Part shown: piece by piece, positions 1 through 55,483 of the stretch
Position numbering within the stretch: position 1 is the stretch's first letter
Layout: each line of letters opens with the position of its first letter
NCBI GenBank assembly: GCA_045539995.1
Contig: JAZQGJ010000063.1
Location: 1-55,483, forward strand
Direction: 5' to 3'
Source: Eubacteriales bacterium
GTDB taxonomy: Bacteria; Bacillota; Clostridia; Oscillospirales; CAG-272
Length of the DNA: 55,483 bases
Made by a program: the position numbers and the translations under genes
Notes under the pieces: model-generated
What the model was told of the DNA's origin: nothing
Seen by the model: the letters and a program-made list of their open reading frames with translations, nothing else
Databases searched by the model: none

Positions 1-5
1 TCGCA

Positions 6-135
6 AGTGAAGCGCACTTCGTGCGTGAAGTGTGCCTTCGGCACGATATGCGGAACACTTAACTTCACTGCTCCGAAGGAGCAACTTCACTATGCCGCAG
101 AGCATAACTTCACTGCGGCTTGCCGCAACTTCACT
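6..135. repeat. Motif-plus-hairpin ('fishbone') array, motif AGTGAAG(T)/AACTTCACT; probably cut by the window start
   Basis: AACTTCACT at 61, 83, 106 and 127, separated by different hairpins (GCTCC-GAA-GGAGC, ATGC-CGCAGA-GCAT, GCGG-CTTG-CCGC). Complementary AGTGAAG (6-12) and GTGAAGT (25-31) are each followed by a hairpin. Confidence 0.85.
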
Positions 136-136
136 A

Positions 137-165
137 TTGAAATATTTACAAGCGTGTGATATAAT
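137..165 (+). promoter_or_regulatory. sigma70/sigmaA promoter for the four-helix-bundle gene
   Basis: TTGAAA(137-142)-17 bp-TATAAT(160-165) with extended TG; RBS GAGGTG before ATG 190. Confidence 0.75.
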
Positions 166-189
166 ATTGGTTAAAGTGAGGTGTATATA

Positions 190-540
190 ATGTCCGAATC
201 CAAACTCCGATCACAATCCATGGATTTTGCAGTATCTATTATTAATCTTGTAAAAGTCCTCAAAGAGAAAAGAGAATCCATTATTTCCAACCAAATCGGC
301 CGAAGTGGTACATCCATTGGCGCAAACATCCGTGAGGCTCAGTATGCTCACGGCAAGGCAGATTTTATTGCCAAGCTTCAAATTGCACTCAAGGAAGCAA
401 ACGAAACAGGATATTGGTTAGAGCTTTTGTATAAAACGAATTATATTACCGAAAGCGAATACAAAGCACTTGATTCCGCTTGCACGAGTATTCGAGTGAT
501 GCTGATATCTTCCATCAACACCGCAAAGGATAAGCAATGA
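190..540 (+). CDS. Four helix bundle protein (TIGR02436 / 23S rRNA IVS-protein / Avd-like family)
   Basis: Family motif NQIGRSGTSIGANIREAQYAHGKADFIAKLQIALKEANETGYWLELL; ATG at 190 after RBS. Confidence 0.9.
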   Translation: MSESKLRSQSMDFAVSIINLVKVLKEKRESIISNQIGRSGTSIGANIREAQYAHGKADFIAKLQIALKEANETGYWLELLYKTNYITESEYKALDSACTSIRVMLISSINTAKDKQ

Positions 541-830
541 ACACCTATATTATTAATGAGCTGAAAAGAATCAAAATGATGCTTTTATCCAATGAACAGC
601 CATCTTTTGAAGCTATTGATTCTGCGATTGGCGAATTTGAAATGATGAAAATGGAAATTGAACAGCATATCACAAATATGCCGCAGAAAGAAGAATACAA
701 AAATATACGGTGTTCAGCGGAAAACACAGTTCAAAAACTTTCAGAAATTTTGGAGCTGTTGGATGAACTCCCCGAGAACAAGGCGCTTGTACATGATATT
801 GTGGAGTTAATAGAGGATATCGGTTATTGA
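537..830 (+). CDS. Acidic helical hypothetical protein, translationally coupled to the four-helix-bundle gene
   Basis: 97 aa ORF; ATGA overlap with the upstream stop; amphipathic helical composition. Confidence 0.65.
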   Translation: MNTYIINELKRIKMMLLSNEQPSFEAIDSAIGEFEMMKMEIEQHITNMPQKEEYKNIRCSAENTVQKLSEILELLDELPENKALVHDIVELIEDIGY

Positions 831-883
831 CTTGCGCACCTTTTTTGCGTTTTTACCTACACTTACGCACCGTTTGTGCGTTT
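830..883. repeat. Imperfect 23-bp direct repeat (period 31)
   Basis: ACTTGCGCACCTTTTTTGCGTTT (830-852) vs ACTTACGCACCGTTTGTGCGTTT (861-883), 3 mismatches. Confidence 0.6.
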
Positions 884-890
884 CTTCGCG

Positions 891-923
891 GAAAAAAGCA
901 CTTGCGTAAGCAAGTGTTTTTTC
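891..923. terminator. Rho-independent terminator (bidirectional type)
   Basis: GAAAAAAGCACTTGC-GTAA-GCAAGTGTTTTTTC. Confidence 0.75.
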
Positions 924-928
924 TATTC

Positions 929-1092
929 AAACCGAAGGATTGGTATGTAATCAACGCGCTTCGCGTGTTGTATGTAATCCGTCGTTCTGAGACGGCATGG
1001 CATCACGCTTTGGCGTGCATTTCTCCTCGGCTTGATTCCATACATCACTTTGTGATGATTCCATACCTCAACAAGCTGTGGATTCAGCATAC
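929..1092. repeat. Second 'fishbone' array, motif GTATG(T/G)AATC / GATTCCATAC
   Basis: GTATGTAATC at 943 and 970 and GCATGGCATC at 995, each followed by a hairpin. GATTCCATAC at 1034 and 1057 and degenerate GATTCAGCATAC at 1081, with hairpin ATCAC-TTT-GTGAT between the first two. Confidence 0.8.
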
Positions 1093-1155
1093 CTTCTACC
1101 GTCCATAAGTTGCCGAATTTTCGCCTTGTTCAACAATGTTGTTTTTAAAAAATAT

Positions 1156-1185
1156 TTGACAAAAAACCTAATAATATGCTATAAT
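1156..1185 (+). promoter_or_regulatory. sigma70/sigmaA promoter
   Basis: TTGACA(1156-1161)-18 bp-TATAAT(1180-1185), extended TG. Confidence 0.75.
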
Positions 1186-1230
1186 AACTCATATATCTTT
1201 ATTAAAATTCCACGAGGAGAAATGCTTGAA

Positions 1231-2181
1231 ATGAAAAGAATTGAGTCTACTGTTTCGCCCGAAGAGGTCGCAAGAGTCAAGGGACTTGGCTTTTTGCGTG
1301 ATAAGAATACAGAGGATTGCTTTAACGCGCGCGTCGTAACCCGTAACGGAAAGCTGACGGCAGAAAAAATAAAGGCGATAGCCGACGCAGCAGAGCTTTT
1401 TGGTAGTGGCGAGGTTACTATTACCACTCGTATGAGCTTGGAAATTCAATGCGTTCCTTATAAAAATATAGATGCGCTCAGAGAATATCTTGCGAAGTAT
1501 GATTTGTTCACAGGTGGTACAGGGCCTAAGGTAAGACCTGTCGTTTCCTGTAAGGGAACTACCTGTCAGTACGGCTTAATTGATACCTTCGGGCTTTCTG
1601 AAGATATACATACTTACTTTTACGAGGGCTATTCAAGCGTAAAATTGCCTCACAAGTTCAAAATCGGGGTAGGAGGCTGTCCTAATAACTGCGCGAAGCC
1701 CGACCTGAATGACCTTGGTATTATAGGACAAAAGAAGCCTCTCGTCAATTTTGACGCTTGTCGTGGCTGTAAAGTCTGCCTTGTAGAGAAGAATTGCCCC
1801 GTAAAGGCGTGCCGCGTAGAAAATGGAAAGGTTGTAATAGACGAAAGCAGGTGTAATAACTGCGGAAGATGTAAGGACGTATGTCCCTTTAAGGCATTTT
1901 CAGAATACAGGAACGCATACAAGGTTTTCATAGGTGGCAGATGGGGAAAAAAGGTAGCCAGAGGAATACCTCTTTCGCGCCTTTTTGATAGCAAAGAGGA
2001 ACTTCTCTCTATAGTTGAAAAGACTATTCTGTTCTTTAAGGACAAGGGAATAGCGGGAGAGAGACTTCGTGACACTATAGAAAGAATAGGCATTGAAAGC
2101 ACCGAGGCTTTGCTTTTCTCGGATGAGCTTTTAGAGCGCAAGGACGAGATAATTGAAAAAGCGATAGCGCAAAAGGCGTAA
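1231..2181 (+). CDS. Nitrite/sulfite reductase-like (AsrC-like) 4Fe-4S protein
   Basis: NIR/SIR ferredoxin-like half domain (GEVTITTRMSLEI), CKGTTC and KFKIGVGGCPNNC motifs, ferredoxin Cys clusters; start moved to ATG 1231 after GAGGAG. Confidence 0.8.
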   Translation: MKRIESTVSPEEVARVKGLGFLRDKNTEDCFNARVVTRNGKLTAEKIKAIADAAELFGSGEVTITTRMSLEIQCVPYKNIDALREYLAKYDLFTGGTGPKVRPVVSCKGTTCQYGLIDTFGLSEDIHTYFYEGYSSVKLPHKFKIGVGGCPNNCAKPDLNDLGIIGQKKPLVNFDACRGCKVCLVEKNCPVKACRVENGKVVIDESRCNNCGRCKDVCPFKAFSEYRNAYKVFIGGRWGKKVARGIPLSRLFDSKEELLSIVEKTILFFKDKGIAGERLRDTIERIGIESTEALLFSDELLERKDEIIEKAIAQKA

Positions 2182-3110
2182 TGAAAAGATATATAAGGCT
2201 GATTTCTTTATTATTTATATTTGTTTTTCTTGTTTGCTCTTGTGCAAAAAAAGACGAAAAAACGCCCCATATGACCTTTACAGACAGCGTAGGGCGAGAG
2301 GTTTCTCTTTACGAAAAGCCGACAAGGGTAGCTGTTTTGTTTTCATCCTTTGCCGATATGTGGAGTCTGGCAGGCGGAGAGATTTCGATAACGGTTGGTG
2401 AGAGCGTTGAGCGCGGTATATGTGACGCAAGCGTTCTGCTCGTTGATAACGGTGCGGGAAAAAGTATAAATCTCGATCTGCTCGTTTCTTATAAGCCCGA
2501 TTTTGTAATTTGCTCGGCAGATATAGCGATTCAGGCTTCTGTGGCAGAGTTTCTTTACGATGCGGGTATTCCTTGCGCATCTTTCAGGGTAGAAAGCTTC
2601 TCGGATTATCTTTTTGTCTTTAATATAATGACCGATATAACGGGCAATAAAGAGGCGTACAGGGAATACGGAACCGACTTGAAAGTGCGCATAGACACGC
2701 TTATTTCAAAATCCGCATACGAAGACGAGAAAAGAATTCTTTTCGTTCGCGCGGGAACTACCTCAAAAGCCACCAAAGCAAAGCGCGCGGAGGATCATTT
2801 CGCCGCAGAAATGCTGAAGGAGCTTGGGGCCTATAACATAGCGGAGAACGCTCAGGTGCTTCTCGACGGCTTAAGTATGGAAGAAATTTTGCGTGAAAAC
2901 CCCGACTTGATTTTTATTACCACTATGGGAAACGAAGCGTTAGTTAAAGAATATGTGGACTCTTTGCTGTCGGATGCGCTTTGGCAAAGCCTTGACGCCG
3001 TGAAAAACGGTAGATATTATTATCTGCCGAAGGAGCTTTTCCAGTTTAAACCGAACGAAAAATGGTATGAGGCGTATTATGCCTTGTGGGAGATTTTATA
3101 TGAAAAGTAA
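2181..3110 (+). CDS. ABC substrate-binding lipoprotein, siderophore/cobalamin/heme class
   Basis: Lipobox-like LVCSC, FTDSVGREV, SLDAVKNGRYY. Confidence 0.85.
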   Translation: MKRYIRLISLLFIFVFLVCSCAKKDEKTPHMTFTDSVGREVSLYEKPTRVAVLFSSFADMWSLAGGEISITVGESVERGICDASVLLVDNGAGKSINLDLLVSYKPDFVICSADIAIQASVAEFLYDAGIPCASFRVESFSDYLFVFNIMTDITGNKEAYREYGTDLKVRIDTLISKSAYEDEKRILFVRAGTTSKATKAKRAEDHFAAEMLKELGAYNIAENAQVLLDGLSMEEILRENPDLIFITTMGNEALVKEYVDSLLSDALWQSLDAVKNGRYYYLPKELFQFKPNEKWYEAYYALWEILYEK

Positions 3111-4104
3111 AGGGCTTTTTGGGAAATATGCTTCTATGTCCCTTTTGCTGATTACTGTTTCCTTATTTGCCTTGCGCTTTGGCAGTGTCAGTCTTTCGTC
3201 AAGGACCTTTTTCTCGGCCCTTTTTATGAAACAAGGCTTTGAAAGCGAAAGCATAATACTGTACTTAATTAGATTTCCCCGACTGCTTGCGGCGTTGCTT
3301 TCGGGCGTGGGACTTTCTCTTGCCGGAGTTTTACTGCAAAACCTGACCGATAACGCTCTTGCGTCACCTAATACAGTCGGTGTAAACGCGGGAGCAGGCT
3401 TGGGAGCTATATTATCAATGTCTGTATTCTTTGCTTACACGCCGCTTGCAAGAGCTACACTAAATTCTTTTTTCGCTTTTTTGGGCGCATTTCTGACTAC
3501 GCTTTTCGTCCTCTTTTTGTCCTACAAGACGGGAGGAAGCAAGTCGGGCGTTATTCTCGCAGGCGTGGCTGTTACGGCTGTTCTGAACGCTTTTATATCC
3601 GTTATCACGCTTCTCGACAGCGACATCTTAATATCCTATAATTCTTTTTCTATCGGAAGCTTTTCGGGCGTAAAGTATGACCAGCTTGCTTTTCCCGCAG
3701 CTGTCATTTTTCTATGCGTTTTGCTTTCCGCTTTCTTTTCAAGGCAGATAGATATTCTTTGTATAGGAGACGAAATGGCTGTCGTTATGGGAGTAAACGT
3801 GTCTCTGTTAAGAATATGCTGTGTTCTGTGCGCCAGCGCAAGCGCAGCGTCGGTCGTGAGCTTTGCAGGGCTTCTGGGCTTTGTAGGGCTCGTCGTGCCT
3901 CATATTGCAAGAAAATTTGTCGGCAACAACACAAAGCACTTGATTTTTTCGTCAGCCCTTATCGGCGCGATAATTACCGTTTCTGCCGACCTTCTAGGAA
4001 GAATTATTCTCTCTCCCACTGAAATCCCAGTAGGAATTATGATGGCGCTTATCGGCGTTCCTTTCTTCATTTTTATAATGCTTAAAAGAAAGGGAGAGTA
4101 TTGA
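3100..4104 (+). CDS. FecCD/BtuC family ABC permease
   Basis: IRFPRLLAALLSG, LQNLTDNALASP, GFVGLVVPHIAR, EIPVGI motifs. Confidence 0.9.
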   Translation: MKSKGLFGKYASMSLLLITVSLFALRFGSVSLSSRTFFSALFMKQGFESESIILYLIRFPRLLAALLSGVGLSLAGVLLQNLTDNALASPNTVGVNAGAGLGAILSMSVFFAYTPLARATLNSFFAFLGAFLTTLFVLFLSYKTGGSKSGVILAGVAVTAVLNAFISVITLLDSDILISYNSFSIGSFSGVKYDQLAFPAAVIFLCVLLSAFFSRQIDILCIGDEMAVVMGVNVSLLRICCVLCASASAASVVSFAGLLGFVGLVVPHIARKFVGNNTKHLIFSSALIGAIITVSADLLGRIILSPTEIPVGIMMALIGVPFFIFIMLKRKGEY

Positions 4105-4105
4105 T

Positions 4106-4870
4106 ATGAGTCTTGAAATAAATATCGAGAGCGCAGGCTATAAGAATAAAGAGGTTCTTTCTGAGTTGAATTTTAGCTTGGAACAGGGCACCTTCAATGC
4201 AATAATAGGCAGAAACGGAAGTGGAAAATCCACTTTGATTTCGGCTTTGGCGAATTTGATTGAATTTCAGGGGGACGTAAGAGCAGACGGACTTTCTTTG
4301 AGAAGTATGGAAAGAAAGGAACGCGCAAAAAAGCTCTCTGCAATTCTTCAAAGCCTTAAAAAGCCTCATATAACCGTAAAAGAGCTTGTTTCGTTTGGCA
4401 GAAACCCTTATGTATCTCTGAATCGTCCGTTACAAAAAAATGACCTTATGATGATAGATAAGGCTATTGCCGTAGCTTCGCTTACACATCTTAGCGACGC
4501 CTATCTCGATTCGATATCGGGAGGAGAGCTACGGCGCGCGTATCTTGCTATGATTTTGGCGCAGGACACCGAGATTGTGCTTTTGGACGAATCCACAGCT
4601 TTTATGGATGCCTCCTTTGAAAATGATTTTATGAGAATACTTCTCGATTTGTCTAAAAAACATGGAAAAATTGTTTTGTTTGTTACTCATAATATCGACT
4701 TGGTAGTTGAATATGCAGATAACATATTAGTCTTGGAAAACGGAAAGCAATTGTTTTTCGGTAAAACGGCAGAGCTTTTAAATACGGATATAATAGAAAC
4801 GCATTTTGACTTAAAAAGATACAAAGCAGAAAATAAGATATTTTTTTCTGTCGGCAGAAACGAAAAATAA
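4106..4870 (+). CDS. FepC/BtuD family ABC ATP-binding protein
   Basis: Walker A GRNGSGKST, ISGGE signature, LLDE. Confidence 0.9.
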   Translation: MSLEINIESAGYKNKEVLSELNFSLEQGTFNAIIGRNGSGKSTLISALANLIEFQGDVRADGLSLRSMERKERAKKLSAILQSLKKPHITVKELVSFGRNPYVSLNRPLQKNDLMMIDKAIAVASLTHLSDAYLDSISGGELRRAYLAMILAQDTEIVLLDESTAFMDASFENDFMRILLDLSKKHGKIVLFVTHNIDLVVEYADNILVLENGKQLFFGKTAELLNTDIIETHFDLKRYKAENKIFFSVGRNEK

Positions 4871-4917
4871 CAACCTCATTTGTTAAAAAACAGCTAAACG
4901 TAGAAAGGATAAGAGAT

Positions 4918-5568
4918 ATGAAAAAATTTTTTATCGGTTTTTATAATTATACCGTTGTTTTGACGCATATAAGCTTAATTTCCGCAGTGCTTGGAATAAT
5001 AGCGGCGGATAGAGGGCATTATACTCTTGCGGTGCTTTGCGTATTTTTCTCAGGGGTTTGCGACGCCTTTGACGGAGCCGTTGCCCGTACGAAGAAAAAT
5101 CGAACGGACGACGAAAAGAGCTTCGGCATACAGCTCGACTCTATTTGCGACGTTATCAGCTTTGGAATCACTCCCGCTATGATTTGTTACTTTATGGGAG
5201 TGAACAAGGGAATCGGCTTGGTTGTAGTAATTTTCTATATTCTTGCCGCCCTTATACGCCTTTCGTTTTTTAACGTGCTGGAAATCAAGAGACAGAGCAA
5301 GGAATCGGGAGGAGTTGCAAAATATTACAGAGGTCTTCCCGTAACTACGATTTCTATTATTCTGCCGATAATATATATTTTTAAGTTTTTAATTACAAAA
5401 AGCAGCTTTGTGCTTTTGCTTCATATAATGCTCCTTGTTGTCGCGGTGTTGTTTATTTTAGATTTTAAAATCAAGAAGATTTGCTTTGACAGAATTTTCT
5501 CTCATCAAGTAAATGAGAATACATACGAAAATGAATTGACTGAGATAATCTCGGAAACTAAAGAATGA
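4918..5568 (+). CDS. CDP-alcohol phosphatidyltransferase (phosphatidylserine synthase-like)
   Basis: DAFDGAVAR...FGIQLDSICD motif. Confidence 0.85.
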   Translation: MKKFFIGFYNYTVVLTHISLISAVLGIIAADRGHYTLAVLCVFFSGVCDAFDGAVARTKKNRTDDEKSFGIQLDSICDVISFGITPAMICYFMGVNKGIGLVVVIFYILAALIRLSFFNVLEIKRQSKESGGVAKYYRGLPVTTISIILPIIYIFKFLITKSSFVLLLHIMLLVVAVLFILDFKIKKICFDRIFSHQVNENTYENELTEIISETKE

Positions 5569-5573
5569 ATTAA

Positions 5574-5945
5574 ATGAAAGAAAAAATAAAAAAGGCGTGG
5601 CTTTTTATCGCCAACCCCCGATTGCTTATTTGTATTTTAATCGCTTGGATTTTGACGAATGGATGGTCATATCTCTTTTTCCTCTTAGGTAATTATTTCG
5701 AAATAAAATGGATGGCTTCAATAGGCGGCGCGTACCTTGCATTCCTCTGGCTGCCGATTTCACCCGAAAAAATTTTCACCGTAGCTTTAGCAATACTTTT
5801 GCTTAAGCTGATTTTTCCAAACGATAAAAAAACCTTGGCGGTATTAAAAAATATGCACATACGCCTAAAAGAAGCGTGGAAAGAAAAAAAGCGAAAAAAA
5901 CGGAAAAATTCCCGAAAAACAAAGGAAGAAAATGACGGTGAATGA
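5574..5945 (+). CDS. Hypothetical membrane protein
   Basis: 123 aa, hydrophobic segments, basic tail, operonic spacing. Confidence 0.7.
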   Translation: MKEKIKKAWLFIANPRLLICILIAWILTNGWSYLFFLLGNYFEIKWMASIGGAYLAFLWLPISPEKIFTVALAILLLKLIFPNDKKTLAVLKNMHIRLKEAWKEKKRKKRKNSRKTKEENDGE

Positions 5946-6844
5946 CCGCTTTTCAAAGAATTTATGCGACGGAGAATAAAATGAAAGAATCTGTAAAGAT
6001 TTTCTTAAAAAGCATTATCGTAGGTCTTGGCGGAGTCGCCCCTGGTCTGAGTGGAAGCGTGCTTATGATAATTTTCGGACTTTACAGGGATACACTCGAC
6101 GCCTTCAGCACCCTGTTCGTCAATTTCAAAAAGAAAATTTCATATCTTTTTCCTCTTATAAGCGGGATGCTCGTAGGAGTTTTTCTTTTCGGAAAAATAG
6201 TAAACTTCTTCTTCGATAATTATACAGCTCCCACACGCTATGCGTTTTTAGGTCTTATTATAGGTACAGTTCCGCTTTTTTATCAAGAGCTCAAAAAGGA
6301 AGGCTTCTCAAAAAAGTATTACGTAGTTATGCTTTTTTCTTTTCTTGCGGGGCTTTTTTTGTTTACTCTTAATACTTCTTCCTTTTCTCAGCTTGAAAGC
6401 CTCAGCTTTATTCAAAAAATACTTCTCGGATTAGTCGTCGTCACGTCGGCTATCGTGCCTGGAGTAGACCAAGCTGTTTTGCTCACTACGTTCGGAATGT
6501 ACGACATTTATATAAACGCCATAGCCGACCTTGATTTTTCCGTTTTGCTTCCTATGGCGCTCGGTATGCTTGCAGGCGCTGTGGCAGTCTCATTTATTAT
6601 TACAAGACTGTTCAATTATTTTTATACGGCAAGCTATTCTGTAATTTTCGGAGTCTTCATCTCTATAATTCCCAATATGATTATAAGCAAGGAAAACAGC
6701 TATTTAACGGTATATAGACCGACTGTCTCGAATATTCTTATCGCGTTGCTCGGCTTTGCTATTTCATATTATATGGGAGATATAAAAGGGAATAACGAAA
6801 AAATCGGGAGAATGCTGAAGAAAAAAGAGCGAGACTATCAATAA
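5942..6844 (+). CDS. DUF368 family membrane protein (putative undecaprenyl-phosphate translocase); start may be 5981
   Basis: GVAPGLSGS and AIVPGVD repeated motifs; many TM segments. Confidence 0.8.
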   Translation: MTAFQRIYATENKMKESVKIFLKSIIVGLGGVAPGLSGSVLMIIFGLYRDTLDAFSTLFVNFKKKISYLFPLISGMLVGVFLFGKIVNFFFDNYTAPTRYAFLGLIIGTVPLFYQELKKEGFSKKYYVVMLFSFLAGLFLFTLNTSSFSQLESLSFIQKILLGLVVVTSAIVPGVDQAVLLTTFGMYDIYINAIADLDFSVLLPMALGMLAGAVAVSFIITRLFNYFYTASYSVIFGVFISIIPNMIISKENSYLTVYRPTVSNILIALLGFAISYYMGDIKGNNEKIGRMLKKKERDYQ

Positions 6845-7065
6845 TCCTCTGTTTCATCCTCTAATACGTCGTGAAAATGCTCAGGGCTTAATTTCAGCTT
6901 GTTGCATAAATATGTAAGGCTTTCAGCCCTTTCTCTTTCGAAAAACACGTCCTTATATGATGCAATAGGAGCGCCGTCACAGTATAATTCTATGCCGTAA
7001 ACGGTATGCGCCTCGTTATCCTCATCTAAAATACTACTCTCGCAAACTCGGTAATTATATTCCAT
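6838..7065 (-). CDS. Small hypothetical protein (DUF6514-like)
   Basis: VYGIEL...DVF...CNKLKLSPEHFHDVLED; RBS AGAGGA before ATG 7065. Confidence 0.7.
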   Translation of the reverse strand: MEYNYRVCESSILDEDNEAHTVYGIELYCDGAPIASYKDVFFERERAESLTYLCNKLKLSPEHFHDVLEDETEDY

Positions 7066-7161
7066 TTTGCCGTCCTCTTTCCTTAAAATTCTGTAAAGTC
7101 TCAATTAAGAGTAAAAAATCAAGATTTCTTCCATAAAATGTAAAAATCTCCTAAAAAGGCA

Positions 7162-7203
7162 AAAAACCTATAAACGCTCAAATAAGCATTTATAGGATTT
7201 TTT
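7162..7203 (-). terminator. Terminator downstream of tRNA-Ser
   Basis: AAAAAACCTATAAA...TTTATAGGATTTTTT inverted repeat. Confidence 0.6.
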
Positions 7204-7207
7204 GTTA

Positions 7208-7298
7208 TGGCGGAGAAGGAGAGATTCGAACTCTCGAACCCGGTTAAAGGTTACACGATTTCCAGTCGTGCGCGCTAGACCAACTACGCGACTTCTCC
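7208..7298 (-). tRNA. tRNA-Ser(GGA)
   Basis: Reverse complement GGAGAAGTCGCGTAGTTGGTCTAGCGCGCACGACTGGAAATCGTG...GAGAGTTCGAATCTCTCCTTCTCCGCCA; long variable arm; encoded CCA. Confidence 0.95.
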
Positions 7299-7490
7299 GT
7301 AGGATATTAAATTGTGATTTTTTACAACGTTGTTATTATATCACATAATTTCAATAAGTGCAATAGTTTTTTGAAAAAATCTCAAAAAAATATAAAAATA
7401 TTTTTTCCTCAAACATCCTATGGAATTTATGTTTATTATTTGCGTAAAAAAGTCAAAATATGTTTGATTTCATTTGATTTAGGAGTAGAT

Positions 7491-8273
7491 ATGAATATAG
7501 TAAAAAAATCTTTTTTTGCGCTTGCGAGCGCTATAGTCGCCTTGTGCGCCGTTTTCTTTTCAGCAAACGCCGACAATGCGCAGGGATGGTATGTAAAGCG
7601 AAATGCCGAGCATAAGCAGCCGTCTTTAGATTCCCCGCTTCAATATATAAGCAAGTATAATGCCTATTACGTTGACACAAAAAAGGCAGACAGCGAAGAC
7701 AAGGTTATTTACCTCACCTTTGACGCAGGTTATGAAAACGGAAACGTGGAGAAAATCGTGGACACGCTTATAAAGGAAAGCGTACCTGCCGCATTTTTCC
7801 TGCTCGATAATATAATAATAAAAAATACCGATTTAGTAAATAAGATGGCAGATAATAACTGCCTTGTATGCAATCACACCTTAAAGCATAAGGATATGAC
7901 AAAGATAACCGACAAAAATGAATTCGCAAATGAGCTTGCCTCTCTTGAAAGCGTGTATAAGGAAAAAACGGGAAAGGAAATGGCTAAATATTACAGACCG
8001 CCCGAAGGAAAATTCAACGAGCAGAGCCTGAAATTTGCGAGTGAGCTCGGATATAAAACAATTTTCTGGAGCTTCGCCTATGCCGACTGGGATAATTCAA
8101 ACCAGCCGAGCGAGGAATACGCTAAGAAGAAAATACTCGACAACACGCATAACGGCGCCGTTATTCTTCTGCATCCGACGTCCGAGACAAACGCCAAAAT
8201 TTTGCCCGACTTAATACAGGAATGGAAAAATCAGGGCTACCGCTTCGGCACGCTTGACGAGCTTACGACCTGA
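7491..8273 (+). CDS. pdaA: Polysaccharide deacetylase, PdaA-like (spore cortex muramic delta-lactam formation)
   Basis: YLTFDAGYENG, NHTLKHKDM, YYRPPEG, FWSFAYADW, GAVILLH; RBS AGGAG. Confidence 0.8.
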   Translation: MNIVKKSFFALASAIVALCAVFFSANADNAQGWYVKRNAEHKQPSLDSPLQYISKYNAYYVDTKKADSEDKVIYLTFDAGYENGNVEKIVDTLIKESVPAAFFLLDNIIIKNTDLVNKMADNNCLVCNHTLKHKDMTKITDKNEFANELASLESVYKEKTGKEMAKYYRPPEGKFNEQSLKFASELGYKTIFWSFAYADWDNSNQPSEEYAKKKILDNTHNGAVILLHPTSETNAKILPDLIQEWKNQGYRFGTLDELTT

Positions 8274-8307
8274 TAAAAATGGCTATTCAATCAAATTTAT
8301 TTAATGT

Positions 8308-8345
8308 AAAAAAAGAGATGCTATCAAAAATAACATCTCTTTTTG
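8308..8345. terminator. Bidirectional terminator between convergent genes
   Basis: AAAAAAAGAGATG...CATCTCTTTTT. Confidence 0.65.
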
Positions 8346-8374
8346 TTTGCGGTTATGCCTGAATATGAAGCCCC

Positions 8375-9361
8375 TTACCGTTCTTCGCGGAAGTAGGGAA
8401 GTCCCAAAGCCGCAGGCGGCTGATTTTCACGGGAATCTCTTATGCTTGTAATAATCAATACGATTACGGTAATCACGTAAGGCAGCATTTTGAGAAGCTC
8501 TCTTTGTACCGAGGAAATTCCACTCATAACGTAAGCGGCGATATAAAGACCTGCGAACAGTATAGAGCCGATAATACTTAAATTAGGCTTCCAAAGTGTG
8601 AAAATAACAAGCGCGATTGAGAGCCAACCAAAAGCTTCAATTGTATAAGCGTTTTCCCAGCTTCCCTTGATATAGTCCATTATATAGAAGAGTCCGCCAA
8701 TACCCGCGATACCGCTTCCTATAAGGATAGCGCAATATTTGTATGCTGTGACGTTTATACCTGCCGCGTCGGCTGTCGCAGGGTTTTCGCCAATAGCGCG
8801 CAGATGAAGTCCAAGACGCGTTCTGTTAAGAACAAATGCGGTAATAAGCGCAATAACTATTCCGAGATATACGAGTATGCCGTGTGAAAGGAAGATTTCG
8901 CCAAACCATCCGAGCTTGTCTGCAAAGGGAAGTCCTTTAGAAATCATCTTTCCCGCCGCCTCGAATAACGGCTGATTAGTTATACTTGCGGGTAGAACGT
9001 AAGTGTCCATAACGAACTGCGTAAGGCCCGAACCGAAAATAGTGATTGCAAGACCTGTGATATTCTGATTGCACCTCAATGTGACTGTCAAAAACGCGTA
9101 AATAGCGCCGAGACAAAGGGCGAATATAAAGGAGAGCATAACAGAATAAAAAACAAGAAGAAACCAAGAAGCGTCTGACGCAGAGGCAAGGGAATTCATA
9201 TAAAGAGAAACTCCAAGACAACCCCCCGCAGTTCCTGCGCACATAATACCCGGAATACCAAGATTGAGGTGTCCTGCCTTTTCGGTTATGATTTCACCTA
9301 CACAACCAAAAAGAAATACGGTTGCAAGAGCTATTGCGCCAACAAGAAGTGTAATAATCAT
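8375..9361 (-). CDS. Nucleoside ABC transporter permease (NupC-like)
   Basis: GEIITEKAGHLNLGIPG, LRAIGENPATADAAGINV, PPAALGLPY. Confidence 0.9.
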   Translation of the reverse strand: MIITLLVGAIALATVFLFGCVGEIITEKAGHLNLGIPGIMCAGTAGGCLGVSLYMNSLASASDASWFLLVFYSVMLSFIFALCLGAIYAFLTVTLRCNQNITGLAITIFGSGLTQFVMDTYVLPASITNQPLFEAAGKMISKGLPFADKLGWFGEIFLSHGILVYLGIVIALITAFVLNRTRLGLHLRAIGENPATADAAGINVTAYKYCAILIGSGIAGIGGLFYIMDYIKGSWENAYTIEAFGWLSIALVIFTLWKPNLSIIGSILFAGLYIAAYVMSGISSVQRELLKMLPYVITVIVLIITSIRDSRENQPPAALGLPYFREER

Positions 9362-10467
9362 TCCGATATCTCCTCTCTCTTTTTATTCTTGAAATTGAAT
9401 ACAACCTGATAGTTGATAAAGAACGCGCACGCTATTATGAAGAAATAAACAATGCCGACGATGAAGTTTGAAATTGCGTCGTTAGTGAATTTGAAGTCCT
9501 TACGAACCTGCACCATTCCTTTTGAAATAAAGGTGATAAAAAGACAGGATAGGAGCATCAGAAGCGGATTGAAGTTAGCAAGCCAAGCAGTCATTATTCC
9601 CGTAAAGCCCATATTGTTTGCCGACGAGGTGTTGACCGTGTAGTTGATAGCTCCGCCAATAAACAAGCCGACAAGACCGCAAATCGCGCCCGAAAGAATT
9701 AACGTACGAATTATGACCTTTTTTACGTCAATACCGATATATTTAGCGGTATTCTGGCTTTCACCGACAACCGCGATTTCATAGCCCTGCTTACTATACT
9801 TAAGGTATATATAGATAGCAATACATAGGATGAGAAAAACAATAATGGTGAGCAAATATTCGTTCACGAGTGTGGGAAGATGAGCATCCTTTAAAGGATA
9901 CAAAACTCCCGAGCCTCCCTTTACCCATATATTGATAAAGGTTGCGACAAGGCCTGACGCGATATAGTTCATCATAAGTGTAAAAAGCGATTCATTGGTA
10001 TTAAACAGCGCCTTGAAGATTGCGGGAATAAGCGCCCAGATAGCGCCCGAGAGAATACTTGCTATTATCATAATAATTATAACAACAGCATCGGGAAGCT
10101 TTCCGCCCAAGTAGTACATACAAGCGATAGTGGAAAGACAGCCGATAAGCACCTGTCCGTTTCCGCCGAGATTCCAGAACTTCATTTTGAAGGCGGGAAC
10201 AAGCGCAAGTGAAACGCCAAGCAGCAAAGCGCAGTCGCGAAGTAAAACCCAAATTTTTCTCGGTGTGGCGAAAGCGCCCTTAAACATTGCTTCAAAATAT
10301 GAAATCGGCGTGTTTCCTTTCGAGAAAATCGTACAAAGAATACTGCTGAAGATAAGTCCGCTTATAAGCGCAATGGCGTAGACCAGCGCTTTCTTTTTGA
10401 GTGAAAGAGAGTCACGCTTTACAATACGGATAAAAGGCTCGCGCTGAATTTTTTCGTGTTGCTTCAT
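9358..10467 (-). CDS. Nucleoside ABC transporter permease (NupB-like)
   Basis: FWNLGGNGQ, TNESLFTLMMNY, GYEIAVVGES. Confidence 0.9.
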   Translation of the reverse strand: MKQHEKIQREPFIRIVKRDSLSLKKKALVYAIALISGLIFSSILCTIFSKGNTPISYFEAMFKGAFATPRKIWVLLRDCALLLGVSLALVPAFKMKFWNLGGNGQVLIGCLSTIACMYYLGGKLPDAVVIIIMIIASILSGAIWALIPAIFKALFNTNESLFTLMMNYIASGLVATFINIWVKGGSGVLYPLKDAHLPTLVNEYLLTIIVFLILCIAIYIYLKYSKQGYEIAVVGESQNTAKYIGIDVKKVIIRTLILSGAICGLVGLFIGGAINYTVNTSSANNMGFTGIMTAWLANFNPLLMLLSCLFITFISKGMVQVRKDFKFTNDAISNFIVGIVYFFIIACAFFINYQVVFNFKNKKREEISE

Positions 10468-12017
10468 TACTCTTTTCCCCCTTTTGTATCGTGATTATCT
10501 GTTTTTACCATTAAAAGACCTATTTCTTCCTTCGTTGTGCTTCTCGCGTCGACAATTCCCGCGACTCGTCCCTGACTCATAACGAGTATTCTGTCGCAAA
10601 GCGACAGCAAAACGTCTAAGTCTTCACCGACAAATATTACGGCTACGCCGTTCTGCTTTTGCTTTGTCAAGAGATTATAAATCATATAGGAAGAGTTGAT
10701 GTCAAGACCTCTTACAGGGTATGCAGCCATCAAAACTGTAGGGATAGAAGCGATCTCACGACCTACAAGCACCTTCTGTACGTTTCCTCCCGAAAGGGTT
10801 CTTACCGCCGTATGAGATGACGGAGTGGAAATTTGCAGATTTTTAATTATTTCGCTTGCAAGGTCGGCAGGCGCGTTTCTGTCAACGAAAACCGACGCCC
10901 CTTTTCGATAGCTTCTGAGCATCATATTATCTACAATGTCCATATTTCCGACAAGGCCCATACCAAGTCTGTCTTCGGGAACAAAGGAAAGACGTACGCC
11001 GAGCTCTCTGATTTTTATAGGAGACTTTCCGAGAAGCTCCTCACATTTGTCACTTTCAGGCGGATAATAGCAAACGCTTCCTCCCGCTTCAACCCTCTGC
11101 AAGCCCGCTATTGCTTCGAGAAGCTCTCTCTGTCCCGAGCCTGCAATACCCGCGATACCGAGAATTTCGCCGCTATCAACCGAGAATGAAACGTTATCCA
11201 GCACGCGAAAACCCTCGCTGTCGGTAATAGAAACCGAGTCTATTTTAAGCCGAAGCTGCGGATTTTCCGGCATAGGACGGTCTATGTTCAAATCTATCTT
11301 CTGACCGACCATCATTTCAGTAAGCTCGCGCTCGCTTGTTTCTGAGGTGTTTACAGTCGCGATATGCTCGCCCTTTCGCATAACCGTAACTCTGTCCGAA
11401 ATTTCCATAACCTCATTTAATTTATGCGTTATTATAACGATAGACTTTCCGTCATTACGCATAGCGCGAAGAATGTCAAACAGACGGCGTATTTCCTGAG
11501 GAGTAAGAACTGCCGTTGGCTCGTCGAGAATAAGAATGTCTGCGCCACGGTACAAGACCTTTATAATTTCAACGGTCTGCTTTTCCGACACCGACATTTC
11601 GTGAATTTTTTTATCGGGATCTATATTAAATCCGTATTTCTCGCACATTTCGAGAATACGTTTTTTTACCAGCTTTAAGTTGTATTTTCCATCTTTGATA
11701 CCGAGAGTTATATTTTCTGCGGCAGTGAAAACGTCAATCAGCTTGAAGTGCTGATGTATCATGCCTATTCTGTATTTAAAGGCGTCTTTAGGCGATGTTA
11801 TTTTTACTTCCTCGCCCTTTATAAAAATTTTTCCTGTATCGGGATAATAAATTCCCGCTATCATATTCATAAGGGTGGTTTTTCCGCACCCGTTTTCTCC
11901 GAGAACAGAGAGAATTTCTCCTTCTCTTATATCCATAGTGACGTTGTTATTAGCGATAATCTTGTTGCTAAAGGTTTTTGTAATGCCTTCTACTTTAATA
12001 GCTATGGGTTTTCCCAT
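10467..12017 (-). CDS. Nucleoside ABC transporter ATP-binding protein (NupA-like, two ABC domains)
   Basis: GENGCGKTT, LILDEPT, LSGGNVQK. Confidence 0.9.
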   Translation of the reverse strand: MGKPIAIKVEGITKTFSNKIIANNNVTMDIREGEILSVLGENGCGKTTLMNMIAGIYYPDTGKIFIKGEEVKITSPKDAFKYRIGMIHQHFKLIDVFTAAENITLGIKDGKYNLKLVKKRILEMCEKYGFNIDPDKKIHEMSVSEKQTVEIIKVLYRGADILILDEPTAVLTPQEIRRLFDILRAMRNDGKSIVIITHKLNEVMEISDRVTVMRKGEHIATVNTSETSERELTEMMVGQKIDLNIDRPMPENPQLRLKIDSVSITDSEGFRVLDNVSFSVDSGEILGIAGIAGSGQRELLEAIAGLQRVEAGGSVCYYPPESDKCEELLGKSPIKIRELGVRLSFVPEDRLGMGLVGNMDIVDNMMLRSYRKGASVFVDRNAPADLASEIIKNLQISTPSSHTAVRTLSGGNVQKVLVGREIASIPTVLMAAYPVRGLDINSSYMIYNLLTKQKQNGVAVIFVGEDLDVLLSLCDRILVMSQGRVAGIVDARSTTKEEIGLLMVKTDNHDTKGGKE

Positions 12018-12114
12018 TTTTTTAATCCTTCCTGAAAAAACTCAAAAATATAGAACAAAATAAGAACACAAGGCGGAGTTAAAAACCCCGCCAAATGTTT
12101 TTTAATTTTAACTA

Positions 12115-13317
12115 TTATTCAACGATGGTGATACCGTCGATTATGATATTGAAGTAAGGAGCAGAACGGAATTCGGACTCGTGGAAGTAACCGTCGATTA
12201 CTACCTCTGTTTCGCCTGTATATGTTCCGTCATCATCAACGTCTGCGAGGTAAGTTGTCAACTTCTCGCCTTTAACTGTGAACGTGTCTGTGTCAAATAC
12301 CTTGAGTGTGCCGTCGTTAAGCTTTGCTACAAGCTCGTCAAGCTTTGCCTGTGTGCCTTCAGCAGCAGCCTCGCCGACAGCAGTAATCTGAACTGCGCCG
12401 TTCTTGAGAGAGCCTGTCCAGTCGGCAGCAATATCTTCGCCGTTAGCTACGCAATCAATCATATATTCGAAGTAAGGAATCCAGTTGATCTTGGAAGCAA
12501 TAACGAATGTATTTGTCTTGTTTGTAGCACCATTGTAGGAAACGTTAGGAATATTAGCGTTTTCACAAGCTGTGGGAGCGCCCATAGAGTCGGCGTGCTG
12601 AGAAATGAGCTTGCAACCGTTTGCGATAAGAGCTTCAGCGGTTGTCTTTTCAGCTGTTTCGTCATACCAAGAGCCTGTGTAACGAACTTCCATAGTAACG
12701 TTGGGAACTATGTACTTAACGCCGAGATAGAAGGATGTGTAACCCGAAATAACCTCTGCATAAGGATGCGCGCCAACATAACCTATCTTTGCTTCCTCGT
12801 CAGCGATAGCGCCATCGTTATCTGTGTCATAGATTTCAAGAAGCTTCAAGCCTGCAGCAACACCTGCAAGGAATCTTCCTTCGTAGATAGAAGCGAATGC
12901 GTTCTGGAAGTTAGCGATGTTAGCTGTATGAGCCTGTGTACCTGTTGCATGGCAGAACTGTACGTTCGGGAACTCTTTTGCAGCGTTAATCATGTAAGGC
13001 TCATGACCGAAAGAGTCAGCGAAAACTACGTTGTATCCGTCGTCTGCAAAGTCAGCAGCTGCCTGATAGCACTCCTCGTTTTCGTCGATGTCGGTGATGA
13101 TTGTGTAATCATCCTCAGATAAGCCCTTGTTAGCGCAAGCGGTTTTGAATGCGTCGATAAAGTTCTTGTCGTAGGTGGAGCTATCTCCGTGCAAGCAGAT
13201 AAGAGCTGCTTTTACTTTTGTTGCTTCAGAGTTGTCGTCAGCTTTGTCGCAGGATGCAAGAGCCAAGCAGCTGAATGCAAACACAACAACGAGAAGCATA
13301 GCAAGAATCTTCTTCAT
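12115..13317 (-). CDS. BMP family ABC substrate-binding lipoprotein
   Basis: Lipobox LASC, IYEGRFLAGVAAG, ISQHADS. Confidence 0.9.
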   Translation of the reverse strand: MKKILAMLLVVVFAFSCLALASCDKADDNSEATKVKAALICLHGDSSTYDKNFIDAFKTACANKGLSEDDYTIITDIDENEECYQAAADFADDGYNVVFADSFGHEPYMINAAKEFPNVQFCHATGTQAHTANIANFQNAFASIYEGRFLAGVAAGLKLLEIYDTDNDGAIADEEAKIGYVGAHPYAEVISGYTSFYLGVKYIVPNVTMEVRYTGSWYDETAEKTTAEALIANGCKLISQHADSMGAPTACENANIPNVSYNGATNKTNTFVIASKINWIPYFEYMIDCVANGEDIAADWTGSLKNGAVQITAVGEAAAEGTQAKLDELVAKLNDGTLKVFDTDTFTVKGEKLTTYLADVDDDGTYTGETEVVIDGYFHESEFRSAPYFNIIIDGITIVE

Positions 13318-13573
13318 TTTTTTCTCCTTTTTGCCTTTTTGGCGTATAAATTTTATTTATGTCAAGCTAAAAAAAGCCGAACACCGAATTAAAGTTATAC
13401 AGAGTTAAAATTACAATGATAAAGAAAAAATATATATAAATAATTTTACCACAAATATTTTTACATTTCAAGTACTTTTTTGCCGAAATATGAAGAAAAA
13501 AGAATATTTTTTAATTTATTTGTGAAAAGAGGAAAGAAGAAAAAAGAAAAAAGCAAAATTCACACATTTTTGC

Positions 13574-13602
13574 TTGACGAAAATAAAAAAATATTGTATC
13601 AT
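13574..13602 (+). promoter_or_regulatory. Likely promoter of copA
   Basis: TTGACG-17 bp-TATCAT. Confidence 0.55.
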
Positions 13603-13649
13603 TTGTTTGTGAAAATATTTATTTCTTTAAACGGTGAGGTCAATAAAAA

Positions 13650-16151
13650 ATGAGGCGCTTTGTTGTCAGCGGTATGAGCTGCGCCGCTTGCAGCTCAAAG
13701 GTGGAAAGAGCAGTTTCCAAAATAAACGGAGTGAAATCCTGCGCAGTTAATCTCCTTACAGGCGAAATGGCTGTTGATGGCGACGTGTCAAGCGACACTG
13801 TAATACGAGCTGTCGAAAAGGCGGGCTACCGCGCAAAAATAAAAGGAACGAATAAAGAAAAAGAGAATAAAGAAAAAGAGACGGACAGAGAAGTAAAAAA
13901 GACGGTTGTAAAATTGACGTCTTCGGCAGTTTTTCTGCTTTTACTTATGTATTGCTCAATGGGGCATACAATGCTCGGCTGGAAATTACCCGCATTTTTT
14001 GAAGGGAATTCCTTGGCAGTAGCAATATTACAGATGATTTTATGCGCAGTCATAATGGTCATAAATCAAAGATTTTTTATAAACGGCTTTTTGGGGCTCT
14101 TAAGAAGAAGTCCGAATATGGATACGCTTGTCTCGCTCGGCTCAGGCGCCGCCTTTGTCTACAGCGTCTGTATTTTGTTTTCTATGACGAATGCGTTAAA
14201 GGCGGGAGATATAGGGGCACTTAACGCTTATATACACGAGCTGTATTTCGAATCAGCCGCTATGGTTTTGGTGATTATAACGCTCGGAAAGCTGTTAGAG
14301 AGTATTTCAAAAGGGAAAGCAGCCAACGCTTTAAAGTCGCTTATGAAGCTCGTACCTCAAAACGCCTGCGTCATAAGAAACGGCAAGGAGGTAACGCTTC
14401 CTATAGACGAGGTCGTCGTTGACGATATATTTACCGTGCGCCCGGGCGAAAGCATTCCGCTTGACGGAGTTGTGATCGAGGGCGATAGCGCCGTAAACGA
14501 ATCTGTCTTGACAGGCGAAAGCATTCCCGTAGATAAAAAGGTCGGCTCTTTACTTTACGCCGCAACCCTAAATCAGTCGGGATTTTTGAAATGCCGAGTG
14601 ACGAGAGTGGGCGACGACACCGCTATAGCGCAGATTATAAAAACCGTAAACAATGCGCTGACGACAAAAGCGCCTATCGCAAAAATAGCCGATAAGGTTT
14701 CGGGCGTGTTTGTCCCCTGTGTAATGGCAGTGTCGCTTATAACACTGCTTTGTTGGCTTCTTTCGGGGCAGTCGGTAGGCTTTGCGCTTGCGAGAAGTGT
14801 TTCCGTGTTGGTAATAAGCTGCCCTTGCGCGCTTGGAATAGCGACCCCCGTTTCTATAATGGTAGCGAGTGGGAAGGGCGCTAAAAACGGAATTTTGTTC
14901 AAAACAGCCGTTTCTCTTGAGCAAATGGCAAAAATAAAAACCGTCGCGCTTGATAAAACGGGAACTCTCACGGCAGGAGAGCCTGAGGTCACAGATATTT
15001 TGCCTGTCGGCAACGTATCAGAGTCAGAGCTTGTCACCTTAGCCGCATCCTTGGAAGCAAAAAGCGAGCATCCGCTTGCAAAGGCGATAATTAAATATGC
15101 CGACAGAGTCGGGCTTGAGTTAAATGAGGTAAGTGAATTTAAAAGTCTGGCAGGCAACGGACTCTGCGCTATTTGTAACGGAAAGGCGCTTTGCGGCGGA
15201 AAAGAAGAATACATTAAAGAAAATACGTCTATACCCGAAGATACTCTCGAAAGCGTACAAAAGCTCTCGTCGGAGGGGAAAACACCTATGTATTTCTCAT
15301 ACGGGGATAGTCTTATAGGTGTTATAGCGGTTTCTGATACCGTAAGAGCAGACAGCAAAAGCGCCGTAAGAGAGCTTCATAGCTTAGGTATGAAGGTCGT
15401 CATGATTACAGGCGACAATGAGCGAAGCGCTAACGCAATAGCCTCCCAGCTCGGTATAGAGACGGTCTATTCGGGAATATTGCCGAACGGAAAATCAGAG
15501 GTAGTGGAAAAGCTCTCGGCAGAGGGAATGACGGCTATGGTGGGCGACGGAGTAAATGACGCGCCTGCATTAGTTTGCGCCGACGTAGGCATTGCTATAG
15601 GCGCAGGCACCGACGTGGCGATAGATTCTGCCGACGTTGTTCTTATGAAAAATTCGCTCTTGGACCTATGCGCCGCAATAAGACTCGCTCGCGCTACGCT
15701 CAGAAACATAAAAGAAAACTTGTTCTGGGCATTCATATATAATATAATAGGCATACCGCTTGCCGCAGGCGCCTGGATATTTATAAACGGCTGGGAAATG
15801 AATCCCGTATTCGGCGCCATGGCGATGAGCCTTTCAAGCATTTGTGTCGTCTCGAACGCCTTGAGACTGAATCTGGCAAAAATAAAGTCGGACGCAAATA
15901 CGGAAAACGAAAATAGTAAAAAAATAAACAGTAAAGGAAGGAAAGTTATGAAAATCGAAATTAAGGTAGAAGGCATGATGTGTGCGCACTGTGAAGCCCA
16001 CGTAAAGCGCGCTTTAGAGGCTATCGACGGAGTTTCTCTTGCCGAGGCAAGTCACGAAAAGGGAAACGTTATAATTACTTTAGCAAAGGATATCCCCGTA
16101 GAAGCGCTTGAAAGAGCGATAACCGACGAGGGCTATACTGTAATTAAATAA
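13650..16151 (+). CDS. copA: Copper-translocating P1B-type ATPase with N- and C-terminal HMA domains
   Basis: GMSCAAC, TGES, CPC, DKTGT, SEHP, GDGVND, YN..IP, C-terminal GMMCAHC. Confidence 0.92.
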   Translation: MRRFVVSGMSCAACSSKVERAVSKINGVKSCAVNLLTGEMAVDGDVSSDTVIRAVEKAGYRAKIKGTNKEKENKEKETDREVKKTVVKLTSSAVFLLLLMYCSMGHTMLGWKLPAFFEGNSLAVAILQMILCAVIMVINQRFFINGFLGLLRRSPNMDTLVSLGSGAAFVYSVCILFSMTNALKAGDIGALNAYIHELYFESAAMVLVIITLGKLLESISKGKAANALKSLMKLVPQNACVIRNGKEVTLPIDEVVVDDIFTVRPGESIPLDGVVIEGDSAVNESVLTGESIPVDKKVGSLLYAATLNQSGFLKCRVTRVGDDTAIAQIIKTVNNALTTKAPIAKIADKVSGVFVPCVMAVSLITLLCWLLSGQSVGFALARSVSVLVISCPCALGIATPVSIMVASGKGAKNGILFKTAVSLEQMAKIKTVALDKTGTLTAGEPEVTDILPVGNVSESELVTLAASLEAKSEHPLAKAIIKYADRVGLELNEVSEFKSLAGNGLCAICNGKALCGGKEEYIKENTSIPEDTLESVQKLSSEGKTPMYFSYGDSLIGVIAVSDTVRADSKSAVRELHSLGMKVVMITGDNERSANAIASQLGIETVYSGILPNGKSEVVEKLSAEGMTAMVGDGVNDAPALVCADVGIAIGAGTDVAIDSADVVLMKNSLLDLCAAIRLARATLRNIKENLFWAFIYNIIGIPLAAGAWIFINGWEMNPVFGAMAMSLSSICVVSNALRLNLAKIKSDANTENENSKKINSKGRKVMKIEIKVEGMMCAHCEAHVKRALEAIDGVSLAEASHEKGNVIITLAKDIPVEALERAITDEGYTVIK

Positions 16152-16175
16152 TAAAGAATTGTGAGGAGAAATAAA

Positions 16176-16514
16176 ATGGATTGTATTTTTTGTATGATAG
16201 CGGAAGGGAAAATCCCTTCAAAAAAGGTATATGAGGACGATGAAATTCTTTCGTTTCACGACGTAAATCCTCAAGCACCCGTTCACGTGCTTGTAATTCC
16301 GAAAACGCATATCTGCTGTCTTGATGCCGTAAATTCGGAAAACAGCGACGTTATAAAAAGGATATTTGAGAAAATTCCCGAAATAGCAAGAGAGGCAGGA
16401 ATAACAAACGGCTACAGACTTATATCCAACTGCGGCGAGGACGCTTGTCAGACGGTAAAGCATTTGCATTTTCATATTTTAGGCGGCTGCAAGATGCAAG
16501 AGGGAATGATATAA
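16176..16514 (+). CDS. Histidine triad (HIT) nucleotide-binding protein
   Basis: DCIFC...HLHFHILGG. Confidence 0.92.
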   Translation: MDCIFCMIAEGKIPSKKVYEDDEILSFHDVNPQAPVHVLVIPKTHICCLDAVNSENSDVIKRIFEKIPEIAREAGITNGYRLISNCGEDACQTVKHLHFHILGGCKMQEGMI

Positions 16515-16589
16515 AAGCAGCGTAGAGTAAAACGCAATTTTCTATGAAATGCAAAAAGCGCAATTTAAAGCTTGACAGGAGATTTTATC

Positions 16590-17669
16590 ATGGCAAAAAT
16601 AAAAGAATTTGACAGGGAATTTTTTAAAAATATTGTTTTCGATATCGAGGGCTTGAATTTTTACGATATAACAGAAGAGCCCTTTAAAATACACGGTCTT
16701 ATCCGTCCTGAAAATGAAAATGACACGTTCAGAAGAATGCCGCGTGAAATAGCAGAAAAGGTGAGCGAGGGCGTCAAGAGAATTCATACGAACACGGCAG
16801 GCGGAAGAGTGAGATTTAAAACTAATTCGTCAAGGATTGCAATTTTTGCAAAAATGCCGACCATATGCAAATGGCCGCACTTTGCTCTGACAGGAAGCGC
16901 AGGCTTTGACGTATACGTAAACAATAAATACTTTAAAACCTTTATTCCGCCATATGATATGAAGGACGGCTATAGTGGGGTAGTAAATACAAAAAACAAT
17001 GACGAAAAGGAAATACATATAAATTTCCCTCTCTATAGCGACGTTTCCTCTCTTGTGATAGGACTCGACAAGGGCGCATCGGTCAGCGCGCCGCCCCCGT
17101 ATAAGCATGAAAAGCCTGTCGTTTACTACGGCTCATCAATCACGCAAGGCGGCTTTGCTTCCCGTTCGGGAATTGCTTATGAGGAGGCAATTTCAAGACG
17201 TCTTGACTGTGATTATATCAACTTAGGCTTTGCAAGCAACGCGAAAGGCGAAAGGGAAATGGCTGAATATATAAGAAGTCTTGATATGAGCGCTTTCGTG
17301 TATGACTATGACGCGAATGCTGATGACGCAGAGTATTTGCAAAAAACGCATAAGCGTATGTTCGACATTATAAGAGAGAGAAATCCCGAATTGCCTATTA
17401 TTATGCTTACGTTTCCGAATGCGTCACTTAGTGAGGACTATGAAAAACGCCGTGTAGTTATAAAGAATACCTATTTAGACGCTTTGAATAGCGGAGACAA
17501 AAACGTTTACTTTATAGACGGCTGCGAAATGATGCGCGAGGCGTCGGACGACAACTCTACAACGGTGGACGATATTCACCCCAATGATTACGGATTTGTG
17601 GTAATGGCGAAGAAAATAGGCGACACACTTGAAAAGGCGCTCGCTTCAATATGGCATAATGCCGATTAA
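16590..17669 (+). CDS. SGNH/GDSL hydrolase family protein
   Basis: YYGSSITQG block I, NLGF, DDIHPND. Confidence 0.85.
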   Translation: MAKIKEFDREFFKNIVFDIEGLNFYDITEEPFKIHGLIRPENENDTFRRMPREIAEKVSEGVKRIHTNTAGGRVRFKTNSSRIAIFAKMPTICKWPHFALTGSAGFDVYVNNKYFKTFIPPYDMKDGYSGVVNTKNNDEKEIHINFPLYSDVSSLVIGLDKGASVSAPPPYKHEKPVVYYGSSITQGGFASRSGIAYEEAISRRLDCDYINLGFASNAKGEREMAEYIRSLDMSAFVYDYDANADDAEYLQKTHKRMFDIIRERNPELPIIMLTFPNASLSEDYEKRRVVIKNTYLDALNSGDKNVYFIDGCEMMREASDDNSTTVDDIHPNDYGFVVMAKKIGDTLEKALASIWHNAD

Positions 17670-17693
17670 AGGGCGCTTATGGAGACATAAGGA

Positions 17694-17732
17694 AAAGAGG
17701 CTGCGGATTTTAATAAATTCGCAGCCTTTTTT
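17694..17732 (+). terminator. Rho-independent terminator
   Basis: AGGCTGCG...CGCAGCCTTTTTT. Confidence 0.75.
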
Positions 17733-17856
17733 GCGATAGAAGTGAATAAAAATTCAAAAATATTTGCATTTCGTAATAAACTGTGCTATAATATTTTGAG
17801 TAGTGTTTTTTTCGAAAATACAGACGAAAAAAGTTTTTGGAGTATCGGGAGACAGT

Positions 17857-19173
17857 ATGGTAAAAATTGTCGGAGTGGAGAAGAATTCGCTCGCAGCTAA
17901 AAGCGGTATAAAAAAAGACGATATTTTAGTCGCCATAAACGGAAATGATATTAACGACGTTTTGGATTACCGTTTTTATCTTACAGAGAAGAAAATAGAA
18001 ATTTCTCTTATGCGAGGCGAAAAGCCCTTTTCCGTAAAAATACGAAAGGACACCTATGACGATATAGGGCTTGATTTTGAAACTCCTCTTATGGATAAGA
18101 AGCAGTCCTGTAAAAATAAGTGTATTTTTTGTTTTATAGACCAGCTACCGAAGGGTATGCGTGAAACTCTCTATTTTAAGGATGACGATTCAAGGCTTTC
18201 CTTCTTGCACGGAAACTATATAACCCTTACTAATTTACAGGACAAGGATATAGACCGTATAATCAAGATGCGCTTTTCTCCCATAAACGTCTCAATTCAT
18301 ACGACAAACCCCGAATTGAGAGTCAAAATGATGAAGAACAAGCGCGCAGGCGAGGTTCTTTCATATCTTGACAGATTAGCTGACTCCGACATAAAAATGC
18401 ACGGACAAATCGTGCTCTGCCGAGGCGTAAACGATAGAGACGAGCTTGACAGGACTATGAAGGACCTATCACGCTTATATCCCGCGCTTGAAAGCATGTC
18501 GGTTGTGCCTGCGGGGCTTACCGATTTCAGAGACGGGCTTTATCCGCTTTCCCCATTTTCTTCCGAGGAATGCGCGTCTGTTATTTCCCAGATAGACGCT
18601 TTTGCCACGAGCTTTAAAGAAAAGCACGGGACGCGCCTTTTCTACGCATCAGACGAGTTTTATATAAAAGCGGGACTCGACATTCCCGACGAGGACTATT
18701 ACGAGGAATATCATCAGATAGAGAACGGTGTCGGTATGCTTCGTTCCTTGCGCTCGGAGTTCGATTTCGAGCTTTCGGAAATGAAAAAGCACGGTGAACT
18801 TACTGACGACTACTCGTTATGCGTTTCAATAGCTACGGGATACGCCGCGTACGAGCATATAAAGGATATGTGCGAGCAACTGCAGAGGCTATTTCCCCGT
18901 CTGAAAATTTCCGTTTACGCAATCAAAAACAACTTTTTCGGAGAGCATATTACTGTCGCGGGACTATTGACAGGTAAGGACCTGTACGAGCAGTTAAAGG
19001 ACAAAGAGCTTGGCGAGCGTCTTATAATCCCAGCGAATGCGTTAAGATATGACCGAGACCTGTTCCTTTGTGGAATGAGCCTTGACGAGCTTTCCGAGAA
19101 GCTCAACGTGAAAATAATACCTAATGAAAACGATGGATATGCTTTAATATCCGCAATACTACAGAGAGAGTGA
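17857..19173 (+). CDS. PDZ plus radical-SAM-like DUF512 protein
   Basis: N-terminal PDZ-like segment, CKNKCIFC, KDDDSRLSFLHGNYITLTN, QIENGVG; upstream of der. Confidence 0.85.
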   Translation: MVKIVGVEKNSLAAKSGIKKDDILVAINGNDINDVLDYRFYLTEKKIEISLMRGEKPFSVKIRKDTYDDIGLDFETPLMDKKQSCKNKCIFCFIDQLPKGMRETLYFKDDDSRLSFLHGNYITLTNLQDKDIDRIIKMRFSPINVSIHTTNPELRVKMMKNKRAGEVLSYLDRLADSDIKMHGQIVLCRGVNDRDELDRTMKDLSRLYPALESMSVVPAGLTDFRDGLYPLSPFSSEECASVISQIDAFATSFKEKHGTRLFYASDEFYIKAGLDIPDEDYYEEYHQIENGVGMLRSLRSEFDFELSEMKKHGELTDDYSLCVSIATGYAAYEHIKDMCEQLQRLFPRLKISVYAIKNNFFGEHITVAGLLTGKDLYEQLKDKELGERLIIPANALRYDRDLFLCGMSLDELSEKLNVKIIPNENDGYALISAILQRE

Positions 19174-19183
19174 GGTGCAAAAT

Positions 19184-21837
<2,654 letters not shown>

Positions 21838-21852
21838 AATTTTATATTCAGT

Positions 21853-21895
21853 AAAAAAATCCGTTCCTTGCGTTATGCGAAGAACGGATTTTTTT
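21853..21895. terminator. Bidirectional terminator after obgE
   Basis: AAAAAAATCCGTTC...GAACGGATTTTTTT. Confidence 0.75.
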
Positions 21896-22110
21896 GCCTT
21901 CCCCTGTGGGCGCCGAAGGCGTGCAGAGCTGAAGGGGCTTGTACCCCTTGTGGGTGCTTGTACCCCTTGTGGTGTAGACCACGAAGTGGTGGATGAGGTT
22001 TTTTCGCCTTTCCCTGTGGGCGCCGAAGGCGTGCAGAGCTGAAGGTGCTTGTACCCCTTGTGGGTACTTGTGCCCCTTGTGGGGTAGACCACGAAGTGGT
22101 GGATGAGGTT
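21896..22110. repeat. Two near-identical ~105 bp GC-rich palindromic (REP-like) units, period 110 bp
   Basis: Copies at 21896-22000 and 22006-22110: GCCTT(C/T)CCCTGTGGGCGCCGAAGGCG...GACCACGAAGTGGTGGATGAGGTT. Confidence 0.9.
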
Positions 22111-22112
22111 AA

Positions 22113-22586
22113 TCAGTCCTCTATAGTCATTTTTTTGATTTTTACGTCAACGCGAGGTCTGTCGGAAAAATCTGTAGGTACTGCGGCAATTTCGTCAACG
22201 ACTTCAATTCCCTCCGTAACACGTCCGAATGCGGCATAAGAGCCGTCAAGATGAGGCGCGTCCGCGTGCATAATAAAGAACTGAGAGGAAGCCGAGTTTG
22301 GCATCTGTGAGCGAGCCATTGAAATTACGCCTCTCTCGTGCTTAAGGTCATTTTTAAATCCGTTGAGCGCAAATTCGCCGACAATTCTTTCGTCCGAGCC
22401 ACCCATTCCGTTTCCGAGAGGGTCTCCGCCCTGAATCATAAAGTTAGGAATAATACGGTGAAAGGTGAGTCCGTCATAAAAGCCGCTTCTGACTAACTTT
22501 TCAAAGTTGGCGACAGTCTTGGGCGCTATTTCGGGATACAGCTCAAGCTTTATTTTTCCGCCGTTTTCCATTTCGATAACTACCAT
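22113..22586 (-). CDS. Cyclophilin-type peptidyl-prolyl cis-trans isomerase
   Basis: FYDGLTFHRIIPNFMIQGGDP, SMAR, SQFFI, HLDGSYAAFG. Confidence 0.93.
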   Translation of the reverse strand: MVVIEMENGGKIKLELYPEIAPKTVANFEKLVRSGFYDGLTFHRIIPNFMIQGGDPLGNGMGGSDERIVGEFALNGFKNDLKHERGVISMARSQMPNSASSQFFIMHADAPHLDGSYAAFGRVTEGIEVVDEIAAVPTDFSDRPRVDVKIKKMTIED

Positions 22587-22667
22587 TTTTAAATCTCCTT
22601 TAAATATTTGTATGTAGAATTGAATATAATATTTGTAAGAATTAAGAAAAAATACACAGAGGGAAAT

Positions 22668-23771
22668 ATGAGCTTCAAAAAAATAGATTTCGTCAGATAC
22701 GCCTCTATAATTATATGTATCGTCGGTGTGCTCTTTGTCGGCTATATCTCATTAAAATACGTGCTCTGGGCGCTTTTGCCCTTTATTATTTCCTGGGGAA
22801 TCGCCTTCGCCGTAAGACCCGTGACTGAATATCTCTATCACAAAACAGGAATTTCAAAAAAGCTCTTGAATTTCATTTTAGTCTTTTTAGCCATGTTTCT
22901 TTTAGGCAGCCTGATATTCGTGATAGTTAGTCAGATTGTACGGGAGATAAGAGACTTTGTCACCTATCTTGAAGAAAATCCGTACGTAATAAGCGACAGC
23001 TTCGAAAGGGCAGAGGAATATATTCAAGGGATAAGAGAAAAGCTCGACTTTTTCGGCAGATACGATTCTGAAACGGGAGTCTTTTTTGGCGCAGACGAAT
23101 ATATAAAATCCTTTATAGAAAACACCACAAGCGAGCTTCTCGGCGCTATTCCCAAGATGCTCGGCAGACTTTTGGTAACCTTTCCGAAGGCTGTGATTTT
23201 TACAATCGTTTCCGTCATTTCGGCATTCTATTTCAGTATGGACTTAAAAGAGGTCAATAGTCAGGTGCTTTCAATTTTTCCTTTAAAGTGGCAGACGCGA
23301 GGAAAAAATCTCAAAAATCTGCTTTTAGGCACGACCTTAAAGTATTTAAGAGCCTATTTCCTTATTATGCTCATTACCTTTTCAATGCTTCTTTTGGGCT
23401 TTTGGATATTGAAAATAAAATACGCCTTGATTTTATCCGCGCTCTTCGCGCTGATAGATTTTCTGCCTGTGCTTGGAGTCGGAGCGTTGCTTGTCCCTTG
23501 GGGAATATTCGAGCTTGTCAGGGGTAACTACAAGCTCGCCATAGGGCTCATCGTTTTATGCGTTGTAATCGCCATAGTCCGTCAGGTGACAGAGCCTAAA
23601 ATAATAGGCGCGAATTTTGGAATTCATCCTCTCTTGACGCTCTTTTCAATGTATCTGGGGCTTTCGCTTTTCGGCGTTACGGGAATGATACTCGCCCCTG
23701 TAGCCGCCGTTACCGTAAAGGGCATTTTCAGTAATGAAAAGGGAAATATGCAAAGCGAAAATCAGACGTAA
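22668..23771 (+). CDS. ytvI: Sporulation integral membrane protein YtvI (AI-2E family)
   Basis: DFLPVLGVG, RQVTEPKIIGANFGIHPL. Confidence 0.8.
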   Translation: MSFKKIDFVRYASIIICIVGVLFVGYISLKYVLWALLPFIISWGIAFAVRPVTEYLYHKTGISKKLLNFILVFLAMFLLGSLIFVIVSQIVREIRDFVTYLEENPYVISDSFERAEEYIQGIREKLDFFGRYDSETGVFFGADEYIKSFIENTTSELLGAIPKMLGRLLVTFPKAVIFTIVSVISAFYFSMDLKEVNSQVLSIFPLKWQTRGKNLKNLLLGTTLKYLRAYFLIMLITFSMLLLGFWILKIKYALILSALFALIDFLPVLGVGALLVPWGIFELVRGNYKLAIGLIVLCVVIAIVRQVTEPKIIGANFGIHPLLTLFSMYLGLSLFGVTGMILAPVAAVTVKGIFSNEKGNMQSENQT

Positions 23772-24485
23772 TCAAATGAATATAATCTTGCCGCAATCTG
23801 CGAGAGGTTCGTCTGAAAGAGATACTGTATTTACACCGCGCTCGGCGGCAAACGCTACAATTTCTTTTGCGTTCGGGTGAGAATTTATATCCCCTATAAA
23901 ATATAAGGTGTTATTAAAAAGACCGCACGCGCCGCCGATAAAGCCGTATTCGTGGCAGGGAAGCGATATGTGACCTTCTTCGATAAGCAGAACGGAAAGC
24001 CCAGCCGTCTCTGCCGCTCTCGAAAGGGACTTGTCCGAGGTTATAATACTGCGAGAGTCAACGGCGCAGCATGAGCAGGCGCTGTAGCCCTGCTTTATAT
24101 TATGCAGGGAAATACCCGTGCTTTCGGCATACCTTAAGACAGTCGGGGAAATATACTTAAGACGTCCGAATAAATGCTTTCCGACAATTGCAGCATTGAA
24201 GATAATATCGTCAGGATAGACCTCGTTTACTTTATCGTAGGTAAGCACTGTTTTTATATCGGGCTTCAATTGAGTCAGAAGAGAAAGCTCTTTACTTGCT
24301 ATAGCTCTGTACTGCTCGTGTACGAAAAGTCTTCCGTTTAAATAAAAGAGCAGCATATCAGGGTGAGATTGCACCGCCGTCTCAAAAGCATCAAACGGAG
24401 GCATAGCTATAACGAAAAAACCGTGCTTTTCCAAAGCCGCCTTGCATTTTTCGCTCATTCTTTCGTCTGTCAGCGCTATATTCAT
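23772..24485 (-). CDS. Hypothetical protein (DUF6873-like, amidinotransferase-type fold)
   Basis: SHPDM, YPDDIIFNA, KQGYSAC, GFIGGACG. Confidence 0.7.
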   Translation of the reverse strand: MNIALTDERMSEKCKAALEKHGFFVIAMPPFDAFETAVQSHPDMLLFYLNGRLFVHEQYRAIASKELSLLTQLKPDIKTVLTYDKVNEVYPDDIIFNAAIVGKHLFGRLKYISPTVLRYAESTGISLHNIKQGYSACSCCAVDSRSIITSDKSLSRAAETAGLSVLLIEEGHISLPCHEYGFIGGACGLFNNTLYFIGDINSHPNAKEIVAFAAERGVNTVSLSDEPLADCGKIIFI

Positions 24486-24513
24486 AAAAGCCTCCGTAAG
24501 TAGAATTCAAAAT

Positions 24514-24544
24514 AAAAAACCGCCAATACAAAAGGCGGTTTTTT
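24514..24544 (-). terminator. rpmB terminator
   Basis: AAAAAACCGCC...GGCGGTTTTTT. Confidence 0.7.
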
Positions 24545-24549
24545 ATTTG

Positions 24550-24735
24550 TTACGCACGCTCAACCTTGCCTGAACGCAGACAACGGGAACATACGTTAAC
24601 TGTCTTGTTAGAGCCGTTAACAACCGCTTTTACTCTACGAATGTTAGGCTTCCAAGTTCTGTTGGTTTTACGGTGTGAGTGAGAAACGGTGTTTCCGAAA
24701 ACAACGCTTTTACCGCAGATAGAACACTTTGCCAT
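24550..24735 (-). CDS. rpmB: 50S ribosomal protein L28 (zinc-ribbon type)
   Basis: MAKCSICGK...SHSHRKTNRTWKPN...CSRCLRS; RBS AGGAGG. Confidence 0.95.
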   Translation of the reverse strand: MAKCSICGKSVVFGNTVSHSHRKTNRTWKPNIRRVKAVVNGSNKTVNVCSRCLRSGKVERA

Positions 24736-26359
24736 TACCTGACACCTCCTAAACGATGCAATGATATTTATATATTTTATTTACATCATAAATTGACGAA
24801 TGATATTATAACACATATTTTCAATAAATGCAAGAGGTATTTTTATTTTTTAGCAAAAAAAATGAAAAAGTTACCTACTTTTTTCTGAAAAAAACTGTAC
24901 AAAGCGCCGAAAGTACCTTAAAGGACTCTTTGTGTGTCATAGCTTGTTTGTTTTTTTACAGCTTCTTGGCGGTATTTCTTGAACTCAGGATATCGTTTAT
25001 CGTATTCTTCCAATATCGCTTGGCTTTCTTCCGCCGTGAGCGCTATCCTCTCGCCGTTGACATCCTTTGCCAATACCGACTTGTTCGCCTCTGGAACGAA
25101 TTCGTCAATCGTCTTTTTTAGCTTTTTTGTCGCCTTATTCAGCGCATTGTGTTCCGCCTTTAATGACTTTAACTTTTCACGTATACGTGTTGCTTCAATT
25201 CTCGAATCTACATTATCAGCGTCCTTAAGCTTCTCAAGCAGAGCGTTATTGACGTCGATATCTCGCTTTAGCTTACCAATGTCATTCTCGATTTCCTTCA
25301 GCTTTTGCTTGTTTTGCTCGTTTCTCTCGATAGACCTCTTTTCGAGCGACATACGGTCTATGTTGTGCGCGTGGTAACAAGAAGCGTAAAACGCTCGCTC
25401 GTAGTCCTTGCCCTTTGCCTTTATCGGTTGAAGAATTTTACCTAAACCGTCGCCCTCGTTTACGATTTTCCCGTTGCGAATAGTAAAACGCTCGCCGCCG
25501 ATCATTTCCTGAGCCTGAGCTCTCGATGCCCGCACATTGTTCGTCCACTTTTCGATATCCTTTACGCCCATTTTTTTGCCCGCGTATTCGATACCCGCTT
25601 GTTGATTAGTAAACTGTATCTGTGTAGCAATAACGGCAGGTATTACACCGTTCTTCATCGCAGTAGCGCCATCTACTATCGTTTCCTTTGCGGTTTTCTT
25701 CGTGACAGTATGCACCATTCCCGAAGCAGAGTCGAAATCGAGTGATAAAACAGAGTCTAAATTAGAATAATCTTCAAAATTACGCGTTTCTTTTATTTTA
25801 TTGTTAGTTAAGCGTGACTTAAACTGCTCGTGTATTTTTGATAATTCATTAATATAAGCATCAAAATCATAGAAGGCGTCCTTTATCCAATTAAAGTCAA
25901 AATTAGGATTGTCAAAAATCTGTCCGTTTTCAAAACCATAAACGACCGCATTTAATTCATCGTAGAAACGAATGACCTGTTCGTCGCTCATATTAAAAAC
26001 ATCAACATTTATGTGATTTGAAATGAGGGCGAAAAGTTTATCGCATTCTTTTGAACTCATGTTTAACATATCAATCGTATGAGAGATAAACTCTAGATAT
26101 GGTTTAAATCTTTGTTGCTTCATTACATGAGTTGTTTCGTGTGCTACAACTGTACGGAGAGTGTCTTTGTCAATATTCTCAGAAATGTATATTTTTCCAA
26201 AACCGGCACAGGCTGGATTTTTTCTATTCCAAGCAGATTTTTTAACAACATAGCATTCTACACCATAAAGATTTTTAATGGTATTTTGAGCTTTATACAA
26301 TTCCGACGATTCGTCAGGAACTATATAATTATTTTCATTATAAAGCCATTCTGTATTCT

Positions 26360-26524
26360 TTAATCCTCTATGCTGTCGTTCAGCAGAGCTATTTTCTCGA
26401 ACTCCGCCTTGTGCTTCTCCCATTCTTTTTTGTATTCGGGATCTGTTGCTATTCTCTCTTGATTTCTCTTTATAGCTTCCATTATTTGCTGACTTTGTTC
26501 TTCCTTGATCAGCTTCTTCTCCAT
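26360..26524 (-). CDS. Nested +1-frame small ORF C, 54 aa (MEKKLIKEEQSQQIMEAIKRNQERIATDPEYKKEWEKHKAEFEKIALLNDSIED)
   Basis: RBS AAGGAAGTG (26539-26531) before ATG 26524; helical charged sequence; host frame here is an R/G/S/N-rich linker. Confidence 0.55.
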   Translation of the reverse strand: MEKKLIKEEQSQQIMEAIKRNQERIATDPEYKKEWEKHKAEFEKIALLNDSIED

Positions 26525-26584
26525 TTTTATCACTTCCTTTGTTATGATTATGCACGTCTCCGTCCTCGTCCGACAGGGCGTATC

Positions 26585-26812
26585 TTACATTTGTTTCTCC
26601 ATTTTCTCCAAGTGCTTGAGAATGTCCGCTTCCGTATTCTTCGGATCCTCGATTATCTTGATCAGCTCCTCGGCTCTCTTGTCCGCTGCTTCTCCTCCGT
26701 ACTTCTTGCTGATACTGCTCAAATGATTTAGTATCTTCTCTACGGTATTCTTTTGCGAAACCTTCTTGTTCAAAGTACGGCAAATAAGAATCCGACCACG
26801 TCCCTCTTTCAT
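26585..26812 (-). CDS. Nested +1-frame small ORF B, 75 aa (MKEGRGRILICRTLNKKVSQKNTVEKILNHLSS...DILKHLEKMEKQM)
   Basis: RBS GAGGAGG (26825-26819), 6 nt before ATG 26812; amphipathic helices; host frame is low complexity over the 3' part. Confidence 0.55.
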   Translation of the reverse strand: MKEGRGRILICRTLNKKVSQKNTVEKILNHLSSISKKYGGEAADKRAEELIKIIEDPKNTEADILKHLEKMEKQM

Positions 26813-27107
26813 AAATAGCCTCCTCATATATTTCCATTTCTACTTCCGTTTGGGCATCAAATCTTACAACTCTCGAAATCTTAAAGTTGTTTTTAGTGCC
26901 TTTAACGAAAACAAATACATTATTTACGCCAAGCTTAGTATGTGGCTCATTGTTTACCTTGATGATAGCCTCGCCTTTCGATGACCTCTTAAAAGTGCGA
27001 AGCGTATACCGCGCCTGTATCTTAGAATATAAATCGTCAAGCTCGTTTTTCGATAAAGCATTAGCCTCTCTCGCCCAGCCGAATTGTTCATACTGTCCTT
27101 TAGTGTA

Positions 27108-27136
27108 ATTATATCCCTTATCGCCGTTGTTGTCAT
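27108..27136 (-). promoter_or_regulatory. Intragenic sigma70-type promoter within the polyvalent gene
   Basis: ATGACA(27136-27131)-17 bp-TATAAT(27113-27108), encoded by NDNNGDKGYN just after the RYALSD linker. Confidence 0.5.
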
Positions 27137-27856
27137 TGGAAGAGTCAGACAAAGCATAGCGGATATTGCCATCATCACGCCAAAACATATTATCTATCGC
27201 CGTAGCAAAACGTTCACTTTTAGCTTTTATAAGGCTAATCGTATGCTTTTTTTCGTTGAACTGCCCTTTTACTACAAGGTTTTTATAACTTTCGTTCCTT
27301 GCATTATCAGAAATCACAAAAATATCAGCATAAGCATTTCCGGCATTTAAAAGTGCCGTCATTCTATGCCGCCCCTCGTGAGATATAACCTCTCCGTTTT
27401 TTACGTCTACTTTCAGATACATGTATTCGCCAGAAGTGTTCTTAATGTTTTCTACAGGAACGGTTTGAGAAATTTTGCTTGATGCGGAGTAAATTTGTCT
27501 TTGGACTACATTGCTCTCGGTTGTCATATCTAAAAACTGTTGTATCGGAATTCTCGTTATATATGCATCTGGGAACAAACTAAGAAATTTATCTCTTCTT
27601 TCCTCGGAAATATGGGCGATTTTATTCTCATCAACATTGCGTTCTATCGGTTTAATTGTGTCAAGAATGTCTACAAAACTTGTCTCGGTTGTGTTTTCGG
27701 GTATAAACAGATTATTATCATCAACAATAAATTCGTTTGCTTCATCAGAACGCATTTTTAAAAAAAACAAATTGATATCTTCTTTTTTTGCATGCCAAAC
27801 AAGAATATCCTGCGTTTCTGTTCTTGGTCTCTGATAAATATCTTCAGCGAGGGAAT

Positions 27857-28027
27857 TTATTTTTTCTTTGTCTTTTTGCTTTGTAAGGACTTCAGATATG
27901 CGTCGTGTTCTTCCGTGGACATCGGAAAAGGAAATACTTCGCCATCTATTATCGTTCCCCAGCAGTGCCTCTTTATCTGATCCTCTGCTGTAGAGGTTTT
28001 TATTTCCGTTTGTTTCTTCTCTACCAT
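27857..28027 (-). CDS. Nested +1-frame small ORF A, 56 aa (MVEKKQTEIKTSTAEDQIKRHCWGTIIDGEVFPFPMSTEEHDAYLKSLQSKKTKKK)
   Basis: RBS AAGGAG (28039-28034), 6 nt before ATG 28027; dedicated promoter about 40 bp upstream. Confidence 0.6.
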   Translation of the reverse strand: MVEKKQTEIKTSTAEDQIKRHCWGTIIDGEVFPFPMSTEEHDAYLKSLQSKKTKKK

Positions 28028-28064
28028 CATTTGCTCCTTTTTTAGTGGTGTTTCTATTTGTTTC

Positions 28065-28093
28065 ATTATACCATTTTTCGCCCTTTTCGTCAA
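28065..28093 (-). promoter_or_regulatory. Intragenic near-consensus sigma70 promoter
   Basis: TTGACG(28093-28088)-17 bp-TATAAT(28070-28065) with extended TGn, encoded by IDEKGEKWYN. Confidence 0.7.
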
Positions 28094-28932
28094 TACTGAA
28101 AGCATTTTTTCTCGCCTCAGTTACGTCAGAGGTTTCCCGATACGCCTTTTCGAAATTATGTTTTACCCTTTCAAGCGCTCTTAATTCTTTGCTACCTGCT
28201 GTGGCAATCTTACACAAATACTTAATTTCGTCAAAAATCTTTTGGAACACGTTTCTGTGATTTGCAGCCAAATTTAAGACAAAATTATAGTCATTGAAAA
28301 GGTAGTCGCCTACTAAATCTGACGTAAGCTCTTCTAAAATAGCCTCGTCGGTTGTTTCAATACCCTTGTATCTTTCTTTTAAAGCGTTAAGCCTTGTTTG
28401 ATACTCTTTTTTTGTTTTCGCATACTCAAATATTGCATCCTGTAGCTTCTTGTAGTGTTCTGTTCCCTCTAAGCTATGCGTTACTTCGTGTCCGACAATA
28501 GTATTTAAAGCTCTTTCTGAATTGAGGTTTAAAGTAATGCCATTGTTAGTAATGTTACCGTCAACAGTAATTTTTCCGCTTTGGACTTTTGTTAACTTTT
28601 CGCTTAAGTTCTTTAATTCCTGACTCTGCGCTTCTGTGCGCTGAGGAGTAGGGATATTAGCAAGCTGTTCGATTCTATCACTCAACTGTTTTTCTACAGT
28701 TGCCTTTAATGTTTCATTATCTGCAAAATCAAATACTAAGCCTTTATCAGCAGAAGCTTTTACAGCTAAGTCAAACAAATCTCGTGTACGATTAGTATTA
28801 TTCAGTCCCGCTTTGCGAGCATTTTCAATTGTCTTGTTTACCGCATCTTGATTTTTCGAGCCTTGATATTTGGTATCATCAATTTCAAGTGATTGTCCTA
28901 CTCTCGCTTCGTCTTTGAGCTACCGTTTTTAC

Positions 28933-28971
28933 CTCGCCGTTTGTCTTTTCGAGACTTGCGGCGAGTTTTTT
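28933..28971 (+). terminator. Plus-strand Rho-independent terminator at the right edge of the phage-gene fragment
   Basis: CTCGCCG...GTCT-TTTCG-AGAC...CGGCGAG followed by TTTTTT. Confidence 0.6.
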
Positions 28972-29106
28972 ATATGTATCGGATATTTGAACCACTTAGG
29001 TGAGACTTTTATTAAAAAATATGTAAATATTTTTTCGAAAGCTATTGTATTTGTCAAAAAATGTGATATAATATTTAAGTTAATTTATATATAAGAGGTA
29101 AATAAT

Positions 29107-30930
29107 TTGAAACGTACGGACTTAAGAAACGTCGCTATTATAGCGCACGTAGACCACGGAAAGACCACGCTTGTTGATGAAATGCTTAGACAGGGTGGTG
29201 TATACCGTGAAAATCAGGTGACAGAAGAAAGAGTAATGGACAATAACGCAATAGAAAAGGAGCGAGGAATTACTATCCTTGCAAAAAATACTGCGGTCCA
29301 TTACGGCGACGTAAAAATAAATATAGTAGATACCCCAGGTCACGCAGACTTCGGCGGAGAGGTTGAGCGAATACTCAAAATGGTTAACGGAGTTATCCTT
29401 TTGGTTGACGCGGCAGAGGGCCCTATGCCCCAGACGCGCTTCGTTTTAGAGAAGGCGCTTTCTCTTAATCACAGAGTCATTGTTGTTGTTAACAAGATAG
29501 ACCGTCCCGACGCAAGACTTGAAGAGGTTGAAGAGGAGGTCCTTGAGCTGCTTATGGATTTGAACGCAACCGACGAGCAGCTTGACTCTCCTATGCTTTT
29601 CTGCTCGGGCAGAGCAGGTACGGCGTCTCTTTCTCCTTACGAAAAGGGAACTGACCTTAAGCCCCTTTTCGACACTATTCTTGATTACATTCCTTGCCCT
29701 GAGGGAGAGGAAACCGATCTTCAGCTTCTTGTTTCCGCTATCGACTATAACGATTACGTCGGAAGAATAGGTATAGGACGCATAGAGAGAGGTGCTCTTA
29801 AAACTAATCAGGAGATAGCAATATCTAATTATCATTCGCAGGGAGCGCATAAGCGCGCCAAGATAGTATCTATATATCAGTTTGACGGTCTTAATCGTGT
29901 TAAGGTCGATGAAGCAAAGGTAGGAGATATAGTATGCTTCTCGGGCGCTGAAGATATAAATATAGGCGACACAGTGACCTCTCTTACAGCGATAGAGCCT
30001 CTTGAATTTGTCAAGGTGAGCGAGCCGACTATGGAAATGACCTTCTCGGTAAACGATAGCCCCTTTGCAGGCAGAGAGGGAAAATACGTTACGAGCCGTC
30101 ACCTACGTGAGAGACTCTACAAAGAGCTTCTGAAGGACGTCTCCTTGCGTGTAACAGACGGAGATACAACCGAGAGCTTTAAAGTAGCGGGCAGAGGAGA
30201 AATGCATCTTTCTATCCTCATCGAAACTATGCGCAGAGAGGGCTATGAGCTTGCCTGTTCAACTCCTCGCGTTCTCTTTAAGGATATAGACGGAGTAAAG
30301 CACGAGCCTATCGAGCGCGTTGAAATAGACGTTCCTGAGGAATATATGGGCTCTGTAATGGAAAAGCTGGGCGCGAGAAAGGGCGAGCTTCTCGATATGC
30401 AGCTACGTGGCTCAAGACAGAGACTTTTCTATCTCATTCCCACACGCTGCCTTTTCGGCTACAGAAGTGAATTTATGACCGATACAAGAGGAGAGGGAAT
30501 ACTCAATACTATTTTTGAAGGCTACGCCCCCTATAAGGGAGATATAAACGTTCGCTTTACAGGCTCGCTTGTCGCAAGCGAAACGGGAGAAACGACGAGC
30601 TACGGTCTTTATTATACGCAGGACAGAGGTCCTTTGTTTGTCGGACCTGCCGTTTCTGTATATGAGGGAATGATAGTAGGCGAGAACCCCAAGCAGGGAG
30701 ATATAAGCGTAAACGTATGCAAGAAAAAGCATTTAACAGCAGTTCGCTCTAAGGGCGCTGACGAGGCGCTGACTCTTATCACACCGAAAAACATGAGCTT
30801 GGAGGAGGCCATTGAGTTTATTGCTGAGGACGAGCTTATCGAGGTAACTCCGAAAAATATACGCCTGCGTAAAACGATACTCGACACCCCCACTCGTCTG
30901 AAGGCGGAAGCTCAAAGAAGAAAAGCATAA
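29107..30930 (+). CDS. typA: Translational GTPase TypA/BipA
   Basis: NVAIIAHVDHGKTT, ERGITILAKN, DTPGHADFGGEVER, C-terminal ELIEVTPKNIRLRK; TTG start after GAGGT. Confidence 0.95.
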   Translation: MKRTDLRNVAIIAHVDHGKTTLVDEMLRQGGVYRENQVTEERVMDNNAIEKERGITILAKNTAVHYGDVKINIVDTPGHADFGGEVERILKMVNGVILLVDAAEGPMPQTRFVLEKALSLNHRVIVVVNKIDRPDARLEEVEEEVLELLMDLNATDEQLDSPMLFCSGRAGTASLSPYEKGTDLKPLFDTILDYIPCPEGEETDLQLLVSAIDYNDYVGRIGIGRIERGALKTNQEIAISNYHSQGAHKRAKIVSIYQFDGLNRVKVDEAKVGDIVCFSGAEDINIGDTVTSLTAIEPLEFVKVSEPTMEMTFSVNDSPFAGREGKYVTSRHLRERLYKELLKDVSLRVTDGDTTESFKVAGRGEMHLSILIETMRREGYELACSTPRVLFKDIDGVKHEPIERVEIDVPEEYMGSVMEKLGARKGELLDMQLRGSRQRLFYLIPTRCLFGYRSEFMTDTRGEGILNTIFEGYAPYKGDINVRFTGSLVASETGETTSYGLYYTQDRGPLFVGPAVSVYEGMIVGENPKQGDISVNVCKKKHLTAVRSKGADEALTLITPKNMSLEEAIEFIAEDELIEVTPKNIRLRKTILDTPTRLKAEAQRRKA

Positions 30931-30962
30931 ATGGGGCTTCACATTCAGGCATAACCGCAAAC

Positions 30963-31041
30963 AAAAAGAGACGTTATTTTGGATAGCGTCTCTTTTCGTT
31001 ATACAAAAAAGCAGTTACGGATTTACTCCGTAACTGCTTTT
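30963..31041. terminator. Two tandem terminator hairpins between convergent typA and ftsZ
   Basis: AAAAAGAGACG...CGTCTCTTTT and AAAAGCAGTTACGGA...TCCGTAACTGCTTTT. Confidence 0.75.
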
Positions 31042-31081
31042 ATATTTGCGCTAATTTTATTTATAACATTCTATGTAAAGA

Positions 31082-32206
31082 TTAAAATCTTCGTGGTGTT
31101 CTGTTCTTGCTCAATATTGTGGAAAGAGTCTCGTCGAAGAGATCGTCGCTTGAAGCTTTGCTTCTCTGAGTGGGAGACTCTGTAAACTGAGGCTCCTTTG
31201 TCTCCGCAACGGGAGTAGCAATCTCGGATTCGGAGTCGCGCTTCTTTCCGCTTTCAAAGCCTGTAGCAATTACAGTAATGCGCATCTCGTCATCAAGCTC
31301 GGGATCAAATGCTGCGCCCCATATTATGTTAGCATCGGGATGAGCCTCCTCTGCGATAAGATCGGATGCAAGCGTAATATCATCAAGGCTGATGTCGGGG
31401 GAAGCGGTAATGCTTACGAGGATACCCGTAGCGCCCTCGATAGAGGTCTCAAGAAGGGGAGAGGAGATAGCCGCCTTGGCAGCAAGCTGAGCCTTGTCCT
31501 GTCCTGTAGCAGTTCCGATACCCATATGAGCCAGACCTGCCTCAGTCATAACCGAGGTAACGTCGGCAAAGTCAAGGTTGATGAATGAAGGAATGTTAAC
31601 CAATTCGGACACGCTCTGTACGCCCTTGCGGAGTACGTCGTCTGCCATTTCAAACGCCTTGACCATTGTCAGGTGTCCGTCGGATATATGTTTTAATCTG
31701 TCGTTGGGGATTATAATAAGCGAGTCGGCATATTCCTTAAGTACCTTAATACCTTCCTCAGCCTGAAGCATTCTCTTTCTGCCCTCAAAGCTAAAGGGCT
31801 TAGTAACGATAGCAACCGTAAGAACGCCCATATCGCGAGCAACCTTGGCAACTACGGGAGCAGCGCCTGTACCTGTTCCGCCACCCATACCTGCTGTAAT
31901 AAATACCATATCAGCATCGCCGATAAGCTCTTTTATTTCATCGAGGCTTTCCTCAGCCGCCTTTTTTCCTGTTTCGGGGAATGCGCCTGCGCCGTGACCC
32001 TTTGTGAGCTTATTGCCTATTATAAGCTTCTTTGAAGCGCTTGAGCCCTCAAGAGCCTGAATATCAGTATTGATAGCAATAAATTCAACGCCTCTGATAT
32101 TGCTGAAAATCATGCGATTTACCGCATTGTTTCCGCCTCCGCCGACACCGATAACCTTAATGTTAACGTTGTTTACGGGTTCTTCCACTTGAAAATTGAA
32201 ATCCAT
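31082..32206 (-). CDS. ftsZ: Cell division protein FtsZ
   Basis: [29 protein letters not shown]; RBS GGAGG before ATG 32206. Confidence 0.96.
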
Positions 32207-32469
32207 ATTATACCTCCAACTAACAGATAAGCTCGGATGCTTGTCCAAGCTCTGCTTAATTTTTTATCACGTTATTTGAGCTAAAAATGCAAGAAATCGG
32301 GAAAATAAAGGTTTACATTCTAAATCAGTAATACCGAAATCAAGCTCTGAAAACTACTATATATATGATACATTTTTGGAGGTTTTTTTTCAAGTATTTT
32401 TTATAAAATTAACTATTTGTTAACATATTTTTTGAGGTATTTTACGTAAAGCCGAAAAAAAGCGATAAA

Positions 32470-33513
32470 TTACTCCTCTTTTTCGAGTGATACGTCGGTT
32501 CTGACACTTGCCGAATTGGGATTACTAACGTTTATAACGGCAGTTCTGCCGCTGTTTATTAAAGACTGCAATCTGTTTTCAAAAATATTTTCGGCGGCTG
32601 TAAGCTTTACGTCAATGTCGTCAGAGCTTCCTAAATCGCACCTGAAGCTATCTTCGAAAATAAAGCTTATATTTTGAGTGTTTCTTAAATCTGCCGAGGA
32701 AATTTTTCCGAGTCCTTCATATTCGGAGAGCTTCTCGCAAAGCTTGAAAATGTAGCCTTCTCCTACTGAAAACTCTATTTTTTTGCCTATTTCCTGTATT
32801 TTAAAGCTCGGCAGATAAAGCTTTATCAAAGAATCAACTGAAGAAAGGTCAATCTCTTCTAAATTGCCCTTGCCGAGAATTTTCAGTTCCGCGCTTAATG
32901 CGTAAAACGTATCTTCCGTGCAGGTATAGTACGTGGGGTTTTCATAAACTATGCTCACAGTAAGAGCTCTTGGAAATTTACCCGAAAGCTTACAATCGGA
33001 TATGAGTGGAGAAAGGGCAAGTATTGATTTTTCTACTTCTGCGCTGTCTAATCCTATATAAGATTTTCCCGCAAGGCTTTCGCAGATTTTAAGGATTTCT
33101 TCATTGTAGCCAACGTCCTCGCTTTCAATGGATATCCTCTCTATTTTTGTGCTTTGAGATATCATAGCTATAAGCGAGACGAGAGCTATTATTATAATTA
33201 TAGCCAGAAGCAGTCCTGTAAAAGGGGAAGGGATATGATAATCGCCGTTTCTTCCTTTCTTTTCTACGCTCTCATTTTTCGCTTCGCTTTTAGTTTGAAG
33301 GGGGCTCGGCTTTTTTAATTCCTCAGAAACAGGACGAGGCGAAGAAAAACCGTTCTGCCGTGCCTTATCAGCCGCTTTTGAGTTTTTTACAGCGGCGGGG
33401 TGAAAGGCGTCAGAGTTTTTTTTGCCGTTTTTCTGCCCTGCGGCAGCGCCCGTGCGAGATGAAGCGCCATTTATTACCTTATTACGTTCCGCATTCGTGT
33501 CATTCTGCCGCAT
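32470..33513 (-). CDS. FtsQ/DivIB-like cell division protein
   Basis: Disordered N-terminus, single TM, POTRA-like segment (KFPRALTVSIVYE); located between murG and ftsZ. Confidence 0.7.
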   Translation of the reverse strand: MRQNDTNAERNKVINGASSRTGAAAGQKNGKKNSDAFHPAAVKNSKAADKARQNGFSSPRPVSEELKKPSPLQTKSEAKNESVEKKGRNGDYHIPSPFTGLLLAIIIIIALVSLIAMISQSTKIERISIESEDVGYNEEILKICESLAGKSYIGLDSAEVEKSILALSPLISDCKLSGKFPRALTVSIVYENPTYYTCTEDTFYALSAELKILGKGNLEEIDLSSVDSLIKLYLPSFKIQEIGKKIEFSVGEGYIFKLCEKLSEYEGLGKISSADLRNTQNISFIFEDSFRCDLGSSDDIDVKLTAAENIFENRLQSLINSGRTAVINVSNPNSASVRTDVSLEKEE

Positions 33514-33545
33514 TTTTTATTTCCTTTCAGTTTATTTCCTTCTTT

Positions 33546-34655
33546 TTATTTCTTTATGAGCTTCAAAATTTCGGTATATACCTTTCGGTTTGCGTCCTCT
33601 AAAGCAAAGAGCGATATGTTTTTTTGTAGCTCGTCGCTTTTCGTATTATCTTCCAAAATGCTTTTCACGTTTTGTATAAGAATTTCTGCTGACAGATTTT
33701 TTTCCTCTATTAAAACTGCCGCGTTTTTATCTGCGAGCGCCCTTGCATTTTTATACTGATGATTGTTTGTAACGTTTGGTGAGGGAATAAGAATACTCGC
33801 CTTTTTCGTGAGCGCGAGCTCGGAAAGCGTCATAGCGCCTGCGCGACAAATTACAACGTCAGACGCGCTCATAAGATATGGCATATCGTTAATATATCTT
33901 TCGAGCCTTATTCTTTTTGAATTCTGTAAATTCAGAGAGTCGAATTTTTGTTTGCATTTTTCGTAGTTTCTTTCGCCGCTTGCGTGAATATGATAAACGC
34001 GTTCGCTTTTCTCTACGTAATCGCTCATCATCTCTATGCAGGCGTCGTTTATTGCATCTGCGCCAAGACTTCCGCCAAATGAAAGAATGAGCTTCTCGTT
34101 TTCCTTTATGCCGAGTCTCTCTCTCGTTTTCTCGCGGCTTCCCGTAGTAAAGCCCGTTCTCATCGGGTTTCCTACGGTAACCGACTTTTCGGGGCGCTTA
34201 AGAAAATCGCGAGTCTCTTCAAAGTTGAGCAGAATTTTATCCACGTATTTTTCGAGCATTTTTACTGTGACACCGGGAACTACGTTTGACTCGTGTACGG
34301 CTGTAGGGATTCCGAGTGAAGCAGCCGCCTTAAGAACAGGCCAGCATACGTAGCCTCCCGTACCTATAACGACGTCGGGCTTAAACTCTTTAATGAATTT
34401 TTTTGCCTTAATAGGCGAATAAAACGCAAGGAAGAGCGCGTATATATTTTTGGGGGACAGACTTCTTGAAATCCCCATAGAATTTGCGTGATAAATGGGG
34501 TAGCCCTCTTTTCCGACAAGACGGTTTTCTATCCCTTTAGGCGTACCCGCGAAGGCTATTTCGGCATTCGCGTCGTTTTCCTTTATAATCTGAGCTATAG
34601 CTATTGCGGGGTTTACGTGTCCCGCCGTGCCGCCGCCTGTAAGTAAAATTCGCAT
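33546..34655 (-). CDS. murG: Lipid II GlcNAc transferase MurG
   Basis: GGGTAGHVNP, GTGGYV, HESN, GGSLGA, RAGA, HQYKNA. Confidence 0.95.
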   Translation of the reverse strand: MRILLTGGGTAGHVNPAIAIAQIIKENDANAEIAFAGTPKGIENRLVGKEGYPIYHANSMGISRSLSPKNIYALFLAFYSPIKAKKFIKEFKPDVVIGTGGYVCWPVLKAAASLGIPTAVHESNVVPGVTVKMLEKYVDKILLNFEETRDFLKRPEKSVTVGNPMRTGFTTGSREKTRERLGIKENEKLILSFGGSLGADAINDACIEMMSDYVEKSERVYHIHASGERNYEKCKQKFDSLNLQNSKRIRLERYINDMPYLMSASDVVICRAGAMTLSELALTKKASILIPSPNVTNNHQYKNARALADKNAAVLIEEKNLSAEILIQNVKSILEDNTKSDELQKNISLFALEDANRKVYTEILKLIKK

Positions 34656-34667
34656 AGAAGCTCCTTT

Positions 34668-36065
34668 TTAACGGTATTTTAGATGTGATGTTCGGGAAAC
34701 CGAAAGAAGTATTCCCATTTCTGCGAAGAGTATTACAAGCGAGGTTCCTCCGTAGCTGAAGAAGGGAAGAGCTATGCCCGTATTGGGAATAGTGTTAGTT
34801 ACCACTGCGATATTTAAAAGAACCTGAACGGCAACCTGCGTTGTAATTCCAAACGCCGTAAGACGTGAGAACACGTCCTGATTTTTTAGCGCTATGACGT
34901 ACCCACGCCAGATAAATACAGCGAAAAGCGCGATAATAATAAAAGCGCCTACAAAGCCAAGCTCCTCGCAGGTAATCGTAAAAATAAAGTCATTCGCGGG
35001 CTCAGATACGTAGCTATACTTCATACGGCTGTTTCCGAGTCCGAGACCGAACAAGCCGCCTGAGCCGATGGCGAGCATTCCCTCAAGCGTTTGCCAACCT
35101 CCGTCAAGGGGATATTTTTCAGGATTGAGCCAGATAACGAGACGTCTGCGAGTGTATTCGAGAGCGACAGCCAGAGTTCCGACAGAAATGAGTCCGCCCC
35201 CACAAATAAGGCCCAACAGCTTTCCGTCAGAGCCTGCTATAAACATAATAATAAGTCCGATACAACCGAGAATTATGAGACAGGACAAGTGCTTTTCAAG
35301 CATAACCAATACAGCCGTAATTCCTATAAGTGAAAACGGATATAGAATTCCGTAGAAGAATGAGGCTTTTTTATTTTTGTGATTTATGACCTTGTCACCG
35401 AATACCGAGAAGTACCAGGCGAGAATGAGAACGAGCGACATTTTCGCTATTTCTGACGGCTGAAAGGATATAGGGCCTATGCTGATCCACCTTTGCGCGC
35501 CGTTTCCCGCAAAGCCCACAACAAGCACGGCAACGAGCAAGAGAAGGGAAACGATATATACGCCCCTCGAAATCATTTTATAAAATTCGGGGGTAAATAT
35601 TGAAGTCACAAACATAGCGATAAAGCCCATTATAACAAACAAAATCTGCTTCTTCAAAAAGTGCATACTGTCGTTATATCTCGTTTGCGCGAACGCGTAG
35701 CTTGCGCTGAATACCATAACAGAGCCTATGCAGATAAGAACACATATTATAATAAGCATTACTCTGTCGATTCCCGCGCTATCGCGAGGAATTATTATTT
35801 TAGTATTTTTGTCGGTGCCTCCAAAAAGCATCTGCCATATACGTCGAAAAATCTTCGGCATACGCTTAATAGCTTTTGGAAGCTCGCTTTCGTTCCCGAG
35901 CGCCTCCGACACGGACACATCATCAAAAAAGCGTGTCCCGCTTTTTTTATGCGTTACCTTTTTTTGCGTATGTAAAGCATCATCTTGCTTCCTTTTTCCG
36001 TTTTGAGTTACCGTCGCGGACCTGCCGAAGCCTATTTCGTTTTTGTTATTTTCATTCTGCTCCAT
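34668..36065 (-). CDS. ftsW: SEDS protein FtsW/SpoVE with N-terminal extension
   Basis: GAQRWI, FQPSEIAK, DFIFTITCEELG, PNTGIALPFFSYGGTS; RBS GGAGG. Confidence 0.88.
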   Translation of the reverse strand: MEQNENNKNEIGFGRSATVTQNGKRKQDDALHTQKKVTHKKSGTRFFDDVSVSEALGNESELPKAIKRMPKIFRRIWQMLFGGTDKNTKIIIPRDSAGIDRVMLIIICVLICIGSVMVFSASYAFAQTRYNDSMHFLKKQILFVIMGFIAMFVTSIFTPEFYKMISRGVYIVSLLLLVAVLVVGFAGNGAQRWISIGPISFQPSEIAKMSLVLILAWYFSVFGDKVINHKNKKASFFYGILYPFSLIGITAVLVMLEKHLSCLIILGCIGLIIMFIAGSDGKLLGLICGGGLISVGTLAVALEYTRRRLVIWLNPEKYPLDGGWQTLEGMLAIGSGGLFGLGLGNSRMKYSYVSEPANDFIFTITCEELGFVGAFIIIALFAVFIWRGYVIALKNQDVFSRLTAFGITTQVAVQVLLNIAVVTNTIPNTGIALPFFSYGGTSLVILFAEMGILLSVSRTSHLKYR

Positions 36066-36097
36066 AGCAGATCCTCCTTTTTTCAATATTTCCGATT

Positions 36098-37087
36098 TCA
36101 GTCAAGACCGAAGCAGGCAATTATACACGCAAGAAGTGTAATCAGGGAAAATACGCTGACAATTTTTATTTCACTCCAGCCGCATTTTTCAAAGTGGTGG
36201 TGTATGGGCGCCATTTTGAATATACGCTTACGTGTGAGCTTAAATGAGCATATTTGCAATGCAACCGAAACGCCCTCAAAGAGATATATAATTCCCACAA
36301 GTAAAATTATTAAGGGATTGTTTATCATAAACGCCAAGCCTACCGCAAGTCCGCCGAGGAAAAGTGAGCCTGTGTCGCCCATAAATATTTTCGCGGGATA
36401 AAAGTTGTAAACGAGAAAGCCGAGTGTCACACCCGACAAAGCGCCCGACAGAATGACTGAGGGAAGCAAATCGTATCTGAACGCGGCATAAGCAAAAAAC
36501 GCGCCGATAATCATTGTAACCGTTGACATAAGACCGTCTATTCCGTCGGTGAAGTTAGCGAAGTTTATCATTCCCACGCATAATACCATAGCGAAAAAGT
36601 AGTACGCAAAGCCAAGCTCTAAATATACGTTGAAGAAGGGAAGATAGAAGCTCGTTTCTATCAGCTCATATATTCTGAGCAGAGCGAGGTACGCGCCCGA
36701 AAAAACTATCTGAAGAATCAGCTTCTGGGTTTTGGTCAAGCCCTCGTTTTGCTTCTTTTTGAATTTTACCATATCGTCTATTATGCCTGTAATTCCGTTC
36801 GCTATAGCATAAAGAAGCGTAAACACCATAAAGAGAATTTCGCGAAGCGGCGTTTCCCTGTACGCTATTATTCCCAATATAGCGCATACAAGAGTGAGCG
36901 AAAAGATGAAAGCAATTCCGCCCATAGTCGGCGTATTTTCCTTTGATTTGTGCCAACGCGGACCTATATCGAGGATTTTCTGTCCCATTTTCAAGCTCTT
37001 GAGCTTGGGAATGAGGTGTTTTGTAGATACTGCCGTTAATATGAAAACGGAAACTAATGAAATGATATAATACGCTATCGTAGGCAT
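36098..37087 (-). CDS. mraY: Phospho-N-acetylmuramoyl-pentapeptide transferase
   Basis: TPTMGG, NFTDGIDGL, FMGDTGS, MAPIHHHFE. Confidence 0.95.
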   Translation of the reverse strand: MPTIAYYIISLVSVFILTAVSTKHLIPKLKSLKMGQKILDIGPRWHKSKENTPTMGGIAFIFSLTLVCAILGIIAYRETPLREILFMVFTLLYAIANGITGIIDDMVKFKKKQNEGLTKTQKLILQIVFSGAYLALLRIYELIETSFYLPFFNVYLELGFAYYFFAMVLCVGMINFANFTDGIDGLMSTVTMIIGAFFAYAAFRYDLLPSVILSGALSGVTLGFLVYNFYPAKIFMGDTGSLFLGGLAVGLAFMINNPLIILLVGIIYLFEGVSVALQICSFKLTRKRIFKMAPIHHHFEKCGWSEIKIVSVFSLITLLACIIACFGLD

Positions 37088-37129
37088 AAAAAACAGGTCC
37101 TTTCTTATTGACTGCCTTAGGTTTTACAG

Positions 37130-38536
37130 TTAATTTATATGCTCTTTTAAATAATTTATGATTTTTTCGGCTGCCATAGCACGCGACGCCTTTATAAGAA
37201 GTATATCTCCGTCCTTTAAGTGCTTTATAAGCGATTCGCCGCTTTTTTCGGGGCAGGCTACTTCGGGATTGGTAAATATAAAATCAGTGTCCATGCCGCC
37301 TCTTTTTGCGCCAGTCACATAGTTTTCCGCAATAAGCCCGTAGGTGAACAAAAGCGACAGTCCGCTTTTTGCCATATATTCTCCGACGCTTTCGTGCATA
37401 ATCCTCGTGTCCTCGCCCAACTCCTTCATATCGCCCAAAAGAGCGACGGCTCTCGCATTTTTCTTTTTTGCAAGCTCACAGAGAACGTCGCACGCGGCTC
37501 TCATAGATTCGGGCGACGCGTTATAGCAGTCATCAATTATTGTTATATTACCTATTTTATAAATATTTTGTCGCATCTTCTCGGATTGATAATTCATAAG
37601 ACCTCTCTTTATTTCCTTTTCTGTCATACCAAGCTTAAAGCCTATAAGGCAGGCATATGCAGCCGCCAAAACGGTATGTCTGCCTATCCCTGACGAATTC
37701 ATTGTATATCTTTTTCCTTCGTATATAAAGTCAAATTCAGTGCTTTTTTCGCAAGGGATTATATCCCTTACGCAAAAATCGGAATTCTCATTCTCAAGCG
37801 AAACAAACTCGGGCGAATATTCTGAGTATATGGGGGAACGGAGCAGGGGCTCATCTCCGTTTACTATCAGGCACCCTTCTTTAGTCATTCCACTGACTAT
37901 TTCCATTTTTGCTGCGCAAATATTCTCTCGGCTTTTAAGATGCTCTAAATGAGACGAGCCTATTACGGTAATTACGGCAATATCGGGCTTTACGATGTCC
38001 GAAAGATATTCTATCTCCCCTTTTGCGCACATGCCCATCTCGGTTATAAGGATTTCCGTGTCGCTCGGCATAGAAAGGACAGTGTAGGGAAGCCCTAATT
38101 CATTGTTATAGTTTCCCTCTGTTTTGTGTACCTTGTATTTTTCGGAAAGAACCGAAAAAATAAATTCCTTTGTCGTGGTTTTGCCCACGCTTCCCGTAAC
38201 GGCTATTTTCTTTACGTTACGAGACGCAAGATATTCCCGTGCGAGCATTCCGAGCGCCTTTACAGTGTCCTCGCAGATTAAAAGACAAGCGCATTTCAAA
38301 TCGGACGGAGCTCTTTCACAGAGCGCGCCGCACGCGCCTGCGTTTATAGCCTTGCAAACGTAATCATTGCCGTCGAAGCTTTCGCCCTTTAAAGCGATGA
38401 ATAGGTCGCCCTCTTTTATCTCTCTTGTGTCTGTCGTTATATATTTTGCAATTCCGTCATTTTCGCAAAGAAATTCTGATTTAGTATATTCTGCTATTTT
38501 CTTAAGCGAAAGAGGAAATGCCAATTTAATTCTCAT
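37130..38536 (-). CDS. murF: UDP-MurNAc-tripeptide D-Ala-D-Ala ligase
   Basis: TGSVGKTTTKE, GNYNNELGLP, DDCYNASPES, LGDMKELG, KASR. Confidence 0.93.
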   Translation of the reverse strand: MRIKLAFPLSLKKIAEYTKSEFLCENDGIAKYITTDTREIKEGDLFIALKGESFDGNDYVCKAINAGACGALCERAPSDLKCACLLICEDTVKALGMLAREYLASRNVKKIAVTGSVGKTTTKEFIFSVLSEKYKVHKTEGNYNNELGLPYTVLSMPSDTEILITEMGMCAKGEIEYLSDIVKPDIAVITVIGSSHLEHLKSRENICAAKMEIVSGMTKEGCLIVNGDEPLLRSPIYSEYSPEFVSLENENSDFCVRDIIPCEKSTEFDFIYEGKRYTMNSSGIGRHTVLAAAYACLIGFKLGMTEKEIKRGLMNYQSEKMRQNIYKIGNITIIDDCYNASPESMRAACDVLCELAKKKNARAVALLGDMKELGEDTRIMHESVGEYMAKSGLSLLFTYGLIAENYVTGAKRGGMDTDFIFTNPEVACPEKSGESLIKHLKDGDILLIKASRAMAAEKIINYLKEHIN

Positions 38537-40070
38537 TACTCTTATTATCTCCGTTTCTTCTTTTTTCAAGCGCCTCTGAAACAATTTTACGCTCGTCAAA
38601 AAAATATTCTCCGTTTTTGTCTATGCGGTAAAGCTCGTGGCCTTTACCTGCCAAAACTATAATGTCGTTTCTCTTTGCGTTTATTATTGCATATTCGATA
38701 GCCGCCTGTCTGTTCATTATTACACGTCGGCGGTTGATATCATTCATTCCCGAAAGAATGTCCTTTATTATCTGTCGGGGAGGCTCGTTTCTGCTGTTAT
38801 CCGAGGTTACTATGGTAAAATCGGCAAGCTCCTCCGCTGCCCTTCCCATAGGAGCGCGCTTGCTTCTGTCACGGTTGCCACCACAGCCGAAAAGAAGAAC
38901 TATTCTTTCGTTTCCACGCCTGAAGCTTCTTATCGTTGAAAGAATATTTCTAAGAGCCGACTCTGTATGGGCGTAATCAATGAATACGGAAAACTCATCG
39001 TCCTCGCGCCCTAAATGTATTCTTTCCATACGCCCCGACACGCTTGACATAAGGCTCAATGCCTCTTTTGCCGTTTCTATAGGCACTCCGAGCTTAAGTG
39101 ACGCCGTAATTGCTAAAAGGGAATTATAGACTGTAAAGACGGCGGGCATCTTGCTCTTTAAGCTTATACGTATATTATCGCCCCGATAGATATATTCTAC
39201 GCCGCGGCTTCCGAGAAGCTTCACGTCTGTCGCGTAAAAATCGCCGTCACCTGCCACCGAGCAACGAACTATTTCACACTTCGACTCGGCAATTATTCTT
39301 TCCGAATAATCGTTATCAATATTGAAAATTCCGCATTTGCAGGACTTGAAAAGCTCGGCCTTCGCCCTCATATAGCTTTCCATATCCACGTGAAAATCAA
39401 GATGCTCAGGCGCTAAATTCGTAAAAATACCAAGTTCAAAGAATATGGGGGCAGTCTTTTTCTGCGTTAGCGCGTGAGAGGAGACCTCCATAACCACAAA
39501 GTCTATTTTCTCGTCTGCCATCAAACGAAGAATTTTATATAAAACCTCAGGGTCAGGCGTGGTCATCGTCTTTAGCTTGTCGGCGTTTTGCGTGTTGTCG
39601 GGAAGACTGTACGACCTATTTTCGATGAGACATTCAACAGTGCCGATAAGCCCCACCTTATAGCCCGCGCGCCGAAGAACAGAGCGCAAAATATAAGAGC
39701 TCGACGTTTTCCCGTTTGTCCCCGTAATTCCTATAATGCGTAAATCGTTTTGAGGATTGCTGTAAAATCTCGCGTATGCAAATGAAAGCGCAAGACGAGT
39801 GCTTTTTACCGTAAAAATCGGCGTTGAAAGAGAGCTTTCATAGCTTTCGCCCTCTTCGACAATAATAGCGGACGCGCCCTTCTTTTCAATAAAGGGCAAA
39901 ATTTTATGAGTGTTATATCTCGTTCCGCAAAGGCATATAAATACACACCCGTCGGTTATTTTTGACGTGTCGGTTACTATTTCGCCGACTTCCACTTCGG
40001 ACGCTTGGCACAAAGAGGAGTATTCCCCCTCATAAAGCAAACAGGATAATTTCAAATCAAGATACCTCAC
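38526..40070 (-). CDS. murE: UDP-MurNAc-dipeptide diaminopimelate ligase
   Basis: GITGTNGKTS, TTPDP, MEVSSH, DYAHT, DNSR, AGKGHE. Confidence 0.93.
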   Translation of the reverse strand: MRYLDLKLSCLLYEGEYSSLCQASEVEVGEIVTDTSKITDGCVFICLCGTRYNTHKILPFIEKKGASAIIVEEGESYESSLSTPIFTVKSTRLALSFAYARFYSNPQNDLRIIGITGTNGKTSSSYILRSVLRRAGYKVGLIGTVECLIENRSYSLPDNTQNADKLKTMTTPDPEVLYKILRLMADEKIDFVVMEVSSHALTQKKTAPIFFELGIFTNLAPEHLDFHVDMESYMRAKAELFKSCKCGIFNIDNDYSERIIAESKCEIVRCSVAGDGDFYATDVKLLGSRGVEYIYRGDNIRISLKSKMPAVFTVYNSLLAITASLKLGVPIETAKEALSLMSSVSGRMERIHLGREDDEFSVFIDYAHTESALRNILSTIRSFRRGNERIVLLFGCGGNRDRSKRAPMGRAAEELADFTIVTSDNSRNEPPRQIIKDILSGMNDINRRRVIMNRQAAIEYAIINAKRNDIIVLAGKGHELYRIDKNGEYFFDERKIVSEALEKRRNGDNKSNEN

Positions 40071-40143
40071 AAAATATATTTTTATTTCAGTATCCTTTTT
40101 TTTGAAAACTGCCTTTATATATTTATTATGTATTATGCCCTTA

Positions 40144-42432
40144 TCAGTCTCTGTCGTCGTACAGGAATTTGACCGTTACGACGCTTCCTTTTTCTACCGA
40201 CGTACCTGCATCGACCGACTGATAGGTGGCTTTTGCGTAAACGGTATCGCTGATAGCATAGTTTTTCGCGCCCTCTATTCTGATATTCAAGCCTCTTGAT
40301 ACGAGAATCTGGTTCGCCTCTGTTACGCTCTTTCCAAGAACGTCGGGTACTGTTACGGTTTCGCTTCCGCTGTATTCCGTATATAGAATGACAGAGCCCA
40401 TATTCTTTGTAAGCGACGTGGCAGGCGCGGGACATTGTGACGTAATGACGGCGTTTTCATCAGCGCCGAGCGCATCGCAGGAAAGTCCGAGCGCAGAAAG
40501 CGCTTTTTTCGCTTCCTTTACAGTTTTTCCTACGTAATTTCCTATACGTACAGACATAGATTCGAGCTGCTCGTCTGTGTAGCTCGGCTCATATCCGAGA
40601 TAGGGGAGTATTTTTGTCAGCAGGTCGGAGATGTAGGGCGCCGCTACGGTTGCGCCGTAGTAGTTTACTGTAGGCTCATCTACCATAATAATTACTGCGA
40701 CAGAGGAATTCACGTACGGCGCGTACGCTACGCAAGAGCCTATGCGGAGTGTGAAGTTTCCGTTCTTGTCTGCCTTGTCAAGCTTTTCACTCGTACCCGT
40801 TTTCGCGGCAATTCTGTAGCCTGCGACGTAGGCGTTCTTTGAAGCGCCCGTGCCCGAAACACCCTCTTCAAGTATCTCGCTTACAGTCTTTGCGCTCTGT
40901 GAGGAAACAACCTGCCTTTTCGTTTCGGTTTCATACTGATATACGGTGTTTCCCTCGCTATCTATAAGCTTATCTATTACGTGTGGAGTAACCAGATAGC
41001 CACCGTTTGCCACTGCGGCTATAGCCGTGATCTGCTGTATCGGCGTCACCTTGAAGCGCTGACCGAATGAAGCTACGGCAAGCTCGACAGAACCGAGTCC
41101 GCTTTCGGTATGGAAAATGCTCTGGCTCTCACTCGGAAGGTCTATTCCCGTTTTTTCAAGATAACCGAATGCCTTGAAATATTGATAAAAGTCAGGGCTT
41201 CCTATTCTCGCCGCGAGCTGCATAAGAGTCGGGTTGCAGGACTGCTGGAGTCCGTACGCAAACGTTATGCCCGATCCGTGTCCTATGGGACGCCAGCAGC
41301 TTATACGCGCGCCGCCTACAACGTGGTATCCGGGGCAGCTGAAGCCGTGATCCAAAGCAGACGTTTTTCCAAGCTCAATGCCCATAGAGGCAGTTACTAT
41401 TTTAAAGGTAGAGCCCGGCTCATAAAGCTCGCTTACCGCCTTGTTTCTCCACATATCGTAGAGCAGAGAGGTGCGAAGCGATTTATATTCATTACTGTCA
41501 CTTGCGTATCCCGAGCTTGAAAGCTTTTCTTCGGATATGCTGTCAAGGACGTAGGGGGTATTCAGATTGAAGTCGGGAGCGACAGCCATAGCGTATATCG
41601 CGCCTGTGTTTACGTTCATAACTATTCCCGCCGCGCGATTTTGCACGTTGAATTCGGAAATTATCTCTGAAAGCTCGTTTTCAAGCTCTCTTTGTATATA
41701 AGAATCAATTGTAGTTACAAGGCTTAAGCCGTCCTCTGCGGGTATATAGCTCGAATAATCGTAGGGAATTTCATTACTGTGGGCGTCTATCGCGGTTATG
41801 TATTTTCCGTTTGTGCCCGTTAAGTCGTCGTCATAATACTGCTCAAGACCGAAAAGTCCTTGATTGTCGCTTCCTGTAAAGCCTATAACGTGAGAAGCCA
41901 GATTGCCGAAGGGATAATATCTTGTTGTACTCGCCTCTGTATATATCATTCTCGAAAGGCCGTTTTCCGTAACAAAGGATAGCACCTTGTCTGTCGTAGC
42001 CTCATCAACCTCTTTTTTTATTGTTTCGTCAAGTCGGTTCTTCTTTTGAGTTTTTTCATATATTGTGTCATACGGTACGTCAAGTATTTCGGAAAGCCCC
42101 TTTGATATAAGAGTAGCGTAATCTATTCTGTTTTTAGCGCTGTATTCGTAGATATCCTTTGGAGAAATAAAAATTCTCCACACGGTTTTGTTTGTGGCGA
42201 GAGGATTCATATTAGAATCGTAAATTTCGCCTCTCTTCGCCGTGAGGGTAGAGCTGAAGGTTATTTGGTCAAGCACCTTCTGTTGATATTTATCATACTG
42301 AAAATATTGCATATAAAATATTTTTCCGATAAGAAACAGCATAACGCACGAAAAGCAACAGAGCATTGCGAACGCGCGTCTGGCGCTCAGGCTTATATTG
42401 TCTTTTTTTGACGTATCGTGGGGTAATTTCAA
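40144..42432 (-). CDS. Class B penicillin-binding protein with PASTA domains (SpoVD/FtsI-like)
   Basis: RGEIYD, RYYPFG, EPGSTFK, SCN, KTGT; TTG start after GGAGG. Confidence 0.9.
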   Translation of the reverse strand: MKLPHDTSKKDNISLSARRAFAMLCCFSCVMLFLIGKIFYMQYFQYDKYQQKVLDQITFSSTLTAKRGEIYDSNMNPLATNKTVWRIFISPKDIYEYSAKNRIDYATLISKGLSEILDVPYDTIYEKTQKKNRLDETIKKEVDEATTDKVLSFVTENGLSRMIYTEASTTRYYPFGNLASHVIGFTGSDNQGLFGLEQYYDDDLTGTNGKYITAIDAHSNEIPYDYSSYIPAEDGLSLVTTIDSYIQRELENELSEIISEFNVQNRAAGIVMNVNTGAIYAMAVAPDFNLNTPYVLDSISEEKLSSSGYASDSNEYKSLRTSLLYDMWRNKAVSELYEPGSTFKIVTASMGIELGKTSALDHGFSCPGYHVVGGARISCWRPIGHGSGITFAYGLQQSCNPTLMQLAARIGSPDFYQYFKAFGYLEKTGIDLPSESQSIFHTESGLGSVELAVASFGQRFKVTPIQQITAIAAVANGGYLVTPHVIDKLIDSEGNTVYQYETETKRQVVSSQSAKTVSEILEEGVSGTGASKNAYVAGYRIAAKTGTSEKLDKADKNGNFTLRIGSCVAYAPYVNSSVAVIIMVDEPTVNYYGATVAAPYISDLLTKILPYLGYEPSYTDEQLESMSVRIGNYVGKTVKEAKKALSALGLSCDALGADENAVITSQCPAPATSLTKNMGSVILYTEYSGSETVTVPDVLGKSVTEANQILVSRGLNIRIEGAKNYAISDTVYAKATYQSVDAGTSVEKGSVVTVKFLYDDRD

Positions 42433-42521
42433 GGTTTTTCCTCCCAAATAAATAGCATAGCGATAGTTTGTTTTCCGCAAGCTATCGCTATAATCATATT
42501 TAATATCTGTCGCTTTTATTC

Positions 42522-43184
42522 TTATTTGCTGAAGCCTGCGGTAAAAGCGCTCAACAATCCCGCAATCAACGGATTGTCTTCATTTTCTGCATTATAAGCG
42601 CTGACGGTATCCGTATCGCCGAAAGCGATATAATTATGCTCGACCGAGTTGCGTCTTACCATACCCAACCTATCCGTCGCTATAGACTCTATAAGCTCAA
42701 GGTCGTTCTTGGTATCAAGTCTCGAAGACAGTGTCTGCTCGACGCTCTGAAGCTCTGCCGCTTCAGCCTTCATAACAGCTATTTCGTGCGTCATATTGTT
42801 TACGTTCATTCCTATGTATATAAGCAGCATAAGAATGGTAGCGCACAAGAACATTATAAGCATTGTGCCTATCGGCATCTGCGCTCTCGCTTTTTCTGTT
42901 ATTTTAGCATTCACACTCGGGAGAACAGCGGTATAATCGGAGGCAGGCGCCATATTTTTCTCGCGGGGAAGAGAATTGGCCTTTGTTATTCTGTTTTCCG
43001 CAGTAGTATCACGAAAGACAGCGCTCTGCTTCTTTGCAGGCTGCTCGGAAAAACCATCTTTTCTCGCCTGCTGACGCATATAATCGCCTATTGTGCTTCC
43101 CTGATAAGAGAATTTATCACGGAATTTTGCATACATAGGGTTAACGTCCGCGCTTCTTGTGGTAAACAGTATAGTACGTGTCAC
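42522..43184 (-). CDS. FtsL-like cell division protein with long N-terminus
   Basis: TM plus coiled coil plus IESIATDRLGMV; located between rsmH and the PBP gene. Confidence 0.7.
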   Translation of the reverse strand: MTRTILFTTRSADVNPMYAKFRDKFSYQGSTIGDYMRQQARKDGFSEQPAKKQSAVFRDTTAENRITKANSLPREKNMAPASDYTAVLPSVNAKITEKARAQMPIGTMLIMFLCATILMLLIYIGMNVNNMTHEIAVMKAEAAELQSVEQTLSSRLDTKNDLELIESIATDRLGMVRRNSVEHNYIAFGDTDTVSAYNAENEDNPLIAGLLSAFTAGFSK

Positions 43185-43208
43185 TTTTTGCCTCCTTATT
43201 TTATAGCC

Positions 43209-44150
43209 TCACAGCTTCTCGGCAACTCTCAGCTTCGCGCTTCGCGCGCGGGGATTTTCTTCAAGCTCTGATTCTGACGGAAGTATTGGCTTCTTCGTTA
43301 AAATTTTCAATTTAGGTTTCTTTCCGCATACGCAAACAGGGAAGTCCTTCGGACATTCACAGCCGCTTCCTAATTTCGCATAGGTCTGCTTTACTATTCT
43401 GTCCTCAAGTGAGTGGAAAGAGATTATTGATATCCTACCGCCCTTTACCATGTGTCTTTCGGCGGCTTCTATTGTGGGAGCTATTGCGTCAAGCTCTCCG
43501 TTTACTTCAATTCTTATAGCCTGAAAGGTTCTTTTCGCAGGATGGGGGCCGTCTGCTCGCGCCGCCTTAGGAATAGCCGACTTGATAATGTCTGTAAGGC
43601 AAGCCGTCGTTTTTATGTCGGAAAGTTCACGCGCCTTTACTATTTTATCGGCTATCGCGGGAGCGAATCTTTCTTCACCGTATTCGTAAATTATTCTTTT
43701 AAGCTCTTCCTTTGAATAGGTGTTTACTACCTTGTATGCATCAAGACTGCTCGATTGGTCCATTCTCATATCAAGCGGGGCGTCGTGATTGTAGGAAAAG
43801 CCCCTTTCGGGTGTGTCAAACTGATAAGACGAGCAGCCGAGATCGGCAAGCACGCCGCCAAGGTTGTCTATTTTCAAGCTGTCGAGAACGTTTCCGAGCT
43901 CGGAAAAGTTTTCATTTATAAAAATTATCTTCGGAAGATATTCCGAAAGACGTTTTTTTGCAGCCATAATGGCGGTGATATCGCGGTCAAAGCAAATGAG
44001 CTGAGCGTCGGAACCGAGACGCTTCGCTATCTCAAGTGAATGTCCGCCACCGCCTGTGGTGCAATCAACGTAAGTAAGAGATGGTCGTATGTTTAAAGCT
44101 TCTATACATTCGTCGAGAAGGACCGATTTGTGATTGAAAGAGCCTTCCAT
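43209..44150 (-). CDS. rsmH: 16S rRNA m4C1402 methyltransferase RsmH (MraW)
   Basis: HKSVLL, DCTTGGGGHS, DLGCSS, LDMRM, FQAIRIEVN, NPRARSAKLR. Confidence 0.95.
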   Translation of the reverse strand: MEGSFNHKSVLLDECIEALNIRPSLTYVDCTTGGGGHSLEIAKRLGSDAQLICFDRDITAIMAAKKRLSEYLPKIIFINENFSELGNVLDSLKIDNLGGVLADLGCSSYQFDTPERGFSYNHDAPLDMRMDQSSSLDAYKVVNTYSKEELKRIIYEYGEERFAPAIADKIVKARELSDIKTTACLTDIIKSAIPKAARADGPHPAKRTFQAIRIEVNGELDAIAPTIEAAERHMVKGGRISIISFHSLEDRIVKQTYAKLGSGCECPKDFPVCVCGKKPKLKILTKKPILPSESELEENPRARSAKLRVAEKL

Positions 44151-44153
44151 TTA

Positions 44154-44597
44154 TTACAGGTTGAAGCGCAGATTTATTTCCTGAATGTGCTTCATCCTTT
44201 CTTCAGTCTGCTTTTCCTTCTGTCTTTCCTCCCAAACCTCTTCGGGCCATATCTGAATGTAGCTGCCGTAGCCTGCAATAACTACGTTCTTATTTATCTT
44301 AGCATATTCAATGAGCGCGGGGGTGAGTGTTACGCGTCCCTGTGAGTCGGGAGTAGGGTCAATAGCCTCGGAGTAAAACAGCTCCTTGATGTCCTCGCCT
44401 ACGGAATCTGCTATGCTATCAATTATTTCCGATTTCTTATCCCACTCGTCCTCTGAATAAATAACGAGCGAGCTTGTGGTGAGCTTTCGTGTTATGTAAA
44501 AGGTATCGCCCAGCTTTTCTCTGAACTTCGCGGGAATAAAAATTCTGTTTTTTGCGTCAAGCGCATGCTTATACGTGCCGACAAATGCCATTTTCAT
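44154..44597 (-). CDS. mraZ: Transcriptional repressor MraZ
   Basis: FVGTYKHALDAKNRIFIP, DSQGRVTL, IQIW. Confidence 0.9.
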   Translation of the reverse strand: MKMAFVGTYKHALDAKNRIFIPAKFREKLGDTFYITRKLTTSSLVIYSEDEWDKKSEIIDSIADSVGEDIKELFYSEAIDPTPDSQGRVTLTPALIEYAKINKNVVIAGYGSYIQIWPEEVWEERQKEKQTEERMKHIQEINLRFNL

Positions 44598-44647
44598 TCC
44601 CCCTTTCGCGTTTTTGGTGGGATATTAATGATTTGAGATGATATTTT

Positions 44648-44703
44648 CCACCACAATCCACCACCACACTGATATTATACACCACTAAACTGTAAAAAGT
44701 CAA
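44648..44703 (-). promoter_or_regulatory. dcw promoter with GTGG repeats (putative MraZ operator)
   Basis: TTGACT(44703-44698)-18 bp-TATAAT(44679-44674), followed by GTGGTGGTGGATTGTGGTGG. Confidence 0.65.
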
Positions 44704-44920
44704 TAAAAATATTAAAAATAATAAAAAAATAGCAAATTGCTTAAAAAAAAGCTAAAACTTCAAAAAAAACGGGAAAAATATGTGCAAAGTTTACAAATAT
44801 TAAAAAACAACTTTATTTTGTCCGCGAAATGTGATATAATATTAAGAAAGAATTTTAGATACTCGCTTAAAAGCTATGAAAAACCAAAAATGAATGTTTT
44901 TCAGGTTTTTCGGAGGAAAT

Positions 44921-45247
44921 ATGTTTGAGCTTTTTAAAAAGAAAAAGGCAGGTCCAAATAAGTCCGAGCGAAGGAAAAAGGCTGCGCAGCTACATGGGCA
45001 GCTTATAAAATACGTAACCGAGAGAAGAGACGGAAATGACGACGTGATAGGGCGAGGTGGAAACCTCAGCGTCAGGGACGGCGAGCTTATCGTTTTTTCA
45101 TCATCGGATATTATTTTCAGAGGGGCAGTGGACGAGCTTGAAATATCGAGCCTTCTCTCCGGCGACGGCGTTGTTATTTCGGGTTGCAATACCCTTGACG
45201 GAAAAGAGAGAGAAATTATCGCATATTACGTTTATCACAGGAAGTGA
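44921..45247 (+). CDS. Hypothetical protein
   Basis: 108 aa; RBS GGAGG; upstream TGnTATAAT; adjoins ispD. Confidence 0.7.
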   Translation: MFELFKKKKAGPNKSERRKKAAQLHGQLIKYVTERRDGNDDVIGRGGNLSVRDGELIVFSSSDIIFRGAVDELEISSLLSGDGVVISGCNTLDGKEREIIAYYVYHRK

Positions 45248-45252
45248 GAATT

Positions 45253-46083
45253 ATGAGTTTTACTTACCATTTAGCTAATCTCGCGCGTCTTTTCAAGGGA
45301 CGCACGCGCCCTTATACCTGCGCTCTTATTTTGGCTGCGGGAAGCGGTACGAGAATGAAAAGCGAGGACGGACAGACGAAGCAGCTGCTTTCACTTTGCG
45401 GAGAGCCTGTTCTGATTCATTCTCTGCGCGCCTTTGACTCTTGTAAATATATTGATGAGATAGTTCTCGTCTGCCGCGAGGACGAAACCGATATTGCGAA
45501 AGAGCTTGTCGGGCGCTATAATATAAAAAAGGTAACGAGCATCTGCCGAGGCGGCGCTGAAAGAAGCGAATCCGCGCTCTTGGGTATGGCGTCGGTTCCC
45601 GCAAAGGCGGAATTCGTCGCAATCCACGACGCCGCGCGCTGTCTTATACTGCCGGGTCAGATTTCCGACGTCGTTTCCGCCGCTTACGCTTATCGCGCGT
45701 CGTCTGCGGGCTGCAAGGTCAAGGATACTGTCAAGTGTGTAAACGAGAGGGGCTTTATTGTAGAAACACCCGACAGAAAAACGCTCTGGAACGCGCAGAC
45801 ACCTCAGGTATTTTCAGCGCCTATGTATAGATACGCCGCCATAAAGGCGAAAGAGGACGGCGTTTCCGTTACAGATGACAATATGTTAATGGAGTATATA
45901 GGTCAGCGCGTGAAAATGATAGACACAGGCTATGAAAACGCAAAGCTCACGACGAAAGAGGACCTTGAATATTTTGAAACGGTAATGCAGAGAAGAAAAA
46001 AGGAACAGGAAGAGAAAGCCTGTTCCGACAAAAATAAAAAGAAGCCTTGTTCGCGCAAAGGGGCGAAAGGAAATACGGTATGA
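45253..46083 (+). CDS. ispD: 2-C-methyl-D-erythritol 4-phosphate cytidylyltransferase
   Basis: LAAGSGTRM, KQLL, IHDAARC, AQTPQVF, TDD, NAKLTT. Confidence 0.92.
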   Translation: MSFTYHLANLARLFKGRTRPYTCALILAAGSGTRMKSEDGQTKQLLSLCGEPVLIHSLRAFDSCKYIDEIVLVCREDETDIAKELVGRYNIKKVTSICRGGAERSESALLGMASVPAKAEFVAIHDAARCLILPGQISDVVSAAYAYRASSAGCKVKDTVKCVNERGFIVETPDRKTLWNAQTPQVFSAPMYRYAAIKAKEDGVSVTDDNMLMEYIGQRVKMIDTGYENAKLTTKEDLEYFETVMQRRKKEQEEKACSDKNKKKPCSRKGAKGNTV

Positions 46084-46562
46084 AAATGAGAGTAGGACAC
46101 GGATACGATGTTCATCGGTTGGCAAAAGAGCGAGAGCTGATAATAGGAGGGGTAAAAATCCCTCACAACTTCGGTCTTTTGGGACATTCCGACGCCGACG
46201 TGCTTCTGCACGCTATAATGGATGCGGTATTAGGCGCTTTGGGAGAGGGCGATATAGGCAGGCATTTTCCCGATAACGATAACTCTTATAAAGGGATATC
46301 GAGCCTCCTCCTTGCCGAAAGGGTATGTGATATCATGAGAGAATCAGGGGCAAGGGTAGAAAACATTGATTGCACGGTAATCGCTCAGAAGCCCAAGCTT
46401 GCGCCTTATATTTCGGAAATGAAAGCAAATATAGCGAGGGCGTTTTTCTGTGATATAACGTGCGTTAATGTAAAGGCTACGACAGAGGAGGGGCTCGGGT
46501 TTAGCGGAGCGGAAGAAGGGATTGCTGCTCATGCGGTCTGCCTTTTGAGCTTCGGGGAATAA
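46080..46562 (+). CDS. ispF: 2-C-methyl-D-erythritol 2,4-cyclodiphosphate synthase
   Basis: GHGYDVH, GHSDADVLLHA, GDIGRHFP, KATTEE. Confidence 0.94.
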   Translation: MKMRVGHGYDVHRLAKERELIIGGVKIPHNFGLLGHSDADVLLHAIMDAVLGALGEGDIGRHFPDNDNSYKGISSLLLAERVCDIMRESGARVENIDCTVIAQKPKLAPYISEMKANIARAFFCDITCVNVKATTEEGLGFSGAEEGIAAHAVCLLSFGE

Positions 46563-46904
46563 ATCCTCGGGCTTGTCGCAGTTAGTAGCAGATGCCGCCA
46601 ATAAGCCATCGCGTGCGCGAGGCGAATTCAGTTCGGCAAAGCATTAAAAATTGAAATCTGATGCTCTTCTGCGCTGAATGCGACAGTCCAAGGTATATAA
46701 AATACCCGTTATTATCTGTTGATTTCACGTCCTTTTTCTTCGCATTCCAGGGATAATTCACGGATATCGGTTTTTCTTCCGCATTATCATATTATGGAAT
46801 TTTTCACCTTGTGACACAACAGATGGCTAATAAGATTTTATATTCGTATATACATCGGTAAAAATTATTGTAAAACAAAAAAATTAATTTAAGGAGATTT
46901 TAAA

Positions 46905-47558
46905 ATGATAAAAATTGCGCCGTCGGCGCTCGCTTGCGATTTCGCTAAATTGGGCGAGGAGGTAAGAGAGGTAGAAAAGTCAGGAGCCGACTATATTCAT
47001 TTAGACGTTATGGACGGAATGTTTGTTCCGAATATCAGCTTTGGAATTCCCGTCATAGCCTCTCTGCGCTCTGCTACAGAAATAAAATTTGACGTTCATC
47101 TTATGATAGAGGAGCCGATAAGATACATAGAAGAATTCAGACGCGCTGGCGCTGATATAATAACCGTTCATTACGAGGCGTGCAGCGATTTGAATGCGAC
47201 GCTTGATAAAATTCGCGAGTGCGGCGCGCTCTGCGGACTTTCTGTAAAGCCGAATACTCCCGCAGAGGAAATTTTTCCCTATCTTTCAAAATGCGATTGG
47301 ATTCTCGTAATGAGCGTTGAGCCGGGCTTTGGCGGTCAGGCGCTCATTCCCCACACCTTGGATAAAATAAAAGAGGTGAAAATAGAAGCCGAAAAGCAAG
47401 GGCTTGACATTTTAGTTGAGGTCGACGGTGGAATAGGCGCAAAAAACATTTGCGAGGTAGCAGAAAAGGGCGCCGATATAATAGTCGCAGGCTCGGCAGT
47501 CTTCGGCGCAAAGGACCGTCGTGCCGCCATCACCGCCCTGAAAAACCTTCAGGTCTGA
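46905..47558 (+). CDS. rpe: Ribulose-phosphate 3-epimerase
   Basis: HLDVMDGMFVPN, DVHLMI, MSVEPGFGGQ, VDGGI, VAGS. Confidence 0.95.
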   Translation: MIKIAPSALACDFAKLGEEVREVEKSGADYIHLDVMDGMFVPNISFGIPVIASLRSATEIKFDVHLMIEEPIRYIEEFRRAGADIITVHYEACSDLNATLDKIRECGALCGLSVKPNTPAEEIFPYLSKCDWILVMSVEPGFGGQALIPHTLDKIKEVKIEAEKQGLDILVEVDGGIGAKNICEVAEKGADIIVAGSAVFGAKDRRAAITALKNLQV

Positions 47559-47588
47559 ATTTCCTTTGACTCTCATAATAGCATAAAT

Positions 47589-47630
47589 AAAAAGAGACTG
47601 TCTCAAGCTTGTTTTGAAACGGTCTCTTTT
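47589..47630. terminator. Bidirectional terminator between rpe and mscL
   Basis: AAAAGAGACTGTCTCAA...TTGAAACGGTCTCTTTT. Confidence 0.7.
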
Positions 47631-47655
47631 GCGTTATAAATTTTTTATAGATTTA

Positions 47656-48252
47656 TTACTTCTTCATCTCTGCGAGAATCATTTTGAGAAGGTCCTCGGT
47701 TGTGGGATTAGCCTCTCGCTCAAGTCTCGCCTTTTCTGCCGCTTCTGCGTCTGCCTTCGCTTTTTCTTCGGCAGCCTTTGCAGCCTTTTCGTCAAGGTAA
47801 GCCTTTACAGCTTCTTTGTCGGCAACTCTCTTGCCCTGAGCGCGAAGCGCCTTCTTGTCTTCCTTTGTAAGTCTGTCGTCAACAAGATCAATATCCTTCA
47901 GCTTGTTGATAATTCTTACTATTGAGAAGAGCACGAGAGCGATGAGCAGGAAGTTGATTATCGCGTTAATGAATGCGCCCCAGTCTATGTAAATCGAGTT
48001 TGCAAGATCTACTGTGGTCTCTCCCGTAGCAGCGTCTGTGACCTCTGTACGAAGCAAAAACGTATAAAGGTCGCTGAGGGAATTTTTGCCGAGAATAAGC
48101 GCGAGAATCCAGTTGATAACAGGCTTTAAGATGTTGTTGCTTAATGCGTTGACTATCGCCGTAAAGGCTCCGCCGACGATAACACCGACAGCCATATCAA
48201 GCACGTTTCCGCGAGTGATGAACTTCTTGAATTCACTGAAAAAATTCTTCAT
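47656..48252 (-). CDS. mscL: Large-conductance mechanosensitive channel
   Basis: EFKKFITRGNVLDMAVGVIVGGAF, WGAFINAIINF; RBS AAGGAG. Confidence 0.9.
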   Translation of the reverse strand: MKNFFSEFKKFITRGNVLDMAVGVIVGGAFTAIVNALSNNILKPVINWILALILGKNSLSDLYTFLLRTEVTDAATGETTVDLANSIYIDWGAFINAIINFLLIALVLFSIVRIINKLKDIDLVDDRLTKEDKKALRAQGKRVADKEAVKAYLDEKAAKAAEEKAKADAEAAEKARLEREANPTTEDLLKMILAEMKK

Positions 48253-48452
48253 TTTTAAATCTCCTTTTATATTTCTATCCTTTATGATTATACCCTCTAT
48301 TCCGTCGTTTGTCAAGGAAATTTTTCATTTTTGCTTTTTCCTTTTATGAAAAAATAAAAAATATATAAAAGTACTTGAAAAAGATAAAAAAGTATGTTAT
48401 ATTAAATATAAAGATGAAAATAAAAAGCATTTTATGCTTTTAAATAGTATTA

Positions 48453-48571
48453 TCTTATCAAGAGTGGTGGAGGGACCGGCCCTGTGAAGCCCGGCAACCT
48501 GTATTTTCAAGGTGCCAATTCCTGCAAGATGAGAGTCTGTTGCCTCGGAAACTGACTTTTCGAGGTTTTTT
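48453..48571 (+). promoter_or_regulatory. SAM-I (S-box) riboswitch, P4-less, with terminator/antiterminator
   Basis: TCTTATCAAGAGTGGTGGAGGGACCGGCCCTGTGAAGCCCGGCAACC...GGTGCCAATTCC-TGCAA-GATGAGA; terminator CCTCGGAAA...TTTTCGAGGTTTTTT; directly upstream of metK. Confidence 0.92.
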
Positions 48572-48601
48572 ATTTCAAGTATAATCAAAGGAGACGTTTA
48601 T

Positions 48602-49780
48602 ATGGTAAAAAAATTGTTTACATCCGAGTCGGTAACAGAGGGACATCCCGACAAAATGTGCGATAAAATTTCGGACGCTATTCTTGACGCGCTTTTAGAG
48701 CAGGACCCCAACTCAAGAGTGGCGTGCGAGACCTTTGCTACAACGGGAATTATCAACGTAATGGGCGAAATAACTACGAACGCCTACGCCGATATTCAGA
48801 CGATAGTAAGGGAAACCGTAAGAGAAATAGGCTATGACAGAGCCAAATTCGGCTTTGACTGCGATACCTGCGCCGTGCTCACCTCTATCCACGAGCAGTC
48901 GCCCGATATAGCGCTCGGAGTGGATAAATGCGCTGAGGCTAAAGAGGGAAATATGGAGGACGAGCTTGACACGGGCGCGGGAGATCAAGGCCTTATGTTC
49001 GGTTACGCCTGCAATGAAACGCCCGAGCTTATGCCACTTCCCATTTCGCTCTCACATAAGCTTGCTATGCGCTTGACGGAGGTTCGCAAGAGCGGCATAC
49101 TTCCTTATCTGCGCCCCGACGGAAAAACGCAGGTGACCGTCGAATACATCGACGGCAAGCCCACCCGAGTTGATACGGTAGTCGTATCCTCGCAGCACGA
49201 TCCCGACGTTGATATAGCGAAGATAAGAGAGGACGTAATAAGAGAGGTTATAGAGCCTATCATTCCCGCATCCTTGAACGACGGAAAAATCAAAATATTT
49301 GTAAATCCCACAGGAAGATTCGTTGTAGGCGGACCTCAGGGAGATACGGGACTTACGGGAAGAAAAATAATAGTTGATACATACGGCGGATATTCAAGAC
49401 ACGGAGGCGGCGCTTTTTCGGGAAAGGATCCGACAAAGGTGGACCGTTCCGCCTCATATGCCGCGCGTTATATAGCGAAGAACATAGTAAAGGCAGGCTT
49501 GGCCGACAAGTGCGAGGTTCAGATAGCTTACGCCATAGGCGTTGCGAAGCCTGTGTCTGTTATGATAGATTCCTTCGGTACTGCAAAGGTCGATGAACAG
49601 AAAATTTCAGATGCCGTTTCCCGACTGGTAGACCTTCGTCCTGCCGCAATCATTAAGAAGTTCGATTTGCGCCGTCCTATTTATAAGCAATACGCAGCGT
49701 ACGGACATATGGGCAGAGAGGACCTTGATACCCCTTGGGAGAAGACGGATTTAGTAGGAGAGCTTTCTAAATTACTTTGA
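48602..49780 (+). CDS. metK: S-adenosylmethionine synthetase
   Basis: [28 protein letters not shown]. Confidence 0.97.
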
Positions 49781-49895
49781 TTTATATACTTTAAATGCTC
49801 TTCACCTTTGAAAACAAGGTGAAGACGGTTCGCTGACAAAAATCTTCGCTCCGCATATACTGATAGAAGAATCTTATTTTTTCGGAGGGTTTTCT

Positions 49896-50216
49896 ATGAC
49901 CATGGCGGAAATAGCGGAGATTTTTGTTTGTGTTCTGGCAGTATGGGGGCTTTACTGTATTTTACGCTCTGTCGTTTCGTTTTTTACCGACAGAAGCAAG
50001 ATGTCTATTGGCGTTTATTTTGATAGCGAGCAGAGTACGTATCAGTTTTATTGCGCTCTACGAAGCGCCACTCTTATAACCGAAAGAAAAGACCTTTTCA
50101 CCCATCGCCCCGTCGCCCTGACAGATGAATTTCTCTCGGACGATGAGCTGAAAGAGCTTTCGGATTTGGGTACTGACGTTTATTTGAATTATAAATTGTA
50201 TAAAAATATTGATTGA
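49896..50216 (+). CDS. Hypothetical protein with N-terminal TM segment
   Basis: RBS GGAGGG; overlaps the recD2 start. Confidence 0.6.
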   Translation: MTMAEIAEIFVCVLAVWGLYCILRSVVSFFTDRSKMSIGVYFDSEQSTYQFYCALRSATLITERKDLFTHRPVALTDEFLSDDELKELSDLGTDVYLNYKLYKNID

Positions 50217-52455
50217 GGGAAAAGTGGATATCAAAAACAGTGAAAACGCTATAAATGAAGAGACGCTTGAGGGGACTGTGGAGGAAATAATATATCACAG
50301 TCCCACAACCGATTATACGGTAGTCGTCATCTCTCTTTCCGAAAAAGAATACGTTACTGCAGTGGGGGACATGCCCTTTATTGCCGTAGGCGAACAGGTG
50401 AAGCTTTACGGAAAGTGGGGAATGCACAACGAATATGGGCGTCAATTTGAGGTTGTTGGCTTTGAGAAGCTTTTGCCTACCGATGCGAATTCCATACTCA
50501 CATATTTAAGCGCGGGAAACATAAAGGGCATAGGCCCCGTCACCGCTAAAAAGATAGTCGCCCTCTACGGAGCCGACACCTTCGATATAATAGAAAAGCA
50601 CCCCGATTGGCTCGCCGACATTCCGGGAATCTCGGTAAAAAAGGCGTCGGAAATCGCGAAGTCCTTTGCCGAGCAGGCGGGAGTGCGTAACATAATGATG
50701 CTTTGCTCAGGACATTTGAGCGCGGGCGCTATCGGCAAGGTCTATCAGAAATGGGGCTCGGGCGCCGTCGGAATAGTGCAGGAAAATCCGTACGTTCTTT
50801 GTGACGGCAATTTCGGAATCGGCTTTGAGACTGCGGACAGCCTTGCGATGTCTCTCGGCATTCAGCTCGATTTTGACAAACGTCTGCAAAGCGGTATCGT
50901 TTACCTTCTTGAGTATAATTCGGCATTGAACGGACATTCCTGTATTCCTAAGGAAAAGCTGATTCCCGCCGTCGCAGGCCGTTTGCAGATAGACGAGGAC
51001 AAAATTGCCGACGCCTTGAAAAGTGCGCTTGAAAATGGCGTTGTCCGTTCATATTTCAAGGACGACAGGGAGTATATATTTACTTCGCGTTATTTTGAAG
51101 CTGAGGAGTATATAGCCAAAAAGCTTGCGCTTATAGATCGCCTTTGTCCTGTTTTCGAGCATAACGATATAGAAGCGTTTATAAACAAGATAGAAAATCA
51201 GTTTGATATAAAATATGCGAAAATGCAGAGAAGGGCGATTTCCGAAGCATTACGCACGGGAGTGACTGTCATTACAGGAGGGCCCGGAACAGGTAAAACC
51301 ACTATAATTAAGGGTCTTTTAAGCATTTTTAATTCTCTTGGAATGAAGGCGGCTCTTGCAGCGCCTACAGGCAGAGCGACAAAGAGAATGTCAGAAGCTA
51401 CAAGCGAGGAAGCGAAAACCATCCACAGAATGCTCGAGATGGAGAGAGACGGAGGCGCGTTTCCCCGATTTAACAGAAACCAGAACAATCTCCTTGACGA
51501 GGACGTCATTATAGTTGACGAGGCGTCTATGATAGACCTAGTTCTGATGAACGCTTTGCTTTGCGCGCTTAAGCACGGCGCGAGGCTTATTCTGATAGGC
51601 GACGCGGATCAGCTTCCGTCGGTTGGCTGCGGAAACGTGCTGAATGATATTATAAAATCGGATCAATTTAACACAATATCGCTTGATGAAATTTTCAGGC
51701 AGTCGGAGGATAGCCTTATAGTAGTAAATGCGCATCGCATAAATCACGGAAAAATGCCCCTTATGGATAAAAAGAACGGTGACTTTTTCCACGTTGCGCG
51801 TGAGGACGAGGAGCTTATCGCACCCACAGTTTCAAATCTTATAACAAGTCGTCTGCCGAAAACCTACGGAAACGATATAATAGATAAAATTCAAGTAATC
51901 ACGCCCTCAAAAAAAGGACAGGCGGGAACGCAGGTTTTAAATCAGATTTTGCGAGAGCGTCTGAATCCGAAAAGAGCAGCGGCAGAAGAAATAAAAATAG
52001 GTAACGTACTGTTTCGCGCGGGGGACCGCGTTATGCAGATAAAGAACAATTACGACCTTGAATGGAAAAAGGGAAATTATACGGGAAGCGGCGTTTTCAA
52101 CGGAGATATAGGGGTAATCGAGGAAATAAACAAAAAAGAGCAGATAGCCTATATTTCCTTTGAGGACAGACTTGCGAAATATGAATTTCCTAATATGGAG
52201 GAGCTTGAGCACGCTTACGCCATAACGGTTCATAAAAGTCAGGGAAGCGAATACCCCGTGGTGATAATTCCACTCTATTCCTGCGCGCCCATGCTGATGA
52301 CCCGAAATTTGATTTATACGGCGCTGACACGGGCGAAAGAGATGGTAATATTAGTCGGACGGTCCGACGTAATGAAAATCATGGTCGATAATAACAGACA
52401 GATAATGAGATATACAATGCTTTGCGACAGAATAATAAGGGAGATAAATTCATAA
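50209..52455 (+). CDS. recD2: ATP-dependent RecD2-like DNA helicase
   Basis: IKGIGP HhH, GGPGTGKTT, VDEASM, GDADQLPSVG, AYAITVHKSQGSEY. Confidence 0.92.
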   Translation: MIEGKVDIKNSENAINEETLEGTVEEIIYHSPTTDYTVVVISLSEKEYVTAVGDMPFIAVGEQVKLYGKWGMHNEYGRQFEVVGFEKLLPTDANSILTYLSAGNIKGIGPVTAKKIVALYGADTFDIIEKHPDWLADIPGISVKKASEIAKSFAEQAGVRNIMMLCSGHLSAGAIGKVYQKWGSGAVGIVQENPYVLCDGNFGIGFETADSLAMSLGIQLDFDKRLQSGIVYLLEYNSALNGHSCIPKEKLIPAVAGRLQIDEDKIADALKSALENGVVRSYFKDDREYIFTSRYFEAEEYIAKKLALIDRLCPVFEHNDIEAFINKIENQFDIKYAKMQRRAISEALRTGVTVITGGPGTGKTTIIKGLLSIFNSLGMKAALAAPTGRATKRMSEATSEEAKTIHRMLEMERDGGAFPRFNRNQNNLLDEDVIIVDEASMIDLVLMNALLCALKHGARLILIGDADQLPSVGCGNVLNDIIKSDQFNTISLDEIFRQSEDSLIVVNAHRINHGKMPLMDKKNGDFFHVAREDEELIAPTVSNLITSRLPKTYGNDIIDKIQVITPSKKGQAGTQVLNQILRERLNPKRAAAEEIKIGNVLFRAGDRVMQIKNNYDLEWKKGNYTGSGVFNGDIGVIEEINKKEQIAYISFEDRLAKYEFPNMEELEHAYAITVHKSQGSEYPVVIIPLYSCAPMLMTRNLIYTALTRAKEMVILVGRSDVMKIMVDNNRQIMRYTMLCDRIIREINS

Positions 52456-52599
52456 AAAGCGTCGGATTTTATCGAGCCTTGCCTGTTTTTTAAAAAGGTG
52501 TTGCAATTGTCATTTGTTTGTTGTATAATAAAAAAGGTATTGTCTCTACAGGATTTCAGCTCGGTTTTTTATATAGACAAAAAATCAGGAGAGCATAAA

Positions 52600-53637
52600 A
52601 TGCAAGCAGGATTAGGAATTGATTTGGGAAGCTCTGCGGTTATTGCGAGCAAGCCCGGCGCGGGAATAGTTTTCGGCGAGGCGGCAATTGCTGCTGTCAG
52701 TAATTCAGACGGCAGACTGTTGGCGCTTGGTAGCGATGCGGAAAATATTCTCACACATAACAGAAATAGCGACGTCAAGCTATACAGACCGTTCAAGGAT
52801 AGCATTATCGTGCGTGATTATACACACAGGATCTTGTCGAGATGTATCAGTAATTCCATTAAAAACGCCGATAAGAATTCAGGCCCCTTACGAGTGCTGG
52901 TCAGCATTCCTTGCAATTTCAGCGAGGTCGAGGAAAGCGCGCTTTGTGAGCTCTGCGTTCAGGCGGGAGCCTCTGAAGCGTATCTCGTTTATTCGCCTAT
53001 CGCCTCCTTGGTGGGTAGCGGAATGCTTGGGACTTCGTCCCTTTCCGTTAACATAGGCGCCTCTCATACGGATATTATGCTTATCTGCAGGGGAAGAATT
53101 TTTTATAAAAGCACGGTCTCTACAGGAGGAAACGCATTCGATTTGGCTATAGCCAATTACATAAATGAAAAGTATAACGTGAAAATAAGCATGCGCACCG
53201 CCGAAGCCATAAAAACGGGAATAGGCACCGTCTGGATGGGCAGTGACAGAAAGTTTTTGGACATTAAAGGGAAGGATAATTTAGGCGTTGTCCGTACTGT
53301 ACGGATTTCGTCCGACGAGATGTTTGTCGCGTTAGAGGAGCCTACCTCGGCGATTCTTGACGCGCTCTGCAAGGCTATTTCGAAAATCCCCACCGATTGC
53401 GTCAATACCGTTTTTGACAAGGGAATACTTTTGTGCGGCGGCGGCAGTACGCTCGACGGACTTGATAAAATGATAAGTGGAGTAACGGGAGTAAAGGCGG
53501 TATTGCTTAAAAATCCCATAAGCGTGACCTCGCTTGGACTCGCTAAAATGCTTGAAAAGCTTCCCGAACGAATCTCTCACGGAACTCTGAACATTTCCCG
53601 TGAATATATAAAGAATGCAACGGCAGGAAGGAGATAA
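52600..53637 (+). CDS. Divergent MreB/Mbl-like actin homolog
   Basis: GIDLGSS, RPFKDSII, GGNAFDLAI, TAEAIK, GILLCGGGS; RBS AGGAG. Confidence 0.8.
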   Translation: MQAGLGIDLGSSAVIASKPGAGIVFGEAAIAAVSNSDGRLLALGSDAENILTHNRNSDVKLYRPFKDSIIVRDYTHRILSRCISNSIKNADKNSGPLRVLVSIPCNFSEVEESALCELCVQAGASEAYLVYSPIASLVGSGMLGTSSLSVNIGASHTDIMLICRGRIFYKSTVSTGGNAFDLAIANYINEKYNVKISMRTAEAIKTGIGTVWMGSDRKFLDIKGKDNLGVVRTVRISSDEMFVALEEPTSAILDALCKAISKIPTDCVNTVFDKGILLCGGGSTLDGLDKMISGVTGVKAVLLKNPISVTSLGLAKMLEKLPERISHGTLNISREYIKNATAGRR

Positions 53638-53643
53638 AAACAA

Positions 53644-53757
53644 ATGAATATTAAGAAAAAGCAGCAGCGCGCAAAGGTTGCGTTTCGTGTTTTAGCCATT
53701 ATCCTCGCCGCGCTTATGGTTTCGGGTACGGTTGCGGGTATTTTGATGTACCTCTGA
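53644..53757 (+). CDS. Small single-TM protein, 37 aa (DUF4044-like), not in the ORF track
   Basis: MNIKKKQQRAKVAFRVLAIILAALMVSGTVAGILMYL; RBS AGGAG; fills the gap between the MreB-like gene and trmB. Confidence 0.65.
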   Translation: MNIKKKQQRAKVAFRVLAIILAALMVSGTVAGILMYL

Positions 53758-53810
53758 TTTTAAGCGCGTTAAAATTGCGAGATTGCTTACTGACTTAGGA
53801 GAAAACAACA

Positions 53811-54467
53811 ATGAGAATGAGAAAAAAGAAGCATGGCGCAGAGAGGCTTTTGGCGTGCGAAGAAATTCTTTTAGAAAAACCGAGCAAGCCTATAGAGTCT
53901 TCAGAGGAGATATTTAAGAGAGACGGAGAGCTTCGTCTTGAAATAGGCTGCGGAAAAGGTGGATTCATCTGTAAAATGGCAGAGAAGAATCCCGACGTTA
54001 ATTTTATTGCCTTAGAGCGTGTCGATGACGTTATGGTCGTGGCGGTAGAAAAGGCTATGAGGGCAAAGTCGGAAAGAAGCGCCGACAATCTTCGCTTTAT
54101 GATTGCAAGGGCTGAGGATCTACCCGAAATGTTTGAAAAGTCGTCTATTGACGTAATATATCTTAATTTCAGCGATCCGTGGCCTAAAAAGGGACACGCG
54201 AAGCGACGCCTTACCTACAGAACGTTTCTCAATTCATATTTTTCAGTTTTGAAGCCGAACGGAAAGCTATGCTTTAAGACCGACAACAGAGGGCTCTTTG
54301 ATTTCACGTTAGAGGAATTGGACGCGCTGGGAGTCGGTTGCGACTACGTGACGTACGACCTTCATTCGTCGGAATACGCGGAGGGGAACGTTATGACCGA
54401 GTATGAGTCTAACTTTTCTTCGCAAGGCATTCCGATATGCGCCCTTTCGCTTACTAACAAAAAATAA
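53811..54467 (+). CDS. trmB: tRNA (guanine-N7)-methyltransferase
   Basis: LEIGCGKGGF, LNFSDPWPKKGHAKRRLT, FKTDN, TEYE. Confidence 0.95.
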   Translation: MRMRKKKHGAERLLACEEILLEKPSKPIESSEEIFKRDGELRLEIGCGKGGFICKMAEKNPDVNFIALERVDDVMVVAVEKAMRAKSERSADNLRFMIARAEDLPEMFEKSSIDVIYLNFSDPWPKKGHAKRRLTYRTFLNSYFSVLKPNGKLCFKTDNRGLFDFTLEELDALGVGCDYVTYDLHSSEYAEGNVMTEYESNFSSQGIPICALSLTNKK

Positions 54468-54563
54468 TTGAATATTAACGCTTTTGTCGGAGAAAATATT
54501 ATAAAGAGTATTATGCGCCAAAAGGCGTATTCAGATAAAAATCAGCTTGAGAGGAGAATTATT

Positions 54564-54860
54564 ATGTGTGATAAATTAAAATGCATTACCGAAACCGTCC
54601 GTCCTGTGATAGTTGAAAAGCACGATTTTTCGGCAGATGTTTTTAAGAATAAAAAGAGCGGAGATCCGCTTTTCCATATTGCTTCAAAGGGCAAGCTCGA
54701 AATAGATATTTTCAAGGTCTTAACCTGGATTTTACTCGCGCTTGTCACAATGTCAGCCTTTTCTCTTTCTGTAAAAGCGAAAAAAGACAGAAAAAGAAAA
54801 ATTAAAAAGATGAAAGCAGAGCTTAAGGAAGCCAGAAAAGCCACCAAATGCAAGGAATAA
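54564..54860 (+). CDS. Hypothetical membrane protein
   Basis: RBS GAGGAG, one TM, basic C-terminus. Confidence 0.6.
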   Translation: MCDKLKCITETVRPVIVEKHDFSADVFKNKKSGDPLFHIASKGKLEIDIFKVLTWILLALVTMSAFSLSVKAKKDRKRKIKKMKAELKEARKATKCKE

Positions 54861-54879
54861 TCCACGCATACGCGCAAAT

Positions 54880-54921
54880 AAAAGGGGCAGTCTCAAATTT
54901 TTATTTGAGACTGCCCCTTTT
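54880..54921. terminator. Perfect 19-bp inverted repeat, bidirectional terminator
   Basis: AAAAGGGGCAGTCTCAAAT-TTTT-ATTTGAGACTGCCCCTTTT. Confidence 0.75.
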
Positions 54922-55146
54922 GGGGATAGTCAGATTTGAGCAAGAAGCGTCGTTCTCGGGGGCGTGAGGCGTACAAAGGTACGTCAAGCTCCCGAAACGG
55001 TGGTAGAAAAAGTCCAATAAAATTGAAATCCGTAAGGATTTCTACCTTATAACTGTCTCTTTTGTGTTTTTTGATGTAGATGAGAGGTTCTTTTATTGCT
55101 CTTCGGGCTTTTTCGGTCTTGCCAAATGTGACAGCCCTTTTTTGCG

Positions 55147-55482
55147 TTAGTTTATAGGATTGCCGTCCTTGTCATAGTCTTCTCTGCTTGTTTCTTCGCC
55201 GTTCTCGTAATTAATTACCGTGTAGCTACCGTCGGCGTTGTAGAAGGTCTCCCTAATTAAGTTGCCACTTACGTCATACTCTGATATTGACCTGATAGTG
55301 CCGTCGGCGTTGTAGTATGTGTGCTTAATTCTGTTGCCGTTAGCGTCATATTCAAACATGAAATATAATGAACCGTCGGCGTTGTATCTGGTCTCCTTAA
55401 TTTTGTTGCCGTCTGCGTCATAGCCATATTCGTGCCAACCGCCGACACTACCGTCGGCATTGTAAATTGTGTATTTAATTCT
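55147..55482 (-). CDS. C-terminal end of a YD/RHS-like repeat protein (runs off the window)
   Basis: Frame open to the window edge; repeats of (E)YDxxGNxIKxTxYNADGS. Confidence 0.8.
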   Translation of the reverse strand, partial: RIKYTIYNADGSVGGWHEYGYDADGNKIKETRYNADGSLYFMFEYDANGNRIKHTYYNADGTIRSISEYDVSGNLIRETFYNADGSYTVINYENGEETSREDYDKDGNPIN

Positions 55483-55483
55483 A

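Follow-up and report, generated by a model that had tools for sequence, protein, structure and literature searches.

The window, that is, the entire 55,483-nucleotide stretch of DNA analyzed here, contains on its minus strand a giant open reading frame in which three short open reading frames (ORFs) are nested in the +1 frame. The question raised by this locus is whether these ORFs are genuine genes overprinted on the host gene and, if so, whether their products are partners of the very protein modules within which they are encoded.

A polyvalent-type host gene among housekeeping genes

24918..28919, minus strand: host open frame of ~1333 codons from stop to stop, encoding a modular polyvalent-type protein

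With the first start codon, a TTG, at position 28778, the host frame encodes a protein of 1286 aa. The search for homologues of this protein yielded 202 sequences at E ≤ 1e-3, which are multi-module proteins of 744-2235 aa; the domains detected in those that were scanned include LPD3, LPD23, LPD38, PBECR3, PBECR5, ART-PolyVal, MuF_C and a putative metallopeptidase. Separate parts of the host protein match separate positions in different proteins, which indicates that the modules are shuffled among the relatives. As large multi-domain polypeptides with LPD and PBECR domains and shuffled modules, the homologues resemble the polyvalent proteins of phages and conjugative elements, as these are portrayed in the searched passages of Iyer, Burroughs, Anand, de Souza and Aravind (2017, PMC5512222).

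The copy in the window differs from the proteins described in those passages (PMC5512222) in that it reaches no Pfam cut-off, is truncated at the 5' end and is located among housekeeping genes. Homology to one relative (P0002, from its residue 547) extends 5' past the first start of the host frame, up to the in-frame stop; judged by this sequence comparison, the gene in the window is a 5'-truncated copy without the 5' half that is present in the homologues, and it may be a relic. It sits between typA and rpmB. The genes on the rpmB side also include der, obg, an AI-2E transporter gene and a DUF6873 gene; those on the typA side also include ftsZ, murG and ftsW. No recognizable phage was detected around the gene. 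Given these flanking genes, residence of this copy in a phage, prophage or conjugative element was rejected. The original prediction of a phage polyvalent gene accordingly holds for the domains carried by the homologues but not for the genomic setting of the truncated copy. Some of the homologous loci are IMG/VR viral contigs.

Nested reading frames, start signals and promoter-like sites

27857..28027, minus strand, +1 frame: ORF A, 56 aa, ATG at 28027, motif EVFPFPMSTEEHDAYLKSL
28034..28039, minus strand: Shine-Dalgarno (SD) sequence of ORF A, AAGGAG, ending 6 nt before the ATG at 28027
26585..26812, minus strand, +1 frame: ORF B, 75 aa, ATG at 26812, predicted four-helix bundle of a large unnamed family
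26819..26825, minus strand: SD sequence of ORF B, GAGGAGG, ending 6 nt before the ATG at 26812
26360..26524, minus strand, +1 frame: ORF C, 54 aa, ATG at 26524, motif TDPEYKKEWEK...IALLND
26531..26539, minus strand: SD-like sequence of ORF C, AAGGAAGTG, ending 6 nt before the ATG at 26524
28065..28093, minus strand: promoter-like site P1, TTGACG-17-TATAAT with TG before the -10 element, 11/12 matches, host codons IDEKGEKWYN
27108..27136, minus strand: promoter-like site P2, ATGACA-17-TATAAT, 11/12 matches, at the start of the ORF B host module, host codons NDNNGDKGYN
26682..27119, minus strand: folded alpha/beta domain of the ORF B host module, host residues ~554-699
26472..26681, minus strand: disordered host-frame linker, host residues ~700-769 (module residues 161-230, pLDDT 31-44)

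The coordinates of the three ORFs, their +1 offset from the host frame and the 6-nt spacing of their SD sequences were all confirmed. The chance expectation was derived from 1000 synonymous-codon shuffles of the host ORF. Compared to these shuffles, +1 ATG-ORFs of at least 50 aa are not in excess in the host gene of the window (4 observed vs 3.07 expected, P=0.33), and the openness of the +1 frame at 35 loci is likewise not unusual (p 0.02-0.83). The joint occurrence of such an ORF with an SD sequence (at least 5/6 matches) was observed three times vs 0.62 expected, and only 5 of the 1000 shuffles reach three (P=0.005). Thus, the amino acid composition of the host protein suffices to account for a long open +1 frame, but not for the combination of SD, ATG and ORF; equally frequent SD-plus-ORF combinations in shuffled sequences, the outcome named beforehand as counting against the nested genes, did not occur. 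A fourth +1 open stretch (27193-26954) lacks an SD sequence and looks like a mere shadow of the host sequence. Standard annotation would miss the nested genes because gene callers forbid same-strand genes within genes.

Two sigma70 promoters had been proposed to be spelled by host codons at module starts, and both are borne out as sequence matches: P1 and P2 are the two best-scoring promoter-like sites of the region, and two sites with at least 11/12 matches compare to 0.20 expected in the 1000 synonymous shuffles of the host ORF (P(≥2)=0.013). The -10 element of P1 ends 38 nt before the ATG of ORF A; P2 is located ~290 nt upstream of ORF B and does not adjoin it. A P2-type site (at least 10/12) is present 253-304 nt before the nested ATG in 27 of 32 homologous loci, including 16 perfect 12/12 matches, and no promoter-like site is found at that position in the remaining 5. 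In the homologues, the codons of [ILV]-D-x-Y-T-E-[EK]-Q-Y-N form the site, which there lies 21 nt further downstream than in the window. Conservation of the promoter-like site requires GAC, TAT, AAT and xTT codons, with usage of 0.40, 0.64, 0.56 and 0.34-0.48, respectively, such that, in line with the prediction, the module-start site is kept at the DNA level via synonymous choices, with the caveat that the host residues spelled by the hexamers ([ILV]-D and Y-N) are themselves conserved and part of the conservation is therefore at the protein level.

The nested ORFs had been described as overprinted on junk-like linkers, and this description holds in part. In the AlphaFold2 prediction (run on A1), residues 15-160 of the 267-aa ORF B host module form a folded domain (block pLDDT mostly 82-93), the last helices and strand of which share DNA with the first part of ORF B, so that about 44 initial codons of this ORF overlap a confidently folded region rather than a linker. 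The linker proper, which includes the RYALSD module boundary and shares its DNA with the 3' portion of ORF B and the 5' portion of ORF C, is indeed predicted to be disordered, but its host-frame sequence is conserved, among close homologues only. The host module of ORF B showed no match to a Pfam family or a PDB fold; the sole sequence hint is to PabI-type restriction enzymes, with E-values of 0.4-0.6 that are not significant.

Conservation of the +1 frame and its products

For ORF B, a +1 ATG-ORF of 60-92 aa, starting at most 200 nt after the same host strand, is present in 46 of the 48 loci that contain the host module; the remaining two run into the end of the contig or of the match. All 7 further loci that were found in genomes through the peptide profile only are nested as well, and their offset relative to the larger frame is the same. 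As would be expected of nested genes, both frames are open beyond expectation: the host frame is open across the overlap in 32/32 loci vs ~1% (mean 0.010) in resamplings that preserve the +1 protein, although one locus set was picked by host-frame homology, so that an open host frame is partly built in (the 7 profile-found loci being the unbiased check), and related loci are not independent, so that P-like numbers overstate the effect.

In host-guided alignments, the mismatch fractions at host codon positions 1, 2 and 3 are 0.606, 0.521 and 0.512 within the overlap, and 0.444, 0.350 and 0.622 in the upstream, non-overlapped part. In +1-guided alignments of the overlap, the corresponding fractions for the +1 frame are 0.527, 0.453 and 0.615. 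Among 7 close sequences, changes that are silent in the +1 frame and replace a host residue occur at 1.69 times the expectation, and the reverse class at 0.81 times. Both the codon-position mismatches and the substitution classes thus agree with the prediction that, over the overlap, the +1 frame is under stronger selection than the host frame. Furthermore, SD sequences with at least 5/6 matches precede 16 of 32 (50%) homologous nested starts vs 4.0% of 1110 other +1 ATGs in the same host ORFs, and the ATG and SD of ORF B are conserved through differing host residues. Accordingly, we consider it very likely that ORF B is a real, deeply conserved, translated overlapping gene.

ORF C lies in the leader of the following (HExxH) module, and its start is 60 nt past the stop codon of ORF B. 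Its four DNA homologues all have an ATG with an SD sequence (GAGAGGT, GGAGGTG, AGGAGG and AGGAGGT, 7-8 nt before the ATG) and a stop codon at the same place. The +1 codon-position mismatches are 0.539, 0.449 and 0.632 (n=5, little power), and conservation of the motif TDPEYKKxWEK is not paralleled in the host frame. Twelve database proteins belong to this family; the peptide profile retrieved two more nested matches and two stand-alone forms, and in 5 of 6 nested cases outside the window the family is encoded upstream of a homologue of this HExxH module. ORF C is likely to be a real translated gene as well. ORF A has a single DNA homologue (L067), with 43% identity in the +1 frame vs 29% in the host frame; in this locus the same ORF has an AAGGAG 6 nt ahead of its start, as in the window, and close by a promoter-like site (TTGCAA-17-TATAAT), the end of which is 19 nt from the ATG of the nested ORF. 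Database searches added two proteins, P0283 and P0284, and selection points in the same direction as for ORF B (n=2, 53 codons, little power). With this thin comparative support, ORF A is probably a translated gene. The conservation of +1 ORF, ATG and SD that had been put forward as a check was thus encountered for all three (46/48 loci for ORF B, 4/4 and 1/1 DNA homologues for ORF C and ORF A). Overall, each computational check suggested at the outset gave a result in favour of the nested genes, and no outcome that had been named as refuting them was encountered.

The AlphaFold2 model of the ORF B peptide (pLDDT 85.5, pTM 0.70) is a confident bundle of four helices, in agreement with the compact, mostly helical protein that was anticipated. 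The ORF B profile matches 325 proteins at E ≤ 1e-3 and 93 at E ≤ 1e-10; among these relatives are tandem arrays of 2-4 copies, a one-frame fusion with an LRR protein, and database proteins of 66-80 aa that start at the same Met. Stand-alone or fused relatives, the search for which had been suggested at the outset, therefore exist for both ORF B and ORF C. No known family, fold or literature match that would indicate a function was found for any of the three peptides. A saposin-like (SapB) fold was considered for ORF B and rejected: there is only a 28-residue match to saposin C (E ~2e-4), with SapB_1 at E 0.059, no conserved cysteines in the family alignment and no Foldseek match to saposins.

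The model of the complex between the ORF B peptide and its own host module, in which host module residues 104-135 contact peptide residues 2-43, has a score of 0.82 vs 0.14 for the best of three controls; it was built from unpaired, self-made alignments, and the score expresses the confidence of the model and is not a measurement. Of 80 solved complexes, 58 attain the score mark applied, as do 2 of 110 mismatched pairs. At least 97% of the contacts are common to the runs, and the partner pLDDT is at least 90. These models lead us to lean, by a small margin of confidence, towards binding of the ORF B protein to its own host module; a role in immunity or inhibition is a tentative suggestion. The idea that each module carries its own partner gene thus gains model support for ORF B alone.

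Based on these observations, we propose the following scenario. The ORF B cassette would consist of a ~200-aa host-frame module with a near-consensus sigma70 promoter in its first codons, followed ~250-300 nt further on by the SD and ATG of a ~75-aa +1 gene, the stop codon of which lies at the module boundary. RNA polymerase would start within the giant gene at the embedded promoter, and ribosomes would initiate at the internal SD and ATG independently of the translation of the giant frame. The resulting four-helix protein would bind the C-terminal helices of the domain with which it shares codons and would be a module-specific partner, most likely of the inhibitor/immunity or the chaperone type. 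ORF C and ORF A would follow the same logic with different, unrelated small proteins. The conservation, dual-frame maintenance, +1 selection, start signals, fold and family membership invoked here are direct results of the computational analysis. The sole signal from RNA libraries is a 264-nt metatranscriptome contig over 26417-26675 (~97% identity), which shows neither start nor strand nor translation and could come from DNA carry-over. Taken as one statement, namely that the three +1 ORFs are genuine overprinted genes and that the partner-binding mechanism applies, the proposal appears to us reasonably probable.

Competing explanations and related systems

The alternative that fares best is that the nested genes are real but encode independent accessory proteins (regulators, anti-defence proteins or transfer chaperones) rather than partners, with the tolerant linker DNA and the internal promoters being merely a compact place for early expression. 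The lack of functional family and fold matches is compatible with this possibility, as is the occurrence of ORF B- and ORF C-type domains outside of the host modules, in the tandem arrays, in the LRR fusion and in a 118-aa protein with a Cys-rich tail, and the existence of other nested +1 families, one with a weak match to TnpV (E 5e-4, below the cut-off). Conversely, the ORF B family accompanies the same host module in all 46 evaluable loci, the model of the complex outscores its controls, and the preference of the ORF C family for a position preceding the HExxH-module homologue also speaks for specific association. We regard the accessory-protein explanation as unlikely, albeit deserving serious consideration.

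Much less probable is a compositional accident, whereby purine-rich hydrophilic linkers keep the +1 frame open and yield SD-like strings, with the richness in K and E producing a helical appearance. Indeed, host-preserving shuffles give mean +1 open stretches of 27-114 codons at the ORF B site, the count of +1 ATG-ORFs in the window is close to its chance expectation, related genes hold 197 nested ATG-ORFs in the +1 frame vs 9 in +2, many of them obvious shadows, and ORF A has only one DNA homologue. Nevertheless, the substitutions in ORF B follow the +1 frame, the ATG and SD are retained through changes of the host residues, the peptide family has in-frame multi-domain members and a confidently predicted fold, the shadow clusters in the same genes score poorly for SD, and the ORF C motif persists where the host frame varies.

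Programmed ribosomal frameshifting into the +1 frame, which would produce truncated isoforms with a small helical end, the SD-like string being the stimulator, is comparably improbable. In its favour, the ORFs share the strand of the host frame at offset +1, and elements resembling an SD sequence can stimulate +1 shifts, as in prfB. Two database proteins also fit: P0140, a reading of the +1 frame that extends far upstream, and P0192, in which the +1 peptide continues into the host frame downstream. However, in 35/35 loci an ATG, which a shift does not need, lies within the first 0-17 codons (mostly 1-7) of the open stretch; because the +1 stop is so close upstream of the ATG, there is almost no room to shift. 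The SD spacing is that of initiation, and the 66-80 aa family proteins begin at the nested Met; programmed +1 frameshifting was rejected on these grounds. Finally, a conserved DNA or RNA element instead of a +1 protein (such as an RNA structure or an internal promoter plus leader), although consistent with the consensus promoter conserved inside coding sequence, has a negligible probability considering the three-base periodicity in the +1 register over ~75 codons, the conservative amino acid replacements in the +1 alignment, the confident fold and the protein-level homologues in other architectures.

The preferred reading, overprinted genes for module-specific partners, has several partial precedents. 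The combination of a variable module with a small, predicted binding protein resembles the immunity cassettes of polymorphic toxins and type II toxin-antitoxin modules, and the tandem arrays (P0121, P0122, P0125) are similar to poly-immunity proteins; in toxin-immunity cassettes, however, the immunity gene follows the toxin gene, whereas here the putative partner is written inside it, in another frame. In Bacillus subtilis, comS lies out of frame within srfAB and is a single lineage-restricted regulator gene co-transcribed with srfA. To our knowledge, ComS does not bind the overlapped domain, and comS is neither repeated per module nor endowed with its own promoter inside the coding sequence. 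In contrast to comS, nested genes occur here in more than one module, together with embedded promoter-like sites. What the two cases have in common, as far as the relevant passages of PMC12915044 go, is a small gene embedded in a very large modular gene and missed by gene calling.

The lambda Rz/Rz1 genes, as presented in parts of PMC5295617 and PMC6139136, similarly include a small same-strand +1 gene with its own start located wholly inside a larger one, and their products form a complex. The spanins act as membrane lysis proteins in phages that infect Gram-negative bacteria (passages of PMC5295617, PMC6139136), whereas in the present case both the host protein, a modular one of the effector type, and the helical nested products are soluble, binding is modelled only, and there are several unrelated nested families and an embedded promoter. 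The arrangement also resembles overprinting of the phiX174 type, with two proteins encoded by one DNA stretch under asymmetric frame constraint; according to the passages of PMC8227390 on this subject, such overprints arise under extreme limits on genome size, whereas the genomes concerned here are large, cellular or mobile, with no obvious limit, and the overlap falls partly on a disordered linker of the older frame. With regard to polyvalent proteins, the searched passages of PMC5512222 contain no mention of second-frame genes, 'overlap' or 'frameshift'.

Apart from ORFs A-C, at least one more well-populated +1 family was detected, in 12 loci of related genes, along with smaller protein-like ones. 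It is conceivable, although we hold this generalization to be doubtful, that the polyvalent genes of gut Clostridia are disguised operons, in which many modules carry an embedded consensus promoter and, in the +1 frame, the gene of a cognate binding partner of the inhibitor or immunity-like type, and that the truncated copy is an 'orphan immunity' relic. If so, the contacting surfaces of the host domain and its partner would be encoded by the same nucleotides in two frames, and the truncated chromosomal copy could still express the nested genes from the internal promoters. Because the nucleotides of the ORF B cassette are shared, effector, antidote and expression signals would recombine as one in-frame unit; such an arrangement, which makes promoter, effector module and partner inseparable under recombination, would represent a new modular principle. 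The locus would also be a natural test case for two folded proteins that share codons, with the modelled ORF B interface located within the shared DNA. Expression of the nested genes would mean that an entire class of small proteins has been overlooked in the mobile elements of gut bacteria, and the arrangement may also explain how cells handle polyvalent proteins before delivery.

Nested reading frames and their start signals

The host gene is a minus-strand open frame of the polyvalent, modular type, and three small ORFs with their own Shine-Dalgarno (SD) strings are nested within it in the +1 register relative to the host frame:

24918-28919, minus strand: host open frame, ~1333 codons
28027-27857, minus strand, +1 relative to the host: ORF A, predicted product of 56 aa, SD string ending 6 nt before the ATG
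26812-26585, minus strand, +1 relative to the host: ORF B, predicted product of 75 aa, SD string ending 6 nt before the ATG
26524-26360, minus strand, +1 relative to the host: ORF C, predicted product of 54 aa, SD string ending 6 nt before the ATG

All three ORFs, their SD strings and the two promoter-like sites of the original prediction were found as described; the two sites are the best in the region (11/12 each), the first with an extended -10 element. Within the host-frame span, the +1 register contains 80 stops and the +2 register 147, and the +1 register includes four open stretches of 74-87 codons each, three of which contain ORFs A, B and C. In 1000 synonymous-codon shuffles of the host frame that kept the host protein, 3.07 +1 ATG-ORFs of at least 50 aa are expected and 4 are observed (P=0.33), and at the ORF B site in 35 homologous loci the +1 open length expected from the host protein is 27-114 codons (p 0.02-0.83); codons with T in the second position are scarce in this host segment. 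Openness of the +1 frame alone, being expected from the host protein, was therefore rejected as evidence, and it is the start signals that carry the case. Shuffled codons do not yield the combination of SD and ORF as often as the window does: with an SD match of at least 5/6 required, 3 such ORFs are observed against 0.62 expected, and 5 of the 1000 shuffles reach 3. Likewise, two promoter sites of at least 11/12 are present against 0.20 expected (P(>=2)=0.013). The fourth +1 open stretch (26954-27193, minus strand, 79 codons) has no SD and was judged a shadow of conserved host sequence; its translation, like the related ones in loci L005 and L007, looks as if it shadows the conserved QYNxFGWAR motif of the host frame.

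Conservation, selection and a likely embedded promoter at the ORF B site

Homologous loci were fetched with an alignment of the host-frame module that shares DNA with ORF B (host residues 540-806) and nine relatives; species genomes contributed 41 loci, and viral contigs and metagenomes 4 each. The match spans the ORF B site in 35 rows, among them the window, two exact duplicates of locus L046 and one of L051. Every one of these rows has a +1 stretch of 72-92 codons in which an ATG occurs 0-17 codons from the start, behind AAGGAGG, GGGAGG, GTGAGGA, TAAGGAG or a similar string. A +1 ATG-ORF of 60-92 aa begins no more than 200 nt from the conserved host strand used as the anchor in 46 of 48 rows, the exceptions being L014, where the contig ends, and L026, where the match ends early; L045 and L053 fell below the tblastn threshold of the anchoring scan and are outside the 48-row count. 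The nested peptides at this site form two groups, the long form and a shorter related form. The shorter +1 family (MRLKGxEYxxRLxxFSxST...SELTEEQVVxQL) was seen in 12 loci (including L006:4295-4492 and L012:2799-3005), where it takes up the corresponding position in a variant host module, with an SD of at least 5/6 in 9 of the 12.

Given that the initial set of loci was selected via the host frame, 151 related genomes were searched separately with the peptide profile alone, and all 7 hits other than the window itself turned out to be nested at the same relative offset, in larger frames of 131 to >1061 codons. The predicted conservation of the +1 ORF and its SD in homologues is borne out for ORF B, and nesting of the ORF is seen with either way of collecting loci. 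Other searches returned little: single-sequence scans of viral contigs gave only 0 and 4 loci, the metagenome scan only 4, and a search with module 3 in the 41 genomes of known loci a single match, and class-level searches with host modules, each over ~400 genomes, found 2 non-own matches in one case and 1 in the other; phage and plasmid collections contained no match to module 2 or to the ORF B peptide.

The selection analysis was performed on 32 sequences, after removal of three duplicates, with the mismatch fraction calculated for each codon position.

Mismatch fraction per codon position at the ORF B site (positions 1, 2 and 3)
Overlap, host-guided alignment, host frame: 0.606, 0.521, 0.512
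Upstream non-overlapped part, host-guided alignment, host frame: 0.444, 0.350, 0.622
Overlap, +1-guided alignment, +1 frame: 0.527, 0.453, 0.615

Within the overlap, the codon-position pattern of the host frame is inverted relative to that of a normal gene, and the +1 pattern is normal; mean pairwise identity is 28% in the +1 frame versus 23% in the host frame. Substitution classes were compared over the 68 ungapped codons of seven close sequences: changes that are silent in the +1 frame and replace residues in the host frame occur at 1.69 times their share of the possible changes, and the reverse class, silent in the host frame and replacing in the +1 frame, at 0.81 times. Both measures agree with the prediction that the +1 frame is under stronger selection than the host frame. 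The host linker, which had been described as junk-like, is in fact conserved among close relatives; among distant relatives it degenerates to unrelated hydrophilic sequence, and the +1 reading retains a clear pattern. An SD of at least 5/6 precedes 16 of the 32 nested starts; the remaining +1-frame ATGs of these host ORFs, 1110 in number, have one in 4.0% of cases. When codons were resampled with the +1 protein kept, the host frame stayed open over the overlap in ~1% of trials, and it is open in 32 of 32 sequences. Both frames are maintained over the ORF B overlap.

The 450 nt preceding the nested ATG were scanned for promoter-like sites in each of the 32 loci. The best site matches 12/12 in 16 loci, 11/12 in 8 and 10/12 in 5, with none of at least 10/12 in the other 3; 27 of the best sites are located 253-304 nt upstream of the nested ATG, and five loci lack a site there. 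The hexamers are spelled by the host motif [ILV]-D-x-Y-T-E-[EK]-Q-Y-N at the module start, a spelling that requires the codons xTT, GAC, TAT and AAT, the usage of which in these genes is 0.34-0.48, 0.40, 0.64 and 0.56, respectively. The entire host ORF sequence of the loci (100,881 nt) contains only 30 sites of at least 11/12, and 24 of these are the module-start sites. In the window, QYE replaces QYN, so that the usual -10 element of the family is lost, and a new TATAAT, encoded by GYN, appears 21 nt upstream of the usual -10, with ATGACA at the right distance (27108-27136); the closely related protein P0002 has the same GYN...QYE arrangement. This looks like a compensatory relocation of the embedded promoter. 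Because part of the conservation is at the protein level and five loci have no site in this place, we consider it no more than likely that the module-start site functions as a promoter.

The predicted ORF B protein and its host module

AlphaFold2 prediction from the alignment of 32 ORF B peptides yields four helices with a mean pLDDT of 85.5 and a pTM of 0.70. A search of 1.84 billion representative proteins with the ORF B profile gave 325 hits at E<=1e-3, 93 of them at E<=1e-10; among the matches listed (150 of 325), most are proteins of 66-80 aa aligned end to end. Many of these short proteins may themselves be nested ORFs that gene calling picked up on short contigs. The predicted stand-alone homologues do exist: proteins P0121, P0122 and P0125 contain 2, 3 or 4 tandem ORF B-type domains, and P0190 carries one behind leucine-rich repeats (LRR_4, E 5.5e-10), a fusion showing that the domain is read in a canonical frame elsewhere. 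Two further proteins mix frames: P0192 has an ORF B-type peptide at its start followed by host-frame linker sequence, and in P0140 the +1 frame is read with a long upstream extension; these may represent genuine frameshift variants or have arisen through sequencing error. For the three peptides and their family members, no usable match came from Pfam, PHROGs, NCBIfam or PADLOC. The protein atlas likewise returned nothing usable, and Foldseek of the ORF B model gave best E values of 3.9 (PDB) and 1.4 (BFVD). The sole PDB profile match was to saposin C over 28 residues; membership in that family was rejected.

The model of the host module shows a confident alpha/beta domain (module residues 15-160, host residues ~554-699) followed by a disordered segment (161-230). 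ORF B corresponds to module residues 117-192, so the proposed nesting in linkers holds for its 3' part, but its first ~44 codons share DNA with folded host elements. Prediction of a complex between module residues 15-162 and the nested protein scores 0.82, the best of three controls reaching 0.14; among solved complexes, 58 of 80 attain this mark, against 2 of 110 for mismatched pairs, a calibration that does not extend to the unpaired input alignments used here. At least 97% of contacts are common to the runs, the partner pLDDT is at least 90, and the modelled interface places module residues 104-135 against peptide residues 2-43. A nearly invariant Arg at peptide residue 7 coincides with or adjoins these modelled contacts. 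These models support binding of the predicted ORF B protein to its own host module. For the host module itself, Pfam gave no usable match with the alignment, and the best Foldseek hit in PDB has an E value of 1.3. Four marginal PDB profile hits (window 26682-27119, minus strand; E 0.4-0.6) are all PabI-type restriction enzymes; membership in this group was rejected since these values are not significant.

ORFs A and C, the host gene and the extent of nesting

Relatives that span the leader of the next host module, which contains an HExxH motif and carries ORF C in its leader, are few. All four DNA homologues (L059, L063, L064 and L065; 35-42% host identity) contain a +1 ORF of 49-60 aa that stops just before the module and starts with an ATG behind GAGAGGT, GGAGGTG, AGGAGG or AGGAGGT. 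Where the host-frame sequence varies, the +1 motif persists (TDPEYKK(E/L)WEK, TDPVYREKWEK, TDEKYRKK), and the mismatch fractions at the three codon positions (n=5) are 0.539, 0.449 and 0.632 in the +1-guided alignment and 0.614, 0.519 and 0.585 at the host positions of the host-guided one. Relatives in the protein collection number 12; they are 49-66 aa long, and most come from contigs shorter than 2.1 kb. A peptide-profile search of 401 genomes gave four non-own hits. Two of these, L080 and L081, are nested in the +1 register of frames that span 715 and at least 1036 codons, respectively, and L080 also has the HExxH module downstream. The remaining two, L079 (in a 182-codon frame) and L082 (a 118-aa form with a Cys-rich tail), are not nested. 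Accordingly, both the start signals and the non-nested relatives anticipated for ORF C were recovered; the same profile gave 0 confirmed matches on viral contigs. A suspected resemblance of the host-frame C-terminus of P0002 to the ORF C peptide of the window was not supported by BLAST. In the window, 60 nt separate the ORF B stop from the ORF C start and no promoter-like site was found between them; the two may be co-transcribed.

ORF A has one DNA homologue, L067 (50% host identity), which contains the same +1 ORF with the same end point, AAGGAG 6 nt before the nested ATG and TTGCAA-17-TATAAT ending 19 nt upstream, so the expected ORF, SD and promoter-like site are all present in this sole homologue. 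Identity between the two is 43% in the +1 frame and 29% in the host frame, with the core EVFPF.M.TE..D.Y.KSL intact. Two database proteins match: P0283 is almost the peptide of L067, and P0284 shares 76% identity with that of the window. Other hits proved spurious, among them L077, which shares GEVFPFPM only, and L084, a primase-type zinc finger. The two ORF A sequences, a small sample, point in the same direction as those of ORFs B and C.

The first start codon of the host frame, TTG at 28778, gives a protein of 1286 aa. A protein collection search found 202 relatives at E<=1e-3, to which separate query segments align at differing positions in differing relatives; those scanned contain LPD3, LPD23, LPD38, PBECR3, PBECR5, ART-PolyVal and MuF_C domains and a putative metallopeptidase domain. 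The polyvalent-protein assignment is thus right, although the window protein itself falls below every Pfam cut-off. P0002 (94% identical) aligns from its residue 547, past the first start codon of the window gene and up to the in-frame stop (28779-28922 region). Because homology to full-length relatives extends upstream to this stop, the window gene has lost ~545 N-terminal residues together with its native start. It lies alone between typA and rpmB, with der, obg, an AI-2E transporter gene, DUF6873 and rpmB on one flank and typA, ftsZ, murG and ftsW on the other, and no phage or conjugative genes are visible within the window. The description of a giant phage gene therefore stands as to the polyvalent type but not as to the phage context, the gene being 5'-truncated amid housekeeping genes. 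In three genomes of the window's genus (L069, L070 and L071), the module and nested ORF occur in host frames of just 303-545 codons, so the cassette is not restricted to giant proteins.

The fetched loci include 69 host frames of at least 500 codons (75,023 codons in total); these contain 197 nested ATG-ORFs of at least 45 aa in the +1 register (46 with a good SD) versus 9 in the +2 register. The nested ORFs cluster into two kinds, poor-SD shadows of conserved host sequence, to which the clusters similar to the fourth +1 stretch were assigned, and protein-like families with good SD, comprising the ORF B family (35 loci), its shorter relative (12 loci) and a number of small families. One of the latter, a +1 family of 84-101 aa (L063:2447-2749, L065:2196-2462 and L066:2706-2957), has a good SD in 2 of 3 loci, and one of its members shows a weak match to TnpV (PF14198; E 5e-4, below the cut-off). 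Another, of 60-63 aa (MTQYQKGILVMDYLQ...; L017:1170-1355, L021 and L041), is protein-like, with an SD of 5/6 in all three and no Pfam match.

A gut metatranscriptome contig of 264 nt with a ~97% match to 26417-26675 reaches from the end of ORF B through most of ORF C; the sequencing runs are represented as contigs without starts or strands, in which uncovered parts are uninformative and strain differences are few in ORF A, and this contig is a weak hint of expression at most. The searched passages of the main text of the founding paper on polyvalent proteins (PMC5512222) contain neither "overlap" nor "frameshift", and full-text literature searches for polyvalent proteins combined with overlapping, embedded or out-of-frame genes returned nothing relevant; the nearest known arrangements are lambda Rz/Rz1 and comS in srfAB. 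Judging from comparative sequence evidence, ORF A is possibly and ORF C probably a real gene, and ORF B is a real, widely conserved gene within a gene that has start signals of its own and probably also an embedded promoter, and whose product is modelled in contact with the host domain.
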